Origin: a virus
Taxonomy: Duplodnaviria > Caudoviricetes
Strand: one strand, 5' to 3'
DNA length: 25,202 nt
Virus record (IMG/VR): IMGVR_UViG_3300028738_000069
Span: 1 to 25,202 of that record
The notes under the pieces are model-generated. The model was given only the letters and a program-made list of their open reading frames with translations. It did not search any database and was not told the origin of the DNA. A program made the translations under genes and the position numbers. This document shows, one piece after another, positions 1 to 25,202 of this stretch; positions within the stretch are counted from its first letter, which is position 1, and every line of letters begins with the position of its first letter.

Positions 1-2
1 CA

Positions 3-1016
3 TATAAAGACATTTGGCAGCAGTCAAATAAGCGTAGACTTCCATTTAACCCCTTTGATTCTATTGGCCCTGATGGGGAAAAGTATACCCCGCCCTTTGT
101 GCAGAACATGAATCCTGACATTGGAAACGAATTAAGCGTTATCCAATCGTATCAAGGTTTAATGTCTGCAATTGATGGCGTACCCGCTGACATGGGCGGT
201 GGTGCCAATGAGACCGCAGAGGCCGTACTTACCCGAGCTAAGAGTAAAGAGACTAGCAACTATCAATTCCTATCTAATGCCGCTGAATCAGTCAAACAGG
301 TTTGCCGTGTGATTTTGGAAATGGCCTTGCTTGTTGGCGATACAGAGCAAGAGTATACCTTTGTCACTAGCGAAGGAATCGAAGTTCGCAAGATTGATCT
401 TTCCCAGCAAGCCATTGATCTAGGAAAACTCAAGTTTGACATTGACGCTGGCCCATTGATTTCAACGCAGCGCAAGGAAGATTTGCGTAGCCTTATAGCA
501 CTAGGCTCCATGCTTGGGTCTGATACGGCTATTGCCTTTGCGCCTGACATTGTGCGTAAGTCCGACATTGGAAACGCTGAAGACATCGCAAAGAAATTAG
601 ACATCCTTGCAAACCAGAAACTTGGAACAGGCGCAACAGGTCAAGCAGACCCCGCAGCCATTGCCGCACTCGAAAAGGCAAGCCAAGCGACGGATGCACT
701 TAATCAGCAATTGCAACAGGCGAATATCTATATCCAGCAGTTGCAGCTTGAACTTGCAAACGGTGAGGCGCAAATGAAGCAGGCGATACTTACCACGCAA
801 ATGAATAACGAAAATCGCATCCAGATTGAAGCAATGAAGCAACAGGGCGCAATGAATAAAACGCAGTTGCAGATACAAGCTGATGCAGCAGCCGATACAC
901 AGGCCGCGCAATTGGAGCTAGAAAAAGTCGAAGCAAATAAACCCGTCATTACGGTTGTGCAAGGCGTAAAGCCTAATTACAACTCAGTGGGTGGAATGCG
1001 TAACGACCTAGGATAA
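3..1016 (+). CDS. Portal protein, P22-like, C-terminal part (5' end outside window)
   Basis: Frame is open from the window start (YKDIWQQSNKRRLPFNPFDSIGPDGEKYTPP...). It contains 'MGGGANETAEAVLTR' and 'FDIDAGP..STQR', resembling P22-type portals, ends in a Q-rich coiled coil, and lies directly upstream of scaffold and coat. Confidence 0.8.
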   Translation, partial: YKDIWQQSNKRRLPFNPFDSIGPDGEKYTPPFVQNMNPDIGNELSVIQSYQGLMSAIDGVPADMGGGANETAEAVLTRAKSKETSNYQFLSNAAESVKQVCRVILEMALLVGDTEQEYTFVTSEGIEVRKIDLSQQAIDLGKLKFDIDAGPLISTQRKEDLRSLIALGSMLGSDTAIAFAPDIVRKSDIGNAEDIAKKLDILANQKLGTGATGQADPAAIAALEKASQATDALNQQLQQANIYIQQLQLELANGEAQMKQAILTTQMNNENRIQIEAMKQQGAMNKTQLQIQADAAADTQAAQLELEKVEANKPVITVVQGVKPNYNSVGGMRNDLG

Positions 1017-1063
1017 TAGGGCTGACAGACCTCTAAACAATGTCTGTAAAAGGAACTCACAAG

Positions 1064-1939
1064 ATGAGCGACACACAAGATACGACAAACGGTAACGACT
1101 TGGAAACCGTCTCCCAAATTCCAAGTAAATACGATGCCTACTATAAGGCTAGCGGTGATGGCTCCGAAGATCTGGGAGGATCTAAAGAGGAATCGAGCGA
1201 GACTGTAGTAGATGTCGAAGGCGTAAAAACCGAGGCCCCAACGCCAAAGGCCGAAACAAAGGTAGATGAATCTCAGCCGAAGAAAAGCGGATACGAACGA
1301 AGAATAGGCGTCTTGACCAATCGGAATAAGATGCTTGAGGATCGTTTAGCAAAGCTTGAGGCGGCACAGAATCAGAAGCCTGAAAAGGTGCTTACTCGTG
1401 AAAACTTTTTGACCGACGCAGAGTATGGCGCATATAAGGATGAGCAACTAGAGAAGCGGATTCTTGGAAGGGTGCAGCCTCAACAGCAGGCACCACAGGA
1501 TGACGGGTTTAAACGCTCCTGGAATGAAAAGGTTAATTCGACCTTGAACGAAGATGAGCGTGGAGAGTTGTTTGATTTGATTGGAGCGTATAAAGACGAC
1601 CCAGCATTTCAAATTCACGAAGACCTTAACGAATTCTTTGCCCATTCCCCAGTTGGCGCAAGGGCTATGCTTGATCTCTTGAACCGCCCAGCGGTGTTGC
1701 AAGAGATAAATAATATGCCTGCATACCAACGCTATGACGCTTTGCGAACGATTGAACAGGGCTTGACTGCTAGAACGCAGAAAGTACCACAGCCCGCGAA
1801 GCCCGTAGTTTCAAAGGCTCCAAGTCCTATTGGCACTATCGGAAATACTGGTATGCCCGCAGGCATTGACACCGATCAGGAGAATGATCCTAGACAGGTG
1901 CAAAGCTACTATATGAAACGATATGGCCCTAAAAAGTAG
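1064..1939 (+). CDS. Scaffolding protein
   Basis: Acidic low-complexity N-terminus, 'ERRIGVLT' coiled coil, 'RENFLTDAEY' and C-terminal 'VSKAPSPI', as in P22-like scaffolds; lies between portal and coat. ATG 1064 follows AAGGA; ATG 1040 is the alternative start. Confidence 0.75.
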   Translation: MSDTQDTTNGNDLETVSQIPSKYDAYYKASGDGSEDLGGSKEESSETVVDVEGVKTEAPTPKAETKVDESQPKKSGYERRIGVLTNRNKMLEDRLAKLEAAQNQKPEKVLTRENFLTDAEYGAYKDEQLEKRILGRVQPQQQAPQDDGFKRSWNEKVNSTLNEDERGELFDLIGAYKDDPAFQIHEDLNEFFAHSPVGARAMLDLLNRPAVLQEINNMPAYQRYDALRTIEQGLTARTQKVPQPAKPVVSKAPSPIGTIGNTGMPAGIDTDQENDPRQVQSYYMKRYGPKK

Positions 1940-1958
1940 GGTCGGGAGATAAAAGACA

Positions 1959-3137
1959 ATGGCTAATACAATCGTAAAAAGTGATATTGTCGTTCCGCTG
2001 CTTGGTGAGTTCGAACGCAATATGCAAATCCTAATGAACGGCTCTACTCAGTTCAACAAGAACTATGTAGGCGGTCATGGCTCAACTATCAATGCTGTGA
2101 TTCCTTCCTATGGAACCACGTCCACAGGTGCAAGCGTTGCATCTAACATCTCTGCCGTCACTGGCGGTAAGGTGCCTATTACCCTGTTGCAATACAACCA
2201 AGCGGTTGAATTGACTCAGGTGCAGCAAGCCTTGGAACTCTCTGACTTTGAAGGTCAGGTTGGTGATCCATACGGAATGAAGATGGCAAGCGACATTCAA
2301 ACTATTGCTGCAACTACCATCATGCTTGCCCATGATACCATTGACGTTATCGGCTCTGGTACTGCTGGCTACTCCAATATCGGCTCTGGTATTGGTGTAA
2401 TCAAATCAGCCCGTGCCTATGGTGAAATGGTAGGATGCTTGTCGAATGACTTAGCGTCTCAGGTGCAAAACTCTGGTTTGACTTTGTTCAATCCATCTAC
2501 TCAGATTTCCAATAGCTTCCTTAATGGTGGCCTTGGAAAATATCGTGGTGCAGATTGGTACGAAACACCAGATATTGCGCCTCTCGTAACTGGTACGTGC
2601 ACAGGATTCACCGTTACAAGCATCAGCACCGAAGGTACAACTGCCCTTGCCGTTACCGCTGCGACTAGCGGTCACACACTCAAGGCTGGTCAGTCCTTTA
2701 CCATCCCTGGACACTTTGCAGTAGACATTTATGGTGTGGCTCTCTCTAGCTTGTATCAGTTCATCGTGCAGTCCGACTATACTTTCCCTGGCACAACAGG
2801 AACCGTCCCAGTCAAGGCGTTGTATATGGCTGCTGGCCCACTTAAAAACATAAGCGTCTCCGCTGTTGTGGGTGCCGTTACCATGTCTCACGCTACTAGC
2901 ACGACCTACTATCGTGGCTTCATGTGGGCAAAGCCTGCATTCGTGTACGCTTCGGCTCCGATGAAGAAGCTGACCATGGTTGAATCCTTCATGGGCAAGT
3001 CTCCCAAGGGCTTAACCTTGCTTGGTTCGACTGGTACGGACATCAAGGCGGGTACTGACATTATCCGTTGGGATACCTTGGCTGGCTTTGCCATCCTTCG
3101 TTCCAACTGGGTTCGCGGTATCCACGTTAAGGTCTAA
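1959..3137 (+). CDS. Major capsid protein, P22 coat (gp5) family
   Basis: 392 aa, 'MANT' start, 'GSTINAVIP', 'LKAGQSFTIPG', C-terminal 'IIRWDTLAGFAILRSNW'; followed by a strong terminator. Confidence 0.85.
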   Translation: MANTIVKSDIVVPLLGEFERNMQILMNGSTQFNKNYVGGHGSTINAVIPSYGTTSTGASVASNISAVTGGKVPITLLQYNQAVELTQVQQALELSDFEGQVGDPYGMKMASDIQTIAATTIMLAHDTIDVIGSGTAGYSNIGSGIGVIKSARAYGEMVGCLSNDLASQVQNSGLTLFNPSTQISNSFLNGGLGKYRGADWYETPDIAPLVTGTCTGFTVTSISTEGTTALAVTAATSGHTLKAGQSFTIPGHFAVDIYGVALSSLYQFIVQSDYTFPGTTGTVPVKALYMAAGPLKNISVSAVVGAVTMSHATSTTYYRGFMWAKPAFVYASAPMKKLTMVESFMGKSPKGLTLLGSTGTDIKAGTDIIRWDTLAGFAILRSNWVRGIHVKV

Positions 3138-3145
3138 TAAATAAC

Positions 3146-3186
3146 AGGCTCACTATCCTCTATCATGGGGATAGTGGGCTTTCTTT
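3146..3186 (+). terminator. Rho-independent terminator after capsid gene
   Basis: Stem GGCTCACTATCCTC / GGGGATAGTGGGCT followed by TTCTTT. Confidence 0.8.
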
Positions 3187-3201
3187 ATATATGGAGTTCT
3201 C

Positions 3202-3921
3202 ATGTCATTAAATGTCCGCGCTCTTGTAAATGACGCATTCCTATCCGCTGGCGTTCTCAACTCGAATACAGGCCGTGGGGTAGAAGGTATTGACGCTAAT
3301 CAAGGTGTCATTATTTGCAATGAGGTGTTAGGACAGTTGAACGTGGAAGAATTATTTCCGTTCCAAATGAGTATTGTAGAATTTGTCATTCCTACACTCA
3401 AGTTTAATTGGACTATCGGGCTAAGCACCGCAGACATTGCGGCAATCCGTCCAAGCTTTATCAATCAAATTTATTTCCAGTATAACACGAACGCAAGCCC
3501 CGTGCGTGTTACTCAGATCCCAATCTCTGAAATATTGAACTACAAAGCGGTAAACGCTTCGGGTTCCCCTATCTATTTTGCTTATAATCCAAAGATGCCG
3601 AATGGCGAAATCATGTTCAACATTCGCCCTTTTGCGAGTGGAACGATCTCAATCATGTACACCACGGCAATTCCACAGGTTACGATCAATGATACCTTGG
3701 ATATTCCTCTTGAGTACAACGAGCTAATCAAATACGCCATTGCCCGTAAGGTAGCACAATACAAGCAAATGCCACTTGACGTAGTTAACTCTATTGACGT
3801 TCTCTACAAGGATGCCCGTTCCCGTGTTGGAACTCTTAATAGTCGTGGCAAGGTGCCAGTACTTGATGATACGGGCCGCACAAACATCACCCAGAACAAT
3901 GTACTCACGGGTGCAACATGA
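3202..3921 (+). CDS. Head-tail adaptor (P22 gp4-like)
   Basis: N-terminus 'VRALVNDAFLSAGVL' and 'LDIPLEYNELIKYAIA' resemble podovirus adaptor proteins; sits between coat and the gp10-like gene. Confidence 0.65.
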   Translation: MSLNVRALVNDAFLSAGVLNSNTGRGVEGIDANQGVIICNEVLGQLNVEELFPFQMSIVEFVIPTLKFNWTIGLSTADIAAIRPSFINQIYFQYNTNASPVRVTQIPISEILNYKAVNASGSPIYFAYNPKMPNGEIMFNIRPFASGTISIMYTTAIPQVTINDTLDIPLEYNELIKYAIARKVAQYKQMPLDVVNSIDVLYKDARSRVGTLNSRGKVPVLDDTGRTNITQNNVLTGAT

Positions 3922-5414
3922 TTATAGACTTGATTGGTCAGTCATACGAAAGCCCAAGCCGAAGCAATAGCCCACAAAGGACTATCAATTGGTATCTGAT
4001 CGACAATGAAGACAAGCAGGCAAAGTCTAAATATGTGATGGTGCCCACAGCGGGAAGTACATCAAAGCTAACTCTTATCCCCACAAATGGCTCTGGATGC
4101 CGTGGATTATACTATTCATCCTCTGGGCCTGCACCTGACTTTGAAAGCCGCCTATATTGCGTGTTTGGTACAACGGCCTACCGTATCAATTCAGACATGA
4201 CCTACAAGAAACTAGGCGAAATTAACAACGCTACTACAGCGGTTTCCATGATCGACAATGGGTTCTACTGCTTCATTGCCGATGGAACAAGCCTATGGCG
4301 TTCGCGCTTGCTTGATGATGATGCAACAGCCGCACTAGAGGCGTGTCCTTTGCCTTACTTGCCTGGCACAACCGATGTCATTAGTCCTGTGAGTGTTGTA
4401 TTCACGGGGCAGCGGATTGTAGTTAATGCTGGCAACTCAAATCAATTTTTCTATTCGGACTTGGCAAGCAATACGTTCCAAGCGGATTCATTTTATTCTG
4501 CGGAACAATCGAGTGACACGATCAAGTGTATCGCAAACGTGTCTGGCAACCTATGGGTATTTGGGCCTCGTTCCTATGAAATCTGGCGGGGAACAGACGT
4601 GTTTGATGACCCTATTGCCTTTGTTGGTGGATCCGCTACAGCTATCGGATGCCGTGCTCCATACTCTGTTGGACAGATCGGTGATACCGTTTACTGGCTT
4701 GGATCATCTGACGTTGGCGATAATGCCGTATTTATGGGGGCAGGATTAACCGCAAAGCGAGTATCTACTCAGCCTATCGAGTATGCAATCAGCAAGCTAT
4801 CAAACAAGGATAAGGCTATTGGATACTGCTATCAATCTACGGGAAATATATTTTACGTTCTTACCTTTGTTCAGGATAGGCGTACATTCGCCTACGAAGC
4901 CACTACAGGGCTTTGGGCAGAGCGAAACTACATTGACCCAGCAACGAACGAAGAGTACGCCTACAGGCCAGCATACGCCTCTAGAGCGTTCGGGGAGACT
5001 TTCTTTGGAACCTTAACAGATTCACAGCTTTGCATCCTTGACGATGATAAGTATGTGGAATATGATGGTGCCCCGATCATTCGGCAACGCATTAGCCCTG
5101 TATACTTTCAGGATCTTGATATGTGGCTATTGCAGCAGCTTACCATTGACATGGAGGTGGGTACAACTACTCTGTTGTCAGGCCAAGGATCCGATCCGAA
5201 AATGATAGTTTCCGTATCCTATGACGGTGGAATGACCTTTGGGGATTGGATGCTTATTAGTGTTGGACAGCAAGGCGCATACCGTGAGCCTGTGACCTTA
5301 AAGGGCTTGGGAATAGGTCGAAACATTGTAGTCAAGTTGCAATACTCAGAGCCTACCCCATGTTCTGTATATCAAGGTGCTATCTATGCAAACAAATGTC
5401 ATCGGGGTAGCTAA
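3918..5414 (+). CDS. Packaged-DNA stabilization / tail hub protein (P22 gp10-like)
   Basis: 498 aa; 'QRTINWY', 'CRGL', 'SAEQSSD', 'LWVFGPRSYEIW', 'IGCRAPYS', 'SYDGGMTFG' are characteristic of the family; ATGA overlap with the upstream gene. Confidence 0.85.
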   Translation: MIIDLIGQSYESPSRSNSPQRTINWYLIDNEDKQAKSKYVMVPTAGSTSKLTLIPTNGSGCRGLYYSSSGPAPDFESRLYCVFGTTAYRINSDMTYKKLGEINNATTAVSMIDNGFYCFIADGTSLWRSRLLDDDATAALEACPLPYLPGTTDVISPVSVVFTGQRIVVNAGNSNQFFYSDLASNTFQADSFYSAEQSSDTIKCIANVSGNLWVFGPRSYEIWRGTDVFDDPIAFVGGSATAIGCRAPYSVGQIGDTVYWLGSSDVGDNAVFMGAGLTAKRVSTQPIEYAISKLSNKDKAIGYCYQSTGNIFYVLTFVQDRRTFAYEATTGLWAERNYIDPATNEEYAYRPAYASRAFGETFFGTLTDSQLCILDDDKYVEYDGAPIIRQRISPVYFQDLDMWLLQQLTIDMEVGTTTLLSGQGSDPKMIVSVSYDGGMTFGDWMLISVGQQGAYREPVTLKGLGIGRNIVVKLQYSEPTPCSVYQGAIYANKCHRGS

Positions 5415-5806
5415 TGGCGGGAGCACAGAAACTACCAACTCGAATCACCGAAATTACCCTATCCCTTGCGAAGCCTGCAACCGAAGGGGAACAGAGGCTT
5501 GCATTTACCTCTGTGATAAATGCGTTGCAGGGGCAATACGGGCAGGGCACCTTTGACGGAGGCGTTGCGGGTGACGGGTATTGGTGTAAGTACGGATATT
5601 TCTTTGATTGGCGACTATCGGTAAATATAACTACAGCGGGAAGCTATACGATCACAAGCCCGTTTAGTTCCATCGACTCTTCTATATTAGTTTCTTATAA
5701 TAATGCTACGCCAAAAACATATATTGTAAGTGGAAACACGTTCACGGTTCCACTCGTTACTGGCGTGAATATTATTGAGTCATTTTTCAATCGGGTAGGT
5801 AAATAA
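5414..5806 (+). CDS. Hypothetical virion protein
   Basis: Translationally coupled on both sides (TAATG) within the structural operon. Confidence 0.6.
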   Translation: MAGAQKLPTRITEITLSLAKPATEGEQRLAFTSVINALQGQYGQGTFDGGVAGDGYWCKYGYFFDWRLSVNITTAGSYTITSPFSSIDSSILVSYNNATPKTYIVSGNTFTVPLVTGVNIIESFFNRVGK

Positions 5807-6621
5807 TGGTTTTGCCATGGGCAGCGATAATCAATTCCGTAGACGATAACAAAGATAAGACGGCCGCAAACTTTGGCAGTGGTGCAGAGGCGTACTACAA
5901 CAACAAAATGACAAAGGCCGAACTCAAGGAATATCTTGAGGGTCTTAAAGCCCAGAATGCGGATATTGCAAACCGTGGGGCAGAAACATCGCAAATGTAC
6001 CAAGATGCTTATGGCAATCTGGTATCTAATTACGATGACACAGCAAAAGGGTATTTTGATTACCTGAATAATTACGACCCGAATCAGTTCAACGTATCAA
6101 CTCCGAAAGAAGAATTCTCGTATGATCTGATTGGAAAGACGAATGAGTTCATGAACCCAGAACTGGATGCAATCATTGGACGGGCATCCGATACCGTTCA
6201 ACAGAGTGCAGCCAATAATGGCAACCTATTCAGCGGTGCAACGGGTAAGGCTATTACTCGTTCCGCTTCTGACATCACAGCACAAGAGTATGATAAGGCA
6301 CGTCAAGCGGCACAGCAAGACAAGCAGAGCGCATATCAGCAATACACTGATAAGTTTAATCAGGCTTTGCAAGTAGCACAACAGAACGCAAACAACTATC
6401 AATCAGGAATGACCGCAAAGACGAACTTGTTTAATGCTCAAAGCGGAATTAATGACAAGCTATTGCAAGGCAAGGTCGACACAAAGAACGCAGTCGATGA
6501 AGCGCAATTGCAGAACGAAACAAACCAGATCGAAGCGAACGCAAAGGCAGCGGGAACCACTAGCGGTTTAAGAGCATTTGGTCAAGGATTCCTTGGATCT
6601 TTCGCAAGCGTGGGTAAATAA
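5806..6621 (+). CDS. DNA transfer/ejection protein (gp7-like position)
   Basis: Q/N/A-rich helical protein with 'VQQSAANNGNLFSGATGKAI', typical of podovirus DNA transfer proteins. Confidence 0.7.
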   Translation: MVLPWAAIINSVDDNKDKTAANFGSGAEAYYNNKMTKAELKEYLEGLKAQNADIANRGAETSQMYQDAYGNLVSNYDDTAKGYFDYLNNYDPNQFNVSTPKEEFSYDLIGKTNEFMNPELDAIIGRASDTVQQSAANNGNLFSGATGKAITRSASDITAQEYDKARQAAQQDKQSAYQQYTDKFNQALQVAQQNANNYQSGMTAKTNLFNAQSGINDKLLQGKVDTKNAVDEAQLQNETNQIEANAKAAGTTSGLRAFGQGFLGSFASVGK

Positions 6622-7823
6622 TGGCTCCTAACTACGCACAGGGTTTAGGACGTTTCAATCCTAACGACTTTGAAGATCAAAGCCTTTTTTCTAAGGCTTT
6701 CCAGAATAATGGAGTGAGTACACGCCAATCTACCCAAGCCCTCGCCAATGGGATTCAGGGAATGGTGGACAGCAATAAGGACGAACAAAACAAAGCAAAG
6801 GCGCAGGCGATTCTTGCCAAGATGCAAGACCCTAACGATCCTGATTTCAAGGATCTTACACAGTCACAGAAATATGCAAAGGCGTCTCAATTGTTGCTGC
6901 CTTATGACGAGAATGCAAGTAAGCGTTATTTAGATGCCTCTCAAGAGACGGCAAAGGATGAGACAAAGGTAAACACCGAAAAGGAATTACAGCCTTTGTA
7001 CGATAATTACAAAAAATCTCTGGACGCCTATAGTGCAAGCCCTAGCGACGAAACGGCAAAGAATAATGTTCGCTACGCTATTGCAGAGCTAAAGCGCAAG
7101 GGCGTAACTCAAGTAGAAAATCCTATTGATGATACCCTACGTCAAAACCAGATCGACGCAATGAGCGGATTTCATACAAGCTCACTTGAGCAAAATCAAG
7201 AGCAATTTGACGCGCAGCAAAAGTCAAATGAAGAAAAGTTTCAGAATATGCTTGATGAGCAAAAGAAAGATAGAGATTTGCAGTGGGCGAATTTCAATTT
7301 GCAAAAGAAAAAGCTTGACGATGAAGCAAAGAAAACTCCAGCGGGTGACAAAGTTGGGGGCGTTACCGAAGCACAGAAACAAAAGGCAATACAAGCGGAC
7401 GCGGTATTTGATGAGCTTGCGCCATTGATGACAGATAACTTTGCTACTACCATCATTGGGAATGGGCTTACATCGCATAACACGATTATCAATGCGATTG
7501 CAAATAAGGTCGCAACCGATGACCAGCAGCGAGTCGGACAGGCATTCCAGTCGTATCGAAACATTGTAGGCCGTGTACTTTCTGGTGCTGCAATCGGGGA
7601 CAATGAATGGACGGCCTTTGAAAATGACATCCCCAAGTATGGGGACACTCAGCCAGTTCTAGAGCAAAAGAAAGCAAATCGAATGGCGTGGATTGATAAT
7701 ATGGTTGCAAGGGCAAATAAAAATGCACTTCAATCTTCGGTTATTCCTGTCGATACTTCAGCTGCAGTCCAACAACCAGCAGCAAAAAAGAATTACACCT
7801 TTACACAGGTAGGCCAACAATGA
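6621..7823 (+). CDS. Putative ejection/internal virion protein
   Basis: 400 aa helical, with a 'SGAAIGDNEW...IPKYGD....EQK' motif seen in podovirus ejection proteins; synteny. Confidence 0.55.
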   Translation: MAPNYAQGLGRFNPNDFEDQSLFSKAFQNNGVSTRQSTQALANGIQGMVDSNKDEQNKAKAQAILAKMQDPNDPDFKDLTQSQKYAKASQLLLPYDENASKRYLDASQETAKDETKVNTEKELQPLYDNYKKSLDAYSASPSDETAKNNVRYAIAELKRKGVTQVENPIDDTLRQNQIDAMSGFHTSSLEQNQEQFDAQQKSNEEKFQNMLDEQKKDRDLQWANFNLQKKKLDDEAKKTPAGDKVGGVTEAQKQKAIQADAVFDELAPLMTDNFATTIIGNGLTSHNTIINAIANKVATDDQQRVGQAFQSYRNIVGRVLSGAAIGDNEWTAFENDIPKYGDTQPVLEQKKANRMAWIDNMVARANKNALQSSVIPVDTSAAVQQPAAKKNYTFTQVGQQ

Positions 7824-9253
7824 TGTATTTCATTCCCAAGGGAAAAGGGCCGCAAGATGCCGTAATGGTTAATGAGGCTGAAAGCGTTGCTGATGTGAAA
7901 GAGGCGCTAAAGCAAGCCCAATACGATTCTACAGGCGTTCGCGTCTTTACTCCAAAAGAGTTTAACGACATGAACACAAAGGCGACTACTTTACGCACTC
8001 AAGGAAAGTTTGAAGGCGCAAAGGCAAACGAGTTAGCAAAGAATCCAAGAATGCAACCAGAGCAAATTAACGGCCCTGTAGATGCTCTTGGAATTGGACT
8101 CTCACGCTTTATGTTTCCAGTTGCCTCAGATATTGCAGAACGTGGTGGATCTGAAAACGAAATAAATGCGTCCGCTTCAATGGAAGCCCCTTCGTTGTTA
8201 ATGCTTGCAAATCCTATGGCAAACACCTTTGGTAATGCGGTAAAGCAAGGTGCAGTATACGGGGCTTCTAATGCGCTTGCAAGGTTTGCGGGTGGTGACG
8301 AAGTAAATCCAGTTGAAACAGGTCTTGCTGCTGCGGGGCCGTTAGCTATTGGGGCTTTGCCTCGAATGGGGGCTAATGCTGGTGCGGAGATGGTGAAGAT
8401 GGCACCAAACATTTTGCATTCCTCGGTCGTTCCTAAATCGGGAATGATGAAGGGAGCAAACCCCCCAGACTTTGAATTCGCTTTGCAGCAGGAAGGCTTG
8501 ATTCCTATGGGCGGAACTATGGGAAACCAGATTGAAGGAATGGAGCGGGGTATTGAAAACAATGTAAAGCGCATAAGCGGAGAGCGCGAAGCAATTCCCG
8601 CATGGTCGAAGGGAACCCCGATAAATATCATCAATGGCGTATTTAAAAACGCAGAGCAAGCGATTAACAATGAGCGCATGACTGTACCACTAAAAAAGGC
8701 CGTACGCACTGAGCTTGCAAAGCTACGCAACGACTACGCGGAAGAGTGGGGTAGCAATTGGAAATCTGTTGGGGACGCCATGGATGAGCGCTCAAAGTTA
8801 GGGAGCGAATCTAAGGCTTTTGTAACGGATGCTGAAAATGTAACAGCAAAAAAGAAAGCCCAAGAATTGCTTGCCCGAGAAATTGGAAACTACGTAGAAA
8901 ATGTGTCCCCCGAAGTAATGGCAAAGACAAGGGAAATGGCCCCTTGGATGTCGCTCAAGAATCCTGTAGAGAATGCAGCCGATAACACACGTTCTAAGAC
9001 CTTAATTCCACTGGGATACACTCAGGCCGCTATAGCCGGAGGAATGGCGGCTGGCCCTGTTGGAGCGGCTGCTGGGTTGCTTGCTGCCAACCTATCAAAA
9101 ACCCCAGCGGGCGCAAAGCGCATTTATGACCTTGGGCGATTTATGGCAGAAGAAAACCCAGAAACGTTAAGCCCTATAATCAATGGCGGAAGCCGATTAC
9201 TACAGAATCAAGTAGAAGGCAAGAAAAGAAAGCTATCTGATTACGGCAAGTAA
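7820..9253 (+). CDS. Putative ejection/internal virion protein
   Basis: 477 aa with G/A-rich hydrophobic stretches ('AAIAGGMAAGPVGAAAGLL'); third gene of the ejection cluster. Confidence 0.55.
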   Translation: MMYFIPKGKGPQDAVMVNEAESVADVKEALKQAQYDSTGVRVFTPKEFNDMNTKATTLRTQGKFEGAKANELAKNPRMQPEQINGPVDALGIGLSRFMFPVASDIAERGGSENEINASASMEAPSLLMLANPMANTFGNAVKQGAVYGASNALARFAGGDEVNPVETGLAAAGPLAIGALPRMGANAGAEMVKMAPNILHSSVVPKSGMMKGANPPDFEFALQQEGLIPMGGTMGNQIEGMERGIENNVKRISGEREAIPAWSKGTPINIINGVFKNAEQAINNERMTVPLKKAVRTELAKLRNDYAEEWGSNWKSVGDAMDERSKLGSESKAFVTDAENVTAKKKAQELLAREIGNYVENVSPEVMAKTREMAPWMSLKNPVENAADNTRSKTLIPLGYTQAAIAGGMAAGPVGAAAGLLAANLSKTPAGAKRIYDLGRFMAEENPETLSPIINGGSRLLQNQVEGKKRKLSDYGK

Positions 9254-9284
9254 AATCTAAATTATCGTATATTACGAGGTTATA

Positions 9285-11759
9285 ATGTTCTCACCTATCA
9301 CAGACCAGAGACCAGTATTTATTGATTCATTCGGGAACCCTGCGTCTTATGGACGGGTGACATATTATAACCTCGGAACGACTACGCCAAAAACGATTTA
9401 CTCTGATTACACGCTTGCAACCCCAATTCAAAACCCGCAAATCCTTAACGTGGCGGGTCGTACCGATACACAAGTATTTGCAGGATACGGAAACTATACC
9501 GTACTTGTGGAACGCTTTATAGGCGTAGACATCTTGACGGCTGACCCCATTACCGATTGGGTATTTGATAATCAATTTGATGTGAATGGACTCGAAACAA
9601 TTGCCGCATCGGGAACGATGGCAACGGTGTCTACCATTGCGCTATTAAAGGCGATCAATCCAGCTACATACGCAAGCGTATTGGTTACGGGATATAATAC
9701 GCTAGGAGACTGCCCTGCCCGTGTATTTAACTGGATTGTAGGATACGCTACGAGTGAGAACCTTGGCACTGTGGTAGACTCGAATGTGTCCAGTGCGGGC
9801 CGTTGGGTGCTTAATGTTGTGGGCGACTCTGTGGATGTTCGCATCTTCGGGGCTATCCCTGACACCAATGGAGCGGTAAACGGTTCCATTTCAAACTGTG
9901 AGGGGTTCTGTAATTCGCTCTCAGGGCATCCCGTGACAATGTACTTCCCAAAGGGAATCTACCAAGTTAGCGGAACACTAACGCAAGTAGTGCGTGTGAA
10001 TTGCAAGATAGACAAAGGCGTTTATTTCAACAACATCACAGCAGCAGCAAACTATAAACTTGACTTACAATCGTCCTATGACATCCACTTAGATGATTGT
10101 TTGAATCTATCGGGTGCCGTTGGATCGTCTCATTTGCTCTTTAGCAAGCAAGGAACCGTTAACGCTGAATGGTTCGGGGCGGGAAGTTCGGGTCTACTTG
10201 AGATCCTCAATTACGTTTCTGACGGCAATACGCTTGTAGTAAATGACGCCCGTGGAGGCAATGTCACTACAGGATACCCAACAGTTAAACATCATTTAGT
10301 ATTTGGATATAACGGATCATTGACGCTTACTGGAGCAGGGTATACGGTTAGACCGTTATCTGTTACGAATGGAAATCCAAACGGATGTTTCCTTGGTTTA
10401 ACTACAGGTCTATTAAATCTTCGTGATATTCCAACGCATCGCCTGTCCTGGTTTAATTCCGCGATTGATGCGGGGCGTGTGATAGCGGCTGAATTCAATC
10501 AAACAATTTCTGGACACCCTTTAATAATCGACTGCAATAGAACGCTATCCAATGCGTTTGTGGGACGATTGGACATAATGCCAGAAACGGGAATACTTAC
10601 CATGGATAACGCAGGTATCGACCTGTCTATATCAAAAATACTTGGTGGTGATATTGCGTTATTTGACGGAACAGTTGCATTTGTTTCAAAGGGTATAACT
10701 CGCCTTGCATGGTGGGTATACGGTGGAATGAGCCACACAACGGCACTACAGAACGCTTGTAACGTAGCAAGCCTTTCCGATGTGAAAACACTAGAAGGAT
10801 CTAATATTCATTTGTCGTCTGTTGCGGGAACGATAAACGTAGGCGCAAACTACGTCAACAATTTACGCATCCAGTCAGGAAGTGCAAGTCTTAACTTGAC
10901 GTCATACTGTACATTTACTGGATGCTATGTAAACACAACAGGTAACGCTATCGTAAACAATGGAGGCTACTCTTGTGTTATCAGCAATAACGATATTGAG
11001 TCTACTTCATACGCTTATTTCGGTGGTGATTGCGTAGAATTGCGGATCACAAACAACCGTTTCCGTGGTGACATGGATATATCATCCAGTGTAATCATGG
11101 ATAGCAATTTCCTTGGGTCGGGTGGAACCTACAACGGAATTGCAATCAAGAATACAGCTATCATTGCGGGAAACGTAATTGAAAATAGTATCATCATGTC
11201 AAGTACTTCAAGCATTCATGGGATTACAATTACCGACAATGTATTTACTGACGTAGGTAATCACCCAATAGTAACAATGACTACATCTACGGCTTTGACT
11301 GCCATCAAGGGTGTAACGATTGTCGACAACGTATTCAAAGATTATAGCGTCTTGACTGATGTATTTACCTCATCCATTACGGGTTCTGGCTCATGGACGG
11401 GTGATCCAATGATAACAATCCATAACAACGCCAAGACAAACAGCAATGTGACTGTTCGCCAAACGCAAGGAACGGCTGCAGCGGTATTCAAAACAGGCGT
11501 AGTAAATAACTACACTGGAAGGATTGATATGTCTGCGGCTTCCAATATTTTCCCTCCGTTTCTTATCGGAAATACATTGGGCGTTTTTGCCATTACATCC
11601 TTGACGGGTGGATATAACCAAATTCTAGGCGCATTGTCAAACGTATACGCCACTACTGGCTATCCTTATGCAGACATACAGTTAACGGGTAGCACTGCAG
11701 TGATAAACACCAATTACAATGTTCAGATTTCATATATCCTTTATTCTCAGGCCATATAA
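9285..11759 (+). CDS. Tailspike / receptor-binding protein with beta-helix repeats
   Basis: N-terminal 'GNPASYGRVTYYNLGTTTPKTIYSD...NPQILNVAGR' virion-attachment domain; 'VDVRIFGAIPD', 'MYFPKGIY' and repeated I-x-x-N-x-F/I parallel beta-helix units. Confidence 0.8.
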   Translation: MFSPITDQRPVFIDSFGNPASYGRVTYYNLGTTTPKTIYSDYTLATPIQNPQILNVAGRTDTQVFAGYGNYTVLVERFIGVDILTADPITDWVFDNQFDVNGLETIAASGTMATVSTIALLKAINPATYASVLVTGYNTLGDCPARVFNWIVGYATSENLGTVVDSNVSSAGRWVLNVVGDSVDVRIFGAIPDTNGAVNGSISNCEGFCNSLSGHPVTMYFPKGIYQVSGTLTQVVRVNCKIDKGVYFNNITAAANYKLDLQSSYDIHLDDCLNLSGAVGSSHLLFSKQGTVNAEWFGAGSSGLLEILNYVSDGNTLVVNDARGGNVTTGYPTVKHHLVFGYNGSLTLTGAGYTVRPLSVTNGNPNGCFLGLTTGLLNLRDIPTHRLSWFNSAIDAGRVIAAEFNQTISGHPLIIDCNRTLSNAFVGRLDIMPETGILTMDNAGIDLSISKILGGDIALFDGTVAFVSKGITRLAWWVYGGMSHTTALQNACNVASLSDVKTLEGSNIHLSSVAGTINVGANYVNNLRIQSGSASLNLTSYCTFTGCYVNTTGNAIVNNGGYSCVISNNDIESTSYAYFGGDCVELRITNNRFRGDMDISSSVIMDSNFLGSGGTYNGIAIKNTAIIAGNVIENSIIMSSTSSIHGITITDNVFTDVGNHPIVTMTTSTALTAIKGVTIVDNVFKDYSVLTDVFTSSITGSGSWTGDPMITIHNNAKTNSNVTVRQTQGTAAAVFKTGVVNNYTGRIDMSAASNIFPPFLIGNTLGVFAITSLTGGYNQILGALSNVYATTGYPYADIQLTGSTAVINTNYNVQISYILYSQAI

Positions 11760-12769
11760 TGTCAAAACTATTCATGCCTTGGTTGATTACCCAGTTCCGT
11801 GATGCGAATGATAATCCTCTATCGGGTGGAAAAGTATACGCATACCAAGCGGGAACGACTACGCCACAGGTCACTTACAACTATACGGGGACTGCAAACC
11901 TGCATCCTGTAATTCTTGATGGGTCAGGATGTGGTGAAATTAAACTTGATGATACTTTGCCGCCCTATGACGTTGTGGTAAAAGACTCAAACGGGGCTTT
12001 GGTTCGTTCGTACCCAAGCGTGTCATTCTCTAGTGGTGGTGGTAGCTCTGGTGTAACATCCGTCAACGGTGATACAGGCCCAGCAGTCATCCTTGATGCG
12101 GGTGACATTGGAGCGTTGCCGATTACGGGCGGGACGATTGACGGATTTGCTTCTGTAGTCACGGCTCATACAATGCCCATACACTCAAACCCACATATTG
12201 ACTTTACAAACCCCTACGGTAAAACAGAAGGTGCCGCATCAAGAGTAGAGAATGGTCAGGGTCAAATCGCCCAAGTATATGCCAACGACCAGTTAGATAT
12301 ATCTAATGCAGGTGAGCAAGGTATTGAATTTCTCAATGCAACTTATGGCGCAAAGATCAGAACGACAAGCGGACTTGGAGATACGGATATAACCATTAGG
12401 CAGACATACGCAAGCGAAAGCCTTGCCTATCTGTCAGACATCCCAACGGTCATCACAAACCACAATACCCTATCAGGAAAGCAAGGTGGAACTACCGCAG
12501 AGTTTTACCATTTGACCGCTGCGGAAACTTTAGGCGTGAAACTTGCAATCGTCACACGCACGGGAAGCGCATCTACGGAAGCGACAACACGCACGGTACG
12601 ATACATAGGAACGGGTGGACATATTGAGACATTGCCTACACCTACAAGCGATGGGCGTTTGATTACGTTCATCCATTCGGGTGGTGGTGTTTGGACTGTG
12701 GACGGTGAAGATATTTACAACGGTGAAAGTTTAACAATGAAAGACTCTGGTCAATGGGAGATTATATGA
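11759..12769 (+). CDS. Second tail fibre/spike-like protein
   Basis: N-terminus paralogous to 9285..11759 ('NPLSGGKVYAYQAGTTTPQVTY'); fibre motif 'VTSVNGDTGPAVILDAGDIGALP'. Confidence 0.7.
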   Translation: MSKLFMPWLITQFRDANDNPLSGGKVYAYQAGTTTPQVTYNYTGTANLHPVILDGSGCGEIKLDDTLPPYDVVVKDSNGALVRSYPSVSFSSGGGSSGVTSVNGDTGPAVILDAGDIGALPITGGTIDGFASVVTAHTMPIHSNPHIDFTNPYGKTEGAASRVENGQGQIAQVYANDQLDISNAGEQGIEFLNATYGAKIRTTSGLGDTDITIRQTYASESLAYLSDIPTVITNHNTLSGKQGGTTAEFYHLTAAETLGVKLAIVTRTGSASTEATTRTVRYIGTGGHIETLPTPTSDGRLITFIHSGGGVWTVDGEDIYNGESLTMKDSGQWEII

Positions 12770-14832
12770 GCAATCGACTTAATGGGCGTGGAATTGAACA
12801 GGGGTATGCCCCATTTTACGGTGTCAGCACAGAAGAGCAATTAGCGACTACGGTAGACGAATCTGGAGCACAACAGTCAAGAGCGCAGGTATTGACTGAC
12901 GAAGGTGGGTATCGTGTAAATTTTGCAAATAGCTCTTTGGCTGTATCTATCGGTACTTGCACCTTTACCAATGGCTCAAACATTGTATCGGGTACGGGTC
13001 TATCAAACTACGATCTGCACAATGGCGACTACATCTATCTCAATGCGGACGGTGTAACGGCACAGGCACATATTGATTATTTTACAGACACAAAAATAAT
13101 TCTTGAAAAAAACTACACAGGTGCAGGGGGCACAGGAGCTTCTAGCCGTCAATTAGTCGCTTCAAAGACTGGCACAGGTCAAACTATATCAGTTGCATCA
13201 GGAGCGTGTACGATAACGCTTGGCAACACAACGGGAGCGACAGCGGAATTAGAGCGTGATGTAGACATGATGCCTATTGATAAGACTTGCGCTATGTCAA
13301 TTTCACAACGCGTAGCAAACCAAGATATTTACGCAGGGTTTTACAATGAGGCAATTGACCCTACCAATATTTTTGCATGGTTTCATTTTAACGGCACAAC
13401 GAATACAACGGTAATATGTGAGACAGGCCGTAACCCAACCACAGCACCAAGTGTCGCTGAAACGCAGAGCACTACAATTACATTGCCTTCCGGTTTGACC
13501 ACGGCAACGTCTAACCGTTACCGTGTATCAGTCTTACAAGACAGAGTCGTATTCTCAATTAACGATACCATTGTAGCAGCACATCAAAAGGTAGTTCCTT
13601 TATTTTCAGATTTGCTTACCTCAACTATCCGAGGCATTAACGGTACAACTCCGACTACAGGTACGTCTATTGTTGTTGATTATGATTATGTGCGTAACTT
13701 TAACTCTCTCATGATTGAGACAAGTTCAACGGCTATCACAATAAATGATGATAATGTACCTATCACAGACTCGACTACCTATAACGCATCTGGTGTAATT
13801 ACAATTAACACCGTGCTTGCAACTTTTGATTGCTCTCAGGTTCGAAGTGTGTTCGTTTCTGGACAGGCCGGAACGACTGGCGCAATCACACCTGAATTCT
13901 ACAATGAGATTACTACCACTTGGGTTCCCGTTGCTCTTATCCCCGCTCTTGGCGGTGCTATTGCTACAACAATTAGCACTACCACAGGGTTATGGATGAT
14001 TCCTGTCACGGGTAAGACGTTGCGATTCCGCCTTTCAACGGCTACCACAGCAGGAAATACTCAACTTGTCATCAATGGATCTCGGGAAAATATCGCAATA
14101 GCTCCGACTACCATAGCGGCTACTCAGTCAGGTACATGGAATATTGGAACGGTAACGCCAGGCACGGCAGCGACAAACTTAGGTAAAGCCGAAGATGCAG
14201 CACATACTAGCGCAGACGTTGGCATAGAAATGCTTGGCGTTCGTACGGATTCGCTTGTCTTGGGGGCGGGAGCAAATACTCGCTATGGGTATATTGCCCT
14301 TGATAAATTTAATGCCCAACTTGTAAGGTCGTTTGAAAAGCAAGCCAAAACATACCGTGCCGCTACAGCATTTGCAACCACAGCGGGAGCATTAAAGGAT
14401 TTCTTTGAAATATTTGGCAATGCCACCACTACAGTAGTCGTTACTGGCATAACAATAACGGGATACGCAACAGCAGCAACTCAGTGGTTAATTGCAGCTA
14501 CGAAGCGATCTACGGCTAATACCGCTGGAACTAAAGCAGCACTTACCGCTGTTCCTTTGGATTCAACTGATTCCGCTTCAAGCTCAATCCCTCAACAGTA
14601 TTCCGTCGATCCTACTGCGATAGGCACTTCTGTTGGTGATGTAGACTCAAGGTATGTAAACCTAAACGCTGGAGCGGCATCTACAGGAAACTCGAGTACA
14701 TTTATTTCATTCGGTGATAAAGGAAAGGGTGTTCTTCTCTCGGGCGTTACTCAGGGACTATGTATTAGGACTATCGGAGCGGCACCAGCGGGAACAACTA
14801 TTACCATTACGATTGAATGGTATGAATTCTAA
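12766..14832 (+). CDS. Thr/Gly-rich virion appendage / tail-associated protein
   Basis: ATGA overlap gives a start at 12766 (ORF track starts at 12754); very Thr-rich, beta-rich, with 'TNLGKAEDAAHTSADVG'. Confidence 0.55.
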   Translation: MSNRLNGRGIEQGYAPFYGVSTEEQLATTVDESGAQQSRAQVLTDEGGYRVNFANSSLAVSIGTCTFTNGSNIVSGTGLSNYDLHNGDYIYLNADGVTAQAHIDYFTDTKIILEKNYTGAGGTGASSRQLVASKTGTGQTISVASGACTITLGNTTGATAELERDVDMMPIDKTCAMSISQRVANQDIYAGFYNEAIDPTNIFAWFHFNGTTNTTVICETGRNPTTAPSVAETQSTTITLPSGLTTATSNRYRVSVLQDRVVFSINDTIVAAHQKVVPLFSDLLTSTIRGINGTTPTTGTSIVVDYDYVRNFNSLMIETSSTAITINDDNVPITDSTTYNASGVITINTVLATFDCSQVRSVFVSGQAGTTGAITPEFYNEITTTWVPVALIPALGGAIATTISTTTGLWMIPVTGKTLRFRLSTATTAGNTQLVINGSRENIAIAPTTIAATQSGTWNIGTVTPGTAATNLGKAEDAAHTSADVGIEMLGVRTDSLVLGAGANTRYGYIALDKFNAQLVRSFEKQAKTYRAATAFATTAGALKDFFEIFGNATTTVVVTGITITGYATAATQWLIAATKRSTANTAGTKAALTAVPLDSTDSASSSIPQQYSVDPTAIGTSVGDVDSRYVNLNAGAASTGNSSTFISFGDKGKGVLLSGVTQGLCIRTIGAAPAGTTITITIEWYEF

Positions 14833-14864
14833 TCTTAATTAGTATATTCTAATATAGGTAAATA

Positions 14865-15170
14865 ATGACATCAGTAGACCAGAAAGCAAAGAAGATGGGA
14901 AAGACCATGACTGGTTTACTTGCGTTATTGTTTGCCGCTGTTGGATATATATCATGGCAACCATTATTGACGGCTGTTGGATCAATCGGAAACGAATCAA
15001 AAGCAAATGAAAGCTATGAGATAAGATTGGAAAAGCATATTGCTAGTGACTCTGTAACGACTCTCTATATCCAAGCGGATATACAGGACATCAAGCAGAG
15101 CGCAAAAGAAAGCGAAGCAAGAGAAAGACGAATGATTGAGCTACTAACAGAAATAAGGAATAGACCATGA
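14865..15170 (+). CDS. Membrane protein (one TM plus coiled coil), lysis module
   Basis: Hydrophobic 'GLLALLFAAVGYISW' followed by a coiled coil; first gene of the lysis cluster. Confidence 0.5.
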   Translation: MTSVDQKAKKMGKTMTGLLALLFAAVGYISWQPLLTAVGSIGNESKANESYEIRLEKHIASDSVTTLYIQADIQDIKQSAKESEARERRMIELLTEIRNRP

Positions 15171-15370
15171 ACAAAATAATGAATTTTCTTAATGGCCATA
15201 AGACATGGATTGGTGCGACCATGATGGTGGTCGGGACAATCGGCCTACCTTTTGTTACCATCCCCGCACAGGTTGCCACGCTTCTCCTATACGGTGGAAC
15301 TGCTTTGGGTGGTGCTGGCATCGCTCACAAGGCCATTAAAGCCGCAGAAGAATTGAAGGCGGCTAAGTGA
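15167..15370 (+). CDS. Putative holin
   Basis: 67 aa, 'FLNGHKTWIGA', two hydrophobic segments, basic C-terminus; upstream of the endolysin. Confidence 0.6.
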   Translation: MNKIMNFLNGHKTWIGATMMVVGTIGLPFVTIPAQVATLLLYGGTALGGAGIAHKAIKAAEELKAAK

Positions 15371-15555
15371 GTTGGGTACAGCCACACGAAGGACAGTTAG
15401 GAGCGTGTCGCATTAAGCCAAGCCCTACTAAGTTGTGGGAGTCTGGCTATACAATCAGATCATGGTCTAGCCCTGATCGAATAATGGTTACACGTAATGG
15501 ACATGGGCAAGGCGTTTACATCTACTCCCCAACACAAGTACAGGTTAACGATTAA
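15367..15555 (+). CDS. Hypothetical protein
   Basis: GTGA overlap with the holin stop; fills the gap to the endolysin. Confidence 0.4.
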   Translation: MSWVQPHEGQLGACRIKPSPTKLWESGYTIRSWSSPDRIMVTRNGHGQGVYIYSPTQVQVND

Positions 15556-15558
15556 CAC

Positions 15559-15900
15559 ATGGGTGGTTTTATGATCCTGAAAAATTGCGACTTACGAAAG
15601 ATGTCAACACATATCGGGCTTGCCATTTCCCTCACAGAGCGTATCTATGCCCATTATAACCGTGAGATGGTAATCACATCGGTATGCGATGGAACGCATG
15701 GCGTAGGCTCTCTACACGCCTCTGGCAATGCCTTTGACGTTAGGATCAAGAACCTAGACGGTGATGATACGAATATCACCGATAATGATCAGCATCTAGC
15801 AGCTCAGATTGTAGAGGATCTTAGGCATGAGCTAGGGGCACAGTTTGACGTTGTGTTGGAAAAGGATCATATCCACGTTGAATATGATCCTAAAGGTTGA
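15559..15900 (+). CDS. Endolysin, peptidase M15 (LAS zinc peptidase) family
   Basis: 'ITSVCDGTH..GSLHASGNAFD' (H-x6-D) and 'DHIHVEY' (HxH) motifs; may start at 15571. Confidence 0.8.
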   Translation: MGGFMILKNCDLRKMSTHIGLAISLTERIYAHYNREMVITSVCDGTHGVGSLHASGNAFDVRIKNLDGDDTNITDNDQHLAAQIVEDLRHELGAQFDVVLEKDHIHVEYDPKG

Positions 15901-15965
15901 CACGTTTCAAAATTGCGTTAATGTTTGTCTGTTTTGTTAACGGGTTTGGAGATCCTAGCCGAAAT

Positions 15966-15992
15966 GCCCTTGAGAAATCAGGGGCTTTTTTT
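15966..15992 (+). terminator. Rho-independent terminator ending the late operon
   Basis: GCCCTTGA-GAAA-TCAGGGGC followed by T7. Confidence 0.8.
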
Positions 15993-16115
15993 ATCAAAAA
16001 AAATGGCCGCCAACTAGCGTGGCGATAATCGCTAGTCAGTGCTACTCAATGGTAGCCATCTGTACGCACAGGTAAAGCTCTTTCATCGTGTAGGGGCGTG
16101 TTGTCATGGTTTCCT

Positions 16116-16141
16116 CTTGTCGGGTACATCGTTTGTTAGGC
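16116..16141 (-). other. Truncated attC (R''/L'' arm only)
   Basis: Minus strand GCCTAAC-AAACG-ATGTACCC-GACAAG matches the left arms of the other attCs; no L'/R' arm follows. Confidence 0.7.
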
Positions 16142-16408
16142 TATGCCGTTAATTATTGCCCAATCGCAAATTATCTCTGTTGCGTTTTGTTCTATGAATC
16201 CTTCTGGCGTTACATTATAAATAATCGGATTACCGCCATATTGCTTTACTGCTTTTTTTGCGTAGTATTCTGCACTCGCCTTAGACATAGTAAGAAACAC
16301 AACATCCAAATTTTTATTTCTGAATAATTCACGCAAATATCCTGTTTCAATAGATGGCATAATCCTGTCTTTTATCTGTATTGCATCCGTTGTTCCATGA
16401 AACGCCAT
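16136..16408 (-). CDS. Small ADP-ribosyltransferase-fold protein (Arr-like), gene cassette
   Basis: 'FHGT', 'VFLT...A..YA' and 'IYNVTP' follow the Arr/ART strand pattern; GAGG RBS; TAA stop lies inside the R'' site GCCTAAC. Confidence 0.6.
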   Translation of the reverse strand: MAFHGTTDAIQIKDRIMPSIETGYLRELFRNKNLDVVFLTMSKASAEYYAKKAVKQYGGNPIIYNVTPEGFIEQNATEIICDWAIINGIA

Positions 16409-16423
16409 AAGTTCCTCGCATTA

Positions 16424-16506
16424 GCCTAACGCTGAGATAATCCGCAAGCCAGTTGGCAACCCATGTAGGCGTTACTTTGGCTTGTCGGATTCATCGTTTG
16501 TTAGAC
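16424..16506 (-). other. attC site (83 bp)
   Basis: GTCTAAC-AAACG-ATGAATCC-GACAAGCCA...TGGCTTGC-GGATTAT-CTCAGC-GTTAGGC: R''/L''/L'/R' boxes, 5- and 6-nt spacers, two extra (extrahelical) bases. Confidence 0.9.
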
Positions 16507-16511
16507 GGCTT

Positions 16512-17080
16512 TTATTTTCCTGAAAGTGTTTTGAATGCAAGTGCAGCCACGCTTGGAACTTGTCCATTTCCAACTCTTGCGAGCCGCTCCACATTTCCGG
16601 CCAATTCATCATCCACTCTGCAAAGGTAGGGTGGCAAGCTATCTTCTTCTTTATTCTTCCATTCATTTCTCTCCCTGCAAAATTCTTCCACAGACCGATC
16701 AAACGATGTGAAAGACGGCTGGTGTCTTTCCAAGTCTCGCTGGATCTTAGTGGCCCCACTTCGTGAATGATCCTTGCCATTTCTGCCCACAATCCGCTTC
16801 TAGTTCCCTGTTGGATTCCTCTTCTGAATCCTGCGGGGCTGATGTCCTGGCATGGGAACCCTCCACAAACAATGTCTGCAATTCCTTTCCATGGCTTCCC
16901 GTCAAATGTGCAGACATCATCCCAGATTGGGAACCATGGCAAAGCTCCTTCTCGTTGCCTTTGAATGAGTTTGTCTCTAGCATCTTTTTCAAATTCAACT
17001 GCGCAAACTGGCCTATGTCCGAGAAGTAAGCCGCCGAGGATTCCTCCCCCCGATCCTGCAAATAAGTGTAGCTCATTCAT
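16512..17080 (-). pseudogene. C5-cytosine DNA methyltransferase with internal deletion and frameshift, gene cassette
   Basis: Motif I (LFAGSGG) and motif IV (GGFPCQD) are in the 17080 frame; motif X (RVGNGQVP) is in the 16512..16790 frame; motifs VI-VIII (ENV, RxR) are absent after 'IIHEVGP' (~16750). Confidence 0.8.
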
Positions 17081-17103
17081 TTTATTCCTGTATTGATTTG
17101 TCC

Positions 17104-17146
17104 GTCTAACACCCTAGTGACCCCTGTTTTTCACATCCCGTTATCC
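17104..17146 (-). other. attI-like site heading array 1
   Basis: Non-palindromic 36 bp plus GTTAGAC core; 36/43 identical to 22126-22168. Confidence 0.65.
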
Positions 17147-17268
17147 TGAATTTCGTCACCGTGAAATTCATTCCGTGATTCCTTTCGACTTTAGCCATTC
17201 TTTACGTTCCGAAATTCCTTCTGTTACCACTTCGGGCATTTCTCGCTCATACACTCACCTCGTTTTGT

Positions 17269-17496
17269 TTATTGTTTGATCTTGCCTATCCAGTATTGCT
17301 TTACCCTCTTCCCATTCGCCAGTTTAACCCACTCCCAGCGCACTTCCAGATTAGTGCCTATCAGTAGCTCCCGAATGTCGCTTATTCGCCTTGTGAAGCC
17401 TCCTAGCACCCCGTACAGCTTGAAAGCGTCAAGGTTAGTCAGGTACTGCGTTTCCATGTGAAGGATCATCTTATCGACTTGAGTTTTGACCATCAC
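17269..17496 (-). CDS. Small winged-helix/HTH protein
   Basis: 'LTNLDAFKLYGV...RRISDIR...KRVKQY' pattern common in phage HTH proteins. Confidence 0.6.
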   Translation of the reverse strand: MMVKTQVDKMILHMETQYLTNLDAFKLYGVLGGFTRRISDIRELLIGTNLEVRWEWVKLANGKRVKQYWIGKIKQ

Positions 17497-17699
17497 ATAA
17501 CCGCCTTATAGATTGTGAACCATACCTGTGCAATCCCATCAAACACCCGATTCCAGCCCAGAGTCAGCGTCTCAAGGCCGTAATAAAACGATCCGATGAT
17601 TGAGCCGATAGCGAGGAATCCGATGATTAGCATCAGCACCGCATCGAGTAGGATATAGTGCTTTCCGTGTGGTTGTTTGTAGTCGTTTTCAAATGTCAT
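17493..17699 (-). CDS. Small membrane protein
   Basis: Long hydrophobic segment; ATGA coupling on both sides. Confidence 0.55.
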   Translation of the reverse strand: MTFENDYKQPHGKHYILLDAVLMLIIGFLAIGSIIGSFYYGLETLTLGWNRVFDGIAQVWFTIYKAVM

Positions 17700-18583
17700 T
17701 TATTCACCCTGACGTTGATAAATGAAACAACCTTCCCTAGCAATCCTCTTACCTCAATAGCGGTTGAATTTGCTTCTAGGGTCAAAAGGGATGGAAATTG
17801 AATTGAACCAATCAATCGAGCCAATTCAAGCAACTTTTCATTATCTGGTGCAGCCTCAAATTTCTTGCGCTCATTTTCTTTTGCAATTGCTTGTTTTGCC
17901 TCAGATTCATCCTTTTCCTTTTGCTTTCGTAGTTCTTGTGCGGCCTTTGCTTGTTCTTCTGCAAGTTGCTTATTAAGTACATCCTTTTGCTTTTGAAGTT
18001 CTGCGTTTTCTAAACGAATGCGATCGTTTTCAATTCGTTCCGCTTCTTTCTTTTCTTCCTCTTGTTTTACTTCTAGTTCTTGCTTTTCTTTCTGAGAATT
18101 AGCAATTGAAATAATTCGTTCAAATTCAAAATCTGCCATCTTTCCAAGATCACCGAATGAAGGTAGAAAAACCTGATAAGAATCTAATACGGCTTGCCGT
18201 TCTGCTCGTAGCGCATCTTGGCGTTTCTTTTCCTGATTCTCTGCAAACTTTTCCTGTGTCTCTAGGTATTCCTCAATAGGAGAAATAACCGACTCAATAA
18301 GATTGTATGCGCCTTGCACGGCCTTGCCATATCGCAATGAATCCTCTTTCAATTCCTTTCGAGTCTTATCTGCATCAATGCGAATTTGGCGCATGATAAG
18401 TCTAGATTCTCTCGCAAGTTTCATTTCTGTTAACTGGGTCGCATCAGTAACAATAATTGATTTCGCTTTGTCCGCTAATTCAATTGCCCTTTCGATAAAC
18501 GGGGAAAATTTTTCCATCAACATAGATTCGGTCTGTTGCTCTACGTTTTGCTTCTTGATTTCGATAAACATTAATTCGTTCAT
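17696..18583 (-). CDS. Coiled-coil phage protein (DUF1351/Gam-like position)
   Basis: 'RIDADKTRKELKEDSLRYGKAVQ' and an E/K-rich coiled coil; in the recombination module. Confidence 0.55.
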   Translation of the reverse strand: MNELMFIEIKKQNVEQQTESMLMEKFSPFIERAIELADKAKSIIVTDATQLTEMKLARESRLIMRQIRIDADKTRKELKEDSLRYGKAVQGAYNLIESVISPIEEYLETQEKFAENQEKKRQDALRAERQAVLDSYQVFLPSFGDLGKMADFEFERIISIANSQKEKQELEVKQEEEKKEAERIENDRIRLENAELQKQKDVLNKQLAEEQAKAAQELRKQKEKDESEAKQAIAKENERKKFEAAPDNEKLLELARLIGSIQFPSLLTLEANSTAIEVRGLLGKVVSFINVRVNK

Positions 18584-18604
18584 TTTTATTCCTTTGTTTC
18601 TTGT

Positions 18605-18868
18605 TTAGAATGGAAGATCGTCGCTTGTATTTTTCTGTTGCGCCTGTTGCGCCTGTTGCGCTTGCGCCTGTGGCTTCCATGTATCCACACTCACGCTATG
18701 GGTGTTCCCCTTCTGGTCAATCTCCCTCAGAGTCCCAACATTCAGCGTTGCATACCGCTTTCCTTTGAATTCGCTTGTGTGCTCTTGTGGGATGTCATCA
18801 AGGCAGATGCGTAACCTCATACCGTACTTTGATTCTTTTCCTTTTCCGCAATAAATCACATTAGCCAT
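18605..18868 (-). CDS. SSB-like protein
   Basis: Short beta-rich domain, Q/A linker and acidic C-terminal 'DDLPF'; next to the SSAP. Confidence 0.6.
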   Translation of the reverse strand: MANVIYCGKGKESKYGMRLRICLDDIPQEHTSEFKGKRYATLNVGTLREIDQKGNTHSVSVDTWKPQAQAQQAQQAQQKNTSDDLPF

Positions 18869-19565
18869 TAGATACCCCGAACTCTTTAAGGTGATTATAT
18901 ACGTCTCTCATGTGAGACTCCGGTACGTCGTTGCATGACTCAAATCCGATTTCGCCAAGCCTTGCAATCAGTACGCTAGGCGATAGCTTCAACTTGGCTA
19001 CAGTTTCGAGGAATGCCTTTTTCTTTTCGCTAGCGAGTGGCTTTTTAAGCTCTTGCAATCGTTGGTTATCAGCGTCAATTTGTGCAAGCTTCGCATCCTG
19101 CTCTGGAGTTGACATTTCGACGGTGTACTTTGATCCATCCCAAAAGCCTGAATAGATAGCGGCTGCAACACCTAACTGTTTCATGGCAACAGAAAGCGCA
19201 TCTGTTGTTGCCATCTTATAGGCTTCATCGGAAAAATGCAGACCCCTTGTTTCGGCAGATGCAAGTCTTGACCCGCCAATACCTTCGATGGGTTCCGACC
19301 ATTCGCCTTTATACTTTACCCTCATGGCGATCTTAACGAACACGGCTATCTCTTCGCCTACAGTCCTCTCCCATCGGTCAACCTCTTTATACGCCCATCC
19401 AATACCAATAGGGCCAAACACCCTAGTCATGGCAAGGTAACGCCATTGAGGGTTAATATCGGTCATCCCCTTTAATCGGCCTGCACCAATCGTCTTTAGT
19501 GCGCCTGCTGGTGGATATGCTACGCTTTCATAGATTTCCGTATTATTGATTGATTCACTATTCAT
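18861..19565 (-). CDS. Single-strand annealing recombinase (Rad52/Sak-like)
   Basis: 'TDINPQWR...VFGPIGIGW' and 'EAYKMATTDALSVAMKQLGVAAAIY' Rad52-fold motifs. Confidence 0.75.
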   Translation of the reverse strand: MNSESINNTEIYESVAYPPAGALKTIGAGRLKGMTDINPQWRYLAMTRVFGPIGIGWAYKEVDRWERTVGEEIAVFVKIAMRVKYKGEWSEPIEGIGGSRLASAETRGLHFSDEAYKMATTDALSVAMKQLGVAAAIYSGFWDGSKYTVEMSTPEQDAKLAQIDADNQRLQELKKPLASEKKKAFLETVAKLKLSPSVLIARLGEIGFESCNDVPESHMRDVYNHLKEFGVSNG

Positions 19566-19788
19566 TTTCTCCTAGCTCCTCTTTGATAAATTCAAGTGCG
19601 TCATTTCTTGCCGTGCCACCGTTTTCAATCAGGTACATCCTTGCATCCATAAGTACATGTCGCAATCGGTCAATCTCTTTCAGAGCCTTGCACAAAGGGC
19701 ACTCTGAATCCTCAATGACAGCCATGCGCGTATAGGTCACGGTGTCATCGTGGAATTTGTTGTGCAGATCGCAAGTTCGAGTAATCAT
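19558..19788 (-). CDS. Small C/H zinc-binding-like protein
   Basis: C-x2-H ... CPLC. Confidence 0.5.
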   Translation of the reverse strand: MITRTCDLHNKFHDDTVTYTRMAVIEDSECPLCKALKEIDRLRHVLMDARMYLIENGGTARNDALEFIKEELGENE

Positions 19789-19961
19789 CTCCTGAGCTCC
19801 TCTAGTACGTGCTCAACAACTGGGTTCAGTACGGCACTACAGTTTTTGAGATTGATGACCGAATTTGTAATTTTCTTTTCAGCAACGCATAAAGGGCAAT
19901 CCGAAATCTTCTTTTCGTCCCACACAATTGCAGCGTACTTATGTTCGTGACATGACTTCAT
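19785..19961 (-). CDS. Small C/H zinc-binding-like protein (58 aa, not in ORF track)
   Basis: MKSCHEHKYAAIVWDEKKISDCPLCVAEKK...; ATGA overlaps with both neighbours. Confidence 0.6.
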   Translation of the reverse strand: MKSCHEHKYAAIVWDEKKISDCPLCVAEKKITNSVINLKNCSAVLNPVVEHVLEELRR

Positions 19962-20137
19962 TTCTTTACCGCCTTGATTGCTTTGCAGATTACCGTATCG
20001 ACTGTTGGCTTTTCGCTTTCATCGCAAGGGTTCGCAGCTTTCATCTTCTTCGCGATTGCTTTTTGCCGTTCCACTTCTTTTGCAACAAAGTCACGAGTTG
20101 CAAATTTTACCGATATTGTTGTGTAGCTTCGATTCAT
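19958..20137 (-). CDS. Small DNA-binding-like protein (RHH-like)
   Basis: Start at 20137 after AAGGAGA; 'YTTISVK' beta strand followed by helices. Confidence 0.5.
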   Translation of the reverse strand: MNRSYTTISVKFATRDFVAKEVERQKAIAKKMKAANPCDESEKPTVDTVICKAIKAVKK

Positions 20138-20154
20138 GTTTCTCCTTTTTGTGT

Positions 20155-20182
20155 AAGATAATAAATCTAAACGCAATTGCAA
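20155..20182 (-). promoter_or_regulatory. Putative sigma70 promoter
   Basis: TTGCAA-16 bp-TATCTT just upstream of the 20137 RBS. Confidence 0.4.
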
Positions 20183-20199
20183 GACAATATGCAAGAAAT

Positions 20200-20251
20200 A
20201 AATAACGCTGAGATTACCCGCACGTAGTGTCGTGTACATCGGTTGTTAGGC
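20200..20251 (-). other. attC site (52 bp), last in array 2
   Basis: GCCTAAC-AACCG-ATGTACAC-GACAC TAC GTGC-GGGTAAT-CTCAGC-GTTATTT; 49 bp identical to 20443-20491. Confidence 0.85.
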
Positions 20252-20423
20252 GACAGTTAGTTATCTGCATCCATCTATTCGCCTCCATTCTGCAATTCCA
20301 TGATTGTCTAAATGAGTTTCCTGCAAATCCGTTTATAGATTCTGATCCACATTCAAACCTAACTCCATCAGGTTCCATCATTCCGGGTTTGCATTGTTTT
20401 GCTTTGCATTTTGGGCAATCCAT
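20214..20423 (-). CDS. Cys-rich hypothetical protein, gene cassette
   Basis: AAGGA RBS after GTTAGGC; 'CPKC...FECGS...C'; reads into the attC. Confidence 0.55.
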   Translation of the reverse strand: MDCPKCKAKQCKPGMMEPDGVRFECGSESINGFAGNSFRQSWNCRMEANRWMQITNCRLTTDVHDTTCG

Positions 20424-20439
20424 AAAGTTCCTTTTGTTC

Positions 20440-20491
20440 GCCTAACGCTGAGATTACCCGCACGTAGTGTCGTGTACATCGGTTGTTAGGC
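20440..20491 (-). other. attC site (52 bp)
   Basis: GCCTAAC...GTTAGGC with L boxes; near-duplicate of 20200-20251. Confidence 0.9.
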
Positions 20492-21100
20492 TATGCCGTT
20501 AATAAGTCCAATTGCGCTGTTTCGTACTTGATACGCTTTTGCATTGCCGCAAAGTAGTCTTTGTCTAGCTCTGATCCTGTTAGGTCAAAGCCCATTTGAT
20601 GACACGCAATGGCTATGCTACCGCTTCCAAGATGCGTATCTAGTACATTATCTCCTTTCTTTGCGTAGTTGTGTAGTAACCATTTATATAGGGCTACTGG
20701 CTTTTGTGTAGGGTGAAATCTATCTAGTTGCATTGGGTTTATCTTTTTTATTCGTGTACCACCAGAGCGAACCCAAGCAAACTCGCACTCCGCAAAATCA
20801 CGCCCATACATTGTTTCTCCTTTATCCCAAATAGCAAAATACTGATTAGGAGGTAGATTAAAATAATTACCTCCCCAGATTATTTGATTTTTAGATATTC
20901 TGAACAGCTCAATAAAATATGATTCATCTGGTACTGCAGAATCCCATGTTTTTTTTTGTAGGCATTACAGTTTTACGAGATCCCATATTCATTTTATTTA
21001 CATCAATCCCATAAGGTGGGTCAACAATAGCCAGCTCGAAGTGCTTGTCTGGGTATTGAGCCATAAGCTCCATGCAGTCCATGTTTCGTAAATCAAGCAT
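20491..21100 (-). pseudogene. Beta-class N6-adenine/N4-cytosine DNA methyltransferase, +1 frameshift in an A9 run, gene cassette
   Basis: MLDLRNMDCMELM...IVDPPYG (motif IV), then 'HPTQKP' and 'LDTHLGSGS' (motif I). The 610 nt span is 3n+1; A8 instead of A9 at 20949-20957 gives an open 202-aa ORF. Confidence 0.85.
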
Positions 21101-21120
21101 CGTTTTAGTTCCTCGTATTA

Positions 21121-21197
21121 GCCTAACGCCAAAATAACCTGCCGATTTTGCGCGACCTTATGCTAACAAAATCGGTCGGGTTCATTGACTGTTAGGT
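21121..21197 (-). other. attC site (77 bp)
   Basis: ACCTAAC-AGTCA-ATGAACCC-GACCGATTTTG...CAAAATCGGC-AGGTTAT-TTTGGC-GTTAGGC. Confidence 0.9.
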
Positions 21198-21604
21198 CAC
21201 AGCCTAAAATTTACTCTATACATTTCTTGAGCCAATACAGATACTAGAGTTTCAGAATGTTCAATTCCATTCAACTGTAAAACTGCATGACACCATTCAT
21301 GTATTAAAGTTGCTTCCTTTTGTTGGTCTGGCATTTCCTTATCAATAAATATTCTTAGGTCTTTGATGTCACATCGCCCTAAAGATTCGTCGCTTCTCGA
21401 ATTTCTATCTCTGTTTACAACTTCAAAGCATAGTCCACAAATAATTATTTTTTTGTGTGAAAACTCTAATTTCATGGAATCATCTCTAATCAATTCTTTT
21501 GTTGTTAAAAATGCTATTACATTATCAACTTCTCTCGAGCATCCATTATTTTTTGACCACTCTGAAAATTCTCTCGCCAACGCACTTCTTTTGCTAAACA
21601 ACAT
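21197..21604 (-). CDS. HEXXH metallopeptidase-like protein (ImmA/IrrE-like fold), gene cassette
   Basis: 'LGRCD....RIFID....Q..ATLIHEWCHA......E'. Confidence 0.65.
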   Translation of the reverse strand: MLFSKRSALAREFSEWSKNNGCSREVDNVIAFLTTKELIRDDSMKLEFSHKKIIICGLCFEVVNRDRNSRSDESLGRCDIKDLRIFIDKEMPDQQKEATLIHEWCHAVLQLNGIEHSETLVSVLAQEMYRVNFRL

Positions 21605-21605
21605 A

Positions 21606-21815
21606 TTACTCCCTTATGTAGTTCAAAATTGCTTCCATCATCTCAACAAACTCATGCTCATCAAGTTCTAGTTTTTTACGGAAATATGAATCCACAGGTT
21701 TTTTATGTTTAAGGCTTACTAATCCATCTTTGATGGAAATTGAATATTGTGCAGCGGTTGAGTCTGCAAATAGAATTTCTCTTGATGCTATTACGCCTCG
21801 CGTAATTTCTTTCAT
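21606..21815 (-). CDS. Hypothetical protein, first gene of a two-gene cassette
   Basis: GGAG RBS 30 bp after the GTTAGGT core; coupled to the HEXXH gene. Confidence 0.6.
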   Translation of the reverse strand: MKEITRGVIASREILFADSTAAQYSISIKDGLVSLKHKKPVDSYFRKKLELDEHEFVEMMEAILNYIRE

Positions 21816-21846
21816 TTTTATTCTCCGTTAAATGTTCGTTCTGCTG

Positions 21847-21929
21847 ACCTAACTCTGAGATAATCCGCAAGCCAGTTGGTAACCAATGTGGGAATTATTT
21901 TGTCTTGTCGTATTCCTCGCTTGTTAGGC
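21847..21929 (-). other. attC site (83 bp)
   Basis: GCCTAAC...GGATTAT-CTCAGA-GTTAGGT; 70/83 identical to attC 16424-16506. Confidence 0.9.
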
Positions 21930-22091
21930 TATGTTTCCTAGTTTTCTTGCAACCAATTTCTTCTGTTCATGTTCTTGTTTCTCATATTGAGCCATTTCTT
22001 TTTTTACACGGTCATTTACTCGGTTAAAGAATTTATTTGAATACTCTGCGTTTCCAAATTGGGCTAAAATCTCGTAGATACACCCATCCAT
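21924..22091 (-). CDS. 55-aa hypothetical protein, first cassette of array 2 (not in ORF track)
   Basis: MDGCIYEILAQFGNAEYSNKFFNRVNDRVKKEMAQ...KLGNIA; AAGGTGG RBS; TAA stop inside R''. Confidence 0.6.
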   Translation of the reverse strand: MDGCIYEILAQFGNAEYSNKFFNRVNDRVKKEMAQYEKQEHEQKKLVARKLGNIA

Positions 22092-22125
22092 TTTAACCAC
22101 CTTTGTTCTTAGGGCACTCGCATTA

Positions 22126-22168
22126 GCCTAACATCCTAGTGACCCATGTTTTTTGCATCCTCTTATCC
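22126..22168 (-). other. attI-like site heading array 2
   Basis: GGATAAGAGGATGCAAAAAACATGGGTCACTAGGAT-GTTAGGC; homologous to 17104-17146. Confidence 0.65.
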
Positions 22169-22271
22169 GGACTCAACAGGGTAAAAAGTCCAGATAATCG
22201 CCCCACATTTTCCACTTTACCCGCGCATTGCGTTTTATCAATTCAAGATAAAGTGAATGAGTGACTAAATC

Positions 22272-22301
22272 AATGTAATAAAAATACAAGACATAACGCA
22301 A
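22272..22301 (-). promoter_or_regulatory. Putative leftward promoter reading into array 2 (Pc-equivalent)
   Basis: TTGCGT-18 bp-TACATT about 140 bp upstream of the attI-like core. Confidence 0.45.
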
Positions 22302-22410
22302 GAAAAGATAAATTATCGCCCCAAAGTGTTCCCAAGAAATTCCAATTTTCGAGAACACTTTCGCAAAAACGCTTTTAGCTTTTACCGTGAAATGACTATA
22401 TTTCCTATGC

Positions 22411-22510
22411 GCTGTCCCGAATCTCGACCATTCAACAGCATTTTAAGATTCCGTTCCCCATAGGCCGTAAAAGGCATAGCTTGTCGAGAGCTAGGACACT
22501 ATGGGGGCGG
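22411..22510 (+). ncRNA. C4/CI-like structured regulatory RNA (candidate)
   Basis: Closing stem 22451-63/22499-510 encloses hairpins GCC-GTAAAA-GGC and TAGCT-TGTCGAG-AGCTA; an upstream hairpin loop CTCGACC (22423-29) is complementary to the TGTCGAG loop. Confidence 0.55.
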
Positions 22511-22535
22511 TTTCTTGTATTTGGAGAATGAAATA

Positions 22536-22721
22536 ATGGCAATTAGTTATGATGTCACAGACCGCAAAAGGAATAGCACAAAAACAATGAAGATTGGTTT
22601 TGACTGCTTGGATACAATAAGGATTGAGATAAACTCAAACTATGAAAATGACCCAAATCCTATAAGGTCATTTTTGATTTCAAGCAAAGACTTATTTAAG
22701 ATCATAGAGAATCTAAAATGA
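22536..22721 (+). CDS. Hypothetical protein
   Basis: ATG 22536 after GGAG; ATGA-coupled to the replication gene. Confidence 0.5.
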   Translation: MAISYDVTDRKRNSTKTMKIGFDCLDTIRIEINSNYENDPNPIRSFLISSKDLFKIIENLK

Positions 22722-23569
22722 GTGGCTGGATAAAACTACATAGGGATCTTTTAAGCTGGGAGTGGTATCGAACTCCTAATATGGTTCATTTTTGGATACA
22801 TTGCCTTCTAAGGGCCAACCACCTACCGCAAAAGTGGGAGGGAATTGACGTATTTGAGGGTCAGTTTATTTCTGGACGACTTAGTCTATCTGCGGAAACT
22901 GGTTTGTCAGAGCAAGAGATACGCACTTGCCTTGCAAGGCTAAAATCAACCAACGAATTAACCAGCATATCAACCAGCAAATACACGCTATTTACGGTAA
23001 TTTCATGGAAAAAGTACCAAATTGAAGAGCCAGCCAACCAGCAACCTAACCAACCAGCAACCAGCAATCAACCAGCAATCAACCAGCAATCAACCACAAA
23101 CAAGAATGATAAGAATGATAAGAATGATAAGAATGATAAGAAGAATACAGAAACACACTATCCTTCGGATTTTGTTTTGTTCTGGAATTCTTATCCAAAA
23201 AAGACTGGCAAGGAAGCAGCTTTAAAGGCATGGAACAAAATGAAGTTTCGTGGTGACATCGGTCATATTCTTTTTGCCGTTAAACAGCAGACCGCATCTG
23301 ATCAATGGAAAAAGGATGACGGTCAGTTTATCCCAAATCCGGCTACTTGGTTAAACCAGGGTAGATGGGATGACCAGCCGACACAGATAGACCAAAAGCA
23401 AGAGCGAAGAATACCAAACAAGGTTTACTCCGATGAACCCGCCTTTGGATCTGGAAAGGGATCAAACGAATCCGTAAGCGCATACAATGAAAGGAGGCTA
23501 CGGGAAGAGATGGAGCTTTTAAACTCAAGGGAGGCTAATAATGGATTTAAGCAGATCGGACACGATTAG
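22718..23569 (+). CDS. Replication initiator (lambda O-like / replisome organizer)
   Basis: 'MSGWIKLHR' N-terminus, HTH 'LSAETGLSEQEIRTCL', internal iterons, 'FVLFWNSYPKKTGK..A.KAW' and 'PNPATWLNQGRWDD'. Confidence 0.85.
   Translation: MSGWIKLHRDLLSWEWYRTPNMVHFWIHCLLRANHLPQKWEGIDVFEGQFISGRLSLSAETGLSEQEIRTCLARLKSTNELTSISTSKYTLFTVISWKKYQIEEPANQQPNQPATSNQPAINQQSTTNKNDKNDKNDKNDKKNTETHYPSDFVLFWNSYPKKTGKEAALKAWNKMKFRGDIGHILFAVKQQTASDQWKKDDGQFIPNPATWLNQGRWDDQPTQIDQKQERRIPNKVYSDEPAFGSGKGSNESVSAYNERRLREEMELLNSREANNGFKQIGHD
23031..23142 (+). repeat. Iteron-like repeats, probable replication origin
   Basis: AACCAGCAATC x3 (23059-23091) with degenerate copies upstream, then AAGAATGAT x4 (23102-23137). 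Confidence 0.75.
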
Positions 23570-24008
23570 AAAGCTGGTAGTGGCGTGGTACATGGGAAAA
23601 GGTCAACAAGTGCCATCAGGAACCGTTTTGAGTGCTATTGTAGCATCTTACATGGATGACTTGGCAACAATACCCATGCAGCACCTAAACGAGGCCTGGA
23701 GGCGCGTTAAGGCGGAAAGTACGTATTTGCCAGAGTCTCCAAGGATAAACGCTGTTTGGCGGGATATTTGTAGCGAGATCCCAAAGATTGGAAGCGTACC
23801 ACCAAGAAAGCACGAGTGCAAGTATTGCGTGGTTGTTGCGACAAGGCTAAAGACTTTGCCAGATCCTACAGATTGGGATCTTGAAATGGCGACGCTACCG
23901 ATAACTGTAGGAGAGATTAAGTGCGTACTTGCGTATATTGGAGATAGGCGTGAGATTGTTGAATACTGGAACACTAACCAAAAATCACCTTATAGGGGTA
24001 TGCTATGA
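23541..24008 (+). CDS. Putative helicase-loader-like protein
   Basis: Directly after the initiator; 'YMDDL..IP...L.EAW..V..ESTYLP' resembles loader/inhibitor-type proteins. Confidence 0.45.
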   Translation: MDLSRSDTIRKLVVAWYMGKGQQVPSGTVLSAIVASYMDDLATIPMQHLNEAWRRVKAESTYLPESPRINAVWRDICSEIPKIGSVPPRKHECKYCVVVATRLKTLPDPTDWDLEMATLPITVGEIKCVLAYIGDRREIVEYWNTNQKSPYRGML

Positions 24009-24229
24009 TAGTCAAGAACAAGCAAAAATCAACACTTGCTGATAGCAGGGTTAAGGTGTACCACGAAATTGAAGAGGCATCAATCAGGCCGATTGAGCAA
24101 ATCCACACGAGTAACCCAGTAGTCAAGGCAGCACTAAACGAGCTTATGGAAATGGCGCATCGGAACAACAATGATAAGCGGTGCGTGATATACAACCTTG
24201 GAATGATGATCGCAATGGAGGTGGAATAA
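24005..24229 (+). CDS. Hypothetical protein
   Basis: ATGA-coupled. Confidence 0.5.
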   Translation: MIVKNKQKSTLADSRVKVYHEIEEASIRPIEQIHTSNPVVKAALNELMEMAHRNNNDKRCVIYNLGMMIAMEVE

Positions 24230-24588
24230 TGTCAGATCCGAAATGGCCTGTAGATTACACTACGCATGAAAAAGAAATTCTAATCCATATCATGACAGAA
24301 TGTGGCTATGGGCATCCAGACTACACAAATGATAAGGAACTAGATTACAAGTTCTTTGAAGATACCGACATGAGCGATCATTTGTTTGTTCTTGTTCGGG
24401 AAATCGCAAAACTTCGGGAGTATAAATTAGCTGCTGAATTTGCAATCAAAGAACTGGAATCAAAAGGTTGTGATTTGTGCTTTAATAATTTACAATCAAA
24501 TGCTCTTGGCTTTTTGCAAAATAACTATCCAGAAAGATTCAAGGGCAGCCACCGAGTCCTGGGAGCTGTGGCAAAAAATGTTTCTTGA
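24229..24588 (+). CDS. Hypothetical protein
   Basis: TAATG coupling with GGAGG RBS gives a start at 24229. Confidence 0.55.
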   Translation: MSDPKWPVDYTTHEKEILIHIMTECGYGHPDYTNDKELDYKFFEDTDMSDHLFVLVREIAKLREYKLAAEFAIKELESKGCDLCFNNLQSNALGFLQNNYPERFKGSHRVLGAVAKNVS

Positions 24589-24642
24589 TTGATTTGGGTA
24601 CACTTAGTGGGTACGGTATTTTCAATATCTCTTGATTTTGTC

Positions 24643-24671
24643 TTGCATTGTCTTACATTTGTTGGTATATT
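24643..24671 (+). promoter_or_regulatory. Sigma70 promoter
   Basis: TTGCAT-17 bp-TATATT with extended -10 TG. Confidence 0.65.
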
Positions 24672-24718
24672 ATCTCCATGGACGCAAGCAATGCCGCAGA
24701 GTCCAAAAGGAAACGAAA

Positions 24719-24889
24719 ATGAAAACTTTAATCGCAGTAAGAACTTCAGACTCAAAAGAACTTTTAGTGCATAGTGATTTTGGTGAAGATCAAGAAATAT
24801 TTGGTGATCTTTACATTTCAGACGAGATGGAGGATTATATCACAAGTGAACTAGGCGATTCTTATACTTTGAAAATTATTGAAGAATAA
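24719..24889 (+). CDS. Small acidic hypothetical protein
   Basis: AAGGA RBS, ATG 24719. Confidence 0.5.
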   Translation: MKTLIAVRTSDSKELLVHSDFGEDQEIFGDLYISDEMEDYITSELGDSYTLKIIEE

Positions 24890-24951
24890 TTTGTCCCCAA
24901 TGAAAATAACCACTGCGGGGACTGCAAACCCGCTAACTTTGAGGAAATTTA

Positions 24952-25086
24952 ATGACAAATAATGTCGATAACCGTTTTACACTCCGCATTAAACCAGAAG
25001 AACGTGCCGTACTACAAAAAAAAGCGGACGCGAAAAAATGGAGCCTTGCGAAGTACATCAGAATTAAGCTAGGGCTGGAAAAATAA
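24952..25086 (+). CDS. 44-aa ribbon-helix-helix (Arc/MobC-like) protein (not in ORF track)
   Basis: GAGG RBS; 'RFTLRIKPEERAVLQKKADAKKWSLAKYIR'. Confidence 0.65.
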   Translation: MTNNVDNRFTLRIKPEERAVLQKKADAKKWSLAKYIRIKLGLEK

Positions 25087-25202
25087 TGGCACGATACGAT
25101 CGAGTGTTTACAGTCGAAGAGCAGCGTGCGCTATTTAGCGGCCTATTAAACGGAACTACTCTAGAGGAGTGCAAGAAAATATTGCACACTAGCGAATCTA
25201 CA
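25086..25202 (+). CDS. Partial CDS (possibly terminase small subunit by position)
   Basis: TAATG coupling; open to the window end. Confidence 0.3.
   Translation, partial: MARYDRVFTVEEQRALFSGLLNGTTLEECKKILHTSEST

What the first reader, a model, noticed from the sequence alone, without database searches (positions are those of the whole stretch)
16135..21127. Unrelated genes wrapped in the same cassette 'shell'
The ART cassette and the adenine-MTase cassette share both ends. 5' ends: GTTAGGCTAATGCGAGGAACT (16430-16410) vs GTTAGGCTAATACGAGGAACT (21127-21107), which includes the RBS. 3' ends: ATTAACGGCATAGCCTAAC is identical (16153-16135 and 20503-20485) although read in different frames (...INGIA-TAA vs ...LLTA-TAG). 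The 55-aa cassette also starts GTTAGGCTAATGCGAG and ends CATAGCCTAAC. Inference: new cassettes arise by swapping the cargo inside an existing cassette frame, possibly through the phage's own Rad52-like SSAP acting on these short homologies. This bears on the open question of how cassettes are created.
Basis: partly seen in the sequence, partly recalled or inferred. Interest (0 to 1): 0.75.

Follow-up and report, generated by a model that had tools for sequence, protein, structure and literature searches.

The report
Reused cassette frames in phage integrons
This phage and unrelated phages carry small genes in integron-style cassettes whose two ends are predicted to pair into one folded recombination site, and because a few likely inherited end types hold many unrelated phage genes, new cassettes likely arise by replacing the gene inside an old frame, which would bear on the open question of how cassettes are made.

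Summary
The shared ends are real. They bound 3 of 6 cassettes in two integrase-less attC arrays of a P22-like phage. Most of the match is structural. In 48 cassettes from 17 phage or phage-like contigs, each 5' end pairs with its own 3' end: 9 bp, an unpaired A at position 10 (47 of 48), then 1-3 bp, in 12 covarying variants. The 19-nt tail match is the longest of 105 pairs in its family; tails usually share only the stem. The variants still behave as inherited frames. Leaders up to the ATG co-segregate with stem type, this frame holds 14 unrelated cargos, the methyltransferase is elsewhere an ordinary phage gene, one cassette pair is mosaic, and 41 of 46 ORFs take their stop from the frame or attC. 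Cargo replacement is likely (0.6) but was not caught in the act. The Rad52-like protein is confirmed, but 19-21 nt is below the reported pairing minimum, and exchange at the shared ends cannot capture a gene that lacks them. Phage attC arrays are published (Qi 2023). This scan noted the bulged stem and split-site reading before on other DNA.

The parts
22128..22171 (-). attI-like site of array A; predicted crossover G|TT at 22132
   Evidence: 84% identical over 44 nt to 17106-17149; similar sites head arrays in larger phages; a sister phage diverges right after the 7-nt core into another first cassette in 4 of 8 runs
21923..22132 (-). Cassette A1 body, GCTA frame, 55-aa ORF 22091-21924, stop is the TAA of R''
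   Evidence: no Pfam or PHROG hit
21847..21929 (-). attC of A1
   Evidence: 86% identical over 80 nt to the attC of B1, which is a different frame
21191..21853 (-). Cassette A2 body, GTCA frame (G at position 10), two ORFs of 69 and 135 aa
   Evidence: the 135-aa ORF has weak metallopeptidase-like hits below cut-off
21121..21197 (-). attC of A2
21107..21127 (-). Head of A3: stem arm (9 nt, unpaired A, 3 nt) plus ribosome-binding leader
20491..21100 (-). N6/N4 DNA methyltransferase cargo of A3 (202 aa in relatives; split here by one extra A at 20949-20957)
   Evidence: 78 other homologues, 77 without this family's ends
20485..20503 (-). Tail of A3: 7 nt shared with B2 plus the 12-nt stem arm ending in R''
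20440..20491 (-). attC of A3; 38-nt body identical to that of A4
20245..20446 (-). Cassette A4 body, GCGA frame, 69-aa ORF reading through into attC
20200..20251 (-). attC of A4 and distal end of array A (GTT followed by non-cassette DNA)
   Evidence: another attC stands before the same end in 4 of 8 runs
18861..19565 (-). Rad52-like single-strand annealing protein (not part of a cassette)
   Evidence: AlphaFold model pLDDT 85; Foldseek to human RAD52 E 2e-6, Mgm101, 80alpha Sak; no hit by sequence
17106..17149 (-). attI-like site of array B; predicted crossover at 17110
16500..17110 (-). Cassette B1 body, ACGG frame, C5 cytosine methyltransferase matching only the first third of the profile, ORF reads into attC
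16424..16506 (-). attC of B1
   Evidence: nearly the same body follows an unrelated GCTG-frame cassette in G001
16410..16430 (-). Head of B2: stem arm plus ribosome-binding leader
16136..16408 (-). Arr-like ADP-ribosyltransferase cargo of B2, 90 aa, stop is the TAA of R''
   Evidence: Pfam PF12120 E 1.5e-5; 9 full-length homologues at 70-89%, 7 ending IN(G/S/N)IA
16135..16153 (-). Tail of B2, identical to the tail of A3
16118..16141 (-). Truncated last attC (R'' and 5' arm only, then an RBS and ATG)

Best explanation
These are integron-type gene cassettes in two phage arrays without an integrase gene, whose two ends are complementary and are predicted to form one extended, bulged attC stem in the excised circle; the arrays are likely shuffled by a host integrase, and new cassettes likely arise when ordinary phage DNA replaces the inside of an existing, inherited frame. 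Shown: canonical attC anatomy; head-tail pairing with an unpaired A at position 10; 12 frame variants; many unrelated cargos per frame; leaders that track the frame up to the start codon; attC bodies independent of the frame; different cassettes at the same attI-like site in sister phages. Inferred: (1) a host IntI moves units at G|TT; (2) the outer stem forms only in the circle and is selected, which keeps head and tail matched; (3) replacement happens at the DNA level, with a 5' crossover at the RBS/ATG similarity and a 3' crossover at or just before the donor's stop, so the frame or attC supplies the stop; (4) repeated replacement erodes everything on the 3' side except the selected stem arm. 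A phage annealing protein is a plausible agent where donor and old cargo are related. It is unproven and does not act by pairing the shared ends themselves.
For: Pairing: positions 6-9 all pair with the own tail in 38 of 48 cassettes vs 7.5 on average (max 17) in 5000 head/tail shuffles. A at position 10 in 47 of 48, never paired without a bulge (0 of 48); 22 of 23 in families not used as search patterns. Inheritance: in those 23 cassettes, leaders beyond the stem are more alike within than between frames (score 8.6 vs 5.5, 0 of 5000 permutations). Of 69 same-frame, non-homologous pairs that align for 22 nt or more, 47 stop within -3..+6 of the start codon. Cargo: 14 unrelated types in the GCTA frame. 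77 of 78 other homologues of the A3 methyltransferase lack these ends, and by eye most end in a Q-x-LF-like stop where A3 reads LLTA into the tail. Mosaic: c37 (G001) is 50% identical to c03 (another frame) but 28% to c39, yet shares with c39 about 50 nt of head and 68 nt of tail reaching into coding DNA. c45 holds a promoter-like stretch and ORF 85% identical over 265 nt to a non-cassette locus of the same phage. Stops: 18 in R'', 6 in the tail arm, 17 read through, 5 own, 2 not called. Mobility: sister-phage contigs change cassette right after the core at the attI-like site and before the array end.
Against: No recent donor-recipient pair (over 95% identical, with both junctions) was found. 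The window's own pair are both old lineages. Tails beyond the stem are no more alike within than between frames in the unbiased set (2195 and 2881 of 5000) and only weakly so in all families (200 of 5000), so 3' inheritance rests on a few pairs. In the c37/c39/c03 codon alignment c03 is closer in 10 of 16 windows and c39 in 6, five of them in the poorly aligned middle. The direction of the c45 transfer is unknown. Shared RBS and ATG bias a gapped aligner towards ending at the start codon. Frame frequencies are biased by my search patterns. No host, integrase or circle junction was seen.
Confidence: 0.6

Rival explanations
1. The ends are just the two halves of an extended attC site. Cassettes are made by the still unknown general route, which attaches a site drawn from a small inherited pool of site variants (with leader) to a free gene or transcript; no old cargo is replaced.
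For: Tails share little beyond the stem. 5' junctions cluster at the ATG and 3' junctions at the gene end, as ORF-precise capture would give. Pairing of 8-11 bp is also seen in 10 of 10 control cassettes.
Against: c37/c39 share coding DNA inside the frame. c45 carries promoter-like DNA, which argues against an mRNA route for that case. attC bodies do not travel with the frame, as a single site unit would.
Confidence: 0.25
2. One reading: the phage's own Rad52-like protein recombines on the 19-21-nt shared termini to put new cargo into the frame.
For: The SSAP is real and lies between the two arrays. Rad52-like proteins favour short, diverged homology (PMC3945230).
Against: A non-cassette donor has no such termini. 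The exact matches are below the 23-27 bp minimum quoted in that paper. The frames are shared with phages carrying RecT or ERF and with larger phages.
Confidence: 0.07
3. The frames are convergent: stem constraint plus a favoured RBS produce look-alike ends without common descent.
For: Few positions are free, and the RBS and ATG are universal.
Against: Frame-specific leaders of 30-50 nt, including a hairpin in the GTAC frame; permutation 0 of 5000.
Confidence: 0.08

Closest known systems
CALINs in phage genomes (Qi et al. 2023, PMC9892861; parts 2-4 of 7 of the text read, supplements not opened)
   Same: Arrays of attC sites without intI in phages; orphan DNA methyltransferases as cargo; sites from three phages were recombined by IntI1 in that work.
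   Different: In the parts read, the paper treats cargo as cassettes that phages gain access to. It does not describe attI-like sites heading virulent-phage arrays, frame families, an outer bulged stem, or a cassette pool of phage genes shared by unrelated phages.
Integron gene cassettes and T-N6-C attC sites (Larouche and Roy 2011, PMC3053210; passages seen)
   Same: R and L boxes; two extra bases six apart on the R''-L'' arm (top-strand G in 38 of 39, A in 39 of 39); ends complementary beyond 7 bp; stop often in R'' (recalled as a known trait).
   Different: A third unpaired base outside the R box with further pairing (0 of 10 control cassettes show 9 bp + bulge + 2 bp). 17 of 46 ORFs read through into attC. 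Heterogeneous attC bodies are uncoupled from the frame.
Homeologous exchange by phage Rad52-like recombinases (De Paepe et al. 2014, PMC3945230; passages seen)
   Same: Fits the c37/c39 mosaic between related methyltransferases.
   Different: Needs about 23-27 bp of exact pairing; does not explain capture of unrelated genes.
Fused cassettes from attC truncation (PMC8876359 figure legend seen; PMC4670013 listing seen)
   Same: The last attC of array B, and of c14, c20 and c30, is cut after its 5' arm.
   Different: Fusion alone would give mismatched heads and tails; none of 25 attC-to-attC cassettes pairs a head with another family's tail.

Membership tests
attC site / integron gene cassette | R'' (RYYYAAC) and R' (GTTRRRY) boxes with paired L boxes | tested here: met
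   5 of 6 window cassettes have a full site with 4/5-nt spacers; the last is truncated
attC site / integron gene cassette | Extrahelical bases on the R''-L'' arm of the bottom strand | tested here: met
   T-N6-C pattern in 38 of 39. The parser required G or C at the first bulge; the second base was not required.
attC site / integron gene cassette | Own 5' end complementary to own R'' (circular intermediate) | tested here: met
   circle junction folds lower than the array junction in 37 of 39, partly by construction
attC site / integron gene cassette | Crossover at G|TT | tested here: inconclusive
   Sister contigs diverge at the 7-nt core at the attI-like site and at the array end, which fits but is not a reaction; no circle junction seen
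attC site / integron gene cassette | Recombined by an IntI integrase | not testable with these tools
   needs an assay; host unknown
Complete integron | intI gene next to attI | tested here: not met
   PF00589 in 0 of 10 phage records, two of them with direct terminal repeats; the window itself is a fragment
CALIN | At least two attC sites, no nearby intI (definition in PMC4889954) | tested here: met
   array A: 4 sites; array B: 1 full and 1 truncated
Rad52-like SSAP (18861-19565) | Rad52 fold | tested here: met
   Foldseek E 2e-6 to RAD52, probability 1.0
Rad52-like SSAP (18861-19565) | Annealing activity, and any role at cassettes | not testable with these tools
   none

The most novel reading that the evidence does not exclude
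Phages are factories of integron cassettes. Unrelated phages of one host group keep a shared pool of cassettes made of their own genes. They create new ones by DNA recombination that drops a phage ORF between the RBS/ATG and the stem arm of an existing cassette, with no reverse transcription. A circle-only bulged stem enforces matched ends and favours integration by the host integrase.
Probability: 0.35. Interest if true: 0.85.

Novelty: new variant of a known kind. Interest (0 to 1): 0.57.

Why it matters
How new integron cassettes are made is stated to be unknown in PMC4889954 (2016) and PMC5371416 (2017) (passages seen). Here the cargos are ordinary phage genes whose free forms can be collected, and the frames are few and traceable. 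Junctions can therefore be mapped, and 'replace the inside of an old cassette' becomes directly testable. It would explain tight ORF boundaries, stops in R'' and matched ends without an RNA step. It would also mean that unrelated phages trade counter-defence genes such as methyltransferases with a borrowed host enzyme. It does not explain the first cassette of a frame.

Tried and rejected
Host search: 0 matches in 185,579 GTDB genomes with a head pattern and with an attC pattern. Exact patterns can miss, so the host is unknown. No match for the B1 attC and B2 head in annotated phages; no match for the ART in plasmids; no meaningful Rfam hit. The exact 18-nt tail is found in viral contigs only in near-identical relatives, and the GCGA head pattern only in the same relatives. 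Most of the 63 loci and several of the 29 are chance matches without attC. The ART has no usable non-cassette homologue in viral contigs (4 loci, 1 identical, 3 weak). The promoter scan is at chance level (14 vs 13.5), so no Pc is assigned. No RNA holder listed. No joint in the laid contigs showed a circle; the listed joints have unknown letters between and are best read as other cassettes sharing ends. The tail is not a templated copy of the head: it never holds the complement of base 10 (0 of 48). An inverted mobile unit (attC upstream of the gene) was rejected because arrays start with an attI-like site and end after a full or cut attC. The Shewanella phage arrays gave no cassettes with my parser. 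Literature searches listed no paper on cargo replacement inside cassette frames or on an outer bulge. Older subscription reviews on cassette ends are not in the library and may describe extended complementarity (recalled). Supplements of Qi 2023 were not opened and may list further sites.
Full report
Setting. The window is a 25.2-kb fragment of a phage with P22-like portal and coat genes; the contig is the whole record held. On the minus strand lie two arrays, each opened by a 44-nt attI-like site (84% alike). Array A holds four cassettes (22132-20200) and array B two (17110-16118), with a Rad52-like gene and replication-type genes between them. Five cassettes end in a full attC with canonical spacing. 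The unpaired bases are T and C six apart on the bottom strand in 38 of 39 sites of this family, a type tested in PMC3053210 (passages seen). No tyrosine recombinase was found in 10 phage records with such arrays, two of them with terminal repeats.

Observation. The methyltransferase of A3 is split in the window by one extra A. That A is missing in relatives and in 5 of 8 laid runs, present in 1 and not covered in 2, so the gene is normally whole (202 aa).

The sample. Pattern scans of viral contigs and metagenomes were parsed for cassettes. One search gave 48 distinct ones. I added one (c48) and dropped the window's frameshifted copy of A3 (c16), leaving 48 from 17 sources: 9 viral records, counting this phage and its near-identical relatives once, and 8 short metagenome contigs whose ORFs look phage-like by eye. 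The viral records include P22-like relatives at 25-39% capsid-region identity and phages with no detectable homology to the window's structural genes. Heads of the GCTA, GCTG and GTAC types were search patterns, so their frequency is inflated; tests of inheritance were repeated without them.

What the shared ends are. Each head pairs with its own tail. Positions 6-9 pair fully in 38 of 48 (shuffled: mean 7.5, max 17 in 5000), and the others show single mismatches or wobbles. Position 10 is A in 47 of 48 and is never paired. After skipping it, the next three positions pair in 43, 34 and 22 of 48. Twelve sequence variants keep this shape. This stem exists only when a cassette is a circle or sits beside a neighbour of its own type (2 of 39). 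The circle junction folds at -19.2 kcal/mol against -15.9 in the array, partly by construction. Pairing of 8-11 bp is also seen in 10 of 10 control cassettes (6 Vibrio, 2 class 1, 2 TJE1), but none shows 9 bp, a bulge and two more pairs. So about 12 of the 19 tail letters and 13 of the 21 head letters are two arms of one site. The 19-nt tail match is the extreme of 105 pairs in its family. A looser ATTAACGG-like extension recurs in four other cassettes, and a 16-nt version with yet another cargo appears as a loose end.

Are the variants inherited frames? For heads, yes. In 23 cassettes outside the search-pattern families, positions 14-35 align better within than between variants (8.6 vs 5.5; 0 of 5000 permutations). 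For tails beyond the stem, no in that set (2195 and 2881 of 5000) and only weakly overall (200 of 5000). Of 165 same-frame non-homologous pairs (c16, c45 and c03 left out), 69 align for 22 nt or more from the 5' end. Of these, 47 stop within -3..+6 of the start codon, 19 run further and 3 stop earlier (pairs are not independent, and a shared RBS/ATG favours this end point). The attC body is independent of the frame (0.65 vs 0.66 identity, 39 sites). Two cargos occur twice, each time with different bodies.

Do cargos change inside frames? The GCTA frame holds 14 unrelated cargo types among 17 entries. The A3 methyltransferase is elsewhere an ordinary phage gene. Of 80 loci kept, 2 are this cassette, 1 (L200) is a cassette of another type and 77 lack this family's ends; two of those sit by eye near other attC-like motifs. 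Most end in a Q-x-LF-like stop, where A3 runs into the tail as LLTA. Of 46 cassettes with a called last ORF, 41 have no stop of their own and use all three frames of the tail or attC. The clearest case is outside the window. c37 is 50% identical to c03 (another frame) and 28% to c39 (same frame), but shares about 50 nt of head and 68 nt of tail with c39. In the last coding window the nucleotide identity is 0.80 to c39 against 0.56 to c03. Across the gene c03 is closer in 10 of 16 windows and c39 in 6, five of them in the variable middle. c45 contains a promoter-like stretch and an ORF 85% identical over 265 nt to a non-cassette locus of the same phage, direction unknown. Against a recent swap in the window: A3 has a 65%-identical homologue with the same tail (c48), and 7 of 9 full-length ART homologues end IN(G/S/N)IA (no DNA context seen).

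Mobility. In contigs of 4 of 8 runs, the attI-like site of array A continues with a different first cassette right after the 7-nt core. In 4 of 8, a different attC precedes the array's end (the loose-end lists were cut). The phage G001 shares attC bodies with the window, and letters matching its cassettes appear as loose ends in run X2. This fits a common pool moved by a host integrase, which was not found.

The SSAP. The 234-aa protein folds like RAD52, so the label holds. The mechanism as written does not. Crossovers in shared ends need a donor that is already a cassette and would mainly reassort positions or attC bodies. The exact matches are shorter than the 23-27 bp quoted for Red-beta (PMC3945230, passages seen), and other frame-bearing phages encode RecT or ERF instead. 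An annealing protein suits the c37/c39 case. For unrelated genes the joining agent is open.

Comparison and verdict. Phage CALINs with methyltransferase cargo are published (PMC9892861, parts 2-4 of 7 read). Cassette creation is called unknown in PMC4889954 and PMC5371416 (passages). A 2026 preprint on cassette recovery (passages) and PMC8876359 (passages) gave nothing on it. My searches listed no paper on frame reuse or the outer bulge. Earlier notes of this scan report the position-10 bulge and a split-site reading on other phages; I had noted the bulge before reading them. New variant of a known kind; cargo replacement 0.6; interest 0.57.

Noticed in passing
window 16118-16134; also cassettes c14 (L115), c20 (L111), c30 (L107): The last attC of an array is cut after its 5' arm and followed by an RBS and ATG or a terminator-like stretch; this may be a microhomology deletion into a next head and would anchor the last cassette.
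   Followed up: partly
window 16472-17080: The C5 methyltransferase cargo of B1 matches only the first third of the Pfam profile and has overlapping open frames; a longer 248-aa non-cassette homologue (65% over 110 aa) is in L107.
   Followed up: partly
window 20949-20957: One extra A in a poly-A run splits the A3 methyltransferase; present in 1 run's contig, absent in 5 (assembly error or slippage variant).
   Followed up: yes
window 18605-18870: The 87-aa SSB-like gene (label by eye) differs at about 30 places from a relative that is otherwise 99% identical (L001/L002), an apparent allele swap beside the SSAP.
   Followed up: no
heads of c36-c39 (L111, L114, L118): The GTAC frame carries its own small hairpin with a TTCG loop between stem arm and RBS, kept across four cargos.
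   Followed up: no
L200:1-1000, L190, L221: Homologues of the same methyltransferase family sit in or beside other attC-like site families in other phages, suggesting independent captures.
   Followed up: no
window 23048-23146: Short tandem repeats (11 and 9 nt) in the linker of the 283-aa replication-type protein, variable against a relative.
   Followed up: no
all 48 cassettes: 17 of 46 last ORFs read through R'' into the attC body, so a change of attC body changes the protein's tail.
   Followed up: partly

Follow-up and report, generated by a model that had tools for sequence, protein, structure and literature searches.

Cassette clusters that lack an integron-integrase gene, intI (CALINs, i.e., at least two attC sites in series), have already been described in phage genomes by Qi et al. 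2023 (PMC9892861), where off-target or illegitimate recombination was suggested for uptake into the CALINs of virulent phages. The same paper describes the Shewanella prophage M16-3, the attI copies of which are nearly identical to host-type attI, and integron integrases are known to display specificity for their cognate attI (PMC2095811). Beyond PMC9892861, no paper on attI sites in phage CALINs was found in the literature searched, a scope outside which most subscription papers fall. Cassette clusters of phages without an integrase were earlier read as captured or relic fragments.

The DNA considered here (the window, i.e., the whole stretch of 25,202 nucleotides that was analyzed) represents most of a ~30-kb P22-like phage; together with G005 and L003 it closes a ~30-kb circle. 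The source of the phage is peat. Two cassette arrays are found, with four cassettes below position 22126 (array 1) and two below 17104 (array 2), each headed by a copy of a 43-base element (Table 1). Array 1, with four full attC sites, is a CALIN as defined above, and array 2 holds one full and one truncated attC. No match to the tyrosine recombinase family PF00589 was found in G000-G009; because there is neither such a match nor an adjacent intI in cis, the locus is not a complete integron.

Table 1. Features of the two cassette arrays and of the region between them (positions in the window).
Feature	Position	Strand	Description
attI-like site 1	22126..22168	-	36 conserved bases 22133-22168 + core; putative crossover between 22132/22131
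Cassette 1.1	21853..22131	-	58-aa ORF 21924-22100, no Pfam/PHROG match; attC 21847-21929 (83 nt)
Cassette 1.2	21127..21852	-	two ORFs, 21606-21815 and 21197-21604; attC 21121-21197 (77 nt)
Cassette 1.3	20446..21126	-	N6/N4 DNA methyltransferase 20491-21100; attC 20440-20491 (52 nt)
Cassette 1.4	20206..20445	-	small ORF 20214-20423; attC 20200-20251
Predicted Rad52/Sak-like annealing protein	18861..19565	-	between arrays; feature score 0.96, TM 0.58-0.63
attI-like site 2	17104..17146	-	36 conserved bases 17111-17146 + core; putative crossover between 17110/17109
Cassette 2.1	16430..17109	-	C5 cytosine methyltransferase gene 16472-17080; attC 16424-16506 (83 nt)
Cassette 2.2	16119..16429	-	90-aa ORF 16136-16408; PF12120 Arr-like at cut-off, phrog_2110
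Two opposed terminator-like hairpins	15966..16025	.	close array 2 against convergent lysis-region genes; consensus matches only

The genes of the cassettes are in normal orientation relative to attC. In cassette 1.2, the second ORF matches phrog_1233 and gives weak metallopeptidase-like matches below the Pfam cut-off, while the methyltransferase ORF of cassette 1.3 is split in the window by a homopolymer difference at 20949 that is not found in L002 or in runs X1, X3 and X7. The core of the attC of cassette 1.4 reads GTTATTT and is the junction with the phage backbone. The C5 cytosine methyltransferase gene of cassette 2.1 is shorter than a homolog and apparently out of frame; the attC of this cassette and one that follows a different gene in phage G001 share 98.75% identity over 80 nt. 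Cassette 2.2 ends in a truncated attC of which only the left arm (16119-16141) is found. The total count of terminator-like hairpins in the region is not above that of shuffled sequences, and an Rfam search gave no matches.

The two copies of the element had been predicted to be identical at 36 of 43 positions, which was confirmed with the copies aligned in register; the conserved stretch 5′ of the core has 30 of 36 bases in common, and outside the motif the identity is at chance level (11/40 in the next 40 bases upstream, 9/40 in the 40 bases downstream). At both sites the identity ends, as also predicted, at the core (GTTAGGC and GTTAGAC; R box GTTRRRY), which is the start of the first cassette. 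Since the core bases after the G are derived from the cassette, the platform proper comprises the ~36-39 bases upstream of the crossover. That two random insertion points resemble each other by chance, for which only the short length of the motif speaks, is refuted by the presence of two copies in the window against none in 100 shuffles, by the binomial expectation of a two-copy match (~1e-6 over all position pairs) and by homologous copies at cassette heads in another phage; we consider the probability of such a coincidence to be negligible.

Folding of the two sites revealed no excess of hairpin structure over shuffled sequences (z -0.10 and -0.80), and the four attC sites folded alongside gave z values of -3.8, -3.3, -1.2 and -1.6. 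The element is thus not palindromic like attC, in line with the original prediction, and its folding fits that of a double-stranded, non-hairpin attI. Assignment of the motif as a degenerate attC was rejected, given the absence of a hairpin and of any match to attC arms. Positions -12 to -6, i.e., the place of the L box, are conserved and read GGTCACT/GGTAACT, where attI1 has CCCTAAA (PMC12901181); as judged by eye, a TAAC-like part of the site is located one base further out than the L-box position. In each copy GGAT, a candidate for the accessory direct repeats of an attI, is present two to three times.

Three homologous copies of the motif, with 25-29 of 36 bases identical to those in the window, head three different cassettes in G003/G004. 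Both are pieces of a large phage in which SbcC-like, exonuclease and RuvC-like genes are found; tblastx of G003/G004 against the window gave no match in the three stretches compared. In an alignment of the five copies, 27 of 39 columns are invariant. These five full copies carry seven different first cassettes, and their end point with respect to the crossover is always the same, so that the motif appears to be a repeated entry point for new cassettes, where we infer the direction and order of events from the sequences. A 222-nt contig from X20 agrees with site 1 at 42 of 52 bases, and the sequences on its upstream and downstream sides are both new; this contig was counted apart, being too short to assign to phage or host. 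A scan with the upstream half of the motif yielded 46 viral loci. In six of them the middle, which the pattern leaves unspecified, agrees at 21-23 of 23 bases, and all six are these same sites; in the other 40, no more than 10 of 23 bases of the middle agree, and there is no attC downstream. In the metagenome scan, the full motif was found in 9 of 41 loci, all from this phage and including two that do not differ from the window; the remaining 32 were rejected as core-only matches with no attC behind. Copies of the motif unlinked to cassettes, which according to the original prediction would speak against an attI, were sought among these 46 and 41 loci as well as in a scan of 16 loci, and none was found: every full copy identified is located at a cassette start.

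These observations also bear on a model where the motif serves as a common promoter or operator, an integrase inserts cassettes at any GWT (attG-type) and selection keeps those insertions that are expressed. An attG insertion requires only GWT (bioRxiv 10.1101/2022.09.11.507474), and in G003/G004 the motif forms the end of a repeated unit of ~160 nt that contains TTATCCGGA-type repeats and hexamers similar to a -10 element. Furthermore, other phages acquired the same class of cassettes without the motif: the same attC class is found behind other heads in G001 (two sites), G002, G006, G007 and G009, i.e., in five other phages, and the motif is therefore not required. The identical end point of all five copies in front of different first cassettes and the lack of cassette-free copies among the scanned loci nevertheless make this model rather unlikely, as does the absence of sigma-70-like matches within either window copy (14 in the region against 14.8 expected, i.e., chance level). 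Upstream of site 1 there is a single promoter-like match (9/12, 22241-22214), with the regional total at chance level.

The sites also differ in their contents between close strains. At site 1, the four cassettes of the window are replaced by two wholly different ones in L100/L119; the upstream flanks of these alleles are 98.3% identical over 420 nt, and the alleles diverge exactly at the core that heads the array and at the GTT of the far junction. The alternative first cassette is joined exactly at site 1 in runs X1, X2 and X3 and in loci L100/L119, and at the far junction of array 1 a different last attC is found on the same flank in L119, X1 and X7. At site 2, another first cassette is found in L110 next to a flank that is 98% identical. 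Because the flanks of the alternative alleles are ~98% identical, the array changes are recent. The two site-1 alleles co-occur with comparable depths: in run X2 the contig depth is 23.2 and 15.3 vs 40.7 upstream, and the array depth is 38 vs 77 in X1 and 48 vs 110 in X3, with the same loose end at 22126. Neither an empty site nor an excised cassette circle was seen among the assembled contigs compared. A joint in X3 that skips 15953-17255 (depth 26.9) was not counted, with unknown letters in between and a short side of only 30 bases. The expectation that related phages would carry the same motif with different first cassettes is hence borne out at both sites, in near-identical genotypes. Together with the motif heading cassettes in an unrelated phage, these differences support the reading of the sites as loadable platforms; the proposal that they are attI entry sites of such platforms, and not relic ends of attC clusters, stands in this respect, with the attI assignment itself being probable.

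Such differences could also arise if the sites were former attI that are now relics, the arrays being exchanged by homologous recombination of the phage between repeated leaders or attC arms. Leaders and attC arms are indeed common to several cassettes, one cargo gene is apparently damaged, and the ORF between the arrays may, as a lead, be assigned to a Rad52/Sak-like annealing protein. In addition, the truncated attC of cassette 2.2 of the window is also found at the end of the L110 cassette, and this join fits a short-homology crossover. An integrase could not easily make this product, which counts against docks loaded by such an enzyme. On the other hand, the far junction of array 1 combines two unrelated attC sites with the same flank, with few shared bases around GTT, the changes are recent as judged from their flanks, and the two site-1 alleles do not differ in their platform. 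We consider the relic explanation to be quite improbable.

Further information is obtained from the attC sites, which were detected with a home-made scanner, not IntegronFinder, that missed some short or damaged sites. All of the 20 full attC sites listed for these phages display an R''/L''/L'/R' hairpin with an extra base on the top-strand AAC arm. In a canonical attC the first extrahelical base is found at position 16 and is usually a G on the bottom strand (PMC5027507); here position 15, not 16, fits all 20 sites (5 ties with the neighbor). The top strand has a G in 19 of 20 sites, i.e., a C on the bottom strand, and a G16 to C change was found to have only a 2.7-fold cost (PMC2727003). In 21 of 24 rows (20 of 24 before one row was corrected for a false internal start), a cassette begins with the 7-base reverse complement of the R'' box that it carries itself; in 11 of 12 informative rows these bases fit the own cassette better than the start of the next one, with one tie. 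For first cassettes at the motif with a visible R'', five of six match at 7/7 bases, including the rare pair GTTAGAC/GTCTAAC of cassette 2.1, and one at 6/7. As read from the sequences, the cassette ends fit recombination of circular cassettes.

Taken together, site conservation, the position at the array heads, alternative arrays between the same flanks, the cassette ends and the lack of a tyrosine recombinase in the phage records support a model where both sites are attI-type docks of an integrase-less phage, and we find it likely that they are loaded in trans by a host integron integrase during infection. The host integrase would catalyze attI x attC insertion at the array head, and attC x attC excision by the same enzyme would change the last cassette. 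For the motif, which according to the original prediction could be a captured copy of the host attI or a mimic, an origin in the host attI is most likely, because the motif is common to phages that are not related and an integrase is specific for its cognate attI. Array 2 is probably transcribed by read-through from the leftward early operon, and a probable role of the methyltransferase cargo is protection from restriction by the host. The deviating L-box position, the phages with the same attC class behind other heads and the lack of empty sites or excised circles among the assembled contigs count against the model, as does the lack of a host copy. Scans of genome contigs and metagenome loci revealed no host, intI or host attI: two attI-pattern scans of genome contigs gave 0 matches (exact patterns, which miss diverged or absent hosts), and attC-pattern scans gave 5 and 4 isolated matches and no arrays. 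Alignment of the coat protein identified no relatives among 60 candidates; among 14 relatives of the peptidase gene the only close locus is this phage itself, with no convincing arrays. In annotated phages, the methyltransferase is the sole match among the best 20 of 82, with the coat at 24-30%. More tentatively, in a scenario that we rate as somewhat short of probable, unrelated lytic phages of one host lineage took and duplicated the host attI, which was kept under selection as a docking site, and infection lets the host integrase load and reshuffle, within the phage genomes, a common pool of phage-adapted cassettes (methyltransferases, small genes, shifted attC class), i.e., the integron would be split between a host enzyme and a phage platform.

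Two points are new, namely the reloading of two fixed sites at the strain level and a dock common to different phage types. The same two positions hold different arrays in co-occurring, ~98% identical strains, and the entry motif is also found in a very different phage. Integrons have recently been linked to anti-phage defense. If a host integrase acts in trans, they are also a tool for phages to gain and swap genes, e.g., anti-restriction methyltransferases. A 36-base platform is now defined, with natural variants at hand.

Like the phage CALINs described previously (PMC9892861), the arrays are composed of attC-bounded cassettes with orphan DNA methyltransferase cargo and no integrase in the phage. 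Phage MW202573 from the same paper shares the P22-like gene order and has a coat protein that matches distantly, but is devoid of the 43-base motif, and the excerpts of PMC9892861 used here report neither attI nor strain-level reloading for virulent-phage CALINs. The Shewanella prophage M16-3 (PMC9892861) also harbors two attI copies per phage genome, one of which heads a CALIN; M16-3, however, is a cryptic prophage and carries an intact intI in cis, whereas the phage described here lacks a recombinase, occurs abundantly in several runs and has alternative arrays at both sites. Like attI1 of class 1 integrons (PMC12901181, PMC2095811), the phage sites are non-palindromic and end in GTTRRRY, with the crossover after the G and cassettes downstream in normal orientation, but they have another L-box sequence and no adjacent intI. 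Cassettes at attG sites (Loot et al., bioRxiv 10.1101/2022.09.11.507474) are likewise inserted at GWT, away from any intI. In contrast to attG, which in the excerpts of that preprint is defined by GWT only with no conserved upstream sequence, the phage sites have an upstream flank that is conserved (the 27 invariant columns) across two phage types and so do not fit the definition of attG, and they are reused.

The 43-bp element at the head of array 2 and that at the head of array 1 are identical at 36 of 43 positions, 30 of these lying among the 36 bases that precede the core, and their flanks agree only at the level of chance (11/40 and 9/40). The window contains two copies of the motif; 100 shuffled versions contain none. 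Neither copy folds into a hairpin, and each terminates in a GTTRRRY core that heads a minus-strand cassette array; the element is duplicated, non-palindromic and placed at the array heads, as originally described. A short inverted repeat is found immediately upstream of each site, the two being unrelated to each other; the stretches extended to include them gave folding z-scores of -0.44 and -2.77.

The phage contig carries P22-like portal and coat genes, and overlaps of the phage record G005, the window and the contig stretch L003 close a circle of about 30 kb. Its source runs, of which eight were examined, are labeled peat metagenome. Both arrays are CALINs (attC clusters without an integrase) by test: no tyrosine recombinase (PF00589) was detected in G000, G005 or eight further phage records in a search that was positive in 14 of 14 control genomes. 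The cargo comprises an N6/N4 and a C5 DNA methyltransferase, small ORFs of no assigned function and an Arr-like ORF with a Pfam match at the cut-off. The N6 methyltransferase is split at 20949 by a homopolymer difference seen in the window only (compared with L002 and runs X1, X3 and X7), likely an assembly error.

Positions of features (window coordinates unless a locus is named)
Feature	Position	Strand	Remark
Site 1	22126-22168	-	head of array 1
Site 2	17104-17146	-	head of array 2
Inverted repeat, site 1	22163-22197		
Inverted repeat, site 2	17146-17167		
Array 1	22131-20206	-	four cassettes
Array 2	17109 to about 16119	-	two cassettes, last with truncated attC
Exchanged replication module	22515-24008		adjoins array 1
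Exchanged replication module, L119	2510-4709		
Replaced segment, X3	15953-17255		array 2 and its site
Cut terminal attC	16119-16141		
Cut terminal attC, L110	466-490		
Cut terminal attC, L194, L203, G001			array ends
Repeated unit, L093	5265-5424		about 160 nt
Repeated unit, L091	7405-7559		about 160 nt
Repeated unit, L092	1879-2040		about 160 nt
Cassette-like unit, L009	5434-5880		first in G001
Promoter match	24662-24722		

Both sites are reloaded between strains, in agreement with the prediction that they are loadable platforms followed by other first cassettes in related phages. At site 1, the alternative alleles L100 and L119 hold two cassettes wholly unlike those of the window, which begin at the window's core and finish at its backbone junction, behind an upstream flank that is 98.3% identical over 420 nt. 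Runs X1, X2 and X3 each have a loose end at 22126 that bears the alternative start, and an alternative end for array 1 lies at 20208 in X1 and X7; in X2 the alleles have depths of 23.2 and 15.3 vs 40.7 upstream, and X4 has only the window's allele. At site 2, the first cassette of L110 differs from that of the window. No empty site was seen in the contigs, which drop rare variants. Sibling genotypes also exchange the entire replication module adjoining array 1, and in an X3 contig (depth 26.9) array 2 and its site appear to be replaced, the letters between being unassigned.

After a circular intermediate stage, a cassette starts with seven bases that pair with its own R'' box. Of 24 rows from eight arrays, 20 show this pairing without a mismatch (21 after correction of one row where an internal GTT was taken as the start). 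Of the 12 informative rows, 11 favor the cassette's own start over the following one, and one is a tie. In array 2, the leading cassette displays the rare pair GTTAGAC/GTCTAAC, and its core letters therefore arrived with it. The cores are real crossovers.

As judged from sequence comparison, the motif also crosses phage types. Three copies, sharing 25-29 of 36 bases with those of the window, are found in G003 and G004, fragments of a large phage (9% and 14% of a genome by CheckV) that we infer to be one genome; G003 encodes SbcC-like, exonuclease and RuvC-like proteins, and tblastx of three G003/G004 stretches against the window gave no match. Each copy ends a repeated unit with TTATCCGGA-type motifs, of which only the last ~39 bases are common to the window, and is followed by a different cassette start; for one G004 copy the contig stops about 300 nt further, with no attC in view. 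The cassette pools overlap: over 67 aa, the protein of the first L119 cassette shares 46% identity with that of the first G003 cassette, and the two phage types have attC families in common. A 222-nt contig from X20 holds an additional copy with new flanks. True copies made up 6/16, 6/46 and 9/41 loci in three collection scans, the remainder matching only the specified letters. All full copies in these scans stood at a cassette start; none was unlinked to cassettes, the situation that the original prediction had set against its own reading. Seven phage lineages combine this attC class with a head that can be seen, and five of them (G001, with two sites, G002, G006, G007 and G009) are without the motif; among these, some heads resemble, by eye, simple L-box sites and others do not.

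In these attC sites the first extra base is at position 15, a bottom-strand C (20 full attC; top-strand G in 19 of the 20 listed), rather than the G16 described for usual attC (PMC5027507), which suggests a particular host integrase. In four different phages the terminal attC is cut at nearly one place, immediately past its left arm, and frequently runs directly into a ribosome-binding site; such cuts may be a regular way of fixing the last cassette. A few leader sequences recur before unrelated ORFs across phages (window, L110, L119, G001-G004), and a few attC arms likewise recur behind such ORFs, which bears on how cassettes are made. In G001 the first cassette-like unit contains two ORFs together with a phage-type promoter; the region of this promoter has an 85% match in the window and is repeated at the second G001 site, a hint that phage DNA may acquire cassette-like boundaries.

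The most likely agent is a host integrase working in trans, which would insert cassettes at each site's GTT and remove them between attC sites; this would account for the new heads and new last cassettes next to an unchanged flank. We infer the enzyme, its host and cassette expression; motif and attC-pattern scans and a coat-relative search found no host, intI or host attI, the two attI-pattern scans of genome contigs giving no match. The sites may be either captured copies or mimics of a host attI. The truncated attC ending L110's cassette is the same as that of cassette 2.2, the last of array 2, which indicates a short-homology crossover, and the window phage encodes a predicted Rad52/Sak-like protein; the integrase is therefore probably not the sole force shaping the arrays. 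The sites appear to work like attI and are candidate attI by behavior, a cognate integrase being the criterion for membership.

Earlier work (PMC9892861) had described CALINs in phages, phage attC sites able to recombine, methyltransferase cargo and one attI-headed CALIN. Integrases are stated to be able to handle CALIN cassettes in trans (PMC9668308), and attG sites are described as requiring GWT only (bioRxiv 10.1101/2022.09.11.507474). The attI-headed CALIN belongs to a cryptic Shewanella prophage, which is like the window phage in that an attI or attI-like site heads a CALIN, but carries intI in cis, whereas in the window phage no PF00589 recombinase was found.
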